Below are positions 1-64,000 of a stretch of DNA of 64,000 bases, in pieces; the first letter of the stretch is position 1; the number at the start of each line of letters is the position of its first letter. Source of the stretch: a virus (lineage: Duplodnaviria; Caudoviricetes); the IMG/VR virus record IMGVR_UViG_3300014205_000204, positions 1 through 64,000 of that record; one strand, given 5' to 3'. The translations under genes were made by a program, and so were the position numbers. The notes below the pieces were generated by a model. The model was not told where the DNA came from. It did no database searches and saw only the letters and a program-made list of their open reading frames with translations.

Positions 1-122
1 CCGCGCCCTCCCGCGCCCCCTCCCGCGCCCTCCCGCGCGTCCCGCGCCCTCCCGCGCCATCCCGCGCCATCCCGCGCCATCCCGCGCCATCCCGCGCCAT
101 CCCGCGGCCCCTCCCGCGCCAT
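1..122. repeat. Tandem 10-bp GC-rich repeat (CCCGCGCCAT and variants)
   Basis: About 12 imperfect units. Five exact consecutive CCCGCGCCAT copies at 51-100 and another at 113-122. Confidence 0.95.
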
Positions 123-160
123 CCCCAAAAAATTCCCCAAAAAAATTCCCAAAAAAAAAA
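123..160. repeat. Short CCC(C)-A-tract-TT repeats (3 units)
   Basis: ccccaaaaaattccccaaaaaaattcccaaaaaaaaaa. It reads as U-tracts on the minus strand downstream of the 196-735 ORF. Confidence 0.7.
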
Positions 161-195
161 GAGCCGGCCGCGCCTTGCGACCGACCCCCCCCAGC

Positions 196-735
196 CTACC
201 GCCCGACCGCGCGCATCGCGGCCCTCCCGGCGTCCCGCGGCGCCCTGGAGGCGTCATGGGCGGCCGCGTAGCGGCCCTCCATGGACGCCCAGTCTCTCGC
301 TATGCCCTCGGGGAGTTGCGCACGGCCCGCTGGACGCGCGGCCGGCCACGTCCCCTCGCACATGGACACCGCCTCGCCCATCCCGGCGAGGGCGTGGCGC
401 GACAGCGCCTCCGCCACGTCGCCGATCGGGGCCTCCATCGCGTCCCAGGCGCGGAAGAGCGCGCGGGCCTCGCGGGCCATCGCCTCCGCGGCCCTCCTCG
501 TCGCGAACAGGCCGCGCGCGTCAACGAGCCTGCGCCACTCTCCGCCGCGCGACAGCGGCACGAACGGCATGGCGAGCAGGCGGAGGTGGTACGGCGAGGC
601 CGCGGCGATCGCCGCCACGACCTCCTCGATCCTCACCTCGTCGGCCTCGGCGCGCCGCGCGCCGGCCGTGACCTTCAGCATCGCCTCGTCGTGCGGCGTC
701 ATGACGAGGGCGACGACGTTCTTCTTGTTGCCCAT
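196..735 (-). CDS. Hypothetical protein (~179 aa)
   Basis: ORF 196..843. Start re-called to the ATG at 735 (MGNKKNVV...), which follows an A-rich leader like other genes here. Confidence 0.55.
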   Translation of the reverse strand: MGNKKNVVALVMTPHDEAMLKVTAGARRAEADEVRIEEVVAAIAAASPYHLRLLAMPFVPLSRGGEWRRLVDARGLFATRRAAEAMAREARALFRAWDAMEAPIGDVAEALSRHALAGMGEAVSMCEGTWPAARPAGRAQLPEGIARDWASMEGRYAAAHDASRAPRDAGRAAMRAVGR

Positions 736-885
736 TTTTTTGTTTTTTCCAGGAGTCGGGGCCATTTCGCCCTCCCCCATGCCTTGACCGTATACCCAGT
801 CGCGGGAGGCGGTCAAGCGCACGAAAAAGGGAGGGCGGGCCAAAGCTGGCCTGTCCCTCCCGGTAAGGCGTTGGAGGCGAATCTC

Positions 886-960
886 CTTCAGCAGCGAAGC
901 TTCTTCAGCAGCGAAGCTTCTTCAGCAGCGAAGCTTCTTCAGCAGCGAAGCTTCTTCAGC
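886..960. repeat. Tandem 17-bp repeat CTTCAGCAGCGAAGCTT x4.4
   Basis: Exact copies at 886-902, 903-919, 920-936 and 937-953, plus a partial copy at 954-960. Confidence 0.95.
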
Positions 961-1114
961 CGTGCAGCGTCCTCTTGAGGTGGTCGATGATCTCCACGAC
1001 CAGCTTGTCGTAGTCGTCCTGCCGCGACGGGCCGTAGGCGTTAAGCAGCGCCTCGGCGCGGATGGTCAGCCTCCTCGCCCTCTCGAGTATGATCAGCCTC
1101 TCCATGTCGGTCAT
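956..1114 (-). CDS. Small hypothetical protein (52 aa, MTDMERLII...)
   Basis: ATG at 1114 overlaps the TGA of the upstream small ORF (ATGA coupling). The sequence looks like an amphipathic helix. Confidence 0.6.
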   Translation of the reverse strand: MTDMERLIILERARRLTIRAEALLNAYGPSRQDDYDKLVVEIIDHLKRTLHG

Positions 1115-1257
1115 GGCTTCTCCTTCGGCATTGGGTGGTACGGGTAACCGCAATAGACGCAGGCGTATGCCCTCGGGTCATTCTCCGGGATGACGTGTAT
1201 CCTGACGTGCCTGCGCTTCCTTTTGCAGAAGTCGCAGTATCGGACCGTGAACGACAT
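1111..1257 (-). CDS. Small zinc-ribbon protein (48 aa)
   Basis: Manual translation MSFTVRYCDFCKRKRRHVRIHVIPENDPRAYACVYCGYPYHPMPKEKP has two CxxC pairs. It is below the ORF-track cutoff. Confidence 0.6.
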   Translation of the reverse strand: MSFTVRYCDFCKRKRRHVRIHVIPENDPRAYACVYCGYPYHPMPKEKP

Positions 1258-1258
1258 T

Positions 1259-1369
1259 TCAGTACCTCCTCTTGCACCTGGCGCACTCCATCGTCACCCC
1301 GCCGGTGCCGTTCGGCCTGGCGACGGTGACGCTTGAGCCGCACTCGCATTTTGTTTCCGTCTTTTTCAT
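1259..1369 (-). CDS. Small zinc-ribbon protein (36 aa)
   Basis: Manual translation MKKTETKCECGSSVTVARPNGTGGVTMECARCKRRY (CxC...CxxC). It has an A-rich leader, an upstream promoter, and a stop 1 nt before the next ATG. Confidence 0.55.
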   Translation of the reverse strand: MKKTETKCECGSSVTVARPNGTGGVTMECARCKRRY

Positions 1370-1408
1370 TTTTGTTCGGTGGGTTTTGCCTCTTGCCCCT
1401 CACCGGTA

Positions 1409-1417
1409 AGTATATCA
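1409..1417 (-). promoter_or_regulatory. Extended -10 promoter (TGATATACT)
   Basis: TGn-TATACT upstream of the 1369 start, immediately after a terminator. Confidence 0.55.
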
Positions 1418-1419
1418 CG

Positions 1420-1445
1420 AAAAAAGCGCGTGTGGGCGCGCTTTT
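1420..1445 (-). terminator. Intrinsic terminator (GCGCG stem, U6)
   Basis: AAAAAAGCGCG-TGTGGG-CGCGCTTTT directly after the stop of 1445..1837. Confidence 0.7.
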
Positions 1446-1837
1446 CATTTGGCGTCGGCGTACATGGCCGACATCTCCTCGTATGACCCGTTCCCGGCGC
1501 GCGACATCCTCCGCAGGTACCACGACCCGCCGTCGACGGCCAGGTTGCCGCACCGGCACTTCCTGAAGTCATGGAGGCTGGCGGAAGTGACGGTCTCGCC
1601 GCACTCCAGGCACTTGGCCCGGTTGATCCGCCAGTCGCCGGTGTTCCAGAACTTTCGCTCCTCGGCCGTCATCTCGTCGTGGTCGTGGAATCTGCAGGCG
1701 TAGCACTTGGGGTACTTGCCGCAGTAGCACCGGCGGCCGTCCTCGAGAACCTTGGGGACGAACCCGTCGGGGTCGGCCACGACGGGATGCTCCCGGCCGT
1801 CCTCGCCTGTCACGGTGATGAAATTGCGTGTTTTCAT
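1445..1837 (-). CDS. Phage Cys-rich zinc-binding protein (DUF7695-like C-terminal domain)
   Basis: AKCLECGETVTSASLHDFRKCRCGNLAVDGG matches the common phage CxxC-x9-HD-x3-CxCG-x3-VDGG pattern. There is an extra N-terminal CxC/CxxC. Confidence 0.75.
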   Translation of the reverse strand: MKTRNFITVTGEDGREHPVVADPDGFVPKVLEDGRRCYCGKYPKCYACRFHDHDEMTAEERKFWNTGDWRINRAKCLECGETVTSASLHDFRKCRCGNLAVDGGSWYLRRMSRAGNGSYEEMSAMYADAK

Positions 1838-2099
1838 GTCAGTGATGTTGTTTTGGTTGGTGCATGTTTTGGCGTGAACGGCGGGTGTGCGTGCAATCGA
1901 CGCGCTCTTCTTGAAGATCTTGTGAGCTGGAAGGCACGAATTTAACGTTTCACGGGGGCTTCCACGGAGGTCGTGGCCTTAAGGGTATCATTTGACATTT
2001 ATGGAGTTTTTTTCTGTCCTGGAGCCTCACATGACTTCAGGCGCGATTTTGCCCGGGAATATTCGCCCGGGAGTCTTTTGGTTGTCTCACGCTTTTGGC

Positions 2100-2585
2100 T
2101 TGACGGCGGTTGGACAGGCGACGATTTGGCTCAATGTGAGCAGTGTCACGTCGCATGGGTAAGTCGGCACTTTGTCCCCGATGGCTTGATGCGGTGCCTT
2201 GTTGGCTTCATGGCTTTCGCTCAGCCACCGCTATAGCCACACGTTTTCGGCGTCTACCTATTCCGCCACTGTCCACTCCGCCGTCACGCCGGCCGTCCCG
2301 CGGACGGCCACGTGAGGAGCTAGGCGTTTCCCCCGTTGTGGCACAAGTCTCCGCAATCAATGGAACAACGGCTCTCGGGGGCTTTCTGCCCATGTATATC
2401 TTCGGGCAGGTGATTAGTCTTGCCATGCACGGCCATTTTTGCGGCCGGATTCAGCCCGTGCGCCGGAAGGCGTGACCAAGAGCGGGGTCCTGTAGGAAAG
2501 CCTGGCCGGAAGGCCAGCGGCAGCCTCTAGGATCCAGCCCATGCTTGTCGTGGTCACGCGTGCAGGGGCACGGTACTTGTACCTT
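2100..2585 (-). ncRNA. Candidate large structured ncRNA with tRNA-like core (GOLLD-like)
   Basis: 7-bp acceptor-like stem (2269-2275/2111-2117) extended by a 9-bp helix (2278-2286/2101-2109). D-arm-like UGGCGGAAUAGGUAGACGC and a 6-bp T-stem with UG[insert]CAAAU loop. At least six further perfect 6-8 bp helices upstream, its own promoter, and no credible ORF. Confidence 0.7.
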
Positions 2586-2591
2586 GACTGT

Positions 2592-2620
2592 ACCCTACCG
2601 CGACACCCGCGGGACGTCAA
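2592..2620 (-). promoter_or_regulatory. Sigma70-type promoter TTGACG-17-TAGGGT
   Basis: -35 at 2620-2615, 17-nt spacer, -10 at 2597-2592. It points into the non-coding structured region. Confidence 0.55.
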
Positions 2621-2647
2621 GGGCGCGGATTGCCGCGGGAAGGTGGG

Positions 2648-3187
2648 TCACGTCGTTGCCTTGATCCCGCTGACGACGCACTTGTAGGTTTCTAACCATT
2701 CTGAATGCTCGACGTTATCCTTCACGCTGTCTTTTCCGGCCAGCGTCACGTTCCTGACCACTGACTTTTCCTCGACCGTGGAATTACCGCCGACACTTGA
2801 CCTGATGACGACTGACTTACCGGTGACGATGGCCAACCCGCCGATCGTCGACTTGTCGCACACGATGGCATGGCCACGCAACTTGGACCCATCCGTGGCG
2901 ACCGACTCATCGCACAGCGTTGCTTTCTTCGACAGAATGCATTTTCCTTTCGCGACCGAACCGCCGATGAGGAGTGCATCCTCCCTCACGCTCGATGATT
3001 CGATGGCCTTCGAGTCGTCGAATATCCATGACGTGCCGCCCTGGGACAGGTTATCTGGTCCTTCCACCAGTCCTCCCCTTTCCCCCTTCTTGACCGTCCT
3101 CTTGAGCCTGATGATCGTGAACTCTTCATCGGCCACGATCCTCTTGAGCCCCGTCTTGGCGTCGTCTTCCAAAGTGTATTTCGACAT
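2648..3187 (-). CDS. Left-handed beta-helix (hexapeptide-repeat, YdcK-like) protein
   Basis: KKGERGGLVEGPDNLSQGGTSWIFDDSK followed by hexapeptide-periodic V/I/L repeats. Confidence 0.75.
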   Translation of the reverse strand: MSKYTLEDDAKTGLKRIVADEEFTIIRLKRTVKKGERGGLVEGPDNLSQGGTSWIFDDSKAIESSSVREDALLIGGSVAKGKCILSKKATLCDESVATDGSKLRGHAIVCDKSTIGGLAIVTGKSVVIRSSVGGNSTVEEKSVVRNVTLAGKDSVKDNVEHSEWLETYKCVVSGIKATT

Positions 3188-3228
3188 AATGCAAAAAAGT
3201 TACATGGTGAGTGCTCACCCTCTTTGGA

Positions 3229-3257
3229 ATAGTAGACATTTTGTTTTTTTGCGTCAA
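3229..3257 (-). promoter_or_regulatory. Sigma70-type promoter TTGACG-17-TACTAT
   Basis: -35 at 3257-3252 and -10 at 3234-3229, upstream of the 3187 start. Confidence 0.65.
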
Positions 3258-3396
3258 GACTGTGGAGAAAGTGACTTTTGAAAAATATGCATATAATGAA
3301 CGCGTACGTGCGTGCTTGCGCGTTCTTTCTTCCCACGATTACCCGTGAAGTTATCAAGTGCTGTGATGGTTGGCTCACTGCGTTCGCCAAGACCTG

Positions 3397-3450
3397 ACGG
3401 CTAATGTCCACTTCGCTCCGCTAACGCTACGCTTCGTAGACATTAGCCGT
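3397..3450. other. Perfect 12-bp inverted repeat with CGCT-rich loop
   Basis: ACGGCTAATGTC (3397-3408) / GACATTAGCCGT (3439-3450). Confidence 0.85.
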
Positions 3451-3479
3451 GGTTAAAAGGGCATCATCGGTCTTTTCTT

Positions 3480-4008
3480 TTTACGGAAACCAATCCATTC
3501 TGACGTCAGCTAACTTAGCTGCTCAGATTTAATCTGTTCAGTCTAAGCCGTTATCCAATGCCTACTCTTTTTGAGCCGGTCATCAGATCCCATCTTCAGC
3601 GTTCCACCCAAGCCTTCAATGGCCCGAGCTTCCTCAACTCAAGTTCATGTGCCATAGGTAATTGGTTCCGTATTACAGAATCAAGCCTATGATCTATCCC
3701 AAGTGAGTGCTTCGTGGGGAGGTCGTGGGTACCCGTGGGAGTCTCGTGGGAGAGCTCGGGGACCCTTGAAAGGCCTCTCGCAAATCGTTTGTCAAATGAA
3801 CGACACACCCCTCAACAGGGCCACCCGATAGGCGGTATCGCAAGGCGAAAGTGTGGCTTAAACTGGCAATTTTTCTACGTTGGGTTACTGTCCAACGAAT
3901 ATGGTCTTGGCACTGGCATCGAGGTATTGTTCCCAGCGGCTTGTGCCCACCACTTCCCAAAGATAACTGGTCTTAGCTAAATACGCAAGAGAGTGACCTT
4001 TGGTCCTA
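3480..4008 (-). ncRNA. Candidate large ornate ncRNA (~450-530 nt)
   Basis: ~19-bp terminal helix (3981-3961 with 3556-3537) and ~20-bp internal helix (3776-3753 with 3630-3610), plus several nested hairpins. G-U pairs favour the minus strand. Extended -10 promoter directly upstream; no credible ORF. Confidence 0.65.
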
Positions 4009-4013
4009 ACCAA

Positions 4014-4022
4014 ATTATAGCA
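4014..4022 (-). promoter_or_regulatory. Extended -10 promoter (TGCTATAAT)
   Basis: Perfect TGnTATAAT facing the 3480-4008 non-coding region. Confidence 0.75.
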
Positions 4023-4073
4023 CACGGTTTCACGGAAACGACGGAAACTCGAGTTATGCACATGGGTTGGCTA

Positions 4074-4102
4074 TTGCGCGTTTTTCAGAGGGGGTGTAAG
4101 TT
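4074..4102 (+). promoter_or_regulatory. Possible sigma70-type promoter TTGCGC-17-TAAGTT
   Basis: Divergent from the 4014-4022 promoter. It would give groEL a ~315-nt leader. Confidence 0.4.
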
Positions 4103-4108
4103 TCACTC

Positions 4109-4390
4109 ACGAACACACTTTGACACACCACCCCCGGTGGGCGCGAAACGCCGCGCTGGCAGCCGGGGACCGCGAATGGCCATGGAAGCCGCGCGGATCG
4201 CGGGAGGCGCTCTCCAGGCGCACTGCCCGCGAGAACGCCGCTGGGTTGCAAACTAGCGGCGAAGCGACACCAGACAAGACATTTCCGATATCTGCTTTAA
4301 GCCAAAAAACCCCGGCCGGGTCTGAGTTTGGCTACGTTCAGTGTACCGTTAATTGGTACCCAATAGGCGCTGTGATTTTTCACTGCGCTC
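4109..4390 (+). promoter_or_regulatory. Structured 5' leader (or small ncRNA) upstream of groEL
   Basis: Helices 4132-4137/4163-4168, 4198-4204/4226-4232, 4237-4244/4253-4260, 4301-4306/4327-4332, 4343-4347/4355-4359 and 4367-4375/4380-4388. Confidence 0.5.
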
Positions 4391-4402
4391 TTTGAGTGCT
4401 AA
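4377..4402 (+). promoter_or_regulatory. CIRCE-like element (perfect right half-site GAGTGCTAA)
   Basis: TTTTCACTG-N8-GAGTGCTAA versus the CIRCE consensus TTAGCACTC-N9-GAGTGCTAA, 21 nt before the groEL ATG. Confidence 0.45.
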
Positions 4403-4423
4403 TAAAACATAAAAACATCCATC

Positions 4424-6016
4424 ATGCCTTCTCCCATGGAAACCCGCGTCCTCAGCGACCGCGGGCGCATCAGCCTCATAAACGGAGCCAAGCTTGCCGC
4501 CAGCGTCATCGGGTCCACCATGGGCCCGGCCGGCCGCTACGTGGCCATCGAGTACCGCGGGAACGTGCCGGAGATGACGAAGGACGGCGTCAGCGTCAGC
4601 AGCAAGATATTCCTTCACGACCCGGTCGAGGAGATGGGGAACGAGCTGGTCAAGATGGCCTGCCTCAAGACCCTCGCCAAGACTTCCGACGGGACCACGA
4701 CCACCGCGGTACTCGTGGGTGCCCTCGCCGAGACGCTTTCCGGGGCGATGGACGGCCGGCCGTCCGCCCAGGTGATCGAGGGGGCGAAGCAGGCGGTCAC
4801 GGACGTGCAGGCCAAGGTTCGAGAGGAGAGCGTCCCGTTCAGCCCGGATGACGCCCTCAAGGTGGCGGTGGTTTCCGCGAACTCGAGAGAGCTCGGCACC
4901 CTCGCCTACCAGGCGTTCGACGGTGACTATGACCTTGACGTCCAGGTCGAGCTGTCGAACAGGCCGACGACGGAAGTCTCGGTCTCCCGCGGCCTCCGCA
5001 TACCGGCAGGCTACCATAGCGACAGGTTCGTCAACATGCCCGACATTGGCGCGTGCATCCTCGAGGACGTCGCCGTCCTCGCCTCCGACAGCGTCATTGA
5101 GGACGTCGACAGCGTCACGCCAGCCGTTTCTGCGGTGGCTGTGGCGAGGAACGGCGGTTCCGGCGTCACGCTCCTCGTGGTCGCCGAGGGCTTCTCGGAG
5201 GCCGTGAGCGGCGCGCTTACGCGCTTCGCCTCGCAGGGCATACCGGTGCTGGCGGTCAAGGCCGTGGCCTCCGGGTCACGCTGTCATGAGATATGCGGCG
5301 ACATCGCCGCCTTGGGCGGGGGAGTCGCGTACGGCGACAAGAGCGGGCGCGACATGCGCGACTTCACCCTTGGCACTGCCCCCAGGTTCGGCAGGGTCTA
5401 CGCCAACCGCAACTTCTGCGACGTCATGGGAAGCGGGCACGCCGACAGCGAGGCGGTCAAGACCAGGCTGGCGGCCGCCCAGAAGTCACTTTCCGAGACG
5501 GAATCAGACTTCGAGAAAGCCCATTTCGGCCGGCGCGTCCGCGGCCTGAAGTTCCGGTTCGCCTACCTGTCAGTCGGTGGCGTGTCGGATGCCGAGAGGC
5601 ACGAGAACGGCCAGAGGATCGAGGATGCCGTGGGTGCCGTGAAGGCCGCGATGGTGGGCGGCACAGTGATCGGGTGCGGCCAGGCGCTTTACAACGCCGC
5701 AACCGAGCTCGGTGACCTCAGCGGGATGAATGATGACTTCGCGGCGGGTTATGAGGCCGTGCTGATGGCCTGCGACTCCCCCAGGAGGCAGATACTGCTG
5801 AACGCCGGCCTCTCGGAAGACGAGATCAACGCCCCGTCAGGGGTTGAGATAGACCCGATTACCATGATGCAGACGGATTTCAGGCTGAAAGGCATTCTTG
5901 ATCCGACTGAAGTGCCGTGCGTTGCGCTCGAGAACGCCGTTTCGGTGGCGATTCTGATCGCCAACACGCTGTTTTCGGTCTCTTACATGGACCGAGTGGG
6001 TCCATACGCGAAATAA
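4424..6016 (+). CDS. groEL: Group I chaperonin, GroEL-like
   Basis: TMGPAGRYVAI, TKDGVSV, SDGTTTTAVL and RIEDAVGA (D398 equivalent). 530 aa, without a GGM tail. Confidence 0.92.
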   Translation: MPSPMETRVLSDRGRISLINGAKLAASVIGSTMGPAGRYVAIEYRGNVPEMTKDGVSVSSKIFLHDPVEEMGNELVKMACLKTLAKTSDGTTTTAVLVGALAETLSGAMDGRPSAQVIEGAKQAVTDVQAKVREESVPFSPDDALKVAVVSANSRELGTLAYQAFDGDYDLDVQVELSNRPTTEVSVSRGLRIPAGYHSDRFVNMPDIGACILEDVAVLASDSVIEDVDSVTPAVSAVAVARNGGSGVTLLVVAEGFSEAVSGALTRFASQGIPVLAVKAVASGSRCHEICGDIAALGGGVAYGDKSGRDMRDFTLGTAPRFGRVYANRNFCDVMGSGHADSEAVKTRLAAAQKSLSETESDFEKAHFGRRVRGLKFRFAYLSVGGVSDAERHENGQRIEDAVGAVKAAMVGGTVIGCGQALYNAATELGDLSGMNDDFAAGYEAVLMACDSPRRQILLNAGLSEDEINAPSGVEIDPITMMQTDFRLKGILDPTEVPCVALENAVSVAILIANTLFSVSYMDRVGPYAK

Positions 6017-6023
6017 AAGAGCA

Positions 6024-6049
6024 AAAACCCGCGATTTTTCGCGGGTTTT
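6024..6049 (+). terminator. Intrinsic terminator after groEL
   Basis: AAAACCCGCGA-TTTT-TCGCGGGTTTT. Confidence 0.75.
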
Positions 6050-6061
6050 GTGTTTTCTACG

Positions 6062-6070
6062 TGATATAAT
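6062..6070 (+). promoter_or_regulatory. Extended -10 promoter (TGATATAAT)
   Basis: Perfect TGnTATAAT 28 nt upstream of the 6099 start. Confidence 0.75.
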
Positions 6071-6098
6071 TAGAGTAGAAGTCAAAAATTAGACAAAT

Positions 6099-6569
6099 AT
6101 GAAAAAAAATAAACTTCTTTCTACCCCTAGGCTGTTCGTCCAGGATTTCGGCGTCTTCCCGGTAGATGTGCTTGTGGCATATGGATGCCCGAAAGAGGCA
6201 GTGATCGAGTACCTGACGAAGTCAAAGTCCAGCAGGGAGTTCGTCAAGGCCATCAAGAATAAGCTAGATGCCGCTTCGGACGGGGGGGTCGGAGGTTTCA
6301 CCAGCTTTGACGGGCGGAGGTGTTTCCTCTGGCTGGACGCGACCGGCGACAAGTTTGACTTGGTAGTAAACCTGGTCCACGAGACGAATCACATGGTGCT
6401 TATCGGGTGCCAGCAGAAAATTTCGGGAGTGGGCAAGGGCGGTGAACTGGAGCTCGAGTCGGCAGCATACACGCAGCAATACCTTTTCGATAGCATCTTC
6501 AGGAAAATCACCGGTAAGGGCAAAATTCCCAAGGAAGATGACGTTTTAGCTAATCTCAGAAAAAAATAA
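6099..6569 (+). CDS. Putative zincin-like metalloprotein (HExxH)
   Basis: LVHETNHMV followed by a downstream E..AY (ELESAAY). Confidence 0.6.
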   Translation: MKKNKLLSTPRLFVQDFGVFPVDVLVAYGCPKEAVIEYLTKSKSSREFVKAIKNKLDAASDGGVGGFTSFDGRRCFLWLDATGDKFDLVVNLVHETNHMVLIGCQQKISGVGKGGELELESAAYTQQYLFDSIFRKITGKGKIPKEDDVLANLRKK

Positions 6570-9500
6570 TGGCTATTTTCCAACCGAAAGAATCAGAGAA
6601 GCTTCTCGCGTCAGCCGAGAAGTCTCCTACGTTTTATACAGGCACGCCGTCGAAGGCGGACATCAGCTCCGACAAGAGGATAAGGTCAGCCAAGGAGAAG
6701 GAAAGGATCTCCGGGGCAAACAAGCGGCCAGCCACTCCCGAGAAGGAACCCAAGGACTACTCGATGTTCGAGCGTGGCCTGCAGGCATTGGGGGCGCCGG
6801 TTGCGATCGGCTCCGCATTGCTGTCCAAGGCCATCGGGCAGGGACAGGACACTACCGCCTCGGGCCTGTCAAAGGCCATCGAGGACTACCACTCGTACGG
6901 CGACGTCATCAGGAAGGCGGGCGGCGGAAACGCCGTCGGTTTCGCTGGGGGCATCGTCCTTGACATCGCCCTCGATCCCGTCAACTGGCTGACTGCCGGA
7001 ACTACCGCCATAGTCCCGAGGGTGGGGGCCGGCATGGTCAAGGGAGGCGTGAAAGGCGCGGCAGTCGCGGCAAAGTCGGGGCTTCTCCAGAAGGCGTCCA
7101 AGGTAGCGGAAATCACGTCACCGACATATCGGAAGCTCATGACAGGTGAGGTCGCTCAGACGGCCAAAAATCCCACGTACATCGACAGGCTGTTCACGGC
7201 CACTGCTGAATCGACGGCCGAGTTCGATGAGATCGTCAAGCAGTCGACGCTCAGCAAGGTCCTGTCAAAGCCAGAATCGGAGAGGTTGATCCCTACCGAG
7301 GTGCTGGCGAACAAGGCCGTCGAGGCGATGAGGCTGGGCGACGAGGCCCGTGAAGGCCTAAGCCGGGCGGTCATCTACTCGCCTATCAGGAAGACGGCCG
7401 AGGACATGGCTGACGAGCTGAAGAACCGGGACAAGTGGTTGACTGACGGCGACATTAGCGTTGCCGAGGGAAGGAATAACATGCCCGTCAACGCGCATGC
7501 AGAGTCGCTGTCCTCCCGCGTATCGGACGGGATGGTCGGGGCCATTGACACCATAAAAGCCAAAGTAAAATACCAGACGTCCCCTGAGGCGGTGACCGCC
7601 GGTGTGGCATCGGAAGTGGTGGCCAACCACATGGCGTCCCAGAAGGTGATAGAGGCGCTGGATTCAATCGCCTTGAGGTTCGAGGCCAAGGACCCGGAAC
7701 TGTCGGACATGCTCAGGCAATGGGAGCCGGAAAGGCAGCTTGAGGCGCAGAAGTTCATGGACACGTACTCGACTTACGCCACCGGCATGGACTGGTACGA
7801 CAGGAGGCTCGCGAGGGCCCTGACTAACAAGTTCGCCAGGGAAACCCTAAGCGGATACGGAAAGGCGATCGCGGTCTTCCGTCCCGCGATGCTCGCCGGC
7901 AACCCCGCGTCCATCTTCAACTCCTACGCCGGGAACGTGGCGTTCGCCATGCTTGCGGGCATCAACGTGGGAGCCCACGGGTTCACGAGTTCCGTGAAGA
8001 AGTCGATGAGGTTCCTGTACCTGAACGACTTGTCAAAGCTCCAGGAACTGCTCGGGAGCGATGGGATTTTAATGATGGCGGAGAAGTACCCCAAGACGTT
8101 CAGGTCGGTCTTCGGGGTTGACCCGCTGCTGGTAACCGACAGGCGCAGTTTCTTCGACAAGCTGGCTGAAGCTCTCGAGAGCTCGGATGCGGGAAGCGAG
8201 GCCGCCGACCAGATTAGGAAGCTCAGCGGCGAGATGGACGAGCTGGCGTACGACGAGTTCCTCAAGAGGGGGTACAAGGACCAGGCAACCAAGTTGGCGA
8301 CCAAGAGCGCGACCACCATCCTCGGCGATGACCCCTCCATGTCGTTCGTCGTGAACGAGGTCAACGTCGGCGTCGCGTCCAGGATGGTCAAGAACATGAG
8401 GGACAGCGCATCCAAGGCAGGCGCCGAGGGTAAGTTCGCGAGGGCTTTCATGGCTCTGTACCAGAGCCCGATGGAGCTGTACGGCAAGGGCGACCAGGTA
8501 TTCAAGATCGCCACGATGTCGCACCTCGTGAACAACGGCGTAAGCGAGGCGGAGATGCTCAAGCTGGCCAGGCGCTACCCGTTCATCACGGAGGAAAGCC
8601 TGACGAAGACCGGCAACATGTGGTACAAGCTCGATGCCGAGACGGCGATGAGGGTCGTCGACGACATCTACATGAACTACTCGGCCATGCCCGGCTTCGT
8701 GAAGATGATGAGGTCGCTTCCCCTAGCCGGCAACACGTTCTTCTCGTTCTGCCGCGACGAGAAGACCGAGATCCTCACCAAGTCCGGATGGAAGTGGTGG
8801 AGCGAGCTCAAGATCGGGGAGCCGGTCATGAGCATGAACACCGATACCGGGGCTCTCGAGTGGAAGGAGCTCGAGGCCGTGAACGTCTTTCCCTCGCTGG
8901 GAAGCGTGTTCAGCGTCAAGGACGGCTTCCTGGATTACGTGATGACGCCGAACCACAGGTGCGTGACCGCAAGGTACGAAAGCGACGGCTGGAAGTACGA
9001 CGTGAAGACCGCGAACGACATGACGGACGGCGACTCGCTGGTCACCGGGTCCGACGTCGGTTACGTCGAGGAGACCGAATTGGACATCACTGACGAGGAG
9101 ATCGAGAGGGTCGGCAGGTCGTTCTCGAAGAACGGCTGCTCCCTGTCCATGAGCCTCGTGACGTCGCTAAGCCGCAGGCAGATGGAAGTGCTTTATGCCG
9201 CGTGCGTTTCCGGCGGGTCGGTCAGGGGATGGGTTTCCCATGACTCTACGGGATCGTTCCAGGCGCTGTGCCTCATGACCGGAAGGTCAAGCAGGATAGT
9301 CACCGCCAGGAAATCCTGCCTGGGGACCGTCGAGGTCACCGAGAGGAACCAAAGGAAGGCCAGTGACATCAAGACAGAAGTCATCCAGTACGAGGGTACC
9401 GTCTGGTGCCCGAAGGTGAAGGACAACGGGACGTGGGTCGCGAGGACGAACGGCGCCGTGGACATCACCGGGAACTCGTACGGTTTCGGGGCGAAGGGGC

Positions 9501-10177
9501 TGGCGGCCCTACAGACCAACCCTGCCGCCTTCACCAAGATGAACCTGGCGATGCGCGAGTTCGGCGGGGCGCAGTCCCCGCAGGAGAGGGAGGAGCTGGA
9601 GGGGGAGTATTACTCGTACATGGACGAGCCGTCCATGATGAAGATCCCGTTCTTCCAGAAGTACCCGCTGTACCTGAACATGGCTAACGCCCTGCCTCAG
9701 TACTCGTTCTCCCTTCTTGCCAACCCGAAGCGCAACTACGGGGAGGGATGGGGGGACGACGTCATGAAGGTCGTCGACAGGTCACAGCTGTTCCGCGACC
9801 CGTTCGGGTCATGGCTGTTCACGTACGTCATCGCCCCGCACCTGATGTCCGAGGCGCAGACGGCTGTCGGCACTCCCCTCTACCCGGAAGACGCCTCGAC
9901 GGCAAAGAAGACGGGCATGGCGGCGACCGCCCTCGGTGAGTCGTTCATACCTAGGGCTCCCCAGATGATACTAGGCAAGATACCCGGCATGCCGTACTCA
10001 AGCGACGAGGTCATCGACTACCTGCCGTCCCTCATGCGCGGAGACCAGCACACCCTTAAGGGGAGGTCAGCGCAGGGGTATGCGAAGAATTTTCCGAACG
10101 TCACCGAGGACATGCTGCTGAGGCTGTCGAGGCAACTCGGAATCCCGCTGCACAAGATGAACATTTACGAGAAATAA
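6569..10177 (+). CDS. Large putative internal virion/ejection protein containing an intein
   Basis: 1202 aa, Ala/Gly-rich and helical, with a GGIVLDIALDPVNWL motif typical of podoviral internal proteins. Intein at aa 728-969. Confidence 0.7.
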   Translation: MAIFQPKESEKLLASAEKSPTFYTGTPSKADISSDKRIRSAKEKERISGANKRPATPEKEPKDYSMFERGLQALGAPVAIGSALLSKAIGQGQDTTASGLSKAIEDYHSYGDVIRKAGGGNAVGFAGGIVLDIALDPVNWLTAGTTAIVPRVGAGMVKGGVKGAAVAAKSGLLQKASKVAEITSPTYRKLMTGEVAQTAKNPTYIDRLFTATAESTAEFDEIVKQSTLSKVLSKPESERLIPTEVLANKAVEAMRLGDEAREGLSRAVIYSPIRKTAEDMADELKNRDKWLTDGDISVAEGRNNMPVNAHAESLSSRVSDGMVGAIDTIKAKVKYQTSPEAVTAGVASEVVANHMASQKVIEALDSIALRFEAKDPELSDMLRQWEPERQLEAQKFMDTYSTYATGMDWYDRRLARALTNKFARETLSGYGKAIAVFRPAMLAGNPASIFNSYAGNVAFAMLAGINVGAHGFTSSVKKSMRFLYLNDLSKLQELLGSDGILMMAEKYPKTFRSVFGVDPLLVTDRRSFFDKLAEALESSDAGSEAADQIRKLSGEMDELAYDEFLKRGYKDQATKLATKSATTILGDDPSMSFVVNEVNVGVASRMVKNMRDSASKAGAEGKFARAFMALYQSPMELYGKGDQVFKIATMSHLVNNGVSEAEMLKLARRYPFITEESLTKTGNMWYKLDAETAMRVVDDIYMNYSAMPGFVKMMRSLPLAGNTFFSFCRDEKTEILTKSGWKWWSELKIGEPVMSMNTDTGALEWKELEAVNVFPSLGSVFSVKDGFLDYVMTPNHRCVTARYESDGWKYDVKTANDMTDGDSLVTGSDVGYVEETELDITDEEIERVGRSFSKNGCSLSMSLVTSLSRRQMEVLYAACVSGGSVRGWVSHDSTGSFQALCLMTGRSSRIVTARKSCLGTVEVTERNQRKASDIKTEVIQYEGTVWCPKVKDNGTWVARTNGAVDITGNSYGFGAKGLAALQTNPAAFTKMNLAMREFGGAQSPQEREELEGEYYSYMDEPSMMKIPFFQKYPLYLNMANALPQYSFSLLANPKRNYGEGWGDDVMKVVDRSQLFRDPFGSWLFTYVIAPHLMSEAQTAVGTPLYPEDASTAKKTGMAATALGESFIPRAPQMILGKIPGMPYSSDEVIDYLPSLMRGDQHTLKGRSAQGYAKNFPNVTEDMLLRLSRQLGIPLHKMNIYEK
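8750..9475 (+). mobile_element. Intein (242 aa) with degenerate endonuclease remnant
   Basis: N-terminal Cys (CRDEKTEILTKSGW), block B (VMTPNHR), block F (YEGTVWCPKV..NGTWVAR) and C-terminal TGN followed by +1 Ser. Confidence 0.9.
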
Positions 10178-10186
10178 GACAAAAAA

Positions 10187-10567
10187 ATGGAAAACCAAAA
10201 TCAAGTTATCAACAAACCGTTCGAGCCGGCGACAGTCGGCGATTCGGCCGCGGCCACGGCACCTGCGGCCGGTGCCCAGATGGACGTCGAGAGGGACGAG
10301 GAGGCAGGGGAGGCGCGGGACATGATCGCCGACCTGATCAGCCAGGTCCAGTCACACCATGACGGGAACATGGAAGCAGTCAGGCAGAAGGTCAGAGAGG
10401 CATGGACGGAGATCTACGAGGAAATCCGCAAGGCTGGGTTCGACCCGTCGACTCCCGAAGGCATCGCCCAGTACCGTGACAGCCTGGCGGCGCAGAGCGT
10501 CGACAAGGCAATCATGTTCGACTACGTTATCAGCTCCATGCTGACTGTCAGCGACAAGGTAAGCTGA
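10187..10567 (+). CDS. Hypothetical protein
   Basis: 126-aa ORF with an A-rich leader, in operon. Confidence 0.75.
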   Translation: MENQNQVINKPFEPATVGDSAAATAPAAGAQMDVERDEEAGEARDMIADLISQVQSHHDGNMEAVRQKVREAWTEIYEEIRKAGFDPSTPEGIAQYRDSLAAQSVDKAIMFDYVISSMLTVSDKVS

Positions 10568-10592
10568 CAAGAGACAAAAAATAGAAATTAGT

Positions 10593-11426
10593 ATGCAACC
10601 GAATTTTTACGATATTAAATCCTGTCCGATCAAGGACTACCCAAAGAGGTACTCGGACGTCGACCTCAACAGCGGTAGGTTCGAGCTGAGGGAGAGGGAA
10701 TTACGCCTCACCAGGCCGTACATCAACAAGCCTCACCAGAAGGGGTACATGGGCAAGGAGAACACCGGTGAGGAGCGCGACCTCCAGGACTGGATAAGGG
10801 ATTACGACGCGGTGTGCAGGGAGGTCGACGATGACTTGTGGAAATACGCCCTGAAGAAGACGTGGCTTGAGGCCAAGCTCGCCTACCCAATGTACTTCAA
10901 GCTGGTGTTCCTGTCCCAGAAGCAGGCCTTCAGGACGAGGATCAAGAGGGAACTTGACCATAAGTTTGTCTATCGCCCGTCGTACTCTACGGTCCCTGAC
11001 GCTGAATACGTCCTGCGTCGGTACTGGTTCGACATAATCGACAGCACTAAGTTCCACAACACGGACGAGGTGATCAAGCTGGACAGCATACCGCTGCCCT
11101 TCCCAGGGTGCTCATTCATTCACATGAAACTGGTGAAGGACATGGACGAGAGGATCGGCCTCCTTGAGCACGCGAGCAAACGCAAGATGATCTACGGTGA
11201 TTTCCTTAATTACGTAGTCAATTACGCCTGCTCCGTCAACGATGAGCTGGGCTACCAGAAGTACGTCATCTCAAGGGCGACAGCGAACACGTTCTATTCC
11301 ATCAGGAAGTCGGAAAACCCGGAGTACAAAAGCGAGATGGCCGACATCGCCCTTTATGATGTGTTTAATCCGGATATCGACACGAGGCTGGATGAAGTGG
11401 TAAATGGCAAGTATGGAAAGGTCTGA
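10593..11426 (+). CDS. Hypothetical protein
   Basis: 277-aa ORF co-directional with the packaging genes. Confidence 0.75.
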   Translation: MQPNFYDIKSCPIKDYPKRYSDVDLNSGRFELRERELRLTRPYINKPHQKGYMGKENTGEERDLQDWIRDYDAVCREVDDDLWKYALKKTWLEAKLAYPMYFKLVFLSQKQAFRTRIKRELDHKFVYRPSYSTVPDAEYVLRRYWFDIIDSTKFHNTDEVIKLDSIPLPFPGCSFIHMKLVKDMDERIGLLEHASKRKMIYGDFLNYVVNYACSVNDELGYQKYVISRATANTFYSIRKSENPEYKSEMADIALYDVFNPDIDTRLDEVVNGKYGKV

Positions 11427-11946
11427 TCAATATGACGGTGAACTGCTGCAGCCGGAGGTGATGCCCAGCGGTGGAGCCGCCAGGGCATCCGAGATGCTCA
11501 AGGTGAGGAGACTGGTCAAGGCAATCGCCTCAGGGGAGACTAACCCCAACAGGCTTGCGGAGCTCGCTGGGTTCGAGTCGGCCACCCGTGCCATGCTGAC
11601 GCTGGACAAGATACAGAACCGCCGCGAGATCATGGACGCGTTCAACAGGGCGGGCATCAGCATGGATTACATCGTCAGCCGCGTCAAGCACCTGTGCGAT
11701 TCCGACAGCGACTCGTCAGTTCGCGACGGACTCAACATCCTCATAAAGATGACGGGTATCGACAAGGGAGAGGCGGGCGAGAGCCACAGCAGGTCGTGGG
11801 AGGACATGCTGATCGGGAAAACCGAGGAGCCTGAGGCCGAGCTAGGGGACGGCGGCCAGTACCTGATAGACATACCAGACGTCCCGGAGGAGGAGTTGCA
11901 GAGGAGGCTTGAGGACGAGAAGTTGGCGCGCGAATTGTTTGCGTAA
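11404..11946 (+). CDS. Putative terminase small subunit
   Basis: Helical 180-aa ORF with an N-terminal HTH-like segment, immediately upstream of the large terminase. The call is positional. Confidence 0.55.
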   Translation: MASMERSDQYDGELLQPEVMPSGGAARASEMLKVRRLVKAIASGETNPNRLAELAGFESATRAMLTLDKIQNRREIMDAFNRAGISMDYIVSRVKHLCDSDSDSSVRDGLNILIKMTGIDKGEAGESHSRSWEDMLIGKTEEPEAELGDGGQYLIDIPDVPEEELQRRLEDEKLARELFA

Positions 11947-11949
11947 AAT

Positions 11950-13407
11950 ATGGGAAAGCTGACAATCGAGCAAATACGCGACCCGAAGTTCTACCTAGAG
12001 CACTTCGTGAAGATCAAGGGTAAGCAGTCAGGCCAGCTCATCGACTTCAGGCTGAAGAAGGCGCAGATTCACCTGTTCAACGTACTGAAGACGAACAGGA
12101 AGGTGATGGCCCTTAAGGCACGTCAGCTCGGGATTAGCTCCGCCGTCGCCGGATGGCTCTACCACAGGGCGATAACGGTCCCCGGCACGAGCGCGGGCAT
12201 CATCGGGTACAACCAGGCCATGGCGCGAGAGCTCATGGATAAGATCAAGCTGTTCATCGAGACGACTCCAGACGAGCTGAAGCCGACGATAACCAAGAAG
12301 ACCAGCACGGAGATAGAGTTTGGGAAGATGCACTCGAAGATCCAGGTCATCGCGTCGAAGAACGCCGGCCGCGGATATACGTTCACGGATATGCTCCTGA
12401 GTGAGCCACCGTATTGGGAGGATCTTGACGCGAAAATGGATGCCATCCTCGGTGGTCTTCCTGAAAACGGGACGTTGATTCTTGAGTCGACACCGTCGAT
12501 GGCTGGCGACAGGTTCCACCGGATGTGGACAGACGATGACAACGGCTTCGTCAAGCTGGAGCTCGGCTGGTGGTGGGAGTACACGCAGGAGCAGATGGAG
12601 GCGAAAAGGAAGGAGTACTCCGGTGACGATGCGCGATTCCGACGCGAGTTCTGCATGGAGTTCGGCGTCGAGGGCGGATTGGTCTTCGACAAGAAGATAA
12701 TCTCCCAGCAGCGCAGGGGACAGCTTGACTTGGGGATGAAGAACCATTACATGATCGGTGACGTCAAGCATCCTGCCACCCATGAGTACGAGGTGCACGA
12801 GGAGGACAGGATGATCCAGTACCAGCCACCGATCCCAGGCAGGACTTACGTCATGGGCGCTGACGTCGCTCAGGGCATCTCCGGCGGCGACTACTCCACG
12901 ATGACCATGTTCGACAGGCTGACCGGTGAGCAGGTGGCGTTCTTCCGCGGGAAGGTAGACCCTGACCACTTCGGCGAGATGCTGGACAGGTGGGGAAGGA
13001 AGTACAACTTCGCGCTGATTGTCTTCGAGGTCAATAACCACGGCAACAGCGTCCTGACCATCCTCAAGCAGAAGGCATACCCTAACGTTTACTACCGCAT
13101 CGGCAGGTACGATGTGGCGGGCATGGACATGACAAGCCGCATGGGCTTCATAACCAACGAGCAGACGCGCGGCATGCTCATCAATGACTTCAGGAAGTGC
13201 GCGCGCGACATGTCGATTATCATACGTTCCAAGGACATCCTCAACGAGATGATGACTTTCGTCTGGAAGGCTAACGGAAAGGGTGAGGCGGCGTCGGGGT
13301 GTCATGACGATTCCGTGATGTCGGCAATGCTCGCAGTGCAGGGTTTCTCTCAGACGGTGGGTGACTATGACCTTAGTCAGCCGGACATAAGCCAGTTCAT
13401 TCGGTGA
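11950..13407 (+). CDS. terL: Terminase large subunit
   Basis: LKARQLG (Walker A region), LILESTP, GADVAQG and HDDSVMS nuclease motifs. Confidence 0.92.
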   Translation: MGKLTIEQIRDPKFYLEHFVKIKGKQSGQLIDFRLKKAQIHLFNVLKTNRKVMALKARQLGISSAVAGWLYHRAITVPGTSAGIIGYNQAMARELMDKIKLFIETTPDELKPTITKKTSTEIEFGKMHSKIQVIASKNAGRGYTFTDMLLSEPPYWEDLDAKMDAILGGLPENGTLILESTPSMAGDRFHRMWTDDDNGFVKLELGWWWEYTQEQMEAKRKEYSGDDARFRREFCMEFGVEGGLVFDKKIISQQRRGQLDLGMKNHYMIGDVKHPATHEYEVHEEDRMIQYQPPIPGRTYVMGADVAQGISGGDYSTMTMFDRLTGEQVAFFRGKVDPDHFGEMLDRWGRKYNFALIVFEVNNHGNSVLTILKQKAYPNVYYRIGRYDVAGMDMTSRMGFITNEQTRGMLINDFRKCARDMSIIIRSKDILNEMMTFVWKANGKGEAASGCHDDSVMSAMLAVQGFSQTVGDYDLSQPDISQFIR

Positions 13408-13425
13408 TTCAAAAAACAAAACAAA

Positions 13426-15483
13426 ATGGCTAATTTAACACGAAAAATAAGCTTTTACGATCCTGACAATTTCGGAAAGGAAGAAAGGCAGAAGCTCTCG
13501 AGATTCAATGACCAGTACGACGACGCCAAGGAGTACTTCTTCAATTACATGAAGCCCAGGTACGACCGATCGTATGCGCTGTTCATGTCGTGGCCTGAGA
13601 CCAGGCGCGGGCTTGTGATGGGTTGGCAGAACAACATCGCGATCCCGTTCACTAACTCTACAGTCGAGGCGCTCATGCCGCGCATCGTGGATGCGCGCCC
13701 CGATTTCGGTGTCGTCGGGAGGTCTGTCGAGGACAACGCAAACGCCGTTCACCTACAGAATATCGGAGAGTACAACTGGGATCTTGCTAACATGGACGCC
13801 ACGAACGAGGAGGTCGTTAGGTCTGCGCTCGTCTACGGCAACTCATGGATCCAGACGTGGTGGAAGAAGGAGGTCAAGACGGCCAGGTACTATGTCGGCA
13901 AGGACGTGAACAAGGCAGGAGAGAAGGGCAGGAAAGCGAAGGGCAAGTGGGTCGAGAAGACTGTAACGGTCTATGACGCCCCGTTTGCCGAGGCTATAGA
14001 CCCTTATACCCTCCTTTACGATCATCGCAACAAGACACACAAGTCAAAGCAGTATTTCTACCGTCGAAAGCTCCTAAACGAGCCACAGATACGCCGTGAT
14101 TACCCGATGGCTGATCCTCTCCGGCTTGAGCTGGCGTTCAAGGCCACTCCGGAAAGTCTCGAGGACTGGGCGGCGATCAGGACGCTGAAGAAGTCAGAAC
14201 GTCCTAAGTTCATGGCCGAGGGCGGGGTGGATTCGTTCGGTGCGGGAAGGTATGTCACGGCGATAGACCCCAAGCTCGGGTTCCATGAGGTCAAGGAGAG
14301 GATTTCCGAGTTTGACGGCACTATTGCCGTCACGATCAATAACGTCCCGATATACGACGGGTTCGATCTGCCGATCGTGTACAACCACAAGGAGACGGGC
14401 ATCATCCATATCCCGTACATGAAGGTCCCGTTCGAGTACGAGGGCATTTCCCTGCCGGAGCAGCTCGACGGCATGCAGACGATGCTCAACACGATCAAGA
14501 ACCAGCGCCTCGACGCAATGCTCCTCAACATCCACAAGATGTGGATCGTCAACCCGAACGCGAACATCGCGAAGAAGGACCTGGCAGTCAGGCCGTTCGG
14601 CATCATCTGGTCGCCAGACCCGAACGGCGTGCGGCCGGTCGAGTTCTCGGACGTCAAGCAGAGCGCATACCAGGAGGAGTCGCTCCTCAAGGCTGACATG
14701 GCCTACGCGACTGGCGTGGACGACGCGTCCCGAGGCGTACAGAGCGGCGGCAGCGCCACCGAGGTCAGGCACCTCCGTGAGGCCACGCTGGAGCGGGTCA
14801 GGCTGTTCATCAACCACCTCGGAGACGGCTATTCCGACCTACACCGCCTGTGGATCTCCATGTGGGGGCAGTTCATGTCGAAGAGCATGGCAATCCGCGT
14901 CACAGGGTCAGACGGGCAGCTGTCGTGGCCTGTGATCAGTCGCGATGACCTCAAGGGTAATTACGACTTCAAGAGCACGGTCAAGCCGTCCAGTTCCGGC
15001 AGGAATGACGTCGACAAGAAGCAGGCCATGGACCTCTTCCAGCTGCTGGTCCAGTTCCCGTTCATCGACAAGCGCAAGCTGCTCAGCATGACCCTCGTGC
15101 CTTTTGCCTATCCGGTGGACAAGCTGGTGGTTGAGGGGCAGGAAGCCATGCCGGCTGATGGTGCAGATGGGCAGGCTCCGGTAGAGCAGAACGACCTCCA
15201 GAAGTACCTTGATGAGTCAGGAACCTCATCGGCCATATCCCCCGAGGCATATAACGCGATACTCAAGGAGCTGGAGGACAGGGGGGCCCAGCAGTCTCCG
15301 TTCGCGGCAGCCTCGCAGCCTATGATGCTAGACCCCAATCAGGTACCGCCGGCCGCTCCTGACACGACAAACCCACGCGGAATGAATCGGTCAGGGAAGG
15401 TCGACACTAACATACCGACGCTGCGTGGCGCCTCGGACACTGGTGCTTCTATTCTAAACCAGGCTAAGTCAATACAGCGATGA
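13426..15483 (+). CDS. Portal protein (P22-like)
   Basis: 685 aa directly after terL, with a portal-like core (LNTIKNQRLD...HKMWIV, TGVDDASRG) and a disordered C-terminus. Confidence 0.8.
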   Translation: MANLTRKISFYDPDNFGKEERQKLSRFNDQYDDAKEYFFNYMKPRYDRSYALFMSWPETRRGLVMGWQNNIAIPFTNSTVEALMPRIVDARPDFGVVGRSVEDNANAVHLQNIGEYNWDLANMDATNEEVVRSALVYGNSWIQTWWKKEVKTARYYVGKDVNKAGEKGRKAKGKWVEKTVTVYDAPFAEAIDPYTLLYDHRNKTHKSKQYFYRRKLLNEPQIRRDYPMADPLRLELAFKATPESLEDWAAIRTLKKSERPKFMAEGGVDSFGAGRYVTAIDPKLGFHEVKERISEFDGTIAVTINNVPIYDGFDLPIVYNHKETGIIHIPYMKVPFEYEGISLPEQLDGMQTMLNTIKNQRLDAMLLNIHKMWIVNPNANIAKKDLAVRPFGIIWSPDPNGVRPVEFSDVKQSAYQEESLLKADMAYATGVDDASRGVQSGGSATEVRHLREATLERVRLFINHLGDGYSDLHRLWISMWGQFMSKSMAIRVTGSDGQLSWPVISRDDLKGNYDFKSTVKPSSSGRNDVDKKQAMDLFQLLVQFPFIDKRKLLSMTLVPFAYPVDKLVVEGQEAMPADGADGQAPVEQNDLQKYLDESGTSSAISPEAYNAILKELEDRGAQQSPFAAASQPMMLDPNQVPPAAPDTTNPRGMNRSGKVDTNIPTLRGASDTGASILNQAKSIQR

Positions 15484-15752
15484 GCATTCTACCTGAAAGA
15501 GACGAGAGGATTCTCGCGGCGGCAAACATGATACTCAACGACGAGAAGATAGTCAAGGCGCTCAACTTTTACCTAAGTAGCAAGGTTGAGGATAGCATGG
15601 TGGCCAACGCCACGCATGACCCCCTGACGGCCCAAGGGCAGCACGAGATCCTGATCTCCCAGGGTATCCGTGCGGCCCTTGGCGGGCTCCTGGGTAACAT
15701 GGAAGCCACGCGGGAGGCGCTCGAGGAGGCAAAAAAGGAGCAAAAAGGCTAA
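15480..15752 (+). CDS. Small head-module protein
   Basis: 90 aa, ATGA-coupled to the portal gene. Confidence 0.7.
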   Translation: MSILPERDERILAAANMILNDEKIVKALNFYLSSKVEDSMVANATHDPLTAQGQHEILISQGIRAALGGLLGNMEATREALEEAKKEQKG

Positions 15753-15758
15753 ACCATG

Positions 15759-15767
15759 TGTTATAAT
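15759..15767 (+). promoter_or_regulatory. Extended -10 promoter (TGTTATAAT)
   Basis: Perfect TGnTATAAT upstream of the scaffold/capsid genes. Confidence 0.7.
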
Positions 15768-15794
15768 TAAGATAGAGAGGAAAAATAAAAAAAT

Positions 15795-16436
15795 ATGAAC
15801 ATCGCTGAAATTACTCAACATGACCTCGACGAGCTCGAGAAGCAGCTCGATGAAAAGATGCGCAACGAGAATGACCTCAAGCCGTTCCTGGAGAAGGTCC
15901 AGGGTCGAGAGGACATCTTCAATGCCGTGATGAATGACAAGCTTGACCCTGAAGTAGTCAAGGGCATCCTTGACGGAACCGCGACAAAAGCGGAAGTCAA
16001 GCAGGCGGCGAAGAATGCCGACGTGCCCACTGGCCTTGCCGAGCAGGTCAGGAGCCTTATCGCCGAGGAGCTGTCCAAGGCTGACGGCAAGATCGGAAAG
16101 GTGGACAAGCTTAGCGAGGATTTCGAGGCCATAAAGCTGGCCAATGAGGTCCGCGACTTCGCTGAGACAGTCCCGGATTTTGACGAGTACCGAGAAGGAA
16201 TCGCCAACTGGTACGATGAACATCCGGAGTTTGAGTCATTCCCGCTTGATAACGTCTATAAGATGGTCAAGTATGAGAAGCTCAGCGCCGAGGCTTCAAG
16301 CAAGGTCGAGGAGGACATGATTGAGGAGCAGAAGATGTTGGCCGCCCGTGGCGGCAACGGAGCGGGCCATGGTGCCGTCGGGACCAAGGAGGGTTTCGAG
16401 GAGGCGCTCATGAGCATGGCGAAGACGCTCAGATAG
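15795..16436 (+). CDS. Putative capsid scaffolding protein
   Basis: Acidic coiled-coil 213-aa ORF between the portal and capsid genes. Confidence 0.6.
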   Translation: MNIAEITQHDLDELEKQLDEKMRNENDLKPFLEKVQGREDIFNAVMNDKLDPEVVKGILDGTATKAEVKQAAKNADVPTGLAEQVRSLIAEELSKADGKIGKVDKLSEDFEAIKLANEVRDFAETVPDFDEYREGIANWYDEHPEFESFPLDNVYKMVKYEKLSAEASSKVEEDMIEEQKMLAARGGNGAGHGAVGTKEGFEEALMSMAKTLR

Positions 16437-16499
16437 CTCATCCAGTTTCAATATTATTATCGGTGGATCTTTAAAAAATAAAAACAGAAAACAGCAAAT

Positions 16500-17780
16500 A
16501 TGCCGTTTCCGTACTACACCGAACCGGATCACGTTTCCGGCCCGACAGGTTCCGTAGCCAATACTGGCGCCTGGGGCATCAAGGATAACGAGACCGAAGG
16601 TTCCCTAAAGCTCGACATCTCTAATTCCATCGGCATCCTCGACTCGAACGAGTCCCCGTTGCTTGCCACCATCACCAACGTCGGCAAGAACTACGATGCC
16701 AAGGTTGGATCTTGGAAGGGCGCTGGCATCCTCAAGGAAGTCACCGGTTCCTACAAGTTCCAGGAGTTCACTGACTACCTTTCCGGCACGTCCTGCAAGG
16801 TCAGCGGTACTTATGCCGCTTCCGGTGCCGTTACCGTCACCGTAACTGGTGCAGGTGACACTCCGGCCCGCATCTTCGTCCCCGGCGACGTCGTCGTGAA
16901 CGACCGCACCGGCGAGCGCATGCGCGTTGCCACCGTCCCGTCCGATACGACCTTCACGGTCCTCGCCGCCGAGCGTGCCTTCGGTACTACCGTTGCCGCT
17001 GCCGGCGCCGATGCTGATACCCTCACCTTGGTCGCTTCCGCCCATTCTGAGTTCAGCACCACCCCGAACGCCAACGCCACCACGAAGTCCCTGGGCTATA
17101 ACTTCGTCCAGATCTTCAACAAGGCCGTCGCCATCTCCGACATCGCCAAGGCTTCCGAGAACTACACCGGTGACGAGCGCATGCGCCAGATCACCAAGAA
17201 GGGCATCGAGCACGCCCGCGACATCGAGCGCGCCTTCATCCTCGGCGAGCGCAAGGAGACCACTGATGCCACCACTGGCATGCTCCTGACCGCGACCGGC
17301 GGCATCCGTGAGGGCATCCTCACCGGCGGCGCTTACGTCCAGGACCAGACCACCGGCGCCCTGTCGGTCAGCGACCTGAACGCGTTCGTCCGCGAGGGCA
17401 ACACTTACGGTTCCCAGAAGAAGACCCTCTACTCCGGCGGCAACGTGCTCGCCGCGATCCAGCTCCCGTCCCTCGGCCAGATCAAGACTGAGGTCGGCGA
17501 CACCAGCTATGGCGTCAAGATCTACAGCTGGATGTCCGTCGAAGGCGAGATGGGCATCGTCAAGCACCCGATGCTTGTCGGTTCCTACGCCGGAGAGGCT
17601 CTCCTGCTCGACGTCCAGAACTGCTTCAAGTACCGCTTCATGAAGGGTCTTGACACCCAGCTCGTTCGCGACGTCCAGGACAAGGGTCTCAAGGGCTCGA
17701 TCGACGAGTACCGCACGACCGCCGGCCTGCAGCGCACCACCATTCAGAAGTGCGCCATGCTCCGCGGCGTCGAGGCCTAG
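16500..17780 (+). CDS. Major capsid protein (DUF5309/SU10-like)
   Basis: 426 aa with strongly biased codons. QIFNKAVAIS and HARDIERAFILGERK...TGGI motifs; position after the scaffold gene. Confidence 0.8.
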   Translation: MPFPYYTEPDHVSGPTGSVANTGAWGIKDNETEGSLKLDISNSIGILDSNESPLLATITNVGKNYDAKVGSWKGAGILKEVTGSYKFQEFTDYLSGTSCKVSGTYAASGAVTVTVTGAGDTPARIFVPGDVVVNDRTGERMRVATVPSDTTFTVLAAERAFGTTVAAAGADADTLTLVASAHSEFSTTPNANATTKSLGYNFVQIFNKAVAISDIAKASENYTGDERMRQITKKGIEHARDIERAFILGERKETTDATTGMLLTATGGIREGILTGGAYVQDQTTGALSVSDLNAFVREGNTYGSQKKTLYSGGNVLAAIQLPSLGQIKTEVGDTSYGVKIYSWMSVEGEMGIVKHPMLVGSYAGEALLLDVQNCFKYRFMKGLDTQLVRDVQDKGLKGSIDEYRTTAGLQRTTIQKCAMLRGVEA

Positions 17781-17798
17781 TCCCCAGGCAGATCTAAT

Positions 17799-17848
17799 CA
17801 GGGAGGGCGGGCGTAAAGGGCCGTAAGGCTCATACGTCCGCCCTCCTG
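17799..17848 (+). other. Long hairpin after the capsid gene (GUAA tetraloop)
   Basis: CAGG-GAGGGCGGGCGT...ACGTCCGCCCTC-CTG with an inner GGCC-GTAA-GGCT hairpin. No U-tract. Confidence 0.6.
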
Positions 17849-17863
17849 TAAAACAACAACAAC

Positions 17864-18568
17864 ATGTCCGCAATTCACGAGGAACGCGAGTTCAACAAGA
17901 AGGGCGTCATCGCCCAGCTTACCAACGACCAGTCCGTTGGCCTCCGCATCCGCAACAAGGCCGGTTTGTCCGTCACTTCCGTGACCGTCACGACCGCCAC
18001 CGACATCACCCTCATCGACTCCGCAGGAACTACCGCTGTCGATTGGGCCACCTATACGACCATGGGTGCCGTTGCCGACAAGATCAACTCGACCACCAGC
18101 TGGGAGTGCAAGCTCCTCGATGTCGAGAGATCCCTTACCCCGGTTAATGCCCTCGTCACCGGCGTGGTTTCCGCGGCCGTCGTGGAAGGCGTGGGTGGCG
18201 TCTATGACGCCAAGCTCGACACTTCCGCCGCCCTCCGCTATGCCTACTGTCTGACCCCGAATCGCGCGGTCGGGAAGGAGGCTGCCAAGGGCAAGAAGGT
18301 CGTCGCCAAGAAGTTCAACTACGCGTTGAACGTAGGCACTGCCGCCGCAGCCAGCGTGCTTGTCATCAAGCGCAAGGGCACAGTTGAGGAAACCATCCTC
18401 AGCGTCGCCTCCGTCGACACTACTGGCACGACCGTCTTCGACGTCTCCAGCGCCGCGAACTTCGCCGGCCTGACCGCCGACAACGACGCTGAACTCCTGT
18501 TCGTCGTCAAGGACGCCGGTTCCATCGCGGACGCCGGCCTGCTCGAGGTTTGGGGCGAGGTGCTCTAG
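17864..18568 (+). CDS. Putative minor head/decoration protein
   Basis: 234 aa, beta-rich, with capsid-like codon bias, following the MCP gene. Confidence 0.55.
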   Translation: MSAIHEEREFNKKGVIAQLTNDQSVGLRIRNKAGLSVTSVTVTTATDITLIDSAGTTAVDWATYTTMGAVADKINSTTSWECKLLDVERSLTPVNALVTGVVSAAVVEGVGGVYDAKLDTSAALRYAYCLTPNRAVGKEAAKGKKVVAKKFNYALNVGTAAAASVLVIKRKGTVEETILSVASVDTTGTTVFDVSSAANFAGLTADNDAELLFVVKDAGSIADAGLLEVWGEVL

Positions 18569-18591
18569 TCCAAGAGGAAAAAAAAATAAAA

Positions 18592-18674
18592 AAAGGGGCG
18601 GGAAGTTTCCAGATTCCGTGAACCCGCAGGCCTATGCCGCGTGTTCTGCGGCGGGCGGTGCTCCCCGCCCCTTT
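18592..18674 (+). terminator. Branched hairpin/terminator-like element
   Basis: AAAGGGGCGGG...CCCGCCCCTTT enclosing an inner CCGCAG/CTGCGG helix. Confidence 0.5.
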
Positions 18675-18707
18675 CAGTAAAAAATTACTATTCCTAAACA
18701 AAACATT

Positions 18708-19358
18708 ATGCAGAAGTTCGTTTTCAAGTCAGTTCGCCTCCCTAACTACTGCCCGGTCATCAAGAACGGGTATGACGGAAACCAGGCTCTCGGTATCCCG
18801 GCGACTCCAGCCATCAGGGCGAAGTTCACCGACGGGTCATACTCGACCTATGATGAGGGAATCGCCGAGCTCCTGAGAAATTCTCCGCGATACGGAATCG
18901 AGTTCTTGGAGGACGAGACCAACAGCGTGAAGGCGCCTAAGACGCCTGGCCCGAACTACACAAGCATCAGCTTTGACGGGAACTCCCCGGTCAAGTCCGG
19001 AGGAACCCCAAAGGCGGACATCAAGGAAATGATCGTCAGCGAGGCCGCGAGGATCGCGGGTGAGATCGTCCAGAAGAAGCTGCAGGAACAGGAGGACAGG
19101 CTGCGCGCGGAGTTTGCCGCCGAGAAGGCCCGCATCTCCGATAAACCCGTCGTCGGTAAGGTGGACACTGAGGAAGTAGACATCGTGACGTCAGGGTACG
19201 CCGCTACCGGATACATCGGAGATGATGCCCCTGAGGTGACAGTAGCCGATGAAGGCACCCAGTTCTCCATCCCGAAACGGGAGGAACTGGAGAGCGACCT
19301 GAACTCTGAAGAATCTCTTACCCCTCCTGTCATCGAGCATAAGCAGAAAAAGAAGTAG
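18708..19358 (+). CDS. Hypothetical protein
   Basis: 216-aa ORF with an A-rich leader. Confidence 0.7.
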   Translation: MQKFVFKSVRLPNYCPVIKNGYDGNQALGIPATPAIRAKFTDGSYSTYDEGIAELLRNSPRYGIEFLEDETNSVKAPKTPGPNYTSISFDGNSPVKSGGTPKADIKEMIVSEAARIAGEIVQKKLQEQEDRLRAEFAAEKARISDKPVVGKVDTEEVDIVTSGYAATGYIGDDAPEVTVADEGTQFSIPKREELESDLNSEESLTPPVIEHKQKKK

Positions 19359-19434
19359 CGCAGTGTGCCATTCAGGAAGAAACTCACGATTGGTGATGCG
19401 AACGCAAAAAAAATTTGCTTAACACTCAACCCAC

Positions 19435-20820
19435 ATGTCCAAGCGCAACAAGCGACAAGATAGGATGATGAGGGGCCACGCCAAGAACAATGAGGCAGAC
19501 GTGTTACTTGACGAGTCCCGCAACGAGGAGTCCATCTACTCCCGTGAGGCCGCGATTGCCCTCTCGGATAACACTGACTTCGGAGTCATCAAGGATGTAG
19601 ATGACCTTCGCGACTACTCTTACGCCACGGTGGCCGCGCCTGCCGCGGGACTCCCTCCGGCACGCGACATACCGAACCCGTATGGGCTGAAGAATCAGTT
19701 TTCGCGGGGTTCCTGCACGAATCAGGCCTTCTCCGCCCACCGCGAGCACGACGAGGGGGTCAACATGTCAGCCCGCTACGGGATGGCAAGAACCAAGGAA
19801 TATGAAGGGAACACCGAATACGGCGCCTACACCCGCAACGCGTTCATCGTCGGGCAGAAAGCAGGTACCTGCCTCGAGGCGCTCGACCCTGAACCTCCAA
19901 TCGACCTATCGTGGGAGGACTACATCAGCGTCCGGCACATCAGCCAGGGAATGGACGTTGACGCTTCCGTAAGGAAGATCAACTCCTACTGGCGCCTCAA
20001 TACGGTCGATGAGCTCCGTAACCTCATCGGAGCCGACGGCAAGACAGCCGTCCTCTCGATGGCATGGCACCGCGAGTTCAACAGGCCGGACGCCAACGGC
20101 GACATCCCCAAGCCACCGGCGAGCAGCTTCGTCGGAGGGCATGCCGTGAAGGCCCGTGGGTACGATGACGCGCACAAGTGCCTCGACGGCACGGTGGGCG
20201 CGGTGCGCATCCAGAACTCTTGGGGGAAGTGGTGGGGCAAGGACGGTGAGTTCTGGCTCCCGTACTCGTTCTTCAAGGATTATGTCTGGGACATCTGGAC
20301 CAGTCTCGACATCCCGGTGGTCTGTCCCGTGGACAACCGGTACGGCCAGGCGAGGACTTGGTCGTCGTACATGCGAGAGCAGTCGATCGCCTTCAACCCG
20401 TGGCTGAAGTCGAAGATCGGCCGCCTTCCAACGAACCGCGAGATCTCGGCACTTGCCTACGGGTATTGGGGGTATGAGGACGTGTTCACGAACACGAGCG
20501 TCGGCACGCAGTGGCTGTTCATCACCAAGCCCGAGGCCAGGAAGCGCGGCATAGTGAAGGCTGTAGGCGACTCTGGTGACGATTACATCACACCGTCCGA
20601 GTCACTCACCCTGAAGGCCGCAACGGTCGCGCTCGTATCGAGCCTGGCCATCATCCTGCGCAACGCGTTCGGGATCGAGATGGCCTCGGAGATGAGGACG
20701 GCAGTGTTGGACGGAATCTTTGCCTTCATCGACGTCGCCGCTATCTTTACCGTCATTTACGGTCGCATGAGAGCGACGAAACCTGTGTCGCTATTCAGAC
20801 CACGGGAGCCCAAGGAGTAA
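19435..20820 (+). CDS. Papain-family (C1A) cysteine peptidase with C-terminal transmembrane hairpin
   Basis: QFSRGSC, GGHAV and QNSWGKWWGKDG catalytic motifs. The last ~60 aa contain two hydrophobic helices. Confidence 0.85.
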   Translation: MSKRNKRQDRMMRGHAKNNEADVLLDESRNEESIYSREAAIALSDNTDFGVIKDVDDLRDYSYATVAAPAAGLPPARDIPNPYGLKNQFSRGSCTNQAFSAHREHDEGVNMSARYGMARTKEYEGNTEYGAYTRNAFIVGQKAGTCLEALDPEPPIDLSWEDYISVRHISQGMDVDASVRKINSYWRLNTVDELRNLIGADGKTAVLSMAWHREFNRPDANGDIPKPPASSFVGGHAVKARGYDDAHKCLDGTVGAVRIQNSWGKWWGKDGEFWLPYSFFKDYVWDIWTSLDIPVVCPVDNRYGQARTWSSYMREQSIAFNPWLKSKIGRLPTNREISALAYGYWGYEDVFTNTSVGTQWLFITKPEARKRGIVKAVGDSGDDYITPSESLTLKAATVALVSSLAIILRNAFGIEMASEMRTAVLDGIFAFIDVAAIFTVIYGRMRATKPVSLFRPREPKE

Positions 20821-20939
20821 TCACTTCTGCCTCAGCCACAGCGGCTGGGGCTTCTCGGTTTGAAGATCGACTTCAAAAAATCGGATATATTAGCGCCGTT
20901 TCGTGCCAAGACAAAAAACAAATCTTAATCAAAAACAAC

Positions 20940-23099
20940 ATGGTAACGGGCAATTCAAGGTTCGAGAAGCTCAGCACGAGACTTCCCCTGCCTATTTCCG
21001 ACATATCCCAGGCAACTGAGATAGTAAACCACAGTTACACCGCCACCCTGACAGCAGGGTCCGCCGGCGAGCTGGGGTACCTCCAGCTTCCGTTCGGTCC
21101 GGTAGCAGCCGCACTCGGCGACAGGATCGGAACTTCGTACGACACGTCGTTGGTTTTTACGGGAACAGCTTTCGGCACTGAGGTGAGCTTCACCGAGCTT
21201 AACAACAGGTCAGCGGTAACGTACGTCGACCAGGACGCTGCGGAGACTTCCGTATCCCTCTATAATGAGCTGGACGACGGGGAGTATGTCGTCATCTATG
21301 AGACCGGCAAGGTCATCTACATGAGGGACAGCAACGCCGGGACGATAGCCGTCACTTATAAGTACCGCCGTTCGGTGAGCGGAGTAGGAGTCACGTTTGA
21401 GGGTGACATCGAGGTCGGCGCCGTCGAGATCAAGGACGGCGTTACCGACACTCGAGCGGTAGTAGGCGCAAACGGCCTTTATGTCGACGTCCAGGCATCC
21501 GCGCTTCCCGCGGGAGCCGCGACGGAAGCGACTCTCTCGTCCATCGACGGGAAGATCGTCGCCTGCGACACGACTAACCTCGCTACCGAAGCCACAGTCG
21601 GAGACGTGAAGACAGCCGTCGAGCTGATCGACGATGCAATCTACACAAACAGCACTGGTACCCCTTCCAAGGGTCTGCTCATCATGGGAAGCGACGGCAC
21701 CAACCCGCAGGCTCTCAAGGTGAATAGCGACGGCGAGCTGGCCGTCAACCTCGAGACTGCCGACATCGAGATCGGCGCCGTCGAGATCAAGAACAGCACC
21801 GACGACACCAGAGCCACGGTCGGGGCGAACGGACTCTACGTTGACGTCCAGGCTTCCGCATTGCCTACCGGCGCTGCGACCGAAGCTACTGTCGCCACTC
21901 TCGCCACGGAAGCCACTCTTTCTGCGTTGAACGGCAAGGTTACCGCGTGCGACACAGGTTCTGTTACCGTCGCTTCTTCGGCACTGCCGACAGGCGCCGC
22001 GACGGAAGCTACTGTCGCCACTCTCGCAACGGAAGCTACGCTTTCCTCATTAAACGGCAAGGTTACCGCGTGCGACACTGGTTCTGTCACCGTCGCTTCC
22101 TCAGCGCTTCCGACAGGCGCCGCCACCGAAGCTACTGTCGCCACTCTCGCAACGGAAGCCACGCTCTCTGCGTTGAACGGCAAGGTTACCGCGTGCGACA
22201 CAGGTTCTGTTACTGTCGCTTCCTCAGCTCTTCCGACAGGAGCGGCTACCGAGGCAACCCTATCGACTATCGATGCCGACACCTCGTCGTTGGCCGGGTG
22301 CGTAGCTGGCACAGAGGTACAGGTAGACGTCGTAAGCTCAGCGCTTCCGACAGGAGCGGCCACCGAGGCTACACTATCGACTTTGAACGGCAAGGTTACC
22401 GCGTGCGACACAGGTTCTGTTACCGTCGCTTCCTCAGCTCTTCCGACAGGAGCGGCCACCGAGTCCACTCTCGCTACCATTGACGCTGACACGTCAGCGT
22501 TGGCCGGCTGCGTCGCCGGTACCGAGGTACAGGTAGACGTAGCGTCCATTGCCGCCGGAGACAACAACATCGGAAACGTGGACATCGTAAGCCTCCCTGC
22601 TGGCAACATCGGGCAGCAGGCCATGGCAGCATCCCTATCCGTAGTCCCGGCCAATAACATCACGGATGCCACCTACATCGGCGACATCAAGTTCGGCGAG
22701 GCGCTGCCTGCCGGTACCGCTTCCATTGGCACCGTAGGGGAGTCTACGACACCCATCTGGTCAGTCGACCAGTCCGCTGCCCTCGAAGCTTCCAGTGTGG
22801 CTAAGGCATCTGCCGGCGTCATCAGGGAGTTCGACGGGCGCATCGACAGCACGGCGCCGTCCGCCACATACTACATCCAGTTCCTTGATGCCGCGTCGCT
22901 GCCTGCAGATGGGGCAGTCACCATGCTACGCACGCCTGTCAAGGTCATCCACACGACTGGGGCCGACAGCCTCGTGGCAGTCGACTTCCTGGCAAACGGG
23001 CTGACCGCCTCGTCAGGCATCGTCTGGTGTATCTCCAGCACCGAGTTTATTAAAACGGTCGGGGGCAACTACGTCTCCGCCACCGTTCGCTTCGTCTAG
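20940..23099 (+). CDS. Repeat-containing tail fiber/appendage protein
   Basis: 719 aa with ALPTGAATEATL repeats, located in the virion module. Confidence 0.65.
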   Translation: MVTGNSRFEKLSTRLPLPISDISQATEIVNHSYTATLTAGSAGELGYLQLPFGPVAAALGDRIGTSYDTSLVFTGTAFGTEVSFTELNNRSAVTYVDQDAAETSVSLYNELDDGEYVVIYETGKVIYMRDSNAGTIAVTYKYRRSVSGVGVTFEGDIEVGAVEIKDGVTDTRAVVGANGLYVDVQASALPAGAATEATLSSIDGKIVACDTTNLATEATVGDVKTAVELIDDAIYTNSTGTPSKGLLIMGSDGTNPQALKVNSDGELAVNLETADIEIGAVEIKNSTDDTRATVGANGLYVDVQASALPTGAATEATVATLATEATLSALNGKVTACDTGSVTVASSALPTGAATEATVATLATEATLSSLNGKVTACDTGSVTVASSALPTGAATEATVATLATEATLSALNGKVTACDTGSVTVASSALPTGAATEATLSTIDADTSSLAGCVAGTEVQVDVVSSALPTGAATEATLSTLNGKVTACDTGSVTVASSALPTGAATESTLATIDADTSALAGCVAGTEVQVDVASIAAGDNNIGNVDIVSLPAGNIGQQAMAASLSVVPANNITDATYIGDIKFGEALPAGTASIGTVGESTTPIWSVDQSAALEASSVAKASAGVIREFDGRIDSTAPSATYYIQFLDAASLPADGAVTMLRTPVKVIHTTGADSLVAVDFLANGLTASSGIVWCISSTEFIKTVGGNYVSATVRFV
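21850..22550 (+). repeat. Intragenic 123-bp and 210-bp tandem duplications
   Basis: AACGGCAAGGTTACCGCGTGCGACAC starts at 21930, 22053, 22176 and 22386 (spacings 123, 123, 210). Confidence 0.9.
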
Positions 23100-23104
23100 C
23101 TCAT

Positions 23105-23677
23105 ATGGCTACTGAAATCACCCGTGAGGCCGGCTACATGCACGATGACCAGCTTGGCGACGTGCAGACCGCCCTCACGGGGGCGTCCCAGTACACCGAG
23201 GCCCAGGTGGGGGACACGGGGTTCATTATTCCGTGGCTTGCCGCAGGCGCTGACGACTACGTCCAGCAGAAGCTCCAGTTCAGCCACCGGAAGGCACTGG
23301 GGACGGCGATTGAGTCAATCCATGTCCATTACCTGCTGTCCGCCCAGCCGACAGCCGGCCAGACGGTTAAGCTCGACTACAAGTACGCGTGGGTCGACTT
23401 TGGGGCGGCAGTCCCGGCTCTCGTCTCCTGGACGGGAGACACGAAGACGATTACGTTCACCGGAAGCGAGGCGGCCAATACCCACTATGTCTCCGACATT
23501 GTCGAGGACATAGGTCCCCTGAGCGGGGAGCATAACTCGTCGATCCTGCTGGTGAAGGTGACGCGTAATTCAGCAGGTGACGGCGCGGATACCTATACGG
23601 GAAACTTCGGCCTGCTGTACATGGACGCACACTTCCAGACCAACCGATTAGGGTCGGCTAACGAGTACACCGATTAG
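23105..23677 (+). CDS. Hypothetical virion protein
   Basis: 190 aa, beta-sandwich-like, in the structural operon. Confidence 0.65.
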   Translation: MATEITREAGYMHDDQLGDVQTALTGASQYTEAQVGDTGFIIPWLAAGADDYVQQKLQFSHRKALGTAIESIHVHYLLSAQPTAGQTVKLDYKYAWVDFGAAVPALVSWTGDTKTITFTGSEAANTHYVSDIVEDIGPLSGEHNSSILLVKVTRNSAGDGADTYTGNFGLLYMDAHFQTNRLGSANEYTD

Positions 23678-23687
23678 GTGACGACAT

Positions 23688-23894
23688 ATGGACATCCAAA
23701 GCATCACGTCATTAGTTGACCTCGGGCTGGGCCCGCTGGCCTTCGTCGCCCTCCTGTACGGTGGGTGGAAGATCATCTGCGGCCTCCAGACGATGAACAC
23801 GAACCACTTGACCCACATCCAGGATGGCCTTACGAAAATGAATGAGAAGATGGATATACTCATCTCGCACTTCATGGACGAGGGCAAGAAGTAA
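23688..23894 (+). CDS. Holin-like membrane protein
   Basis: 68 aa with a single TM helix (LGLGPLAFVALLYGGWKII) followed by a coiled coil. Confidence 0.6.
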   Translation: MDIQSITSLVDLGLGPLAFVALLYGGWKIICGLQTMNTNHLTHIQDGLTKMNEKMDILISHFMDEGKK

Positions 23895-23905
23895 CCAAGA
23901 ACAAC

Positions 23906-24049
23906 ATGGCCAACAGAAACCAAGTCCAGGTGGGGCAGAGGACGTACGTGCCTACGAGAGGCGGATGCAGTACGGAATCCCTCATGCTCATGGAGACAGG
24001 CGACACTATCCTGCTTGAGTCCGGCGACAGCCTCATCATGGAGGACTAA
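23906..24049 (+). CDS. Small hypothetical protein (47 aa)
   Basis: Manual translation MANRNQVQVGQRTYVPTRGGCSTESLMLMETGDTILLESGDSLIMED. It fills the gap between neighbours and has an A-rich leader. Confidence 0.6.
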   Translation: MANRNQVQVGQRTYVPTRGGCSTESLMLMETGDTILLESGDSLIMED

Positions 24050-24071
24050 TCAAAAATAAAAAAGAGACAGA

Positions 24072-25961
24072 ATGGCAAACACAAAAATCTCGGCGATGAC
24101 TGCAGCCTCGTCAGTGACGGGAGCGGAGTACGTGCCGATAGTCCAGGGAGGAGCGAACAAGAAGGCAACTGTCGACGTTATTCTAGGAGAGGTGCTGCTC
24201 ACGGGTACGACTCCGACGAACGGGGCAGCGGAACAGCCAGCGGTCAAGGCGAGCGGCACGATAGATAATCTGTCCGGATCGTCGGATGGGGACACGGTTA
24301 CCGTGGGTACTGGGACTTACACAAGGCATTATGACCCTGGCATACCTGGCGTAGCCGCCTCCGGGTTCGTCGTGGGTGTCAGCGGTGCCATCGCGGCGGA
24401 CACGGTCACCGTGGGTAGCGTGCAGTACACGGCAGCCGGGGGTGCCGGGGGTACGTGGGAAGAGAAGTCTACGCAGACAGGTATCGGAAGTAAACAGCTT
24501 TCTTTCGGTGGGGACAACGTGGCTTTTGTACCGGGTGGTGAGGCCATATACACGAGCAGTGATTTCGGCACCACTTGGGATAACGACTATGTAGCTAACG
24601 CATACCTGACGTCCGTATCGGTGTCGGAAGACGGTACGAAGATGGTAATGGGTGGTTATGAGAATAATATGGACACAGGCTCCTACCTGTATATGGGTCC
24701 TGTCAATGCTCAAGGCCCATTCAACCGTTTCATGGTAAACAGTGAACAAGAGTTGGTACAGGGGTCTTGCATATCTGCAGACGGGGCGGTCGCGTATGCT
24801 GGTGTAGGAAATTACATGAATTACATGTCAGCCTTAGGAGTCTATAAGACCACAGACAGTGGGGTGAACTGGTCTATTGTCAGATCGTCACTGGCAGACA
24901 ACATCTTTAGCAATTCCCTAAATGTCGCCTGCGACGCCGATGGTTCAGTAGTCATCTACTCTGATTGGGAAAGCTCTACTCCATACGGAAGGATATTCAA
25001 GTCGGCGGATTCCGGTTCCACTTGGGCAGAATTGCAGCCGCTTGGCGATACGGACCATAATTGGAAGGCAATAGGTTGCAACTCAGACGGCAGCGTCATA
25101 GTCGCCTGTGAGAATAACGGGTATGTCTACATCTCCATAAATGGTGGTACGGACTGGACGACGCTGAAGAGTCAGACTGCTACATGGACGAACGTCAGGG
25201 TAAGCGATGACGGTCAGAAGATACTCTTAGGAATTTTTGCAGGGACGGTCTACAAGACAGAAAACCAGGGGTCGACGTGGACCACTGAACCTGTTACCGG
25301 TAACGCCATCGAAGCAAATTCCGATTTCAGTAGGATGGCCGCAGCGGATACTGTCAGTGGCACTTACCTGTACGATTCTAGCGCTACCCTTCAGTGGCTC
25401 AACGGGTCAGCTTCCCCGTACTCCACGCTCGCCGAAGCCATCATTTCCGACAACACCGACATCACGGCCGTGACGAATGCGGACAACGTTGACCTGACGG
25501 CAAGCGTCGCCGGAGCCGCGGGCAACAGTCTTCCCCTCACCCTCGGCGTAGGGAACACGGGGACAATGTCAGTCTCGCCTGTCTCGGGACACCTTGAAGG
25601 AGGCGTCGACGGTATTCCCGGGCAATACGACGAGTGGCTGAACGGCTCGGCTCAAGGCTTCGGCTCGTTAGCCGACGCCATTCTCTCTGACAATGCCGAC
25701 GTGGATGCAGTGCTTGGTGGCAACCAGGTTGACCTGTCTGCCAAGGTGGCTGGCATCGCTGGCAACGACCTCAGTCTCACCACTATGTCCGGCAGCATCA
25801 CGCTAACCCCGGACGACGGGTCCCTCGACGGTGGCTCGGATGTTATTCCCGCTATTCCACCAACCGCAGGCAAGTTCGCCTGCGACGGTAACGATTTGTA
25901 CGTGAACAACGGCACTGACGAGAGCCCGAGCTGGGTGAACGTCACGAACAACATGATGTAA
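24072..25961 (+). CDS. Tail fiber/spike with BNR (Asp-box) beta-propeller
   Basis: N-terminal KISAMTAASSVTGAEYVPIVQGG fiber-anchor motif and several S/T-x-D/N-x-G-x-x-W Asp-boxes. Confidence 0.7.
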   Translation: MANTKISAMTAASSVTGAEYVPIVQGGANKKATVDVILGEVLLTGTTPTNGAAEQPAVKASGTIDNLSGSSDGDTVTVGTGTYTRHYDPGIPGVAASGFVVGVSGAIAADTVTVGSVQYTAAGGAGGTWEEKSTQTGIGSKQLSFGGDNVAFVPGGEAIYTSSDFGTTWDNDYVANAYLTSVSVSEDGTKMVMGGYENNMDTGSYLYMGPVNAQGPFNRFMVNSEQELVQGSCISADGAVAYAGVGNYMNYMSALGVYKTTDSGVNWSIVRSSLADNIFSNSLNVACDADGSVVIYSDWESSTPYGRIFKSADSGSTWAELQPLGDTDHNWKAIGCNSDGSVIVACENNGYVYISINGGTDWTTLKSQTATWTNVRVSDDGQKILLGIFAGTVYKTENQGSTWTTEPVTGNAIEANSDFSRMAAADTVSGTYLYDSSATLQWLNGSASPYSTLAEAIISDNTDITAVTNADNVDLTASVAGAAGNSLPLTLGVGNTGTMSVSPVSGHLEGGVDGIPGQYDEWLNGSAQGFGSLADAILSDNADVDAVLGGNQVDLSAKVAGIAGNDLSLTTMSGSITLTPDDGSLDGGSDVIPAIPPTAGKFACDGNDLYVNNGTDESPSWVNVTNNMM

Positions 25962-25969
25962 GAGTGGAA

Positions 25970-26001
25970 GGCCGCTTCCGCGCCAACCCGCGGGAGCGGC
26001 C
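25970..26001 (+). other. 13-bp GC-rich hairpin
   Basis: GGCCGCTTCCGCG / CGCGGGAGCGGCC between the fiber gene and the basic-protein gene. Confidence 0.6.
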
Positions 26002-26029
26002 GCACCCTCGAAATAACGCAATAACACCC

Positions 26030-26257
26030 ATGGCAAAAACAGAATCCAAGAAGGCCGAGGCCGTCCGCAAGGCCAAGAGCTCCAAGAGGAGCACGGCTTC
26101 CAGGAAGGCCGCGCTGAAGCGCGTAGGCCAGGCAAAATCCACCGGTAACTTCGAGAGAATCTCCGAGAAGGCCGCGAAGAGGTACGGTTCCAAGGAGATC
26201 AGCGACAAGATCGCCGGCAAGGTCTACTGGGAGAAGGTCAGGCGCTTAGGCAAATAA
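26030..26257 (+). CDS. Small basic (K/R-rich) protein
   Basis: MAKTESKKAEAVRKAKSSKR... Start re-called to the ATG at 26030 after an A/C-rich leader. Confidence 0.65.
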   Translation: MAKTESKKAEAVRKAKSSKRSTASRKAALKRVGQAKSTGNFERISEKAAKRYGSKEISDKIAGKVYWEKVRRLGK

Positions 26258-26269
26258 GCGACCACTCAC

Positions 26270-26578
26270 ATGCCTGCTACACAATACGTCGTCGAGTGGA
26301 CGACAGACGTCGACTCGGACTCCCGCGTCGACTACGGCCTGGATACTGATTACGGCAACTTCATCTATCATGCCGAGCTGACCAAGAACCACTCGGTCAC
26401 CCTTGCCGACCTGATCCCGACCTACACCTACCATTTCAAGACGACGTCAGTCGGGGTCGACTTTAATGAGGTCTCGGCCGACCAGACTTTCGTCACTACC
26501 TTCACGCTCGACGAGGCATCAAGCCTCGCGGGAACCACGAACTCGCCATCAGGGTCGAACTTCGCTGGGTTAAGCTAA
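26270..26578 (+). CDS. Fibronectin type III-like domain protein
   Basis: VEWTTDVDSDSRVDYG...HSVTLADLIPTYTYHF matches the FN3 / purple-acid-phosphatase N-terminal-like pattern. Confidence 0.75.
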   Translation: MPATQYVVEWTTDVDSDSRVDYGLDTDYGNFIYHAELTKNHSVTLADLIPTYTYHFKTTSVGVDFNEVSADQTFVTTFTLDEASSLAGTTNSPSGSNFAGLS

Positions 26579-26587
26579 AAAATATCC

Positions 26588-27688
26588 ATGCCTATCCTCC
26601 GAGCAGATAATAGGCTGTTGACCAAGTCTCAGCCTTACACGTTCACGGTCGGTAACCTCGCGTCAGGGGTCAATGCCGTCGCCGCCGCTAGGGTGATGGA
26701 TTCCGGGTTCTCCGCCGATGACTTCATCCTCGTCGGCGAGATGGGCACGGAAACTGCCGAGATCGTGCAGATCGACAGCTTCGGCACGTCAACCTTCAAC
26801 CTGAACGGCACTACGTCATTCGCCCACCCCGACACTACCCGCGTCACCCGCGTCCCGTACGACAAGGTACAGTTCTACTGGACTGCCACGGACACGTTCG
26901 ACACCGATAATCCGGTCGGGGCAGCCGTGACGGTCCATACCGATTCCTGGTACACGCAAGTGGATGACACGTCCCATTCCACGGGGTACGGGTGGGCGGT
27001 GTTCCTCAATTCCGACAGCGGCGACATCGCGGCTTCAACGTCGCCGATACCGTACTCCAACTTCTCGCGCCGAACCGTCAAGCGGGTCCTCGATTCATTC
27101 TGGATGACGCTTGGTTCCACCGACCGCAAGCACGTCACCCTCGACATGGCCATGGAGTGGCTGAACGAGGCGTACGACAAGGTCAGCAACGCCTACGGCA
27201 TGGTCAACGAGGATCATGCCTCGTCCGACGGCACCGACACCATAGCCGTCGTGTCCGGCACATCTAAGTACCTCCTGCCGGAGGACTTCGACGAGATGCT
27301 GTACATGACAGTCGACGGCACTAGGCTTGATCCCACGCCGTCGCGCGACACGTACGACAGCGGCGACTGGATTGACACTCGCTACACGATCCGCGGGCAG
27401 TACATCGAGTTCTCCCCCGCGCCGACGTCGGACTACACCGTCACCTACAGGTACCAGAAGCTCCAGGCTGAGCTGACGTCATACCACCAGGTAATCGACC
27501 TGCCGAAGCGCGGCTTCAACATCCTCAAGGACTACATGCTCTTCCGCGCCTCCACGGCGACCAAGCGTCCGGACCTTGCCGCGCACTACGCGCTCTTCGA
27601 CAATGAGGTCAAGGAGATAGTGGCCCAGGCGATCAACCTGGATAATTCCATGGACTCGTTCGGAATCTCCGACCAGGCCTGGAGCTAA
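26588..27688 (+). CDS. Putative head-tail adaptor (tail tubular protein A-like)
   Basis: C-terminal half has a YLLPEDF...YTIRGQYIEFSPAP...Y pattern typical of podoviral adaptors, and the position fits. Confidence 0.55.
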   Translation: MPILRADNRLLTKSQPYTFTVGNLASGVNAVAAARVMDSGFSADDFILVGEMGTETAEIVQIDSFGTSTFNLNGTTSFAHPDTTRVTRVPYDKVQFYWTATDTFDTDNPVGAAVTVHTDSWYTQVDDTSHSTGYGWAVFLNSDSGDIAASTSPIPYSNFSRRTVKRVLDSFWMTLGSTDRKHVTLDMAMEWLNEAYDKVSNAYGMVNEDHASSDGTDTIAVVSGTSKYLLPEDFDEMLYMTVDGTRLDPTPSRDTYDSGDWIDTRYTIRGQYIEFSPAPTSDYTVTYRYQKLQAELTSYHQVIDLPKRGFNILKDYMLFRASTATKRPDLAAHYALFDNEVKEIVAQAINLDNSMDSFGISDQAWS

Positions 27689-27695
27689 AAACGAC

Positions 27696-29564
27696 ATGGA
27701 CCAGCAACTAACTTCAATCCGCGCCCTTGACGGCATAAACTCATATGCCTCCCCGAACCTGTCGAAGGCCGGGGAGTTTCGGCACATGGAGAACGCCACC
27801 TGCGACCAGGCCGGCACCGTCAAGACGGCCAAGGGATCGACGCAACTTGGCGACGACGGGACCTCCCATTTCGCGGGCGGTATTTTTCGTTTTCCGAACG
27901 AGTACACGTCCAGCATCAGCGGGTCGCCGAGCGGCAACTGCGGCCTTTACAGGGTCGTCGGGGACGGAAACGGCACCATCCAGTACCTAGATTTCGACTA
28001 TACGACATGGGTACCGCTCGCCGGACACGGCACTAACATAGGATATGAGCTGGAGTACTCCCTGCTGTCGTCGTGCATCGCCGACGGGTGCCTGTACGTT
28101 GCCGGGGGTGACGTCCCCATCCGCTACGTCATGCCAGACGGCACTACCACGTACGTGGCCCCCGGGGGTAACCTCAACGGGGCCCCTGAAGGAAGGAAGA
28201 TCGCCTACTACAAGGGCCGCCTCTACATCGGCGACTATTGGCTAGAGATCGATGGCACGCCGCGCTGGTTCCACGACCACGTGCGCTTCTCCTCGACCCT
28301 TCTCGGCATCGTGTCCCTCGTGGAGGGCGACTTCGCCGCGGGAGCCACGACGCTGAACGTGTCGGACACCAAGTACATCCTCGCGACGGACACCCTCGAG
28401 GTGTGGCGAGGGTCTACCTTGATAGAAACGCTCACGGTCACCGGGAAGTCCGAGGCGACCGGGACGTACACGATCACCGTCAGCGCCACTACGGCCGACA
28501 TCCTCAGTTCCGACGAGCTGTGGGTCAGCGGCACCCACGACCTTGACGCCGACCGAGTCTTCCGCTGGGCGGACGCCGGCATCGGCAACGAGGAGATGAA
28601 GCGCTACGACGACTTCGTCCTGCCCGGCGTGGAGGGCGCCAACTCGATAAACACGCTCTGCGTCGTCGGCGACTACCTGGCGATAGCGTCCAGGGACAGT
28701 TTCGCGTGGTGGGACACCTACAGGCTCACTGGATCCGGTTTGGGCATCGGCGTCTGCTCGCCGAACGGCTTCGTATCGGCCTTCGGAAGCGGATACGGCC
28801 TGGACTATACCGGCGTCTACCAGTGGACTCCCGGATCTGCGTCCCCGAAGGTAATATCCACGCCTGTCGAGGCATACATCACGGGCGCCAAGAAGACCGA
28901 CATTGAGAGGGCATCGTCCGTAAGGTCAGGCTTCCACCTCATGTGGCACCTGGGCGAGGTGACGCTCTACAAGGCAGACGGTTCGGTCGACAAGGTAATA
29001 GAAAACTGCACGATTGACTACGACATCCGCCTGGACAACTGGTACGTCCATACGGACAAGGCCATGGACTTCATGTGCAACTGGTCGGAGGGCGAGAGGG
29101 CCAACGCGATCGCCTACCTCCAGCACGAGAGGCAGGTGCCTTACGTCGTCAAGGCGTTCGAGGCATTTTACGGGGACAAGGAGGACGACGGCAGCTCCAG
29201 CGAGGAGGAGGTCTTCTTCCGCGCGGACACCGTGCCGATCCAGCTGTCCTCGACTCCGGACACCATCGCCTACCCGTCGGCGGTAGTCATCGAGTGCGAC
29301 AGGGGCAGCGGCGGGCAGGTGTTCGCCAGGCTCGACGAGGGGGAGTGGTATCAGCTGAAGGGAGAGTTCAACAAGGGCGTGAGCGTCATACCGGTGACCT
29401 CCCCTAACCCCGACGAGCTTACCCCGCCGAAGTGCCGCAGGATATCGTTCTCGCTAAGGCACTCGATGCCGAACGGCACGCGGGTGACCTCGCTTTCCGT
29501 GAGGTTCGCGCAGTCCCTCGAGGACGCTGACGGGCTGCAGATCGAGTCGAACATCACCCAATAG
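27696..29564 (+). CDS. Putative tail nozzle/stabilisation protein (tubular B / gp10-like)
   Basis: 622 aa, beta-propeller-like, directly after the adaptor. Confidence 0.55.
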   Translation: MDQQLTSIRALDGINSYASPNLSKAGEFRHMENATCDQAGTVKTAKGSTQLGDDGTSHFAGGIFRFPNEYTSSISGSPSGNCGLYRVVGDGNGTIQYLDFDYTTWVPLAGHGTNIGYELEYSLLSSCIADGCLYVAGGDVPIRYVMPDGTTTYVAPGGNLNGAPEGRKIAYYKGRLYIGDYWLEIDGTPRWFHDHVRFSSTLLGIVSLVEGDFAAGATTLNVSDTKYILATDTLEVWRGSTLIETLTVTGKSEATGTYTITVSATTADILSSDELWVSGTHDLDADRVFRWADAGIGNEEMKRYDDFVLPGVEGANSINTLCVVGDYLAIASRDSFAWWDTYRLTGSGLGIGVCSPNGFVSAFGSGYGLDYTGVYQWTPGSASPKVISTPVEAYITGAKKTDIERASSVRSGFHLMWHLGEVTLYKADGSVDKVIENCTIDYDIRLDNWYVHTDKAMDFMCNWSEGERANAIAYLQHERQVPYVVKAFEAFYGDKEDDGSSSEEEVFFRADTVPIQLSSTPDTIAYPSAVVIECDRGSGGQVFARLDEGEWYQLKGEFNKGVSVIPVTSPNPDELTPPKCRRISFSLRHSMPNGTRVTSLSVRFAQSLEDADGLQIESNITQ

Positions 29565-29570
29565 AAAAAT

Positions 29571-31589
29571 ATGAGCATCGCCAACGACTTTACGGACCTG
29601 ATGATCAAGAAGACGTCTCTGCTTCTTGACGAGCGCAAGCTAAAGGACATCGAGTCCCCGCAGCTCCAGAAGGAGGAGGACGACGGCGTCATCGTGTCCG
29701 ACAACTACGTGAAGGGCAGGCAGGGCTTCATGCTCGACCGGCGCACCGGCGACGTCGACCTCGACGGCGTCACGTTCAACGTGGATGACGTGACCGGAGA
29801 GGTGACCGTGGACGTCGAGGGTGTCGCGGTCGGCGCGACGACCGAGATCGACCTGAAGGCCGCGGACGGCGTGGACATAAGCGCCGTCCAGCCGATCCCG
29901 GACGGGAAGGTCGAGGTGACGATCGGGACTTCCGCGACCAACAGCAGCATCGAGCAGCTTCTCGCGACGAACGACATCGACGTCGTCCCGATCGACGCGA
30001 CCACCCCCGGCACGCTGAACTTCCAGGACCTGGCGGCGGTGCCGCATTCGGTGGTGCTTAGGTCCCCGTCCACCAACGACGGCACGGTATACGTCCTGCC
30101 GGCGGCCAAGGGAACGACGGGAGACTACCTCAAGATGACGCTTACCGGCGGCAGGGCTTACATGTCGTGGGACGACGCCGGGTCAGGCAGCTCTGACGGC
30201 GGCTTTTACGTCCAGAGGAAGATAGTGGACTGGGCTGACAGCGTCGCCGTGGGCGACGGGCAGTTCTACTTCAGGGTCCCCGAGGGGCTGGACGGCTCGC
30301 AGTTCTTCTACCCGTGGGCACGCGTGAACACCGCGGGAGTCACGGGTGACATGACCGTCCAGATCTACAACGTGACCCAGGGTGGGTATGTGCTCTCGAC
30401 GCCCCTCACGATAGCTGACGGGGCCGTGGATTCCAGCACTTACGGTATAGCTACCGCCTACAGGTACGTCCATAACGGCGATGAGCTGCGGATAGACGTG
30501 AAGACCGTGCAGGGCACGCCGGCCTTGGGGCTGCGGGTGGGGTTCCTACTGTCACACGTGTACGTGCCGGCAGTGCCCCCGCCGGTGCCCCTCGACCCTG
30601 ACTGGACGTGGACAAGTATTACCCCCCCAAGATTAAGTTCAAGTTTTGGTTATCCTTTAATCCATATAACTGGTGATGGAAGTGTTATAGTTTATAAACC
30701 TGCTGTCTCTGGGATAGTTTGTATATCTACTGACGGGGGGACGACATGGAGTGACATAGATTTTAATGTATTAGACGTTCCAACTGGCGGACCCTATGGT
30801 GTAGCAGGGTTGTGCATGTCTGAAAATGGAGTTTTGTTCGTAAGTTTTTACGATGTTCAATATGTTTATAGGTCAGATGATTACGGCATAACTTGGGTGC
30901 GGTCAATGGGGTTCCCCACTGGTGGTGCTGGAGACAAAAATAGTCTATGTTGCTCTATAGACGGTTCAGTTGTCGCGTGCCTATGCGAGACAAATGACGT
31001 GTACCATTTGAGCAGCAGTGCCTACGTATCCGTTGATGGCGGCATGAACTGGTACCTTTCTGATACGATCGATCAGGGTAAAAACAGCAGTAATCTAGAC
31101 TCTAGGTTAAGCATATCGTCAAGCGGTAGGTACATTATTACGTCCGGAGGACCAAATTCTTTAGCATGTTCTATCGACTTTTCGTCTGATTTTGGCGTAT
31201 CATTTAGTACCATTTTCACGCCAACTGCTGGTGGCTCGGCACATGCCGTATCATCTGACGGTAAAACTATTATTGTTGAGCCAACCTACACTGGCAACAT
31301 GAAGATAACAAAAGACGGGGGTATCACATGGGCTGATTACTCTCCTTTTCCTGTCAGTGGGAGCTGGACTTCCGCAACTCGTGTACTAATTTCAGACGAT
31401 GGTCAAACTATCGCCATGGCTGGGTCTAAAGGGACAGCACTTAGCGTCGATGGGGGGCTTACTGATACGAACGCTCCTATAAGTGTGACTGAGCAAGCTT
31501 TATATCTTTCAAGAAACGGAGCTTTCGCAATAATATATTATCATAGTACCATTTATCCAAGCAAAATCTACATCGGCTCCCGCATCTGA
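29571..31589 (+). CDS. Tail-associated protein with low-GC C-terminal BNR propeller
   Basis: Asp-box repeats (ISTDGGTTW, RSDDYGITW, VSVDGGMNW, ITKDGGITW) after a Pro-rich linker. Confidence 0.65.
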   Translation: MSIANDFTDLMIKKTSLLLDERKLKDIESPQLQKEEDDGVIVSDNYVKGRQGFMLDRRTGDVDLDGVTFNVDDVTGEVTVDVEGVAVGATTEIDLKAADGVDISAVQPIPDGKVEVTIGTSATNSSIEQLLATNDIDVVPIDATTPGTLNFQDLAAVPHSVVLRSPSTNDGTVYVLPAAKGTTGDYLKMTLTGGRAYMSWDDAGSGSSDGGFYVQRKIVDWADSVAVGDGQFYFRVPEGLDGSQFFYPWARVNTAGVTGDMTVQIYNVTQGGYVLSTPLTIADGAVDSSTYGIATAYRYVHNGDELRIDVKTVQGTPALGLRVGFLLSHVYVPAVPPPVPLDPDWTWTSITPPRLSSSFGYPLIHITGDGSVIVYKPAVSGIVCISTDGGTTWSDIDFNVLDVPTGGPYGVAGLCMSENGVLFVSFYDVQYVYRSDDYGITWVRSMGFPTGGAGDKNSLCCSIDGSVVACLCETNDVYHLSSSAYVSVDGGMNWYLSDTIDQGKNSSNLDSRLSISSSGRYIITSGGPNSLACSIDFSSDFGVSFSTIFTPTAGGSAHAVSSDGKTIIVEPTYTGNMKITKDGGITWADYSPFPVSGSWTSATRVLISDDGQTIAMAGSKGTALSVDGGLTDTNAPISVTEQALYLSRNGAFAIIYYHSTIYPSKIYIGSRI

Positions 31590-31596
31590 AAACCCA

Positions 31597-31605
31597 TGAT
31601 AAAAT
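31597..31605 (+). promoter_or_regulatory. Extended -10 promoter (TGATAAAAT)
   Basis: TGn-TAAAAT upstream of the internal-protein cluster. Confidence 0.5.
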
Positions 31606-31648
31606 ATATATAGAGGGGAAGAAGGAAAAAACAAAAAAACAAAACAAA

Positions 31649-34159
31649 ATGCCCATAACACCATTCTACGTCTACAGGCAGGATGGGACGTACTACAAGC
31701 TCCCCGACGACGTCCCAATGACCCGCGAGGAGATTAGACAGGCAAACTCCGGAGCTTACCCCGTTCGCGTCCTCACGGATCCCATGCAGATTGAGATGTT
31801 CATCTACGAGGCAAGGAAGGGCAGCGAGGCGCTCAACTCTTTTAGGAACTTCATCGGATCGAACACTTGGACTTCAGAGCAGAAGCTTGCCTACATCAAA
31901 AAACTTAACGACACGATCCAGGGCTACTCGAAGATCGCTTACCAGGCTTCTCCCCAGCTGACTGTGGGAGGAGAGAACGTCGGCCCAGGGCAGCTGACTA
32001 ATGAGCTGTCAGGCTGGCACGTCTACCGCGATGCCGGAAAGTATTACGACAGCGAGACGGGGCAGGAGGTGTCGCAAGACGACGTCCACTCCGCGCTCGA
32101 GCAGGGCAGCGTCGTCTTCGATGCTGCCCCTGACGTAAAGAAGGCCACCCTTTACCCGCCGTCAGGCGGCGAACCGGTAGTCGTGGCAGTGGGTTCGGCC
32201 CAGGCATCGCAGCTTCAGTCGAAGGGTTATACTCTGGCGCCGAAACCAGACGCCACTGACTCCTCCACTCCCGCGGAGGGAACGTCATCCAGCGAAACGA
32301 AATATCCTGTCGCCCCGACTGGCATCAAGTCAGTACCGGATTCATCAAACTATTTCCTTGTCGAGTTCACAGACGACCCTACCCCGCACGACGATTCTAC
32401 GTCCGCGGGCATTTGGCTTTACGTGAAGAACGAGGGGACGTATAGGCCCATTCCTGACGACGCGACCATGATCAGCCTGTTCGGAGAGGACAAGTTCAAT
32501 TCAATCATGAGCAACAGAGTCAAGATGTCGATTTCCGAGGCTCTCGCCTCCCCCGAATGGAAGGGCACCATCCTCGGGACCGACTATGCCCCGAGGGGAA
32601 ACGGCTACCTCCCGACGTTCACGGCCAATACCGCGACCGTGAAGTACGGCTTTAACCGCGACGCCGAGCTTGAGAAGAAGACCCTCGACAGGACACTGGA
32701 CATCATGTCCGTATTCGTCGACAAGCAGATCATATCCAAGGAATCTTTCGACAGGATCTTCACCCCTGGCAACAGCGAGGCCGCCATGTACGTGGAGGCG
32801 CTCACCTACGGTGGATACACCCTCGGTGACGTCTGGCGCGACATACGCCTTCAGGAGCTGGCACTGGTCGACCCGAAGTACGCCGGCCTGCGTGCCGTCA
32901 GCCCGGGGATGCAGGCGGTGGACTACAAGCGGACTTCCAACTTCGACGACATCGTCGATCCGGCGATCGACCTCATGATCCCGTCAGAGGTGATCGCTAC
33001 GGCGCTAAAGACAAACGTCGGAAATGCCTCCACGCTCGTCAATGCCCCGCTCTACACGATCGCTGACGAGTTTTTCTCTGATGTTGGCACTACCCCGGAC
33101 TGGACAGACCCGGCCGTCCGCGAGGAGGCGAGGAAGATCGAGGCGTTCTATTACGACCTGATGGACCAGACGCTCCGTGCGCAGACGGAAGAGCAGAAGC
33201 AGAAGGCCGATTACGACTGGAAGAGATTCAGGGAGAAGGTCATGAAGCAACTGAACATAACGCTTTCCGATAACGCCATCGAGGCGTGGGACCAGCTGCA
33301 GCAGGCTTTCTCGGCCTTCAGGGAGCGAGGCCTCGCCGATACAGGCGTCCAGAGGGAGGCTACCGACCGCTTCCTCAACAAGGTAAGGCGCGAGGACCAG
33401 AGGAACCGCGAGAATGCCGACGAGAACATATCCGACCAGGAGATCGAGCAGCTAAGGACATACGGCACTCCAGAGGAGATCGCGGCATACGTGAACCGCG
33501 TGGGAGTCGAGAAGGCCAGGGAGGTCGGCCTCATCGCGCCTGATGCCATGAGGAACGCATACTCCATCGAGAACCTCCGTAAGGTCTCTGCCTCCCACGA
33601 CAAGAACGGCAATCTGATCTATACCGACGGTAACGGGGCATTCTATTACGGCGCCATGGAGGACGGCAAGCTGGTCTATCGCGACAAGGATGGGCGACTG
33701 GCCGACACGGCGACCCTGAAGACGGTCACCAACATGACAGACGATGAGCTCAAGAACCTCCAGGGCCAGTACATCGACGATCGGGGATACCTTACGTCGA
33801 CAGCCGAGAGGACATTAGCGAAGAACCTTCAATCCAACGCCGTCAGCAGGTTGAAATACCAGCAGGACAAGCAGGCCAGTGACGCCGACTCCGCCCACAA
33901 GGAACTTCTCGACAAGGCAGGAGTGAACCTCAGTAGCTGGCTGAAGACTGACGCTTCCGGAATGCCAAGCGCCGATAAGGCCTACCCGTTCTCCAGCGGA
34001 TTCACCCTCATGAGGAAGGTAAATCCAGGAGAGAAGATCAAGGTTCCGAACGTCGACATCCTAGGGCGTTACGCCGGCGGCAAGACATCCATGCTGGAGG
34101 AGAAGGACGCTAACGGTGACATTTACCTAAAGGAGGGCGCAGAAGTCCTCTGGCAATAA
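31649..34159 (+). CDS. Putative internal virion protein
   Basis: 836 aa, helical with Q/E/R-rich stretches, located after the tail genes. Confidence 0.6.
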   Translation: MPITPFYVYRQDGTYYKLPDDVPMTREEIRQANSGAYPVRVLTDPMQIEMFIYEARKGSEALNSFRNFIGSNTWTSEQKLAYIKKLNDTIQGYSKIAYQASPQLTVGGENVGPGQLTNELSGWHVYRDAGKYYDSETGQEVSQDDVHSALEQGSVVFDAAPDVKKATLYPPSGGEPVVVAVGSAQASQLQSKGYTLAPKPDATDSSTPAEGTSSSETKYPVAPTGIKSVPDSSNYFLVEFTDDPTPHDDSTSAGIWLYVKNEGTYRPIPDDATMISLFGEDKFNSIMSNRVKMSISEALASPEWKGTILGTDYAPRGNGYLPTFTANTATVKYGFNRDAELEKKTLDRTLDIMSVFVDKQIISKESFDRIFTPGNSEAAMYVEALTYGGYTLGDVWRDIRLQELALVDPKYAGLRAVSPGMQAVDYKRTSNFDDIVDPAIDLMIPSEVIATALKTNVGNASTLVNAPLYTIADEFFSDVGTTPDWTDPAVREEARKIEAFYYDLMDQTLRAQTEEQKQKADYDWKRFREKVMKQLNITLSDNAIEAWDQLQQAFSAFRERGLADTGVQREATDRFLNKVRREDQRNRENADENISDQEIEQLRTYGTPEEIAAYVNRVGVEKAREVGLIAPDAMRNAYSIENLRKVSASHDKNGNLIYTDGNGAFYYGAMEDGKLVYRDKDGRLADTATLKTVTNMTDDELKNLQGQYIDDRGYLTSTAERTLAKNLQSNAVSRLKYQQDKQASDADSAHKELLDKAGVNLSSWLKTDASGMPSADKAYPFSSGFTLMRKVNPGEKIKVPNVDILGRYAGGKTSMLEEKDANGDIYLKEGAEVLWQ

Positions 34160-34160
34160 C

Positions 34161-34757
34161 ATGGCAAACATACCAGAAACCAGCTTTATCCCGCGCGCCG
34201 GCACGGATATCGCGAAGAACATGTCCGCCGGCTTCGCTAAGGCTTCCGCTGCGATGAGGGGCATGTTCGGCGCCCAGCCGGGCAAGACGGCGGCAAATAA
34301 CCAGGGTTACGCCGCCAAGGCACCGCAGGCGACGTTCAGTTCCATCGCCCCGTTCAAGGCCAAGGACATCGGTACCGTCACTACGAGGCCTAACGAGTCG
34401 ACACGGTTCGAGAAGTCGCATCCCGGCATCGACATCGCGAACAAGGAAGGAACGGCCATCCCGGCATTCACGCCGGGCAAGGTGACGAAGGTCGTCAGCG
34501 GCCAGAAGCCCGGTACGAAGGGATACGGGAACTATGTGGTGGTCACGGACAGCCAAGGGAACAGGCACCAGTACTCGCACCTCCTCAAGACGTACGTGAA
34601 CGTCGGGGATGCCGTGGGTGCCGCGAGTCCCGTGGGTGCCATGGGACGCACGGGCAGCGTTTATTCAACCAGCGGGGGCACTGGGACGCACCTTGACTAT
34701 CGTGTCGCTGACGCGTTCGGGAAGTGGATCGACCCTACTAAATACGTCAGCATCTAA
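34161..34757 (+). CDS. M23-family peptidase
   Basis: HPGIDIA, GYGNYVVV, YSHL and GTHLDY motifs. Confidence 0.85.
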   Translation: MANIPETSFIPRAGTDIAKNMSAGFAKASAAMRGMFGAQPGKTAANNQGYAAKAPQATFSSIAPFKAKDIGTVTTRPNESTRFEKSHPGIDIANKEGTAIPAFTPGKVTKVVSGQKPGTKGYGNYVVVTDSQGNRHQYSHLLKTYVNVGDAVGAASPVGAMGRTGSVYSTSGGTGTHLDYRVADAFGKWIDPTKYVSI

Positions 34758-34759
34758 AT

Positions 34760-37135
34760 ATGGATAAAACAAAAGCGATAAGGGCGATGATGGCTGACCC
34801 AAAGTCCAGGAAGTCCTTGGCTGACGCCCTCAAGGAACCCGGAGGATCGGGCAAGCGGAAGTCTGCCCATTCGACATTAAAGATATACGGTCGTCTTGCC
34901 GGAAAGGCGGATGGGCAGGGAGGGAGCGAAGATTTTACGTCAGCGTTCGTGGATAGCCTAAACTCCAGGGTTACTGGTCCAAGATCAACCCCAGTGCAGG
35001 GTCAGTCGTCTAACGCCGTAGAGGCCATCACTCCGATGTCCGATACCCCGACTATCACTAGGCAGGCACAGGGTTTTGACTGGCAGGGACTCTTGAAGCC
35101 TGATTACTTTGAATATAATGAAACGGACCCGAACATAAAGAGTCTAGGCAAGGCTGTCTCGAACGTCGGTACTTTCGTGGTAAAGCCTCTTGCTGCAGTC
35201 GGGCGCGGCATACCAGTCGCCGGCGACTGGCTGGTATCAGCGCCGTACAGGGCTGCAGTAGGCCTTGGAAGATGGATGGCAACGGTCCCGAAAGTCGAAC
35301 AGTCAGTCACTTCAGAAAAACAAGAAGCTGCCACGACATCAACTCCAGGCACGGCTTCCGCCACTGGTTCTCAAGAGACAGCTGGCACTGGTACGGGCAC
35401 TGGTACGGGCACTGATACGGAGACCAAGAAAGAATATGAGAAGCCATACGAGGAATGGACTGACGATGAGAAGCAGACAGATGCGCAGAGCAAGTTTGAC
35501 GAGCGGAAGACAGGCCTGACCGAAACCGGACAGATTTTGAAACTGGCGGAACAAATCCGTGCCGAGACTGGCAAGACACCGAATACTGGGTACCCGGACG
35601 TTGACCTTGCCCTTTCCCTGACGTCGTCGATCGGGTCTGCCGTCACTTCCGGCAATGTTGACGAGTGGTGGGCTGGAATTACTGCTAACGGGAATACACC
35701 CAGCAAGACGCAGGAGATACTGTATAAGTCGGTGAAGCAGGGGACTGGCGAGTCAGGGTTCAGGGCTTCCTTCCTGAGCAACCCGGACGCGATGGCCGAG
35801 GTCCTCGGTATCGAAGCGTCCGTGCTTCGCAAGTTCCCGATCTTCGCCATGGGCACCCCAGACTACGGTGCGCTGCGAAAGATCGTCGAGCGTGAGTACC
35901 AGGTCGACGCGTCATACGACGAGATCATGAACCTGGACTCCAGGCACCGTTTGGCCTCCAACGCGTTCAAGTCATACGTGGTGGACAAGGACCTTTACCT
36001 CAAGGACATCGAGAAGAAGAAGGCAGAGCTCCGGCAGTTCTACGCCAATAACGACATGTCTGACCCGTTCGTCAGGCAGCAGTACGAGACGTACGGGGGA
36101 TGGCTGGACACGGCATACTCAAACAAGATCGCCGACTATAACGTTCTCCTGACAAATGCCTCGGAGTACGAGACAGAGGACTACAACAGGTCGCTTGCCC
36201 GACTCAACATCCAGCTGCAGCGCGCAGAGAACCAGTTCACTGCCGTATCGAAGACCGTCGATGACTTCTGGACGGGCGCCAAGGATGCCCTTGACGCGGC
36301 ATACGTCTCGGCGCAGACAGGCATGAACGCCTCAGACAAGACCAGAAAATCGCTGTTGGACATCCTTGAGCAGAATCAGAAGATCAAGAACCTCTTCCCG
36401 GGCTACGAGGTTGACACCAAAACAAAAGTCACTGCCTTTGATACCGAGAATGCCATGAAGGACTTTATGACAGTAGTGGACGTGAAGGACAATGAAGGCA
36501 ATGACATAAAGAAGCAGCAGCCCCTCGTGACCACGTACGGCCAGATGGAGAACTTACTCGCCACCAAGAGGTACAGCGCGACTGCTGACAACGATCAGTT
36601 CAGAAAACTGTGGGCCAACGTGATGGGCCAGTACATCGCCGACGATATCAGATTGGGAGATTTTAGCGGGGCCAAGAGCACCTATGCCGCGATGATCTCG
36701 GACATCCCAGGTGACGCTGATATGTTGATGCAAAAGTACGCGACCGACGAGAATTCGCTCACGGCAGAAGAAAGGAGATCATGGGCGAAAATAGAGATGG
36801 TGAACAGTGAGGTGGCATCAAGCGTACAGGCGGCGGCCAGTGGTGACCTGAGCAGCAGGCTTAACGACTATGCCGATAAGGTAAAGGAGGCGTTCAGCTC
36901 AAAAGCCATGCCACTTGACGACAACGAGTGGGAGAGAAAGTTCCTCTCCGAGATAAAAGACCAGTTCGCCATTTCCATGCTAAAGATTTTGAGGCCATCG
37001 TATGCTGACGAATACGAGAAAACCGTTCTCAGTTCCGATGACGTCGAGGGTGAGATGAAGAAGTGGAACAGCAGCGACTTTTACAAGCAGGTTGTGAATG
37101 ACCCAAATCTGGTGGACGCTTACATTTCCTTCTAG
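34760..37135 (+). CDS. Putative internal virion protein
   Basis: 791 aa, helical, with a GT-repeat linker. Confidence 0.6.
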   Translation: MDKTKAIRAMMADPKSRKSLADALKEPGGSGKRKSAHSTLKIYGRLAGKADGQGGSEDFTSAFVDSLNSRVTGPRSTPVQGQSSNAVEAITPMSDTPTITRQAQGFDWQGLLKPDYFEYNETDPNIKSLGKAVSNVGTFVVKPLAAVGRGIPVAGDWLVSAPYRAAVGLGRWMATVPKVEQSVTSEKQEAATTSTPGTASATGSQETAGTGTGTGTGTDTETKKEYEKPYEEWTDDEKQTDAQSKFDERKTGLTETGQILKLAEQIRAETGKTPNTGYPDVDLALSLTSSIGSAVTSGNVDEWWAGITANGNTPSKTQEILYKSVKQGTGESGFRASFLSNPDAMAEVLGIEASVLRKFPIFAMGTPDYGALRKIVEREYQVDASYDEIMNLDSRHRLASNAFKSYVVDKDLYLKDIEKKKAELRQFYANNDMSDPFVRQQYETYGGWLDTAYSNKIADYNVLLTNASEYETEDYNRSLARLNIQLQRAENQFTAVSKTVDDFWTGAKDALDAAYVSAQTGMNASDKTRKSLLDILEQNQKIKNLFPGYEVDTKTKVTAFDTENAMKDFMTVVDVKDNEGNDIKKQQPLVTTYGQMENLLATKRYSATADNDQFRKLWANVMGQYIADDIRLGDFSGAKSTYAAMISDIPGDADMLMQKYATDENSLTAEERRSWAKIEMVNSEVASSVQAAASGDLSSRLNDYADKVKEAFSSKAMPLDDNEWERKFLSEIKDQFAISMLKILRPSYADEYEKTVLSSDDVEGEMKKWNSSDFYKQVVNDPNLVDAYISF

Positions 37136-37147
37136 CCACGAAACCTA

Positions 37148-40100
37148 ATGAAAATGACATTTGAGCAGTCAGTGAGGATGCGAAACCTTCTCTCCGGCAG
37201 GAAGTTCCAGACTCCGCTGGCCGAGCCTCCCGTTGATGTACCACTGGCTAAGACAAAGGAGCGCCGGACAAAGCCGACCGGTCCTTTTGACGTGCCTGAC
37301 CAGCCATGGGAGGTCAAGGGAGACGATAAGTCAATGACCTACAACGTGCAGTCAGGGATGCCAGGGTCATTCACCCCGTCCCCCCCAAACACGGTCGTAC
37401 CGTCTATCCGGCCGTCGCAGGGGTTCAAGAAGATCGTCAAACCATATAACAGAGGGTCGGGCACGGAACTCGAGCACGCCGTGCCTGTCTGGCTGGGCGG
37501 AACCTCGGAACTGCCCAACCTCGTGAACATGAGCAAGAGCGGGCACGAGAAGAAGACGGCCGTCGAGGCCGTCGGGTGGACTCTCTGGAATGCTCAGCTC
37601 CAGGACCCAGAGAAGTTCGGGAAGATGATCAAGGACGAGATCGGGTATGAGATATCGATACCTGAGCTCCGTGCAAAGTCAATCGTCATGTCCAATGACC
37701 CGAACACCTTTGACGTGTCCGGTCTCTTCAGCAAGGGATACGATTCAAGCATGATCTATGACCTTCCTGGAAAGACCACGGAAGATCAGGTGGAGCTGGC
37801 GATCAAGACGTGGAAGAAGTGGCATCGCCCCCTCAGCGAGAGGACGACGTGGGAGAAGGTAAAGGAAGCGGCGCACGCTTTTTGGCTGATCATGCCGGGA
37901 CGCGACTTGCTCGGGGACATGTCCAAAACCGACAGGGACGTCTTGGATGACGTAAAAAGCACGGTATCAGGATGGACTGAGGACAAGTTCGGTGACAATA
38001 TAGTCTCGTCAACCGCGAAGGGAGTAGTTTCAGGAGCGACACTCGGTTCAGTCGCCCCGGAGTTGTCAGAGTTCGAGGAGGAACACCCACTCCAGATGCT
38101 CGCTGGACGAACTGCCGGCGAGCTCGTCGGATCATCAGCGTATTTTCATTTTGGTGGAAAGCTTCTCGGCAAGGCCGTCTCGCCTCTTTTCAAGATTGCC
38201 GACAAAGCCAAGAAAGTGTCTGGATTGGCTGCGACAGGGGAAAAGCTTAAGTGGTACGTAAACGCCCTCGATGATCTTTCGGGGAACGCCGACAAGCTTG
38301 TTACGCTGGTCATGAAAGACCTGAATAAGGCTGAAAAAGCCTTATCGTTAGCCAGGAAGGCCCAGCACGTGGTTACTACCATGGGTACTTTTGCATTCGT
38401 AGGCCAGGCATACGCCGTCGATGATAGGCTTCCCGAGATAGAAGCTCGCTATAATCGCCTTAAGCTGGATACTGCCCTCGGGTTGGTCCAGGTGGCGCTT
38501 CCAGGAGGGTTCCTCCGCGGCGGATACGGCACCAAGCCGACGGGTGCCGAGACGGGGCTTCTCGGCACGCCAAAGGGATCATCGATAATCGGGAGGCTGA
38601 ACCCATGGAACTCGGAGGCCGCTTCCGGATTAGCCGGAATGAACCTTACCGGCAGGGCAAACGCCTTGGGACTGTCGTTCATGGGAAACAGCGTCGCCGA
38701 GTTTATGCTTAGCGACGCGAACGCCATGGAGGCCATGCAGAGCGCCCTCGTAATGACGGCCATGCACGGCCTAGGCACCGTATCGAGGACGCCTGACGCG
38801 TCCCTGGTCGTCAGGTCCCGCGCCATCGAGCTCATACGCGCAAGGACCCCTAGGTCCTATGAGTCACTGGTAACCGGGAAGTCCAGCCCTGATTCCTTCA
38901 GGGTTGAGTCGACCGCCGAACTCGTCTCGTCATACGAGGCCGCCGGCATGACCCCCGAGGCCTCAGCCGAGCTGCTTAGTGGGAGGGTTGCCGCGGAATG
39001 GGAGGTGGCGTACAGGCTTCACCCGACCGACGAGGCCGCCCGCAACCAGTACATGAGCGAAAGGTACGTGACGATCCTCCGCGAGGAGATCAGCCGCAGC
39101 GGCATGGCTGCCGTAACCGGCAAGGCCGACGCTGATGCGGCGTATTCCTCAGTCGTCGACGCTGTCGAGGCCCCCCAGGACACCAATAGGGCCATCGTGG
39201 AGCTTGAGGCGGCCAAGACAATGCCGACTGAGGAAGCCAAGTCACTCGGCCTGGTTTCCGGTGACGGCAAGCTAAACCTGAGCGTCAGGTACTTCGCGGA
39301 GAGGGACACGACAGGCTCCCTAGTCATCAAGGCCGTACGGGATGACGGGACGACCTTTCCGGTCAATCGCCTGACCGGCCGGGCGGCACAGGACTTCAAC
39401 GAGGCCACGGGCAGCGCGAAGATCACGGAAGTCCTGCCGATCAGGTTCAGCGATGAGAGCGGGAAGACGACCATCTCCGTTGCCCCAACGGAAGAATCAA
39501 TCAGTAAAATAATACCTCTTAACGATGCGTACGACGTAGCCGTAAGCTCCCTCAAGGAATTGCGCGGGCAGCCTGACATACCAGTCACCGATTTCAGCAG
39601 GATCGACGTCCTGAACGACTTGTCCCTGTCCGGCCTCAACAAGACGACAGCCAATGAGCTCTCGAACGCGATCTCGACACTGTACCGGACTTCGGTGGGC
39701 AACGACCCGGCGGCCTTCCAGAAGGCCATAGCCAACGTCCACGCCAAGGCAGGCGTTGAAGTGCCTTGGTACTACAAGACGGCCAAGTACGTCGCCAATC
39801 GTGACGCCAACAGGGTGATCGGGGAAGTCATGGCTGCCGTGGGGAAGCAGGGAACCAAGACATCGCCCATAAGGGCCGAGTACATCAGGTCTGTCGCCAG
39901 GATGGCGACTTCAAGACCGCCTGCGGACGGGGGCGCGAAGGCTACCGGCGAGGTGATCTCTTCAGCGACGAAGGCAGTGAAGGCCGTCACCCGCGGCGCG
40001 AAGTTCGACAATGCCATGGACACTGACCTCTCATACGGCTTCCAGGACAGGAAGTCCGACATAACCGAGAGGTCTAGGGCCATCGTGGAGTCATTAAGGG

Positions 40101-41026
40101 ACGAGGGATATTCTAACGTGACTGCCGATGAGGCAAGGAAGATAGCGGAATTCCCTGTAGGCGAGAGACGGGAGGCGTATGAGAGCCTCAAGTACCAGAA
40201 GGACCTCAAGAGGGCATCCGCCGAGATGTCTTCCTACGACGTCACGGGTGCTGCCGCGTTCGCGGTGGTCCCAAGGCCGTCTGAGGGAAGCTATTGGATA
40301 GAGATGCGTGCCGCGCTTGACCAGCTGGAAGTGGCGTTAGCATCTGAAATAAACCCCATTGACAGGAATGCCGTCATGAGGGCTACCAACCAGGTGGACA
40401 GGCTCGCCGAGATCTCCAAGATAGTCAGGAAGAAGGCCAAAGACATGGAGATCGACGCCAGGGAGCGCCTGACGAGACTGGCCGACGACATGGATGCCGA
40501 AGTCGAGATCAATAGGGAATACGAGAGGATGCGCCTGGATCGCCTTGAAAAAGGAGAGGCTTCCAGCAGGGAAGCCGAGTATTTCCTGATCACCGGCAAC
40601 GTCAGGGCCATGGCCGACAGGTGGGAGAACCTGGCCTTCAGGGACTTCAACGAGATGGTGGCGGGGGCAGTCAAGTCCAGGCGCATTACTGGCAGGGAGG
40701 CAACGGCCCTAAGGGGATACCAGAAGGCCAAGGTCAGGGAGACGCGCGATGCCGTATCCAGGATAGGCATCGATGAGATGAAGGTCGCCATATCAACCGA
40801 TGCCGGATTGGGCAAGAAGTTCAAGAGGCACGCGAATGCCGCGTTGGGGGAAAAATGGAGAGACGACATGCTCTTGGATCCTGACCTGTCAAATACCGAA
40901 AGGATCCTGCTGTTAGAGCTCCGCAAGAAAGTCCTTGACGATCCCATGCAGAGGGAACTCGACATCGAGAACGAAAGGGCAAGAAACGCAGGGTGCACTT
41001 ACGGTCCCGCTGCGATCATCAACTAG
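37148..41026 (+). CDS. Large internal virion protein with N-terminal HNH-like motif
   Basis: 1292 aa. ELEHAVPVWLGGTSELPNLVNMSKSGHEKKT near aa 107-137, plus Gly/Ala-rich membrane-like segments. Confidence 0.6.
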   Translation: MKMTFEQSVRMRNLLSGRKFQTPLAEPPVDVPLAKTKERRTKPTGPFDVPDQPWEVKGDDKSMTYNVQSGMPGSFTPSPPNTVVPSIRPSQGFKKIVKPYNRGSGTELEHAVPVWLGGTSELPNLVNMSKSGHEKKTAVEAVGWTLWNAQLQDPEKFGKMIKDEIGYEISIPELRAKSIVMSNDPNTFDVSGLFSKGYDSSMIYDLPGKTTEDQVELAIKTWKKWHRPLSERTTWEKVKEAAHAFWLIMPGRDLLGDMSKTDRDVLDDVKSTVSGWTEDKFGDNIVSSTAKGVVSGATLGSVAPELSEFEEEHPLQMLAGRTAGELVGSSAYFHFGGKLLGKAVSPLFKIADKAKKVSGLAATGEKLKWYVNALDDLSGNADKLVTLVMKDLNKAEKALSLARKAQHVVTTMGTFAFVGQAYAVDDRLPEIEARYNRLKLDTALGLVQVALPGGFLRGGYGTKPTGAETGLLGTPKGSSIIGRLNPWNSEAASGLAGMNLTGRANALGLSFMGNSVAEFMLSDANAMEAMQSALVMTAMHGLGTVSRTPDASLVVRSRAIELIRARTPRSYESLVTGKSSPDSFRVESTAELVSSYEAAGMTPEASAELLSGRVAAEWEVAYRLHPTDEAARNQYMSERYVTILREEISRSGMAAVTGKADADAAYSSVVDAVEAPQDTNRAIVELEAAKTMPTEEAKSLGLVSGDGKLNLSVRYFAERDTTGSLVIKAVRDDGTTFPVNRLTGRAAQDFNEATGSAKITEVLPIRFSDESGKTTISVAPTEESISKIIPLNDAYDVAVSSLKELRGQPDIPVTDFSRIDVLNDLSLSGLNKTTANELSNAISTLYRTSVGNDPAAFQKAIANVHAKAGVEVPWYYKTAKYVANRDANRVIGEVMAAVGKQGTKTSPIRAEYIRSVARMATSRPPADGGAKATGEVISSATKAVKAVTRGAKFDNAMDTDLSYGFQDRKSDITERSRAIVESLRDEGYSNVTADEARKIAEFPVGERREAYESLKYQKDLKRASAEMSSYDVTGAAAFAVVPRPSEGSYWIEMRAALDQLEVALASEINPIDRNAVMRATNQVDRLAEISKIVRKKAKDMEIDARERLTRLADDMDAEVEINREYERMRLDRLEKGEASSREAEYFLITGNVRAMADRWENLAFRDFNEMVAGAVKSRRITGREATALRGYQKAKVRETRDAVSRIGIDEMKVAISTDAGLGKKFKRHANAALGEKWRDDMLLDPDLSNTERILLLELRKKVLDDPMQRELDIENERARNAGCTYGPAAIIN

Positions 41027-41032
41027 AGTGAT

Positions 41033-44000
41033 ATGCCAAAAATAGAATGTCCAGAGATCCTGGGAAACATCAGGGAGATATCGGAACGTAACGCCAAGGA
41101 GAAGGATAAGTTAGACGCGATAATGGGCGATCTGCTTGGTTTTGACGTACCCAAGGCACGGGCCGGGGGTAACGAAAGGCCAACCGTAAGGATGGTTCCC
41201 CTACCGGCGGATGACATCGCCAGCTTACCTGACGTCGGCAAGAAGATTGCCGACGTGGTTTCAGATAACAGGAATACGAAAACCCTTCCGGAAGTGATCA
41301 GCGAGATCCCCAAGGATAAGGCCTACCTCTATGACGCCGTCCCGAAGGGACATTCCGTCACGGTGACTGATCCGGTCACGGGGGAAAAACGGCCGGAGAC
41401 GGTACTGTACGGCGAGGAGGTCATGAAGGACGCGGCAACCATCATCGCCGAGGGATCCAAGTCCGGAAAGTCCATCAAGGAGATCGATGACGGGGTTATG
41501 GGCATGATCTACAAGACCTATCCGGAGACTGTCCCACAGTACCTTTCCCAGAAGTTCGGCATCGCCCGGGCAAGTTCAGACCGCTTGACTGCCGAGTTCC
41601 TGAGCAGGTCGTTCGCCACCGTAGCCCCTGAGAGGGTGACGGCCATGATGAACGGCGGAGTCGTAAAAGGAGAGTTCAATTATCATGAGCTTCATGCGCT
41701 CAACGATTCCCAGCTCAACAATGTCGCCCAGCAGCTGAGCACGGAGATGACCAGACTGCTCTCGGAGATAGGAACCCTTAGGAACATCGCCGAAAAGGCC
41801 AAGTCAGGAAGCAGGGGCGGGACCAGGGGAATCAGCAAGGCCAATGTGCTCGAGGCCAAGTTACCGCCAGAACTCCTTGACGCCCTTGATCCGGGTCAGA
41901 GAAGCAGGTATCACGTGGCGTACAACAGGCTGATGAAAAACAGCGGAGGAAAAAAAGGCGTAGGCAGGTCAATCATGGAGGTCGTAAAGGCCAAGAACCT
42001 TTTGGATTCTAAAACATCCTCGTTCAGGGACTTGGGCATATCCTCATCCATTGAACATCCGATCTACAACCCCGATGAGGCGCTTGCCAGCATGGCGAGA
42101 TCATTTGGCGAGTTCGATTACCTGGGAGCCAGGCTGAGAAAGGCCATCGACGACGGGCATCCTGCCGTGACCGAGTTCCTCGACCCTGAATCAGGCATGA
42201 CGCCAAACCAGTTGCTTGAGCAGATAGACAAGACCGACAAGGTCAGGATAACCCAGGCGATGGAGTCGGCCCCATCCGTGGAGATAAACGCCAGGAACAT
42301 CGCCAGCAGAAGGGCAGGGAATGTCACCACCGAGAAGATGGCGGTTGGCAAGACGGCTGAGGGCCCGAAGAAGACTGCCCCGCAAAAAGCCTCCCTAAAG
42401 GACTACTTTACCGGTGATGAGATCGAGGAGTTCAGGGTTTCAGTCGAGAATCGCGTAGCCGTCATGCCTAAGGATACCCTCATGAAGACCCACCTCATGG
42501 AGATGGAACTTAACGAGATGGAGAACGCGTTTTTCGACCGCGTCAAGAACAGGCTGTACAACTCTAGGCGAAATTACGGTGGAAAGAAAAAGTCGACGGC
42601 ATCTTCTCAAGTCACGATAAACCCCTTCGACCTGGTCGACCTTCGCTTCGAGCTGAGGAAGGTCGCGGCCGATACGATCGACAAGGCAACAGGCCCCGGG
42701 TTCGTCGAGAGCGAGCAGGCCAACAGGCTCTCGTCCATGCTGAGGGAAGTCATAACGCCGAAGCAGATGAAGGAGACCCTCGACAGGTACATCAGTACCG
42801 TAAACCCAGACCTCGAGACCGTGGCCGCTTACAGGGTATTCGAGAGGATGTATGACTCTGGGGAGATAACAGGCACCAGGAGAGAGTGGGAGGACATAGT
42901 GAACCTCCAGAAACCGGGAGCCTATCCCATCCAGTCCGACAGGGTGCTGATGAGCACCCTCCCGAAGGAAACGAGGGACATGTTCGATGACATCTACGCT
43001 AGGGTAGGACGGTTCGAGAGCGGCTACACGATCACCGAGGATGGGATAAGGAAGAGGTACCGCACTGAAGTTGACGGCAAGCCAGAACCGATCGTCGCCA
43101 GGAAGGTCAGCCGAGCCCTTTCAGAGCTGATACTCAACAACAGGATCACCACCGACTTCAAGGCCAAGTGGGTCACCCCGAACCCTGAAGGCCAGTACCT
43201 GAGCAACGATCTCGTGCGCCTTTACCTGAACGCCAAGAGGGGCCAGGCAGGCAGCGAGAGGCTCGTCGATTACGGTGGCACTACCATTGACGTCGGCCAC
43301 GGCAAGGTAACCGACAAGAGGAACTGGTCAAAGAGGGAAGATACCTACGAGACCGAGGCGGCCTTCACCGTCAACGGCAGTGACATCACGGCGACGTTCA
43401 CTGGCATCGGCGGGGAGAGGGTAACGAGCAATTTCAGGCTTGACTTCAGGGAGGCCATCGACAAGGTGATCGTGACATACGACCCTGCAGGTAAGTACCA
43501 CGTCACCGCATACCGCGAGATTCCCGGGGGGTCGCGCAGGAAGAGCCTGTACGATTCGCTCAGCGCCGACGAGTGGGAGGACAGGTGGGATTACCTCAAG
43601 GCTGATGACGATGTCGCGATCGCCGACGTCACAAGGAAAATTGACGAGAGCGGGAAGGTCGTCACCTCCGAGGGATGGCTATCCCGCATCCTGAACAAAA
43701 AGGCCCTGGTCAACGACGGTATAGACAAGAGGACGGCAGCGATTTTTGCAAGGCGGGCGCTCCGGTCCGTAACAGACGAGAAGGTCATGTCAAAGCCCAT
43801 AGTCGAGCAGATGACGCTGTTCAACAACGGATTGTACGAGAGAGGCTTCAGGCTGCCGGATGAATTGCCGAACGAGCCGGAATGGCTGACTAACCTCAGG
43901 GCGATAAGGAAGGTTATCGGAGACCGCGAGACTTACATGACCCAAGAGCCTGACCCGACACAACCTACGTCGTTCGGGCCGAACGACACGAAAGTCAACG

Positions 44001-47000
44001 TAAGGAACCTGTTCGAGAGGCTTAAGCCCAAGGTTCAGGAAGAGGTCAGGTCCCTTCGTCTTGCCCATGAGAAGGGGTACCTTGCCGAGGACACTCCAAT
44101 TACCTTAGCCATAGGTGAAGCCGTCAAGGCGACTGAGGGGAAGGAACTTGGGGTCATAAGGGATGCCATCCGGCAGGCCATCGAGAAGGCCGAACCGGAC
44201 CATGCTGAAAACGTCCGTGTAGTGACCATGCAGGCCCTTCTTGAGGGTAAATCGATAGATCACGTTGCGAAGGTCGCGAGGGAAGGGTATAAGGTCAAGC
44301 TGGATAACGAGATCGAGAAGTACATGCAGTACGGTGACGATGCGTACCTGTCGGACAAGTCACGCGAGTATGTCGAGGATTACCGCAATTACTTCAGCAA
44401 GGAGGCCCTGTCGGAGATTGGGGCCGTCCAACGGGCAGACGCGGAGGATGGCGATGCCGGTTCAGCCGCAAGCGACAGGACGCTCTCGAGATACGAGGAA
44501 GCAGCGAGCAGGGGAGTCGAGATCGAGACCGTCAATGATGAGGGCAAGCCCTCCGGAGCTATCGGCATGAACGTGATCGACGGGGAATCCACGATGTTCA
44601 GTGGGGAGACCAGCCTGGTCGATACCTATTTCATTGATACCGTCCCCGGGCTTAGGAAATGGCTGGACGGAAACAACATGGTAGCGGAAGCGGAAGGCAG
44701 GGCCATGTCGAAACTCGAGGACACGATCGCCTCCAGGATAACCGGTGATGACAGCATGATCAGGCTCGATGAGGCCTTGACCCGGGCAGATACCGAATCC
44801 AGCCTTGAGGCTCGCGCTGAAAAGTGGAACGAGGGAATGAAGCCGATGGACAGGGCCAGCAGGGAACTGGACGATAACCCGGCTCATCCGCTCCGGATGC
44901 TTTCCGGCAATTCCGGCATGTTCTCCCGTGAAGTGGCAGCATCCGACGCGAGAGTCGCGATAAGAGAATCCACCGGGGAAACGCAGGATTACGCCAACGT
45001 GAACATCATAGAGAGAATGATGTCAGAGATGGAACCGCCCCTCGGAGCGGACATGAAACCGCTGGTCATGCCTCTTGATGGAATGCGTCCAGACTATTAC
45101 GCGACAGCCATCAGTTCCCCGGGGGAGCACGGCCTGACGCAGCTGCTCATGACAGGTGAGGGACGTGAATGGTCAGCCAGGGTCATGAGGTGGAAGCCGC
45201 TTGCCGACGTGTTCTACCCTGAGTTCAGGGTAGCTAGGCTGAAGAACGCCCGAGACCCATTCGACAGTGCCGTGCGCACGATTTCCGAATACTTGTACGG
45301 CGGCAAGGGCATCGAGAACATGGGGAGGGATGTTATAAAAAGGGAAAACGGTGAGGAAGCAGTCTCGACGAAGCCCGACAACGTATCTGGGCTGCTGGAC
45401 GATGCCATCGCATCTGCCGTGATCTACGGCGTGAAGAAAGGCATGGTTGACGGCAGGTATATGGTCACCCTTGACGAGTCAAACGGCGGCAGGTTCCTCA
45501 AGGAGTCTGACTTCGGCAGGGACGGGATCATAAGGAAGTCTGCCGTGATGCCTGAAACTCTACGGGAGAAGGCTGACAGCCATGGGGCTGCCAATCCGGA
45601 GTGGCTGGCAAGCCTGAACGATTCCATTGCCTCTGGGGACATGGCGAAGGCGTATGACCTGCTCATCTCCGCTCCGTTTGGCAAGACGCCTGTTGAGGTT
45701 GCCTGGATGCGTGATGCCGAGCGGCTTTCCGGCCTGGTTAAGCTTGTCGTTAATGCGGACAGAGCGGGCATCAACCCAACGGATCTTTTCCTCAAGGCTA
45801 CCGAGCTGGGCGAGAGAAGGGCAAGGCTGTTCGGAGACGAAGCGACACGGCTAGAGGACACAAGCTACAGCAGGGAGAAGTCGTCAGAATGGCGTGCCAA
45901 GCTGTTGGACATCAGGAAAGGGGAGGGCAGCGGGCCGCGACAAGATAGTCAAAGCGTTTTACTAAAGGCAACCGAAGAGCAAAAGAAACTCGCTATAGAC
46001 CTTGATCGACACCTTGATGGCGAAGTGACGCTCAAAGACGAGGAAATCTCCAGGATACGCTCCAGGATGGACGAGCTCCAGAGGGAAATCGATACCGAGA
46101 TGGACAGGAGAGGGGCAGGGAAGGGTCTCGGAGTCAAGGCGACACGGCTAGAGAGCGTAAGATCCAGCGGGGAGAAGCCGTCAGAGCGGCCCGCCAATCA
46201 ACCGGAAGAGAGCCTTAGAGACGTGATAAGCCTTGCCCTCGATGTCAGCGACGGGAACGAGGCTGCAGCGAAAAACCTCGTTGATGCCGTCAGAGGACGT
46301 CCGGAGATGACAAGGGAGGCTGACAAAGTCCTCAGGGACATGTCAGATGCCCTCGAGAAGGACATCTCCCGCATGAGGAATGCCGGGGAGGACGGTGAGG
46401 CTGCCCGCCTCGCCAAGGTGAAGGATACCGTAGACGGAACCAACGACACGATAAGGAGGCCGTTCGTCGAAAGCCTGCCCAAGGGCACGAAGGTCAGGTA
46501 CCCGACTAAAGAGAATAAACTGAAGGTCGAGAACATCTCCGACAGGATCATCGAGACGACTGGCGAGGCCACGGTGGCGTCTCCTGAGGTCATCGAGGCC
46601 CAGAACGCGGGAACGGTCAAGGCGAGGGTCGCCGCGACCGTCAGCCAAGTGAAGGCCCATAAGGTCAACTTCCCTAAGGAGTACGCCGTCGTCGACATCG
46701 AGACGAACGCCAGGAAGATGGATGACCCCGACGCCAAGATCAAGCAGATCGGCGGCGTCGTGGTGAAGGACGGGAAGGAGGTCAGGAGGTTCGACTTTCG
46801 GATAGACGAGGAACTTGCCGGCACTGACCGCAGCAACCGGATGGCGGAAGTCCTGGACGGTTTCGAGAAGGAGACGTCGGGGCTCCCCGTCGTCGGCCAC
46901 AACTTCTTCCGTTTCGATGCCCCGTTCATCGCCATGGAAGCCAAGAGGATCGGCAGGGCCGCCCCGAAGGAGATAACCGATCCCGACAACATCTATGACA

Positions 47001-47404
47001 CAGGGTTCCTTTACCTGGGTCTGAAGGAGGGTGTCTACAAGGACGACGTAATGTCCTTGGGCGACTTCTACAACCTGATGGGCAGCAACAGGTCCGGTAA
47101 CTGGGCGCTGCAGCATCTTAAGGATCACCTGCTCACCAGGCTGGGCCACATGACTGCCGAGGAGGGGACGGCCCTCGAGGCCCATGAGGCCGTGGGAGAT
47201 TCCATCGTAACGTGGAAGCTCCTCCAGTTCCTTGAGGCCGAGAACGCCAAGAGGTCCGCGGGGGAGAAGGGCACGGACCTGGAAGAGGTGACCAGGCTCA
47301 TCCAGGAGGCTAAGGCCGGCGAGGAGGCTGAGGCCAGGAGAAAGAGGGGCGAAGATGTCTTCGCGTCTTTCGCCAGGATGGTCAGGGAAAAGGCAGGAGA
47401 ATAG
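41033..47404 (+). CDS. Giant (2123 aa) putative ejection protein with C-terminal DEDDh 3'-5' exonuclease
   Basis: VVDIETN (ExoI), GHNFFRFDAPF (ExoII) and HEAVGD (ExoIII) from aa ~1884. Confidence 0.75.
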   Translation: MPKIECPEILGNIREISERNAKEKDKLDAIMGDLLGFDVPKARAGGNERPTVRMVPLPADDIASLPDVGKKIADVVSDNRNTKTLPEVISEIPKDKAYLYDAVPKGHSVTVTDPVTGEKRPETVLYGEEVMKDAATIIAEGSKSGKSIKEIDDGVMGMIYKTYPETVPQYLSQKFGIARASSDRLTAEFLSRSFATVAPERVTAMMNGGVVKGEFNYHELHALNDSQLNNVAQQLSTEMTRLLSEIGTLRNIAEKAKSGSRGGTRGISKANVLEAKLPPELLDALDPGQRSRYHVAYNRLMKNSGGKKGVGRSIMEVVKAKNLLDSKTSSFRDLGISSSIEHPIYNPDEALASMARSFGEFDYLGARLRKAIDDGHPAVTEFLDPESGMTPNQLLEQIDKTDKVRITQAMESAPSVEINARNIASRRAGNVTTEKMAVGKTAEGPKKTAPQKASLKDYFTGDEIEEFRVSVENRVAVMPKDTLMKTHLMEMELNEMENAFFDRVKNRLYNSRRNYGGKKKSTASSQVTINPFDLVDLRFELRKVAADTIDKATGPGFVESEQANRLSSMLREVITPKQMKETLDRYISTVNPDLETVAAYRVFERMYDSGEITGTRREWEDIVNLQKPGAYPIQSDRVLMSTLPKETRDMFDDIYARVGRFESGYTITEDGIRKRYRTEVDGKPEPIVARKVSRALSELILNNRITTDFKAKWVTPNPEGQYLSNDLVRLYLNAKRGQAGSERLVDYGGTTIDVGHGKVTDKRNWSKREDTYETEAAFTVNGSDITATFTGIGGERVTSNFRLDFREAIDKVIVTYDPAGKYHVTAYREIPGGSRRKSLYDSLSADEWEDRWDYLKADDDVAIADVTRKIDESGKVVTSEGWLSRILNKKALVNDGIDKRTAAIFARRALRSVTDEKVMSKPIVEQMTLFNNGLYERGFRLPDELPNEPEWLTNLRAIRKVIGDRETYMTQEPDPTQPTSFGPNDTKVNVRNLFERLKPKVQEEVRSLRLAHEKGYLAEDTPITLAIGEAVKATEGKELGVIRDAIRQAIEKAEPDHAENVRVVTMQALLEGKSIDHVAKVAREGYKVKLDNEIEKYMQYGDDAYLSDKSREYVEDYRNYFSKEALSEIGAVQRADAEDGDAGSAASDRTLSRYEEAASRGVEIETVNDEGKPSGAIGMNVIDGESTMFSGETSLVDTYFIDTVPGLRKWLDGNNMVAEAEGRAMSKLEDTIASRITGDDSMIRLDEALTRADTESSLEARAEKWNEGMKPMDRASRELDDNPAHPLRMLSGNSGMFSREVAASDARVAIRESTGETQDYANVNIIERMMSEMEPPLGADMKPLVMPLDGMRPDYYATAISSPGEHGLTQLLMTGEGREWSARVMRWKPLADVFYPEFRVARLKNARDPFDSAVRTISEYLYGGKGIENMGRDVIKRENGEEAVSTKPDNVSGLLDDAIASAVIYGVKKGMVDGRYMVTLDESNGGRFLKESDFGRDGIIRKSAVMPETLREKADSHGAANPEWLASLNDSIASGDMAKAYDLLISAPFGKTPVEVAWMRDAERLSGLVKLVVNADRAGINPTDLFLKATELGERRARLFGDEATRLEDTSYSREKSSEWRAKLLDIRKGEGSGPRQDSQSVLLKATEEQKKLAIDLDRHLDGEVTLKDEEISRIRSRMDELQREIDTEMDRRGAGKGLGVKATRLESVRSSGEKPSERPANQPEESLRDVISLALDVSDGNEAAAKNLVDAVRGRPEMTREADKVLRDMSDALEKDISRMRNAGEDGEAARLAKVKDTVDGTNDTIRRPFVESLPKGTKVRYPTKENKLKVENISDRIIETTGEATVASPEVIEAQNAGTVKARVAATVSQVKAHKVNFPKEYAVVDIETNARKMDDPDAKIKQIGGVVVKDGKEVRRFDFRIDEELAGTDRSNRMAEVLDGFEKETSGLPVVGHNFFRFDAPFIAMEAKRIGRAAPKEITDPDNIYDTGFLYLGLKEGVYKDDVMSLGDFYNLMGSNRSGNWALQHLKDHLLTRLGHMTAEEGTALEAHEAVGDSIVTWKLLQFLEAENAKRSAGEKGTDLEEVTRLIQEAKAGEEAEARRKRGEDVFASFARMVREKAGE

Positions 47405-47410
47405 CAAATC

Positions 47411-47455
47411 AAAAAAGCGCGTGACCCATAAGCCTCTTGGGTCCGCGCTTTTTTT
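47411..47455. terminator. Bidirectional terminator at convergent junction
   Basis: AAAAAAGCGCG...GACCCA/TGGGTC...CGCGCTTTTTTT between the stops at 47404 (+) and 47461 (-). Confidence 0.85.
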
Positions 47456-47460
47456 AATCG

Positions 47461-48519
47461 CTATTTTTTCTTCGTGGCGTTGCCCTTCTTGGCTTGGGCG
47501 GGTGCGTCCCCATTCTGCGGAGCGTTGACTTCCTTGATGAAGGCCATCTCCGCATCGTAGATCTTCTTCCTGAGCTCGGCGTTCTCCTTGACTGCGGTGA
47601 TCGCGGCTTCCCTGCCTATCGCTATCCTCTCGTCGCCGAAGTAATAGCTTGTCCCCCTCATCGTGACCACCCCATCCTCGAGCGCGGCGTCGATCATCTC
47701 CATGGCCATGTTGAAACCCCCCTTGAACATCATCTCCGTCTCGTACGTCCTGTAGGGCGTGGAGCACTTGTTCTTGGTGTTCTTGAGGGCGATCCTGATG
47801 CCGACCTTCTCCTGCCCGCTCTTGATGTCTTCCTTCTTCCTGCACTCTATCCTGATCGAGCTGTAGAACTCGATGGCCTTTCCTCCGCTCGTGACCGTCT
47901 TCGGCCCGTACATGGACATGGTGTCGCGGAGCTGGTTGATCGCGAGGATCGTCGTGCCGGTACGGGCCATCAGCTGGATCGCCCTTCGCGCCCACTTGGA
48001 GACCAGACGCGCGCGAAGCGCCATGCTGTCCTTGCCCAGGTCCTCGTCGAACTCCTTCTGGGAGACGAGCGCGTCGATCGAGTCGATGACGATGAGGTCG
48101 ATCGCGCCGGACTCGATCAGCTCGTTCACCGCGTCAAGGGCCGTCTCCCCTATCTCCGGGGAAAGGAACACCAGGCCCTTCGTGTCCAGTCCCACGTTGC
48201 GGGCGTACCGGGAGTCGAACGACTTCTCCATGTCGACGAGCGCGACCGTGCCGCCGCTCTTCTGGATCGACGCCGCTATCCACGAGCAGAGGACGCTCTT
48301 GCCGCCGGATGGCAGGCCGGCGACCTCGATGAGCTTGCCCTTCGGCAGCCCGCCTCCGGCCATCCTGGCGAAGCCGACGGACTCGATGTCCATCCAGGTC
48401 GGAACGACCTCCTCGCCCTCCTCGAGTATGGACGCGAAGTCGTCTTCCTTGTTGATCTTCCCCAGCGCGCTCATGAGGGCCCGCTTCCTTTCCTCAGGAG
48501 TCATTTCTTCTTTTTGCAT
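47461..48519 (-). CDS. recA: RecA-family recombinase
   Basis: GGLPKGKLIEVAGLPSGGKS, LIVIDSIDAL, INQLR and SGGKAIEFYSSIRI motifs. Confidence 0.93.
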   Translation of the reverse strand: MQKEEMTPEERKRALMSALGKINKEDDFASILEEGEEVVPTWMDIESVGFARMAGGGLPKGKLIEVAGLPSGGKSVLCSWIAASIQKSGGTVALVDMEKSFDSRYARNVGLDTKGLVFLSPEIGETALDAVNELIESGAIDLIVIDSIDALVSQKEFDEDLGKDSMALRARLVSKWARRAIQLMARTGTTILAINQLRDTMSMYGPKTVTSGGKAIEFYSSIRIECRKKEDIKSGQEKVGIRIALKNTKNKCSTPYRTYETEMMFKGGFNMAMEMIDAALEDGVVTMRGTSYYFGDERIAIGREAAITAVKENAELRKKIYDAEMAFIKEVNAPQNGDAPAQAKKGNATKKK

Positions 48520-48824
48520 GTTTTCTTTCGTTTATTTTTCCTCTCCCCGAAGAACTGGTAGGTTCCGGTGTCCCTGACCTCCCTCATGCCTTTCCTGTGC
48601 GTCCACTTCGTGCCGTCGCAGTTGCTCGCGCAGACGACCTCCCGTGGGTACGCGAGCTCCAGCTCCTTCTTGCCTACCTGGAACGACTTGAGGACAGTCG
48701 CGGCCCCGCAGACGGCGCATGGGCTGTCCAGTAGCCCCTGTATCCGCTCTTCGTATACGGCGACCCTGTGGTCCCGGTCAAGGAAGTTCGGAGTGATTCC
48801 GTTGTTTTGCATAAAACTTTTCAC
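48501..48824 (-). CDS. Small Cys-containing hypothetical protein
   Basis: CAVC...CASNC motifs. GTGA overlap with the helicase stop. Confidence 0.6.
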   Translation of the reverse strand: MKSFMQNNGITPNFLDRDHRVAVYEERIQGLLDSPCAVCGAATVLKSFQVGKKELELAYPREVVCASNCDGTKWTHRKGMREVRDTGTYQFFGERKNKRKKTCKKKK

Positions 48825-51178
48825 CAGTCGATGGTGGTTACGTCCACCCTCTGCTCGTCGCGCTTTTCCGTCCTTTCCTCGCCGTACTTCGGGGTGTCGA
48901 CATAGTCTCCCCTCTCCCGGTCGAACTGCACGACTATGTGCTTCTCCCCGTTCGGGTTCCTGGCCTTGGGTACGATGATGTGGGTGTTCACGTACCTTCC
49001 GGAATTGTCCGCCATGATCTTCTTCATGGCGTCCATCTTTGTCTCCTTGCCCTTTTTCTGCGCGTCCGACGCCGATTCCCCCCTCTCCCTCCAGAGGTTG
49101 ATCACGTAGGACGCGTTCTGCCCGAGCGCCGCGGAATCCTTGAACGATTCGATAGTCGGCAGTTCCCCGTTGGTCTTCCTGTAATGGGCGACGATGGGAA
49201 GCCTGAGCCCGTTCTTGTTGATCTCGTGCTTGGCCTCGACCATGAACCTCTCGATGGCGTCGTTCTTGTTCCCCTTGCCCTCCTCGAAGTCCATGTGGTG
49301 CAAGTGGTCAAGGCAGAGGACCTTGTACCCGCCGTCGACCGCCCTGGCCATCAGCTCCTTCAGCTGCCTGAACGACAGCCTGCCGTCGCAGGTCACGAGG
49401 GTCATCCCGCACTTCTTGACGTCGCTCCTGGCCTCGTCCATCATCTCGCGGAAGGCGTCACCCGACAGCTCGTTCCTGCGGAAGGCGTTCCATGGGTATC
49501 TCGGACGGCCCCGTGACTTCGCGATCTCGTTGATCCTGTAGTAGAGCGCCCTGATCGCGTAGTCCTGCACCCTGTCCTCGAGCGCGGCCAGCATGACCTT
49601 CGTGCCTGCCGCGTCGGCTCGCCTCAGGATGTTCTGGATCAGCGTGGTCTTGCCGCTGTTGTGGTGGCAGATGCCGTAGCCGTCGACGTAAAGCCTGTCG
49701 CCCTCCTCCAGCTCGAAGCCGTAGTACTCCCCGACGCCGGCGTCCTCGAGCGTGAAGTCGAACGTCACGTCGACGTAGTAGCCACCGGCCCGCCTGCATT
49801 CCCTCACGCTGTCCTTGACCAGGGTCGTCCTGTTCAGCCTGTTTACCATATACTCCGGGATGCGCGGCTTCCAAAGCTTCCATATGTCCCTCCTGGGCAG
49901 GTCCTTCTCGTCGAACACGTACCTCTTGAGGGTTGACGCCTTGATGTTCATCAGGTGCCTTCCGTTCCTGCTGTGGTGCGATCCGCCGCCGGCGTTGTTC
50001 TCTTCCAGCCAGACGCTGAAGACGTGGTCGCGGTTGACGACGAACGGCGGGCACTGGCCTTCGGCGGGGACTACCCTGATCATCTTGTCCAGGCCGTAGT
50101 GCAGCCTGCCTACCTTCCTTGACTTGCCGTCCGGTCCCATGACGAAATCCCCGACCATGACCTTCTCGACGGCCTTCAGCTCCCCGTCCCACATCCTTAT
50201 CGGGTGGCCCTTCTCATGGCAGCCAGTCGATCCGCCGAACAGGGGAAGCTCGCCGGGCATCATGCCCGTCAGCGCCTCGTCAAGGAAGTTATAGCCGTAC
50301 GAGACGATGTCCTCCGGCCTAGTCGAGGCCAGCTCGCTGTAGCCCATGTCCATGGCCTCTCCCCAGCTGATGACGTTGACGCTCGACGGCGGCTTCCTGG
50401 GGGTGTCCTTGGCTATCTCCCTCTCCCATGCCGGCTGGTCGTTTACCGCCCTTTTCGCCACGCTCTCGAAAACGCTCCTCAACTCCCTTTCCGTCAGTTG
50501 CGGCTCGCACTGCTCCCTGTTCCACCTCAGCATCCTCGGCCAGACCTTTCCCTCCCAGTCGTACGGCCTCGTGAACCTCATGAGCTTTCCGCAGGCGCTC
50601 GCGGCCACCGTGTTCCTGTTACCTTGGGACGCCGATTCAAGCTCAACCTCGAACTCACCCAGCATCACCCCCGGGGGATGCGCGACGCCGGTCGCGAACA
50701 GGTCGATCTCCTTCCTGAAAAGATGCTCCGGGAAAGGCCGTATCTCCATGTCATTCATGAACTCGTACCTGTTGCCTGACCTGTGCAGCGAGGGCGGCGC
50801 GACGACCTGCCCGCCGTCGCCGCGGATGTCCGTGAGCGGCATGATCCTCGCGGCGTTCCCCCTCCCCGGTGAGTGCCTGTAATAGAGGTGGTAGCCTCCC
50901 CCTCCCGTCCTGACCATCAGTGTCGGAGGGAAGTGGGAGCAGTCCCCTCCCTTCTCGACGTCGATCACGGTGAGGTCGCTTACCCTTCCGGTAACTATCC
51001 CGACATTGACGTACTTGCCTTCCCCGAACCACTCGACAAGCTCCTCGTCGGTCGGCGTCCTCTCCTGGTAAACCTTCCAGGATATGATGGGGTACTTGTC
51101 GTCTCCCAAGGGGACGACTGACCACCCGCGGCGCACGTACCCCCGTGCAGCCTCGAGCGTGTTAATGAAAATGCCCAT
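48821..51178 (-). CDS. Bifunctional primase-polymerase (Prim-Pol) fused to DnaB-like SF4 helicase, intein-containing
   Basis: RGWSVVPL, NVGIVTG..DVE and GGGYHLYY (Prim-Pol), SQGNRN (PriCT-like), spliced GSTGSGKT Walker A, LDHL Walker B and KARN. Confidence 0.9.
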   Translation of the reverse strand: MGIFINTLEAARGYVRRGWSVVPLGDDKYPIISWKVYQERTPTDEELVEWFGEGKYVNVGIVTGRVSDLTVIDVEKGGDCSHFPPTLMVRTGGGGYHLYYRHSPGRGNAARIMPLTDIRGDGGQVVAPPSLHRSGNRYEFMNDMEIRPFPEHLFRKEIDLFATGVAHPPGVMLGEFEVELESASQGNRNTVAASACGKLMRFTRPYDWEGKVWPRMLRWNREQCEPQLTERELRSVFESVAKRAVNDQPAWEREIAKDTPRKPPSSVNVISWGEAMDMGYSELASTRPEDIVSYGYNFLDEALTGMMPGELPLFGGSTGCHEKGHPIRMWDGELKAVEKVMVGDFVMGPDGKSRKVGRLHYGLDKMIRVVPAEGQCPPFVVNRDHVFSVWLEENNAGGGSHHSRNGRHLMNIKASTLKRYVFDEKDLPRRDIWKLWKPRIPEYMVNRLNRTTLVKDSVRECRRAGGYYVDVTFDFTLEDAGVGEYYGFELEEGDRLYVDGYGICHHNSGKTTLIQNILRRADAAGTKVMLAALEDRVQDYAIRALYYRINEIAKSRGRPRYPWNAFRRNELSGDAFREMMDEARSDVKKCGMTLVTCDGRLSFRQLKELMARAVDGGYKVLCLDHLHHMDFEEGKGNKNDAIERFMVEAKHEINKNGLRLPIVAHYRKTNGELPTIESFKDSAALGQNASYVINLWRERGESASDAQKKGKETKMDAMKKIMADNSGRYVNTHIIVPKARNPNGEKHIVVQFDRERGDYVDTPKYGEERTEKRDEQRVDVTTIDW
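49658..50221 (-). mobile_element. Mini-intein (188 aa) in helicase Walker A
   Basis: Starts CHEKGHPIRMWDG, has block B VVNRDHVF, and ends YYGFELEEGDRLYVDGYGICHHN followed by +1 Ser (SGKT). Confidence 0.93.
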
Positions 51179-51190
51179 TATTGTTTTACC

Positions 51191-51691
51191 TTATTCCGCG
51201 GGTTCAAGCTCCCCCCACGGCAGGCTGTCCCTCATCCACTCCGTCCTCATCGCCTCGTCGACGTCCACGAGCGTCATGTTTCGCGCAAAATTCCTCACCT
51301 CGTCCGTGGAAGTCTCCTCGTCGACGCTCAGGTCATGCGGTCGCTTGACGTTCACCTCCGACCACCTGTACCCGTCGTTGTCCCTTTGCCTCACGTACAC
51401 GGCCGCCCTCCGGTACTCCCGGTTGTCCTCCCCCACCGCTGGTTTCCTGATCGCGAACCATCCGGCCTCGAACGCCGTCCAGTTCTCGTTGTAGTTGGCG
51501 AGAGCCCAGTAGACATCCAGCCCCCTATGCTCGGGCGGGGTGCCTGCGGGGCTCTTGGGCGGCGGCAGGAGGTCGTTGAACGTCGACGACGAGCAGTATG
51601 ACTGCCCCCTTCCCCACGCCTCTATGGCCTGGGTGAACTGCTCGTCGGTCAGGAACCTCCACCCGTCGCCGTAGTATTTGACAAGCTTCAT
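51191..51691 (-). CDS. Hypothetical protein
   Basis: 166-aa ORF in the replication operon. Confidence 0.7.
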   Translation of the reverse strand: MKLVKYYGDGWRFLTDEQFTQAIEAWGRGQSYCSSSTFNDLLPPPKSPAGTPPEHRGLDVYWALANYNENWTAFEAGWFAIRKPAVGEDNREYRRAAVYVRQRDNDGYRWSEVNVKRPHDLSVDEETSTDEVRNFARNMTLVDVDEAMRTEWMRDSLPWGELEPAE

Positions 51692-51694
51692 TGT

Positions 51695-52288
51695 TTATCC
51701 GCTGACAATTTTGTTAGACTTCCCCTCGTCGTTCCTCTTCTTCCAGGCGACGGCCTTGTGCCACCGTAGCTCGAGGTCCCTTAACGACTTGAACGTGGGC
51801 GCGAACTGGTCAAAGCTGGCGTAGCCGGCGGACAGCGAGTCTATCATGCCGATGACGGAATTTTCCCCGAACTGCCTCACGAGGCTGACTGCCGAGTCGC
51901 TGTTGTACTTCGCCCCCCAGAACGTCGCCTTGGCGATTTTCGTGGCGTCGCCCAGGCATGCCTTCTCGAACTTCGCCATTATGGCCCTTGCCTCGGGTAC
52001 CGCGACCACCATGTCGCTGACCTCGACCTTCGGTGCCTCCTTCCTTAACGGGACGGAGAGCGTGTACGTGGCCGCGCCGGTTTCCCTTATGTACCCATGA
52101 GCCACGAGCCTCGACAGAGATTCCCTCGCCTCATTGACCTTCCTGCCTGACCTGGACGCCAGGGCAGGGACGGTGACCTTTCCCTCCCCGCGCGACATGA
52201 ACGTACTGGCTGCCGCCAGTGTCCGGACGTCGGCATCGCTCAGCTCCTTGTCGGAGAGAGCGCTTTCCTCGATGATCGCGAAGGCCAT
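51695..52288 (-). CDS. Winged-HTH replication-initiator-like protein
   Basis: N-terminus MAFAIIEESALSDKELSDADVRTL...ESLSRLVAHGYI resembles phage replisome-organiser HTH domains. It lies upstream of the helicase. Confidence 0.55.
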   Translation of the reverse strand: MAFAIIEESALSDKELSDADVRTLAAASTFMSRGEGKVTVPALASRSGRKVNEARESLSRLVAHGYIRETGAATYTLSVPLRKEAPKVEVSDMVVAVPEARAIMAKFEKACLGDATKIAKATFWGAKYNSDSAVSLVRQFGENSVIGMIDSLSAGYASFDQFAPTFKSLRDLELRWHKAVAWKKRNDEGKSNKIVSG

Positions 52289-52715
52289 GGGTGTGCGCGG
52301 GTTAGGACATGATGAGAAGTTGGTGCCTCTTGACAGTTTCTAAATTAACATATAACATTTTGTGGCATGACTGGCAATACCCCCATATTGCCACTGTGTT
52401 GTGCGTTTTTTGGCCTACGCTACATGATCATATCCACAAGTAACTTGCGCGTCGTAATCCCAGGTTTCCTGCCCGTTTCCCTGGGACAACATTTTTTTCC
52501 CATTTCACGCGCGATGTGAGACTTCAGTGCGACAGATCATGACGAGGCAACAGCGAGAAGGCCAGATCGCTACTGTGCCTACAGAAGAACCAAAAAAGGA
52601 GACTGCCTGCCGCTTTGTCCAAGCCGGCTGCCGATGTCTCCTTTTTTGCGTTATTCAGTTGTGAAAGAGCTAAAGAACAGAAGGGGGAACTGACTTTTCA
52701 TCAAACATTTTTCGG

Positions 52716-53000
52716 CTATCCGCCGTTTTCGATACGCTCGATCTCCTGGTTGACCTTCGTCTTCAGTGACCGCTGGTGGGTTACGAACACCTTGGGCTCC
52801 ACGAGGCACTTGGAGGACCAGTAGTCCTTCTCGCATGCCCTGAGCTCCTCGGTGTCCTGGAAAAGAAACCACCCCTTTGCCCGTTTCCTCTCGCCTTCCA
52901 GAATGATCTGGATGCCATCGATCCCGTGTCCCAGCGACATTAGAGTCGCTGCGAGCGCCAGGTCGGTCGTGGCCATTGGCTTGTCGGTTTTTAATGTCAT
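52716..53000 (-). CDS. DUF5659-like protein
   Basis: TTDLALAATLMSLG...FLF...YWSSKCLVEPK pattern. Confidence 0.65.
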   Translation of the reverse strand: MTLKTDKPMATTDLALAATLMSLGHGIDGIQIILEGERKRAKGWFLFQDTEELRACEKDYWSSKCLVEPKVFVTHQRSLKTKVNQEIERIENGG

Positions 53001-53043
53001 ATCCTTTTTTGTTTTTGTTTTTACCCTTTCCCCCTCTACTTAA

Positions 53044-53092
53044 ATTATATCACATCTTTTCGCGGAAAATGACCTTTTTTTCATGGTATAAT
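53044..53092. promoter_or_regulatory. Divergent extended -10 promoters
   Basis: TGATATAAT on minus (53052-53044) and TGGTATAAT on plus (53084-53092). Confidence 0.75.
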
Positions 53093-53135
53093 TAAGGTGT
53101 AGGGAAGGAGAGATCTCCCTGCAAACTACTAACAT

Positions 53136-53261
53136 ATGGAAAACGTAACGAATGCCTGGTCGGTACTCGATTCCTCGAGGGAGGGCAGCCTTAAGCCCGA
53201 CTTCGGGAAGTCGCGGAAGGCGCGGGCAGTGAGGAAGACAAGGCGCAGCAAGAAAAAGTAA
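53136..53261 (+). CDS. Small basic protein (41 aa)
   Basis: Manual translation MENVTNAWSVLDSSREGSLKPDFGKSRKARAVRKTRRSKKK. First ORF after the promoter. Confidence 0.55.
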   Translation: MENVTNAWSVLDSSREGSLKPDFGKSRKARAVRKTRRSKKK

Positions 53262-53277
53262 ATAATAAAAAACAAAT

Positions 53278-53622
53278 ATGGCTTGTAAGAGCAAAAAAGG
53301 CAAGGCAGTACGCGCGGTCAAGAAAGGCAAGAAGGATGGTAAGGGAGGACCGGGCATGGAAATGATGATGGGTAGTGCCCCTTCAATGGGTGCACGTCCC
53401 CCGATGGGTGGCGCCCCTTCAATGGGTGCACGTCCCCCGATGGGTGGCGCCCCTTCAATGGGTGCACGTCCCCCGATGGCACCGGCCAAGGGCATCTCCT
53501 CGGTCGCCGCTGCAGTCAAGGCGGCCGTCGCCGGCCTCTCCCCCGAGGACCGCGCCCGCGTCGGCAAGATGACCGTCGATGAGCTTCTTTCCGGCGGTGC
53601 CGCATCCCCTGAAGTAGAGTAG
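53278..53622 (+). CDS. Basic protein with Met/Gly/Pro repeats
   Basis: K-rich N-terminus and 3 x 12-aa repeat MG(S/G)APSMGARPP. A-rich leader. Confidence 0.7.
   Translation: MACKSKKGKAVRAVKKGKKDGKGGPGMEMMMGSAPSMGARPPMGGAPSMGARPPMGGAPSMGARPPMAPAKGISSVAAAVKAAVAGLSPEDRARVGKMTVDELLSGGAASPEVE
53368..53475 (+). repeat. 36-bp tandem repeat x3
   Basis: ATGGGT(A/G)G(T/C)GCCCCTTCAATGGGTGCACGTCCCCCG at 53368, 53404 and 53440. Confidence 0.95.
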
Positions 53623-53624
53623 TA

Positions 53625-53993
53625 ATGTCCATCTCAAGCACCGTCCGCGACTTTAAGGCAACCGTCAGGGAAACGCCGTCAAGGATGGGCGATGCCGTTC
53701 GCGGACTGAAGAAGGACCTCAAGGCTTCCTCCGAGTCAAGGAAGGGCCTCACGAAAGCTAACATGGTCGCCGACGGCCGGGACAAGGAAAAGTTCGACGC
53801 TTCGGCCAAGGCTGAAGGCAACTTGAAGGACGCCTACTCTTCCGGAGAGACGCTTGCCGACCGGGTCAACATGGCCCATACGACCAGCGACCGCGGGAGG
53901 AAGTCCCTCGAGAGGGAACAGAAAAAGTCGAGGTTCGGCGCGGCTCTGGCCGGCAGGTACAATGTAGGGCAGGCGCGCCGGAAGGTAAAATAG
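53625..53993 (+). CDS. Basic hypothetical protein
   Basis: 122 aa, K/R-rich. Confidence 0.7.
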   Translation: MSISSTVRDFKATVRETPSRMGDAVRGLKKDLKASSESRKGLTKANMVADGRDKEKFDASAKAEGNLKDAYSSGETLADRVNMAHTTSDRGRKSLEREQKKSRFGAALAGRYNVGQARRKVK

Positions 53994-54006
53994 TAAAACA
54001 AAAAGT

Positions 54007-54198
54007 ATGCAAAAACAAAAGAAATCCAAGCTAATCCGAGAGGCGCCGTACTTTTCTGGCAAGTGCAAGAAGTGCGACGGAAAGGGAGGCTTTGCCTCCA
54101 GCCTTACGTCTTCCGGCAGCCAGTCCGCGATGGGCAAGGCCATCGGCTCTCTCGCCAAGCCGACAGGGATGAGGAAGCCTAAGCCGCGGGTGGTGTGA
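54007..54198 (+). CDS. Small basic protein with CxxC
   Basis: 63 aa, KCKKCDG, with an A-rich leader. Confidence 0.6.
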   Translation: MQKQKKSKLIREAPYFSGKCKKCDGKGGFASSLTSSGSQSAMGKAIGSLAKPTGMRKPKPRVV

Positions 54199-55064
54199 AC
54201 AAGTCCCTAGGGGAGAAGAGTAAGGACGTCGGAAGGAATATCTATGACTTCCTCGGAAACGCGGCCCTGGGTGCCCGTCGCAGACTGGACGAGCTGAAGG
54301 GCGATATCCAGTTGGCGAAGGATGTCGCGACCATCCCGGAAGCGCGGGAGTGGTACGCCGGCGAGAAGAGGAAGAACCTCAAGGACATGGGTGCCGCCGT
54401 CCGCAGGACTCTTGCCGGCAGGAAGGGAAAGGAGTACGAGGAGGAGACGAGGAGGATCAACCGTGAGCTTGTCAACCAGCTGTACGACCGCAAAGAAACA
54501 GGGAAGTTCTCACCGGAGGAGACAGCGGACCTTGTCATGGGTCTTCCTTCTCTCCACAGCGGGGAGAATATGGGCGTCTATGGCGACGTGATCAGCGAAA
54601 GGGAGTTCAAGCCTTATGAAGGCCGGAACGTTCTGGACCTGGGGCGTGGCTACAAGGGGAACCGTGAAATGAGGTCTGAGTGGATCGCGGCATATTACGA
54701 CCCCTCGCACAGTACGCTGGCAATGGATCCGTCCCTTGACTTCAGTGACGTGAACGTGCTTCACGAGCGTGCCCATGAGTACCAGGACAAGACGTCCGGG
54801 ATGACCAAGTTCTACGACTCGACCACCGGGAAAACGGTCAACCGACAGGAGTTCTACGCCCGCCTCAAGCAGGCGGAGTACAATGACCCGCTCGCCGCCG
54901 AAATCATAGGGTGGGCGAAGAAAGAAGCCGCAATGTATTCCAATGACCCAAGCCACATACCGAGTGAGATCTACGCCAGACTGGCTACGGCAAAGCTAAT
55001 GATGCCGAAGGAGCAGTTTAAGAGCATAATGCCGGAAGTCTACGCACTCCTCCCCTGGAAGTGA
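54195..55064 (+). CDS. HExxH-motif putative metallopeptidase
   Basis: AAYYDP...LAMDP...VLHERAHEYQ and a downstream EIYAR. GTGA-coupled start. Confidence 0.6.
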   Translation: MNKSLGEKSKDVGRNIYDFLGNAALGARRRLDELKGDIQLAKDVATIPEAREWYAGEKRKNLKDMGAAVRRTLAGRKGKEYEEETRRINRELVNQLYDRKETGKFSPEETADLVMGLPSLHSGENMGVYGDVISEREFKPYEGRNVLDLGRGYKGNREMRSEWIAAYYDPSHSTLAMDPSLDFSDVNVLHERAHEYQDKTSGMTKFYDSTTGKTVNRQEFYARLKQAEYNDPLAAEIIGWAKKEAAMYSNDPSHIPSEIYARLATAKLMMPKEQFKSIMPEVYALLPWK

Positions 55065-55070
55065 ATAGAC

Positions 55071-55104
55071 AAAAAAAAAGCGCGATATTCTCGCGCTTTT
55101 TTTT
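55071..55104. terminator. Bidirectional terminator at convergent junction
   Basis: A9-GCGCGA-TATTC-TCGCGC-T8 between 55064 (+) and 55111 (-). Confidence 0.85.
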
Positions 55105-55110
55105 GCTATC

Positions 55111-55506
55111 CTAGTAGCCGTTGCCTCCGTAAGACTTTGTGATGGCGACCTGGGCGATCTTCAATGCGTCGATCTGCCTGACGATGACGTTGGCCTCTGA
55201 TTCGGCTTCCGCGGCTTCCGCGTAGGCGCAGATTTCCCTGTCACCCACCCTGACCGTGTCGGCCTTGGCCATGGCCTCGGCCTTGACCGCCGACTGGGCC
55301 TTGCCGGTCTGCGAGTCGTTCTCGTTCATGCGGGCAGCGAGGGTGGCGTGGTAGGCGCGCCTTGCGGCCGTCTCTACCTTTGCCACCTCGCTGAGGCACC
55401 CGGCGAGGCTGACGATGGCCTGGGAGATGGCGATCGGGTTGGCCGAGTCGCCGTTTACTTCCTTCTGGATCTGGGCGTAGATTTCGTCGTGGTTAGTGAA
55501 TGTCAT
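55111..55506 (-). CDS. Hypothetical helical protein
   Basis: 131 aa, Ala-rich coiled coil. Confidence 0.7.
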   Translation of the reverse strand: MTFTNHDEIYAQIQKEVNGDSANPIAISQAIVSLAGCLSEVAKVETAARRAYHATLAARMNENDSQTGKAQSAVKAEAMAKADTVRVGDREICAYAEAAEAESEANVIVRQIDALKIAQVAITKSYGGNGY

Positions 55507-55514
55507 GGTAATGG

Positions 55515-55919
55515 CTACTCGTTTATCTTTAGCTTGCCGGTGATCTCATTCCTGCTGGCCTCGCTGATGGTTGGCTCCAGCAGCCGGTACTCGAGCACCC
55601 CGACCTGGGCCAGCAGCTCGATTACGTTGGCCCCGATGACGATGACGTCCATCGCCTCCATCTTGCTCAGGCGTCCGTTTTCGGCGACGATCCTTTCCAC
55701 AAGTCCGTTCGTGTTGCCGATGAAGTTGATGCCCTCGAACGAATTGATCTCCTCATGGAACTTGAGATGCTGCTGGAACGCGGTGATGGTCTCCCTGATG
55801 TTCTCGCTGATCTCCTCGTTAATCGTCTCGGCCAGCTTGTCAGCCTGCCCTATGTCCGGGAGGCCGTTGGCATCGATGTGGCGCCTGAACGCCGAAGTCT
55901 TCATTTTACTTTCAGTCAC
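55515..55919 (-). CDS. Hypothetical protein
   Basis: 134-aa ORF in operon. Confidence 0.65.
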   Translation of the reverse strand: MTESKMKTSAFRRHIDANGLPDIGQADKLAETINEEISENIRETITAFQQHLKFHEEINSFEGINFIGNTNGLVERIVAENGRLSKMEAMDVIVIGANVIELLAQVGVLEYRLLEPTISEASRNEITGKLKINE

Positions 55920-55930
55920 AGTTTTGTTGG

Positions 55931-57997
55931 TTAATTACGGTTGACTCTCGACTTTCCACCGGCCTTCTCGACGGTGAGGACGTCGTCGAACAGAGTCTTG
56001 ACCGCGGCGACGTGCGATATGCACATGACCTGCGGGAACCGCTTGCCTAGCCCGACGAGTATCTCGCTGAACCGCTCCACGCTCTCGTCGTCCAGGCCGA
56101 TGAAGGTCTCGTCGAAGATGCGGAAGCGGCACTTCTGCATGGAGGCGAGGGCTTCCGTGATGGCCACGGACACCTTCATCCTCTCGCCGCCGCTGTACCC
56201 GTCGTAGTCGATCTCCCGGCCTTCCGCGTTCGTCACCGTGATGAACAGCCCTTCTACCGATTTCTTGCCGTCGGCCGATGGCTTCTGCGTGGAGAGCGAC
56301 ACCCGCATCCCCGAGAGCGATGACAGGATCTCGTTCGCCCGCGCCTCCAGCCTCGGGATGAGGCGGTCGACGACCATGGCCTTTACGCCGTTGGTGCCCA
56401 AGGCATCCTTGACCAGCGTGACGTCATCAAGAGTCGAGGACAGGGATTCCGCTGAAGCTCTTGCGACTTTCAGCGCCTCTTTGCTCGCCTCGACCTCCTT
56501 CCTGACCTTCTCGATCTCACGGGTGACAGCCTCAGCCTCGCTGAGCTCCCTGTCGGCATTGCGCAGGGAAAGCGAGAGGTCGTCCTCCCTTGACTTCTGG
56601 TCCCTGTACGCTGCCTCAAGCGCCGGGACGGCCGAGACGTAGCCTGAGGTCTCTCTACCAAGGATGTCCAGCTCGCTTGAAATGGATTCCCTTTCGGCGT
56701 TCAGCCTTTCGGCCGCGGACTTCTCTTCCTCCAGGGCGGAGAGCATGGCTTTCGCCGTCACCCCCTGGACCATGAGGTTTTTTTCCTCGGCGCTGAGGGC
56801 GATTGAGTCAGCTTCGCCCTTCATCCTAGCGATCTCCGCGGAAACCCTGGCGTTCTCTGACTTCAGGGCATCGAGGTCGGCGCGGGCCCTCGCGACTGCC
56901 TCGTCAACCTCCGCCTTCCGGGAGTCGCGCGCCTTGGCCGCTATCGGGCACTCCTTGCCGATCACGGGGCATTCCTCGGCGTTCTCGACGGCGATGCCGG
57001 CTGACTTCACTGACAGCCTGACTATCTCGTCCTCGAGCCCCTTCGTGCCCCTTACGGCAGGGGCTAGGAGCCTTACCGTCTCGTAGAGCTCGCTGGCGCG
57101 CCTGTCGCGCTCCACGAGCCTCTCAGACTCCTTCTGGCGTTCCTTGAACGCTTTGATGTCATTGTCTATGTCATCGACGCTCCTGACGCTCCTGAGGGCC
57201 TGGAGGCGGTCGTTGAGGGCGTTCAGCCGGTCCTTCTTGGATTGAATGACGGCATCGGCCGACTTTGCCCCCGAAAGGGACGAGGCTGCCTCTTCGGATG
57301 CCCTCTTCGCGTCGGCGAGTTCGGCAGTGACTGACGATACCCTGGACTTCAGCTGGTTGATGTCGGCAGTGAAGATGGACTCAAGCGCCTCCAGTTGCGG
57401 AGTCTTGTCCATCCTCTCGAGCACCGCGACTTCCGACTTCCTCTCGGACAGCAAGATCGACATTTCCGAACCCTTCAGCTTGGCCTTCTCCAGCCATCCG
57501 TCGATGACCTCGCCGCCGGCCATCTCGAGGAGCAGCTCCTTGCGCCTTGCGGCCGTGGCCTTCACGAACGAGTCAGGAGTTTCCTGCGGGGAGACGACGG
57601 AGTTCACGAAGAGCCCGTACGAGCACCCTGTGATCTCCCTCTCGATGAACGCCTGCCTCTCCTTGGTCCCCTCGAGGGGTGGAAGAGTCCGCATGGGCGA
57701 GTCCAGCGTGATGGCGATAGACTGCGTTCCCTTTGACGAGCACGACCTGAAGATCGTCCACCTGTCGTCGCCGTCGTCGAGGGTGAGCGTGACGGACATG
57801 CCGTCCTTTCCCTTCATGACGAGCCCGCGCGTGTCCGTGCGGCCCACGCCGTAGAGGGCGAAGGCGATCGAGTCAGCCACTGATGTTTTCCCTGACCCGC
57901 TGGCCCCGTCGATGAGCAGCCTGAGCTCGCCGTCGAAGTCGATCTCGGTAGCCTCATGGGACAGGAAGTTATTCAGCTTTAGTTTCTTCAGCAGCAT
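55931..57997 (-). CDS. sbcC: SbcC/Rad50-like ATPase
   Basis: KLNNFLSH, GASGSGKT, coiled coils with a CPVIGKECP hook variant, YSGGE, IFDE and ISH. Confidence 0.9.
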   Translation of the reverse strand: MLLKKLKLNNFLSHEATEIDFDGELRLLIDGASGSGKTSVADSIAFALYGVGRTDTRGLVMKGKDGMSVTLTLDDGDDRWTIFRSCSSKGTQSIAITLDSPMRTLPPLEGTKERQAFIEREITGCSYGLFVNSVVSPQETPDSFVKATAARRKELLLEMAGGEVIDGWLEKAKLKGSEMSILLSERKSEVAVLERMDKTPQLEALESIFTADINQLKSRVSSVTAELADAKRASEEAASSLSGAKSADAVIQSKKDRLNALNDRLQALRSVRSVDDIDNDIKAFKERQKESERLVERDRRASELYETVRLLAPAVRGTKGLEDEIVRLSVKSAGIAVENAEECPVIGKECPIAAKARDSRKAEVDEAVARARADLDALKSENARVSAEIARMKGEADSIALSAEEKNLMVQGVTAKAMLSALEEEKSAAERLNAERESISSELDILGRETSGYVSAVPALEAAYRDQKSREDDLSLSLRNADRELSEAEAVTREIEKVRKEVEASKEALKVARASAESLSSTLDDVTLVKDALGTNGVKAMVVDRLIPRLEARANEILSSLSGMRVSLSTQKPSADGKKSVEGLFITVTNAEGREIDYDGYSGGERMKVSVAITEALASMQKCRFRIFDETFIGLDDESVERFSEILVGLGKRFPQVMCISHVAAVKTLFDDVLTVEKAGGKSRVNRN

Positions 57998-58304
57998 TTT
58001 CTTGCATGATTACCTTGGCATCCTCCGTCTGGCTCCTGATGCCGTTCACGACGACCTCGGCCATCGACGGGGAGATCTTGCGCCTGCCGATCTCGCTTAC
58101 GTACAGGTCCTTGATCTGCTGAGGAGCCTTCGACTCATCGAGTGCCGCAATGACGTCCTGCATGGCCTTGTCGGACTGCTCGTCAGTGAAGGTCTCGACG
58201 ACCGACGGGCCGCTGATGATGCAGCCGATTATGACGTTGGCCTTCTTACCGCAGTGCGGGCACAGTGCCTCGCCGTTTACCGTGACGTTAGTCTGTTCGT
58301 CCAT
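57969..58304 (-). CDS. Hypothetical protein with CxxC
   Basis: 111 aa containing CPHCGK. It overlaps both neighbours. Confidence 0.6.
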   Translation of the reverse strand: MDEQTNVTVNGEALCPHCGKKANVIIGCIISGPSVVETFTDEQSDKAMQDVIAALDESKAPQQIKDLYVSEIGRRKISPSMAEVVVNGIRSQTEDAKVIMQENAAEETKAE

Positions 58305-58839
58305 ATGAGTTGTAGGAATGGCGGGCGATTAGTATCGCGTCGCTTATGCCGTGGTTCCGGCCGATTTTAATCGTTGGGTAAAGCCTCACTGCCTCAATGA
58401 GCGATTCCTTCTTGGTGTCCTCGACCTTACCGCCGAAGATCTCCCTCTGCCACTTTGGCGGGTCATGGTGGTTCACTTCAGTGCAGGTCAGCTCCAGGAA
58501 GCACCTCATCGTCCCGTATGACTGCCCGAAGGTGAACATCGACCTGACTCCCTGGCCGGGCATGGCATGGGCGACCTCGATGGCGCCTATGACCGTCCCC
58601 CTAAGGAGCGGTAGGACCAGCGACGCTAGGGACGTGACGTCTATCTCCCGCCTCGTCTTGCCCTTGCCCTGAAGCTTCCTGATCGGCATCTTGCCGTACC
58701 CGAGCAGCTTTCCCCTCCCGTCGATCACCGCCCAGCCCCCTGACAGGCCGTTATCGATCCCAACGTGACGGTCAGGACTTGTCGATCTCGTTCCATCCGT
58801 TGATGATCCTTTCCTTGTCGACGCCTTTTTTCTCGGCAT
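58288..58839 (-). CDS. RuvC-like Holliday junction resolvase
   Basis: VGIDNGLSGG, AIE, FTFGQSYG and ISDAILIA motifs. The start is uncertain (68-nt overlap with sbcD). Confidence 0.85.
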   Translation of the reverse strand: MPRKKASTRKGSSTDGTRSTSPDRHVGIDNGLSGGWAVIDGRGKLLGYGKMPIRKLQGKGKTRREIDVTSLASLVLPLLRGTVIGAIEVAHAMPGQGVRSMFTFGQSYGTMRCFLELTCTEVNHHDPPKWQREIFGGKVEDTKKESLIEAVRLYPTIKIGRNHGISDAILIARHSYNSYGRTD

Positions 58840-59812
58840 ATTCGGTCAGGAGTTCGGTTGGGTTAATGGATATCGGGCCGTCGTCCGCAGATTCCGTTCG
58901 CTCCCGAGAGGCGGCAGACACGCACGACACCTCGACGTTCGCGGGAAGCGCGGCGATCTCGGCGTCAGTCGGGGGAACGGTAACCACGATGCGGTAGAAG
59001 TCCGCGTCGCCTATTCCTTCCATTGCCTCCTTGACCGTCTCTGCCTTGACGCGCCTCATGGCACGCCCTGGGAGCGTCACCTCGCTGACCGCCGTACCGT
59101 CGACGACGAACACTTTTTTCGGGGTGTCGTCACCGGCCTCCTCAGACATGATTGACCCGGCGACGATCACGTTCCCGTACGTCCCAGGCCTATGGATATG
59201 CCCGTGGAAGGACAGCTTGGACTTTTCCGACACGATCTCCCTTGGCAGGACGGGCTCGCCCTTCAGCATATCGGTGGTGCCGTTGGCCATCGCCGTCCCG
59301 GAGACGGAATGGTGGGTGAACAGCATGTCGCACCCTTCCGCGACTCCCGTGACGATCTCGTCGGCTAGCGCCCTGGTGTCCTGGCCTGATCCGCACCTCA
59401 TGTACGGCACGAAGTGGAGCGTCCTGCCTCCCGCCACTGACGTTTCCGGCTTCCCGGACACCACGTGCCACTTCTTTCCGGACAGCGCGCGTATGTAGTC
59501 GAGGGCGCCTGAACCGTCGGCGTACGTGTCGTGGTTCCCGCCGAGGATGACTATCTCAGGGTAGCTGCCGAGGCTCTCGAGGAACGCGGTGGCCGAGAAC
59601 AGAGCGGATGACGGGTTGGACCGGTGGTCGAACATGTCACCGAGGATGACCACAAGGTCACATGCCCTCGCGGCTTCGGCGACAGACAGCTCGATGCCTG
59701 CCCGCTCGGTGACGCGCCTGTCAGAAAACGACGCGGCATGGCCGTATGTCTCCTTGAAGTGCATGTCGCCTATCACGCAGGTCGTGAACCCCTCTTTGAG
59801 ATTAAGTTCCAT
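58772..59812 (-). CDS. sbcD: SbcD/Mre11-like metallophosphoesterase nuclease
   Basis: GDMH, GDMFD, GNHD, FTHH and GHIH motifs. Confidence 0.9.
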   Translation of the reverse strand: MELNLKEGFTTCVIGDMHFKETYGHAASFSDRRVTERAGIELSVAEAARACDLVVILGDMFDHRSNPSSALFSATAFLESLGSYPEIVILGGNHDTYADGSGALDYIRALSGKKWHVVSGKPETSVAGGRTLHFVPYMRCGSGQDTRALADEIVTGVAEGCDMLFTHHSVSGTAMANGTTDMLKGEPVLPREIVSEKSKLSFHGHIHRPGTYGNVIVAGSIMSEEAGDDTPKKVFVVDGTAVSEVTLPGRAMRRVKAETVKEAMEGIGDADFYRIVVTVPPTDAEIAALPANVEVSCVSAASRERTESADDGPISINPTELLTEYAEKKGVDKERIINGWNEIDKS

Positions 59813-59834
59813 TATCGTTGATTGTTAGCAAATC

Positions 59835-59875
59835 AAGAGGGGCCTGCCAGTTAAAGAGCAGACCCCTCTTTTTTT
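59835..59875. terminator. Terminator-like hairpin
   Basis: AAGAGGGG-CCTGC...GCAG-A-CCCCTCTT-T5 just downstream of the 59879 stop. Confidence 0.55.
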
Positions 59876-59878
59876 CTC

Positions 59879-60682
59879 CTAGGAGTTCAGCTTGTCGAAG
59901 ATGGCCTTGTAGTTCTCCGGGACGAGCTCGAGCCCGGTAAACGAGGCAATGAACGCCTTGGCCTTGTCCTCTTCCTTGATGCCGTACTTGCTGTTGGCGA
60001 GCGCGAGGGCTGCCATCAGCAAGTCGTCAGCGTCGCCGGAGAAAGCCTCCTCTACGGACACGGCGTCAGGCGCGGCGTCCTCCTTGGCTTCCTCGGAATA
60101 CGGCTTGCCGTTCTTGGTCACGACCTTGAAATGGCGCTTCCCGTCGATGAAGTCACCCGGGATCTCCTGCTTCTCGAAGAGGGTTGAGCCTAGGTTCCCG
60201 TTGCCCTTGCCGATCACGTCAGGCGAGCCGATGAGCTTCACGGAGTGGACGTCGAAGCCCTTCTTCGACTTGACCTTGCCCTCATAGAAGAAGCCGGCGT
60301 AGTCTCCGACGCTGAGGTCCTTCATGGCCTGTTCGGCACAGATGCGACTGGACTGGAGGGAGAACAAGCCAATGTGCTTGGTCTCGCTGGCCGTCTCGCC
60401 GGTCTGGTGGTTGCCGTCGATGACGCCCTTGCGCTCGGTGATCTTGACGTCCTCGATGGTGATCGAGAAGGTCTTGGAACCGAAATCCTTAGTGTCGGTG
60501 TTGTAGAACTGAACGCTGGTTACTTCCTTGACCGTGCCGGAGACGAGGGTGCCTACGCCGTAGTCGCGGTTGCCCTTGATGACGATGTCGTTCTGGTTCT
60601 TGCTGGCGCCGAGACGGATGTTGGTCGGGATCTCGACGTTTGACGGAGTGGCTGCCACTCCGGTGCTGAGTAGGTCTTCCAT
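59879..60682 (-). CDS. Putative ssDNA-binding (OB-fold) protein
   Basis: GDYAGFFYEGKVKSKKGFDVHSVKL pattern, strongly biased codons, its own strong promoter, and location in the recombination module. Confidence 0.45.
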   Translation of the reverse strand: MEDLLSTGVAATPSNVEIPTNIRLGASKNQNDIVIKGNRDYGVGTLVSGTVKEVTSVQFYNTDTKDFGSKTFSITIEDVKITERKGVIDGNHQTGETASETKHIGLFSLQSSRICAEQAMKDLSVGDYAGFFYEGKVKSKKGFDVHSVKLIGSPDVIGKGNGNLGSTLFEKQEIPGDFIDGKRHFKVVTKNGKPYSEEAKEDAAPDAVSVEEAFSGDADDLLMAALALANSKYGIKEEDKAKAFIASFTGLELVPENYKAIFDKLNS

Positions 60683-60744
60683 ATGGGAAGTGTGTCTTAG
60701 TGTGTATTATGTCGCTTCGTGCCGCTGTCTGCGGAACGAAGTTC

Positions 60745-60773
60745 ATTCTAGCAATTCTTTTTTGACCTGTCAA
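60745..60773 (-). promoter_or_regulatory. Strong sigma70 promoter TTGACA-17-(TGC)TAGAAT
   Basis: -35 at 60773-60768 and -10 at 60750-60745 with extended TG. Confidence 0.8.
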
Positions 60774-61248
60774 GCGGATTGCTCACGGGGACTTTCGACA
60801 TGTCGTAGGAGCGGTAGTTCACGCCACCCTTCCTAATGAGATTTAGCTTGGTTGAGCCACATTTCGAGCAGAATGCGTCAAGCTTGTGTGACCAGCAGGC
60901 GACTGCCTTCTTGCACCCGCGGCAGTAGTACATGTCCGGGTCAGGCAGCCCCTTGCTGCGGAAATGGTTACGGATGGAGGAGGCGTTGGCCATGATCTTC
61001 GCCTTGAAGTTGGTATGGTATTTTTCCCTGGCATAGTCCACCCTCTCCCTCTTCTTCTCGGGGATCAGCGACGCGTAAGCCTTTCTCTTCCTCTCATTGA
61101 CGGCCTCCCTGTTGGTCGGGTCGCTTCGCCATTTCCTGTTGCGCTCGTTCTCCTTTTCACGGTTGTTGACCCTCCACCTTCTTCGTGACTCTTTTTTTCT
61201 TGCCTTCTCCTCGTCGTCCATGCTGCTGGTGGTTCTTGGCCTCTTCAA
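60748..61248 (-). CDS. Basic protein with C-terminal zinc ribbon
   Basis: R/K/E-rich helical N-terminus and CRGC...CSKC. The start may be the downstream MDDEE. Confidence 0.6.
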   Translation of the reverse strand: MKRPRTTSSMDDEEKARKKESRRRWRVNNREKENERNRKWRSDPTNREAVNERKRKAYASLIPEKKRERVDYAREKYHTNFKAKIMANASSIRNHFRSKGLPDPDMYYCRGCKKAVACWSHKLDAFCSKCGSTKLNLIRKGGVNYRSYDMSKVPVSNPLDRSKKNC

Positions 61249-63058
61249 GGGCCATCTTTATTATCTCCTTCTCGCTCATGCCGAATACCGCGTCGTTGAT
61301 TCCCTCCTTGACGTCATGAATTTTCCTGTGGAACATGTCGATCCACGTGCCCTTGGCCGTCAGCTGGTAGACGGTCACGGGCTTGTCCTGTCCGATGCGG
61401 TGGGCGCGCGAGTACGCCTGCTTGTGGACGTCCGGCAGCCAGTCGTAGTCGCAGAACACCACGGCGGAGGCGGCGTTGAGGGTAAGGCCCTCTCCCGCGC
61501 TCCTCATGCCTCCCACGAACACGCGGCACTCAGGGTCCTCGTTGAAGCGCCTCATCAGCTCCTTCCTCTCCTCGTTGGGAACCTCGCCGTTCACGGTGAC
61601 GCAACGGTCGCCGTAGTATTCCGACATCTGGCCCATGGCCTCGCGGAAGCACGAGAAGACGATGACCTTCTCCGACCCGATCATGTCGTCGATGAGGTCA
61701 ATGGCCAGCTCCGCCTTGGCCGCCGAGCAGGCCATCCTCATTGCCGTCAGCTGCGCGAGCTGGCCCCCGCCGTCGTCCGACAGGTACTCCCTCTCGGCTT
61801 CCCTGTACGCCTTGCCCGTGTCGTCCGGCAGGTCGACGTCGACCGTGACGAAGGTTATCGGCGGGAGTTCCTTGCACACTTCATTCTTCATGCGTCGGAC
61901 GTAGAACGGCTCGATTAACTTGGCCAGCTCGTCCTGGTTCCTGACTCCCTTGAACTCGGTGCCGAACCTGTTCTTGACGGCGTTCGTGTACCTGTTGAGG
62001 AACCCCCAACGGCTCGGGAAGACCTTGGGAGCCACGGCGCTGACCAGCGGGTAGAAGTCCTCCATCCGATTGGGGATCGGCGTGCCGGTCAGCCCGATCA
62101 CCTTTTTCGAGACGTCTATCAGCCCCTTGCACGCGTTGCCCATCCTTGACCCACCGACCAGCTTGGGCGGGTTCATGACCCTCTCCCTTGCCTTACGGAT
62201 GGCTGCCGTCATCGCCGCCGTGGGGGTCCTGCCGATCGACCTCATGGCCTTGTCGCGCGACAGCAGCATGTTGAGCTTGTCCCTGTCCTTCTGGAGGGCG
62301 GCCATGGACGGCGGGTGTCCAGTCGACTTTACCCTATGGAACTCATCGCCCACGAAGCACTCGAACCCCCTCCTCTTGAACTCCTCCTCGAAGGCGTAGA
62401 CGATGTCGTAGTTGACGATGAATATGTCGTGACTGTCCCACGTGTCGTCGTCGATCGTACCCTTCGTGCCGGACAGCACGGTCGCCTTGAGCGTCGTGTG
62501 CTTGGCGACCTCGGCCATCCAGACGTGCTTGATGACGGCCGGGCAGACGACGACCGTCTTTCCGGCCACCTGGTCGGCGACATAGGCGAGCGTCTGGAGG
62601 GTTTTCCCGAGCCCGGGCTGGTCGCAGTTCAGCAGCCTCCCGCCGTTCCTCCTGCACTTGTCGACCGCGAGGGACTGGTAGGGACGCAGCTGGGTCTTGA
62701 CGTTTTTGTAGTTCTGCGGAGGATCCTCCACTAACGCCTCCTCCGCAGGGTACTCCCATCCCTTGGGTACCTCTAGCTTGCCCCTGATCCCCCCCGCGAA
62801 CCCCTCGGCGTGCTGCCTGGTATCGGCGTCGCGCAGCTCGCGCATGTCCGCGGCAGTCGCGGGATCGAGGGACGGGTGAAGGTAGGACAAGATGTCGAAC
62901 ATCGCGTGCCGGTCAAGGACTATGAGCCTGCCGTTCGCGTTGACGACGACGCCATTGTCGTAAAGGCCGGCCACCTTGTTGATCATCGTCACCCCCCGGA
63001 AGTCAGTCGCCTTTACCTCGTAACCGAACGGCATCTTGAACGCGTTGCTAGAAGCCAT
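61157..63058 (-). CDS. SNF2-family (HARP/SMARCAL1-like) helicase
   Basis: LRPYQ, DQPGLGKT, DEFH, LTGTP, GEGLTL and QAYSRAHRIGQ motifs. Confidence 0.92.
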   Translation of the reverse strand: MASSNAFKMPFGYEVKATDFRGVTMINKVAGLYDNGVVVNANGRLIVLDRHAMFDILSYLHPSLDPATAADMRELRDADTRQHAEGFAGGIRGKLEVPKGWEYPAEEALVEDPPQNYKNVKTQLRPYQSLAVDKCRRNGGRLLNCDQPGLGKTLQTLAYVADQVAGKTVVVCPAVIKHVWMAEVAKHTTLKATVLSGTKGTIDDDTWDSHDIFIVNYDIVYAFEEEFKRRGFECFVGDEFHRVKSTGHPPSMAALQKDRDKLNMLLSRDKAMRSIGRTPTAAMTAAIRKARERVMNPPKLVGGSRMGNACKGLIDVSKKVIGLTGTPIPNRMEDFYPLVSAVAPKVFPSRWGFLNRYTNAVKNRFGTEFKGVRNQDELAKLIEPFYVRRMKNEVCKELPPITFVTVDVDLPDDTGKAYREAEREYLSDDGGGQLAQLTAMRMACSAAKAELAIDLIDDMIGSEKVIVFSCFREAMGQMSEYYGDRCVTVNGEVPNEERKELMRRFNEDPECRVFVGGMRSAGEGLTLNAASAVVFCDYDWLPDVHKQAYSRAHRIGQDKPVTVYQLTAKGTWIDMFHRKIHDVKEGINDAVFGMSEKEIIKMALEEAKNHQQHGRRGEGKKKRVTKKVEGQQP

Positions 63059-63368
63059 AGACCCGATTGTGCAGCTTGATCCACCCCTCGGCCCTCCTCA
63101 TGAGGTCATACGCGTATTCTTTCCTGCCGTCGGCTTCAGCCGTACTCGATGCCTTCAGGAGCATGCTGATGTCCTCAAGCATGACACTGCGCGGAATGCG
63201 CACTATCATGTTCCTCAGCCGGTAACTCTCGAAGTACATCCTCTTGTGCTCCATTATCTGGTACGCCATCCTGACCTGCTGGATCGTGAACCACGACATC
63301 TCAAACGACGGGTCGTCGACGGAGGCCATGGCTACCAGGTCGTTTGCCAGGTTTCTCTTAGAGATCAC
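63048..63368 (-). CDS. Hypothetical protein
   Basis: 106 aa with an overlap-coupled start. Confidence 0.65.
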   Translation of the reverse strand: MISKRNLANDLVAMASVDDPSFEMSWFTIQQVRMAYQIMEHKRMYFESYRLRNMIVRIPRSVMLEDISMLLKASSTAEADGRKEYAYDLMRRAEGWIKLHNRVYGF

Positions 63369-64000
63369 AGGCCAACCACCTCATTAACCAGTGTTTTCTT
63401 GACGGCTTCCCTGACGGAAGAGTATTCGCCGCTGCTGCCGTAGGCGTCAAGGTCCTCGATAAGCGAGATCATCGATCGGATGACCCTAATCTTGCCGTCA
63501 GCTGACGGCTTCTCGCTTGTTGAGCCAATTCCAAATGCTTCACTGCCGATCGCGGGCGGGGAGACGGGAGTTCCAGCCTCGACTCCGCATTCAGCGGCCT
63601 CTTCCGGTGCATCGTCCGTGGACTCTTCGATTTCCCTGACTATCGTCCCCATGGCGACAGCGAGCAGGTAGTCCATCTTCTCATCGCCTGGATAGCAGAA
63701 AATACGGTCAAACTCCTCTAACCCGTCCTTCTTCAGGCCAGCCTCGACAATCTCATTAGTCTCGGACGTGACGGGGATTACGGCGCCTTTTTCGATCGCG
63801 TAAGCCATGGCCGCCGACGTGAACTTGAAAATCCTGCCTGAAACGCCGATGTTCATCGCCAAGAGCTTGGCCGAGAACGGAAGCATCTGTGCCGTCAAAT
63901 CGAACCTCCTCATCATGGCGTAGATGACGTTTGACGAGTACAGGAAGATCGACGTGTTGTCGAACCTGTCGACGCCGCACGCCAAGTCGAACTTAGTCTC
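63365..64000 (-). CDS. Hypothetical protein, 5'-truncated by the window edge
   Basis: The frame stays open from 63985 to position 64000. Confidence 0.65.
   Translation of the reverse strand, partial: ETKFDLACGVDRFDNTSIFLYSSNVIYAMMRRFDLTAQMLPFSAKLLAMNIGVSGRIFKFTSAAMAYAIEKGAVIPVTSETNEIVEAGLKKDGLEEFDRIFCYPGDEKMDYLLAVAMGTIVREIEESTDDAPEEAAECGVEAGTPVSPPAIGSEAFGIGSTSEKPSADGKIRVIRSMISLIEDLDAYGSSGEYSSVREAVKKTLVNEVVGL

Follow-up and report, generated by a model that had tools for sequence, protein, structure and literature searches.

A phage RNA with a tRNA-Leu-like frame and folded inserts at two sites, a putative divergent member of a widespread family

Stable tRNA-like RNAs encoded by phages were first recognized in the era of T4 and T5 and, to our knowledge, no explanation of their function has been given. 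The species 1 and species 2 RNAs of T4 (rnaC and rnaD) are small and stable, and are co-transcribed and processed with the phage tRNA cluster. RNA1 of phage T5 (NC_005859, 30501-30644), also located in a tRNA cluster, is annotated as a 'tRNA-like stable RNA with unknown functions'. A tRNA may also occur within a much larger RNA, as in GOLLD, which sometimes holds a true tRNA in the linker joining its two domains (10.1101/2024.12.08.627333), or may be remodeled, as in YrlA, where a loop caps the acceptor stem and the anticodon stem runs on into a Ro60-binding stem (10.1101/312249; PMC4201824).

The locus described here lies on the minus strand of a 64,000-nucleotide stretch of viral DNA (the window) from an 84-kb record. 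The window is part of a tailed-phage contig with genes for TerL, portal, major capsid protein, primase-helicase and RecA, a G+C content of 58% and SU10-like structural genes. An earlier note on this DNA had proposed an ornate RNA of about 485 nt with a promoter of its own, of which only the 3′ 231 nt proved to be statistically structured. Based on base-by-base reading and folding, the best-supported unit is a tRNA-like element of 231 nt at 2316-2086 (-), with the following features:

2310-2316, minus strand: 5′ strand (CUCACGU) of the outer stalk helix P0, 7 bp with 2086-2092 in a fold whose minimum free energy (MFE) and centroid structures coincide
2086-2092, minus strand: 3′ strand (GCGUGAG) of P0, from the same fold
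2291-2309, minus strand: side hairpin GGCCGUCC-GCG-GGACGGCC, between the P0 and P1 stalk helices
2278-2290, minus strand: leader strand of the inner stalk helix P1, forming 12 of 13 pairs with 2097-2109
2097-2109, minus strand: trailer (3′) strand of P1, from duplex energy and fold
2269-2275, minus strand: 5′ strand of the acceptor stem, UGGACAG, with a 7/7 complement at 2111-2117
2110-2117, minus strand: 3′ strand of the acceptor stem, CUGUCCA, plus discriminator A2110, from sequence
2250-2268, minus strand: U8 and G9 (2268-2267) and a tRNA-Leu-type D-arm, GCGGAAUAGGUAGACGC (2266-2250), as in the family consensus described below
2155-2249, minus strand: insert site 1, 95 nt at the position of the anticodon and variable arms, from sequence
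2118-2154, minus strand: T arm with stem GCGACG/CGUCGC (2154-2149 / 2123-2118) and loop UG + 18 nt + CAAAU, from covariance model R2 (below)
2129-2146, minus strand: insert site 2, located in the T loop between G55 and C56 and made up of an ACACU spacer and the hairpin GCUCA-CAU-UGAGC

Much of the local anatomy in the earlier note was confirmed. The acceptor stem and the tRNA-Leu D-arm are present on the minus strand exactly where they had been placed, the insert of some 95 nt said to replace the anticodon and variable arms measures exactly 95 nt (2249-2155), and the GCGACG/CGUCGC T stem, with its loop split by an 18-nt hairpin insert (2146-2129), was verified base by base. The acceptor stem had also been described as continuing into a 9-bp helix instead of ending in CCA. 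It does continue, and CCA is not encoded (A2110 is followed by CC and then G), but the length was underestimated, the continuation consisting of 12/13 pairs plus a 7-bp helix. The terminal CAU of the 95-nt insert (2157-2155), which is conserved in the family, adjoins the T stem.

With class II tRNA-Leu (RF00005) the element shares the acceptor stem, U8 G9, a 3-bp D stem with a AAUAGGUAGA loop, and U48, and true phage tRNA-Leu genes retrieved with the same pattern (L010, L017, L034) have the very same D-arm. Unlike tRNA-Leu, it has no anticodon stem-loop, carries G55 and a 6-bp T stem, and contains the 95- and 18-nt inserts. Both ARAGORN and the Rfam tRNA model were negative, and the view of this RNA as a non-decoding tRNA mimic built on a class II tRNA-Leu frame was upheld. 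Identity as a tRNA or tmRNA was rejected on the ARAGORN result and, for tmRNA, on acceptor pair 3:70, which is G-C and not G-U. Searches for an intron-bearing tRNA were likewise negative: ARAGORN with introns allowed was negative at default stringency and returned nonsense calls when stringency was lowered, and the Rfam models of group I and group II introns had no match.

The window copy is one of many such RNAs. Pattern scans of viral loci gave 33 matches, 30 of them non-tRNA, and a genome scan gave at least 120 matches. The suggestion of a 'new tRNA-mimic class' holds insofar as Rfam 15 contains no model for the family, and the papers searched on such motifs and on phage tRNA-like RNAs yielded no description of it, but the class is not unique to the window, at least 114 distinct members having been collected. 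These have a 7-bp acceptor stem whose 5′ strand is followed by a UG linker (in 113 of 114 members) and whose 3′ strand comes directly after the T stem; a D-arm of the family consensus (96 of 114), to which that of the window copy is identical; an insert of 41-159 nt that takes the place of the anticodon and variable arms and has (C/U)AU as its last bases before the T stem; and a T arm with a 6-bp stem ending in GG/CC and a 7-nt loop, UGCAAAU. They are mostly stand-alone units of 95-190 nt. The frame (D-arm, U8 G9, U48 and T loop) is conserved by nucleotide, while the sequence of the acceptor stem is free to vary, and the discriminator base over the 114 members is A in 60, U in 36, C in 12 and G in 6. 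Within the family, covariation is seen at all seven acceptor pairs and in the T stem. In an alignment of 70 members, 99.1% of cells are paired, against 36-44% in slid controls, and 323 cells are changed on both sides; the members were pre-selected for at least 6/7 acceptor and at least 5/6 T pairs, which raises the percentage paired and not the covariation. Judged on its sequences, the family keeps the upper body of class II tRNA-Leu without the anticodon arm, and even the shortest inserts (41 nt) contain no anticodon stem-loop.

While the frame is nearly constant, the inserts cannot be aligned across subfamilies. Insert subfamilies are conserved in distant hosts, some members combine near-identical flanks with wholly different inserts, one contig (L027) carries two tandem members whose inserts differ, and several paralogues occur per phage. 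Within prophages, members are found upstream of and co-directional with HNH, TerS and TerL genes, often beside true tRNAs, and the neighboring genes vary between contexts. Bacillus phage SPP1 (NC_004166) has a member at about 6647-6756 (78.5 bits), which is overlapped on the opposite strand by the SPP1 'gene 10'. Phage phi3T has an element as well. When cultured-phage records were probed with the D-arm, 48 of the 60 matches listed lay over no annotated feature; also among these 60 were seven annotated tRNA-Leu genes, in cyanophages, and two CDS, in SPP1.

Membership of the window copy was examined with two covariance models, neither of which includes it. The family model, R1, scored 29.2 bits (E 4.5e-6), its only significant match in the 64-kb window and in the whole record, although it aligns the 5′ half of the element only. 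R2, made from eight other members with a split T loop (L009, L188, L199, L200, L201, L203, L206 and L207), matched 2157-2117 with 33.4 bits (E 2e-7) and 11/11 standard pairs. This was again the only significant match in the 64-kb window, where the second-best reached 11.4 bits, and R2 had no match to canonical members or phage T5. In the split-loop members a 6-bp T stem encloses UG (UA in L009), then some 5 nt of spacer starting with AC, a helix and CAAAU, which in some of them is preceded by 0-1 nt, and the helices of the T arm and the insert base covary, nine of 11 pairs having changes on both sides. The window copy shows this same layout, along with the acceptor stem and UG, the D-arm, an insert without an anticodon arm, and a co-directional position in a phage genome. 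Within its 6-bp T stem the inner pairs are C-G and G-C, compared with the invariant GG/CC of the family; L207 is also without GG/CC. These models give good support for assigning 2316-2086 (-) to a widespread family of phage RNAs, of which it is a divergent member. The window copy has folded inserts at both of the recurrent family sites, of 95 nt and 18 nt.

T5 RNA1 resembles the family in its 7-bp acceptor stem, Leu-type D-arm (CCGGAAUUGGUAGACGG), large insert at the anticodon-arm site, and T arm immediately preceding the acceptor 3′ strand. The alignment with R1 covers its full length, at 21.5 bits (E 6e-5), though true members score far higher (52-79 bits), and it differs in its canonical UUCAACU T loop (with U55) and 4-5-bp T stem, and in having neither a T-loop insert nor a stalk. 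It is an analogue or a distant relative, and not a member of the family. The T4 species 1 and 2 RNAs are likened to the family by description alone, with no claim of homology.

The element folds far better than expected by chance. For 2320-2084 (237 nt) the folding energy is -113.5 kcal/mol versus -83.6 +/- 4.4 for 200 shuffled sequences (z -6.8), and the MFE structure is the same as the centroid structure. The duplex of leader and trailer has an energy of -32.5 kcal/mol, compared with -17.3 +/- 3.5 for shuffles (p ~0.001) and with a family mean of -8.6, and a strong stalk that prolongs the acceptor stem is exceptional within the family. The helices that had been noted farther upstream exist as strings, but are not supported as a domain:

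2318-2592, minus strand: upstream spacer, not upheld as a structured domain (z -1.5)

The folding energy of 2592-2318 (-) is within the range of shuffled sequences (14 of 200 equally good; z -0.7 for the plus strand), and its MFE and centroid folds are discordant. A folding signal over a 601-nt region (z -3.5) stems wholly from the 3′ 237 nt, as indicated by z scores of -6.8 there and -1.5 in the 5′ 275 nt. Open reading frames inside the region, including the upstream spacer, had no match in a PHROG search, and their translations are Arg-rich and junk-like. A second candidate structured RNA lies nearby.

Close relatives of the window copy were sought by several routes. There was no match to the element by blastn against phage records, and the exact acceptor plus D-arm pattern had 0 matches in metagenomes. 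IMG/VR contained no relative of either flanking protein, the sole homologue of the upstream one being itself. Phages with a related TerL (42% identity) do not have the RNA, and the phage of L158, whose GroEL is 63% identical, showed no D-arm motif in a sequence that ends 2.1 kb upstream of groEL. The inserts of the window copy have no sequence match among those of other members, and in a comparison with all collected loci only the D-arm matched. This phage and a relative are present in samples related to SRR18595299 and SRR18595300. With no close homologues found, covariation was not obtainable for the stalk, the fold of the 95-nt insert or the 5′ boundary.

Searches with Rfam gave no family match to the element at gathering score over the whole window, and in 1700-3000 at E<=10 only a chance snoRNA match located elsewhere, with RF00005 and GOLLD absent. 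GOLLD resembles the present family in being phage-borne and situated near tRNA genes, but is about 800 nt long compared with a supported unit of 231 nt for the window RNA. The idea of a GOLLD-like core or divergent GOLLD was not borne out, RF02032 having no match in the 84-kb record at E<=10; the comparison with GOLLD is by model alone, since the model found no example in 5 and then 141 Lactobacillaceae genomes. Compared with YrlA, the window RNA lacks an anticodon arm, and its acceptor stem runs into a stalk. YrlA and bacterial Y RNAs in general were rejected on their other topology, the absence of a TROVE (Ro60/Rsr) domain from the record, and the lack of an Rfam match. The family is also distinct from VIPR RNAs, which combine GGYNN repeats with a pseudoknot tail, and from the tRNA mimics skipping-rope, DUF2693-FD and salivarius-1.

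The element is situated between two genes that are transcribed in its own direction:

2648-3187, minus strand: upstream co-directional gene for a left-handed beta-helix-like (LbH) protein, phrog_5070, from PHROG
1445-1837, minus strand: downstream co-directional DUF7695 gene, from annotation

The sole sigma-70-like promoter match lies upstream of the LbH gene, at 3257-3229 (-), and this gene is the probable source of a transcript that contains the RNA. A promoter proposed for the RNA itself, TTGACG-17-TAGGGT (2620-2592), has 3/6 of the -10 consensus and was not called by the promoter scan, which found no convincing promoter belonging to the RNA. No minus-strand terminator was detected between the RNA and the DUF7695 gene. 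Among the scanned open reading frames, including ten of the replication module, no tRNA-handling enzyme was recognizable, and complementarity to possible antisense targets within the window did not exceed 13 nt, which is the chance level.

We propose, with about even confidence, that the window RNA is a divergent family member that is excised as a stable, non-decoding handle bearing variable modules. Because the flanking genes are co-directional and neither a minus-strand terminator nor a convincing promoter of its own was found, it would be transcribed within an LbH to DUF7695 operon, and would be excised from the operon transcript by host RNA-processing nucleases. The leader-trailer stalk may serve as the entry site for a double-strand-specific (RNase III-type) nuclease, while the tRNA-like frame would offer sites for RNase P and for 3′ trimming and CCA repair, although a leader and trailer that are fully paired, and a helix emerging at the elbow, might be an obstacle to RNase P and not an aid. 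The product should persist as a stable tRNA-shaped RNA that does not decode. Its near-invariant frame would act as a constant handle for a conserved factor that recognizes the tRNA-Leu elbow and D-arm, and the exchangeable inserts as variable modules that confer specificity, a division suggested by the different inserts on near-identical flanks and by the tandem members of L027. The varied discriminator makes leucyl-tRNA synthetase (LeuRS) a weaker candidate for the universal reader.

A more ambitious version of this proposal, which we consider speculative and rather unlikely, is that the family constitutes a natural tRNA-scaffold platform, in which a Leu-shaped handle with two sockets, one at the place of the anticodon arm and the other at G55|C56 in the T loop, provides programmable phage RNA adaptors. 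The handle would recruit a single cellular reader of the elbow and D-arm, and the inserts would send that reader to different targets, by a logic comparable to that of Y RNAs or guide RNAs. The window copy would then be tethered to a longer transcript through its stalk, and would represent a lineage far from the Bacillota phages that are the source of most members.

Alternatively, the frame itself might be the active part, forming a decoy or sponge that occupies a host factor which reads tRNA-Leu, the inserts serving only to abolish decoding; candidates for this factor are LeuRS, RNase P, the CCA-adding enzyme or a tRNA-targeting defense nuclease. This agrees with the conservation by nucleotide of the D-arm, U8 G9, U48 and T loop beside an acceptor stem that is free to vary. 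Bacterial LeuRS ignores the anticodon and uses A73 and tertiary elements of the D and T loops, so that the lack of an anticodon need not prevent it from binding a Leu frame, and the window copy does have A at the discriminator position. That base is present in only 60 of 114 members, however, and the family-specific G55 is unlike true tRNA-Leu. A pure decoy would have no need of insert subfamilies conserved in distant hosts or of tandem members that differ. Moreover, the absence of an anticodon loop leaves no bait for anticodon nucleases and makes the anticodon-nuclease decoy suggested in the earlier note unlikely. On balance, we regard a decoy role as doubtful.

We find it less probable still that the element acts in cis as punctuation, its fold and stalk causing host nucleases to cut a polycistronic transcript and the excised RNA having no function. 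Mitochondrial transcripts are punctuated by tRNAs in a similar manner, and family members are always co-directional between genes, typically at the boundary before packaging genes. The window element, situated between two co-directional genes with no convincing promoter or terminator of its own and equipped with an extra double-stranded stalk, is suited to such a role. Nevertheless, any tRNA-like fold would suffice for this purpose, which leaves the strict Leu D-arm and UGCAAAU loop unexplained, together with the conserved insert modules and the multiple paralogues per phage. In addition, the T5 counterpart is annotated in its record as an RNA that accumulates in stable form.

It is very improbable that the element is a decayed tRNA-Leu pseudogene, or a tRNA with two small introns that are removed for decoding. 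Its D-arm is that of true phage tRNA-Leu genes, and L181 appears by eye to be a true tRNA-Leu that is interrupted by a group I-like insertion. Against this, more than 100 members have perfect covarying stems and invariant loops, suggestive of purifying selection instead of decay, the 41-nt inserts contain no anticodon stem-loop, and both the intron-permitting ARAGORN search at default stringency and the group I/II intron models were negative. The least credible reading, that of an RNA of about 485 nt (2585-2100) with its own promoter and a tRNA-like core, as a divergent GOLLD or similar giant noncoding RNA, can appeal to the phage-borne location of GOLLD and ROOL near tRNA islands, to the tRNA that the GOLLD linker can hold, to the z score of the 601-nt region and to the nearby second candidate, but is opposed by the lack of a match to RF02032 or any other Rfam family, the confinement of the folding signal to the 3′ 237 nt, the weak promoter match, and the membership of the core in a family of mostly 95-190-nt stand-alone units.

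Our analysis places the phage tRNA-like stable RNAs in the company of a much larger and more strictly defined family of this kind, whose range extends beyond the phages of Gram-positive bacteria, taking in a phage that has a G+C content of 58% and SU10-like structural genes. A second regular insertion socket emerges in the T loop, and a tRNA-like frame can sit inside a stalk formed by leader and trailer. The extreme conservation of the frame may point to a specific cellular reader of the tRNA-Leu shape, and the SPP1 member makes the function open to genetic testing in a model phage. For annotation, ORF calls over family loci, such as 'gene 10' of SPP1, should be avoided. If the proposed combination of a constant handle with exchangeable modules is true, modular regulatory RNAs would gain a new class, and engineered tRNA scaffolds would have a precedent in nature.

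The putative RNA encoded on the minus strand at 2316–2086 belongs, as a divergent copy with a stalk and a split T loop, to a large family of phage tRNA-Leu mimics for which Rfam has no model. It lies in an ORF-poor gap (1945–2648) of the window, which spans 64 kb from the start of an IMG/VR phage contig of 84.5 kb. All parts of the tRNA-like core listed in the earlier note were found on the minus strand, including the helix that extends the acceptor stem, which proved longer than the 9 bp claimed for it.

Features of the RNA and its flanking genes
2648–3187, minus: beta-helix-like protein (PHROG 5070), the gene upstream of the RNA
2316–2310 with 2086–2092, minus: outer 7-bp helix past the side hairpin, predicted by folding
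2309–2291, minus: side hairpin beyond the inner helix, predicted by folding
2290–2278 with 2097–2109, minus: helix continuing the acceptor stem, 12 of 13 positions paired
2275–2269 with 2117–2111, minus: acceptor stem, from the sequence
2266–2250, minus: Leu-type D-arm, preceded by U8 G9, from the sequence
between D-arm and T stem, minus: 95-nt insert replacing the anticodon and variable arms, from the sequence
2154–2149 with 2123–2118, minus: 6-bp T stem, from the sequence
between the T-stem strands, minus: T loop UG / 18 nt / CAAAU, the 18-nt insert forming a 5-bp hairpin
1445–1837, minus: DUF7695 protein, the other flanking gene

Folding of 2320–2084 (237 nt) gives a z score of −6.8 and a minimum free energy structure identical to the centroid, and the leader-trailer duplex reaches −32.5 kcal/mol, as against −17.3 ± 3.5 in shuffled sequences. 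The strings of the further perfect helices proposed upstream are present, but the 275 nt that hold them (2592–2318) fold no better than shuffles (minus-strand z −1.5, plus-strand z −0.7). The −10 hexamer of the proposed TTGACG-17-TAGGGT promoter matches the consensus at 3 of 6 positions and was not reported by the promoter scan, whose only hit precedes the upstream gene. Because upstream fold and promoter are both weak, the RNA unit supported by this modeling is 2316–2086 (231 nt), and not a 485-nt RNA (2585–2100) with its own promoter. No close homologue of this copy was found in the phage records, IMG/VR and metagenomes searched, so its stalk, the fold of its 95-nt insert and its 5′ end are thermodynamic predictions. 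A search for antisense targets of the RNA within the window gave nothing beyond chance.

Two other elements lie nearby. A hairpin at 2052–2071 (CCCGGG-N8-CCCGGG) is followed by a U-run on the plus strand only, and it was therefore rejected as a terminator of the minus-strand RNA; it looks like a plus-strand terminator, and no convincing plus-strand gene ends there. Upstream of the beta-helix gene, a second ORF-poor stretch (3480–4022, minus) may, by its predicted fold (z −3.6; none of 100 shuffles as good), encode another structured RNA. Its Rfam matches are all sub-threshold and attributable to chance (best DUF805b, 18 bits, E 0.04), and its sequence is unrelated to the tRNA-like family.

Known RNA classes did not account for the element. 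Rfam 15 returned no family matches in the whole window at gathering score, or in 1700–3000 at E ≤ 10 apart from a chance snoRNA match elsewhere. The suggestion of a GOLLD-like core or divergent GOLLD was not borne out, as the GOLLD model, run at E ≤ 10, matched nothing in the record. ARAGORN found neither a tRNA nor a tmRNA, and the window yielded no true tRNA gene. The record has no Ro60/TROVE gene, and YrlA, whose acceptor stem ends in a loop and whose anticodon stem runs into the Ro-binding stem, differs in topology.

A scan of IMG/VR for the D-arm followed at 100–130 nt by CCAAAT gave 33 loci, 30 of which are not ordinary tRNAs. Their common layout starts with a 7-bp acceptor stem and UG, followed by GCGGAAUAGGUAGACGC; a stretch of variable sequence then leads to (C/U)AU and a 6-bp T stem with UGCAAAU as its loop, and the 3′ acceptor strand closes the unit. 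Scanning one genome for each prokaryote species gave at least 120 matches; among the 120 listed, about 106 are true members, mostly from Bacilli and Clostridia, with some from Acidobacteriota, Bacteroidales, Syntrophales and others. Across 114 distinct members, each of the seven acceptor pairs occurs as several Watson-Crick combinations, pairs 2–4 of the T stem covary, the UG linker is kept in 113 and the identical D-arm in 96, while the insert varies from 41 to 159 nt. The discriminator is A in 60, U in 36, C in 12 and G in 6, and CCA is never encoded. In a 70-member alignment, pre-filtered for mostly paired stems so that the percentage paired is inflated and covariation is not, 99.1% of cells are paired (36–44% in slid controls) and both sides have changed in 323 cells. 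Under strict filters, which make the count a lower bound, at least 3 of 151 sampled Bacilli genomes hold a strong match. Eight re-scanned family loci gave no Rfam family hits even at E ≤ 1, and no description of the family was found in the literature searched.

Family elements occur in prophages, on the strand of their neighbours and shortly before the genes for HNH, small terminase and large terminase; true tRNAs often adjoin them. In cultured-phage records, most of the D-arm probe matches listed have no annotated feature beneath them. Bacillus phage SPP1 (NC_004166) carries a canonical member at ~6647–6756, between genes 9 and 11, which scores 78.5 bits against R1, the covariance model of the canonical family; the overlapping opposite-strand ORF annotated there as gene 10, whose record flags a conflict with its translation, is probably not a gene. 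Phage phi3T also has a match, the comparison covering the D-arm only. Members may stand in tandem, as on contig L027 (2777–2963 and 3240–3344, with different inserts) and L164 (5845–5999 and 6025–6106, the second weaker at 25.5 bits). One prophage tRNA array with a family member (L141) also holds a DUF3800-XI RNA (7409–7458; RF02975, 56.7 bits). IMG/VR contig L181 has the same D-arm but was rejected as a member, since by eye it resembles a true tRNA-Leu whose anticodon loop carries a group I-type intron.

The window's host lineage and 58% G+C fall outside the usual Bacillota prophage setting of the family. The window encodes large terminase, portal, major capsid protein, primase-helicase, an SbcCD-like nuclease, RecA and a stand-alone GroEL, and its relatives are distant (TerL identity 42% to IMG/VR contigs, 28% to cultured phages). 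The nearest cellular relatives of the GroEL (4424–6016; ~30% identity) are mostly Anaerolineaceae and metagenome bins, a very weak hint at the host. Phage contig L158, whose GroEL shares 63% identity with the window's, has SU10-type portal and capsid genes; upstream of its groEL, where the contig ends, ~1.3 kb (778–2143) are almost without called genes and show neither similarity to the window's non-coding region nor a D-arm motif.

Membership of the window's copy was assessed in two halves. R1 gave one significant hit in the window and in the record (2275–2217, 29.2 bits, E 4.5e-6), and because its alignment covers the 5′ half only, the T arm was tested separately. Eight other members that split the T loop at the same point came from two viral loci and a scan of metagenomes aimed at members with long gaps. 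They have the same layout: UG (UA in locus L009), a ~5-nt spacer starting AC, a helix, and CAAAU. A covariance model trained on these eight alone (R2) matched the window at 2157–2117 over its full length (33.4 bits, E 2e-7, 11 of 11 pairs standard; next hit 11.4 bits), and gave no hits to canonical members, SPP1 or T5. In the nine T arms, as aligned by fitting to the model, 9 of 11 pairs have changed on both sides, and slid controls are at most 40% paired. The T-loop insertion described in the earlier note thus falls at a second site where the family regularly takes inserts. The window's insert is the shortest known (18 nt versus 44–72 nt), and its T stem, like that of locus L207, is without the canonical GG/CC inner pairs. 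The stalked form recurs, rarely: over the 142 members that have flanks, the mean energy of leader-trailer pairing is −8.6 kcal/mol and the strongest −18.8, as against −32.5 in the window, and a long ungapped helix of the same kind occurs elsewhere only in genome contig L131 (13 of 13 pairs, −17.2 kcal/mol).

The family presents a conserved, covarying, non-decoding tRNA-Leu-shaped fold with exchangeable inserts at two fixed sites, in co-directional phage operons. We propose that the RNA would be transcribed together with the upstream gene and excised by host nucleases; a double-strand-specific enzyme may enter at the stalk, and RNase P and 3′-end repair may use sites in the frame. The excised RNA might then accumulate as a stable species, by analogy with T5 RNA1, which is annotated as a stable RNA and aligns to R1 over its full length (21.5 bits), although its T loop, unlike that of the family, is canonical, with U55. 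A helix between G55 and C56 would lie at the elbow's outer corner. Speculatively, it may keep elbow-stacking partners such as RNase P away, and this could explain the alternative that the window's copy has in its stalk. Since LeuRS does not read the anticodon, it is an attractive candidate reader of the frame; the varying discriminator speaks against its being the partner throughout the family. Unrelated inserts occur in members with near-identical flanks, tandem members on one contig can have different inserts, and insert subfamilies are found repeatedly in distant sources. An RNA that is nothing more than a decoy or a processing signal, or a pseudogene, fits these three observations less well, and based on them we favour a constant handle that would be read by a conserved factor and that carries variable modules.

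Follow-up and report, generated by a model that had tools for sequence, protein, structure and literature searches.

Positions 3480-4022 of the window, by which we mean the whole 64,000-nt stretch of DNA that was analysed, are real non-coding DNA behind a genuine phage promoter, and on the minus strand they probably represent a lineage-specific untranslated leader or RNA, not a new RNA class. An earlier reading of the same letters, made from sequence alone, had seen here an ornate RNA of 450-530 nt closed by a long terminal helix; a new ornate RNA class is not supported by the tests run here. Our preferred explanation, which we hold at somewhat less than even odds (about 0.45), is that transcription of the phage's leftward arm would begin here with an untranslated, promoter-proximal segment, and that this segment, a long leader or else an RNA 600-800 nt in length standing alone, would be co-regulated with the replication operon and furnished with ordinary local hairpins and a strong 3' or processing stem-loop. 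The enrichment of its promoter, the shared upstream element, the gene map, the lack of an ORF, the minus-strand folding, the stem-loop and an analogous arrangement in a sister phage all speak for this explanation; against it, an untranslated leader of 800 nt is unusual for a densely coded phage, and phased CCCACGR repeats together with low G+C suit a DNA-level element equally well. If the conservative reading is true, the result is an ordinary one: the control region of a phage would have an untranslated leader specific to its lineage. A functional large non-coding RNA would join the very few large phage RNAs known, as an orphan, and, being without relatives, could be studied by experiment only.

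Genome setting and promoter

The source is an uncultured SU10-like phage of roughly 85-100 kb from landfill, groundwater and lagoon samples. Its IMG/VR virus record, classed as linear, is 84,484 bases long, with a completeness estimate of ~85%, and the window comprises positions 1-64000 of that record. At the left end of the contig (window 1-600) G+C reaches 76-78%, far higher than the ~59% elsewhere; a separate, longer contig of 98.7 kb encodes the same proteins. A 1236-nt gap at 3188-4423, which contains 3480-4022 on its minus strand, separates a leftward hexapeptide-repeat gene from a rightward phage GroEL and is the divergence point of the phage's two transcription arms. The structural module comprises the rightward genes between 4424 and ~47.4 kb, the first of which encodes the divergent GroEL-like chaperonin (4424-6016, plus strand); a terminase, an SU10/P22-type portal and a 2123-aa protein also belong to it. 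Between 64 and 47.4 kb the genes run leftward and serve replication and recombination (helicase, SbcCD, primase/helicase and UvsX), and small leftward genes occupy the region left of 4.4 kb. The hexapeptide-repeat (left-handed beta-helix) gene at 2648-3187 on the minus strand, which encodes 179 aa and belongs to phrog_5070, would lie downstream of the transcript considered below; a search of 5.8e9 proteins gave no close homologue of its product.

The gap itself has no discernible coding capacity. TAA, TAG and TGA are all present in each of its six frames, so simple stop-codon recoding cannot open it, and ten ORFs in or beside it (44-141 aa) matched nothing in Pfam or PHROG and look like noise; on these grounds we rule out a hidden gene or recoded ORF, and no coding frame follows TGCTATAAT. 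A second non-coding gap, of 810 nt (1838-2647), has the hexapeptide-repeat gene on one side and a DUF7695 gene on the other; the folding z-score of its minus strand is -4.85, one of its plus-strand frames is broken by TGA alone (7 codons in 270), and an Rfam search of it returned no match.

The minus-strand motif of the sequence-only reading is present: TGCTATAAT, an extended -10 promoter, occupies 4022-4014, with transcription predicted to start near 4007. The core of this promoter, TGNTATAAT, occurs at five sites in 64 kb against 0.17 expected, a count reached in none of 100 shuffles. All five sites share TGNTATAATT, with T directly after TGNTATAAT, followed a few bases on by a TAG-containing motif, and the other four lie ~25-50 nt ahead of ATG starts. 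An operator-like element, TTTCCGTGAAA, occupies 4028-4038 on the minus strand; it stands 5 nt ahead of the TG in the extended -10, with its centre near -26. Its exact form, TTTCCGYGAAA, has just two occurrences in 64 kb, both followed after 5 nt by a leftward TGNTATAAT (4038-4014 and 53068-53044), and this exact 11-mer is absent from positions 64,001-84,000 of the record. The promoters at 4022-4014 and 53052-53044 accordingly have a common architecture, TTTCCGYGAAA-N5-TGNTATAAT, with identical spacing, and the latter heads a leftward operon that holds the primase/helicase and UvsX genes. At this second locus (window 53044-53092) two extended -10 promoters stand back to back and diverge, TGATATAAT on the minus and TGGTATAAT on the plus strand, with a near-palindrome, TTTCCGCGAAA, between them.

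Two tandem copies of a further motif, GTTTCCGT, overlap the operator-like element (4032-4048, minus strand); the window has nine copies against 2.4 expected, and three of them fall within the gap at 3188-4423. The third, TTTCCGTAAAA, at 3479-3490 on the minus strand, differs from the operator-like element at one position. We considered a mobile element bounded by the resulting 12-nt direct repeat (4039-4028 and 3490-3479) and rejected it, a repeat of this kind being expected by chance on our own estimate. Ahead of the hexapeptide-repeat gene, TTGACG-17-TACTAT (3229-3257, minus strand) is a weak sigma-70-like promoter candidate, one having been found where 1.1 were expected. The minus strand has a canonical intrinsic terminator at 4307-4323, ~100 nt upstream of the GroEL start, where no evident minus-strand gene ends.

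Because a promoter of this family with a shared upstream element is followed by no ORF, a minus-strand untranslated transcript starting near 4007 is likely. We infer from the shared spacing that the element near -26 may bind a regulator and so couple this transcript to the replication genes. As a by-product, the analysis yields a defined promoter class, with five TGNTATAAT sites, two of which carry the -26 element tying the transcript to the replication operon; this class would be the first regulatory map for this uncultured SU10-like phage.

Predicted transcript: extent and folding

The predicted untranslated transcript would span at least 3392-4007 on the minus strand, a region with no ORF or family match, and may continue to the gene at 3187. 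As a stand-alone unit it has a well-supported promoter of its own, and the minus strand from 4007 to 3188 yielded no canonical intrinsic terminator, so that a leader and a stand-alone RNA are not distinguishable. A candidate terminator at 3322-3295 was rejected, its hairpin being weak (z +0.35); a Rho-loading (rut) role for a C-rich tract was likewise set aside as speculation, the C/G ratio of 1.78 over 78 nt being unexceptional. What the region does contain, outside the coordinates of the earlier reading, is a very stable minus-strand stem-loop at 3453-3392 (15 + 3 bp with one G-U; -34.6 kcal/mol; pair probability 0.99), whose z-score of -7.08 was equalled by none of 200 shuffles and which has no U-tract behind it.

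These features suggest how the locus might operate under the preferred reading. Located in a divergent control region between the leftward arm and the rightward structural arm, transcription would begin near 4007 and proceed leftwards, with a regulator of phage or host origin acting on the -26 element to control both this transcript and the replication genes. The resulting RNA of 600-800 nt would take ordinary local hairpins, not a conserved ornate architecture, and the stem-loop at 3453-3392 could serve as a 3' end or as a stability or processing element; alternatively, transcription could pause or be attenuated at it before reaching the hexapeptide-repeat gene at 3187. The sequence itself would be lineage-specific and fast-evolving.

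The ornate fold proposed earlier depended on two long helices, a terminal one pairing 3981-3961 with 3556-3537 and a second pairing 3776-3753 with 3630-3610. The complementarity exists in both cases (18 interrupted pairs, -17.8 kcal/mol, and 19 pairs, -27.3 kcal/mol, respectively), but neither helix rises above chance. In a windowed scan (28-nt windows, 60 dinucleotide-preserving shuffles) the best long-range duplex of the shuffles averaged -25.8 +/- 2.5 kcal/mol and reached -27.3 in 14 of the 60, while their second-best duplex was stronger than -17.8 kcal/mol in every one. In the Boltzmann ensemble of 4007-3380 the mean pair probability is 1e-7 for the terminal helix and 0.006 for the second, and forcing both costs 17.4 kcal/mol. 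The smaller hairpins of the earlier fold fared better: CGUUGG/CCAACG and CAUAGG/CCUAUG pair with a probability of ~0.95, and GGCAC/GUGCC is present with one of 0.49. The ensemble also predicts an alternative domain (3539-3865, minus strand) closed by an 11-bp helix, 3865-3855 with 3549-3539, at a pair probability of 0.99; by our own estimate ~4 helices of such a kind are expected by chance in 628 nt.

As a whole, 3480-4022 folds with z -3.61 on the minus strand versus -1.16 on the plus, in keeping with the strand chosen in the sequence-only reading. The minus-strand value beats that of shuffled sequence, but it is unexceptional for this genome: among 22 control segments, each of 543 nt and drawn from this window (mean z -1.1, sd 1.6, minimum -4.3), two lie at or below -3.6. 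Over 4007-3380 the z-score is -4.57, at the edge of the control range, with the stem-loop at 3453-3392 supplying much of the added stability. With its long helices at chance level and disfavoured, and with this z-score, the ornate RNA closed by a terminal helix is not supported.

Rfam 15, run over the whole window, had no match at gathering score, its large ornate RNAs, tmRNA, RNase P, 6S, SRP, introns and ribozymes included, which agrees with the earlier reading, where the stretch could not be matched to tmRNA, RNase P, SRP, 6S or group I/II introns. In E-value mode (E up to 10) positions 3000-4500 returned four weak, unrelated matches, the top one being the DUF805b RNA motif, which scored 18.2 bits where its gathering score is 35.6 (E 0.04 over just 1.5 kb). 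A single-stranded tail, AAAAAGAGUAGGCA, at 3573-3560 fits the conserved 3' tail of that motif, but the score is below threshold and the DUF805 gene context is absent here, and we treat the match as chance. ARAGORN found no tRNA or tmRNA in the window, and neither it nor the permissive Rfam scan gave any tRNA or tmRNA remnant in the stretch.

A true large structured RNA acting in trans, of ~550-700 nt, lineage-specific and with a defined tertiary fold, perhaps analogous to GOLLD or ROOL, has to be weighed at this point. Such an RNA would account for a real promoter without an ORF, for the z-scores of the 543-nt stretch (-3.6) and of 4007-3380 (-4.6), for the better folding of the minus strand and for several hairpins at P ~0.95, and the stable 3' stem-loop could define its end; the sequence is moreover 100% identical between landfill and groundwater assemblies. 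We nonetheless consider it quite improbable, given chance-level and disfavoured long helices, two of 22 controls that fold as well, the failure of Rfam, phage records, IMG/VR, JGI metagenomes and the sister phage to yield a match or homologue, and strain variants that strike the proposed terminal helix. Nor are tRNAs adjacent: those of the phage lie near 66.5 kb of the record, where four genes (Cys, His, Ser and Met) occupy 66489-66822 on the minus strand (L024:2489-2822), past the end of the window.

Relatives, strain variants and repeats

By blastn against phage records we found no DNA homologue of the stretch, and exact-word scans with pieces of the RNA gave no match in IMG/VR (25-mer) or in JGI metagenome contigs (20-mer). 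The homologue search that the sequence-only reading had called for thus returned only strains 99-100% identical, across phage records, IMG/VR, JGI metagenomes and the sister phage; by these searches the sequence is an orphan. With its long helices at chance level and no homologue found, the suggestion of a new class is supported by none of the tests and seems improbable.

A search of 5.8 billion proteins revealed one sister species (GroEL 63% and portal 70-72% identical); the GroEL search also gave an unrelated IMG/VR GroEL contig at 27% identity. This sister phage carries at the corresponding locus a non-coding gap of 1364 nt (L007:727-2090) and a different left-hand gene, and its gap shows no similarity to 3188-4423 by nhmmer, blastn, shared k-mers or tblastx. 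Both strands of the sister gap fold strongly (z -6.4 minus, -4.4 plus), and its single TGNTATAAT faces rightward, to GroEL. Its arrangement is analogous to ours, with one extended -10 promoter, ~1.1 kb of non-coding DNA and strong hairpins; the analogy is loose because the promoter points in the opposite direction. In addition, three tandem 11-nt repeats of TGTCAAGGGTC lie just upstream of the sister gap's sole TGGTATAAT promoter, and two perfect hairpins stand ahead of its GroEL gene. In more distant phages (portal ~45% identical) the gaps contain tRNA arrays or group I introns. One of them, L010 (portal 44% identical), carries two group I introns containing LAGLIDADG ORFs ahead of an SU10-type capsid gene (L010:19009-19677) and, upstream of its portal, an intein-containing 864-aa protein, the regions reported being L010:14909-16485 and L010:7212-9806.

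A bolder generalization would be that both phages of this lineage keep at the arm junction a promoter-driven, highly structured non-coding RNA of 0.6-1.1 kb, the two mutually unrelated in sequence, and that these are fast-evolving cassettes for large phage RNAs; the one here would come on at the same time as the replication genes and work in trans, in a role such as that of a decoy, scaffold or anti-defence RNA. We regard this as a rather doubtful extrapolation.

The sister phage's unrelated sequence and different left-hand gene would also fit a largely functionless spacer at a mosaic recombination junction, which carries a promoter by chance and whose hairpins are incidental. Strain comparison bears on this reading from both sides. 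The variant strain consists of lagoon contigs, ~99% identical and of low depth; between 3949 and 4261 it shows ~9 substitutions and two indels, and right of 4261 its sequence is wholly replaced, as might be expected of such a junction. Between strains there is only a single substitution across 2837-3592, however, and the variant retains both the promoter and the operator-like element intact. Despite the compactness of phage genomes, both species keep more than 1.2 kb of non-coding DNA here, and the stem-loop at 3453-3392 is far beyond chance; a mere spacer therefore seems to us improbable to much the same degree as a structured RNA acting in trans. Within the stretch the lagoon variants are, in the minus-strand sense, 3978 A>C, a U inserted at 3963/3962, 3870 A>U, 3868 U>C and 3542 A>G. 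The first two break the proposed terminal helix and are uncompensated, and A3542G turns a U-A into a U-G in the alternative helix, with the pair kept; since the lagoon contigs are of low depth, this variant evidence is weak.

The gap also bears features that could operate at the level of DNA. Four CCCACGR repeats at 3712-3750 (minus strand), spaced at 10-11 nt, form an iteron-like C-rich tract that is the window's only such cluster, and a fifth copy, CCCACGA, lies inverted ~380 nt away at 3332-3338 on the plus strand. G+C in the gap region is 0.455-0.515 versus ~0.59 overall, and the cumulative GC-skew minimum falls at 3188-4423. The four phased direct repeats thus adjoin an A+T-richer stretch, as at iteron-type origins, which have three or more; those here are short and imperfect. 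Scanning IMG/VR for a pattern of four phased copies gave 12 contigs, mostly with perfect 11-nt tandem arrays in non-coding DNA, so phased CCCACG arrays are, by this pattern, a recurring viral DNA repeat type. In L014, L015, L022 and L023 the 11-nt tandem unit is GCTATCCCACG, present in 4-7 copies in non-coding DNA, and other contigs with CCCACG arrays have differing 5-nt spacers around CCCACG.

These observations could reflect a transcription-activated replication origin or a regulator-binding array, in which the RNA would be incidental, an activator or a primer; the cluster with its phasing and inverted copy, the lowered G+C, the skew minimum, the control element that the promoter has in common with the replication operon and the tandem CCCACG iterons in the non-coding DNA of other viral contigs are all in keeping with it. 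We judge such an element unlikely all the same: the repeats went unscored by TRF, which found nothing else in the gap either, the skew minimum coincides too with the switch in gene orientation, and the strand asymmetry of folding favours a feature of RNA. The untranslated leader or RNA of the leftward arm, our preferred reading, is in keeping with that asymmetry.

Known systems compared

GOLLD and ROOL are large ornate RNAs associated with phages and prophages (PMC5737381, PMC12286853). The stretch is likewise large, non-coding and phage-borne, with many predicted hairpins; it differs in having no Rfam match (the four weak hits at E up to 10 being unrelated) and in not lying beside tRNAs, and because no homologues were found, no conserved architecture is demonstrable for it.

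Two further groups of systems invite comparison with a promoter-driven transcript at an arm junction. Transcripts that activate or prime an origin include ColE1 RNA II, and the T4 origins oriF and oriG combine a promoter with an unwinding element. Here too an untranslated transcript of ~550-600 nt is predicted behind a strong promoter, with probable replication co-regulation and with repeats and an A+T-richer stretch adjoining. By contrast with these origins, the RNA at our repeats is C-rich, not G-rich, so a persistent R-loop is not favoured; there is no sequence relation, and any origin role is putative.

Long untranslated leaders that carry processing or antitermination elements are also known from phage early operons, among them the T7 left-end leader with its RNase III site and the put RNAs of HK022. 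No sequence or model match links the stretch to these leaders, and the role of its stem-loop is putative; like them, it is untranslated, immediately follows the promoter that opens a long transcription arm and is accompanied by a long, near-perfect stem that would suit processing or stabilisation.
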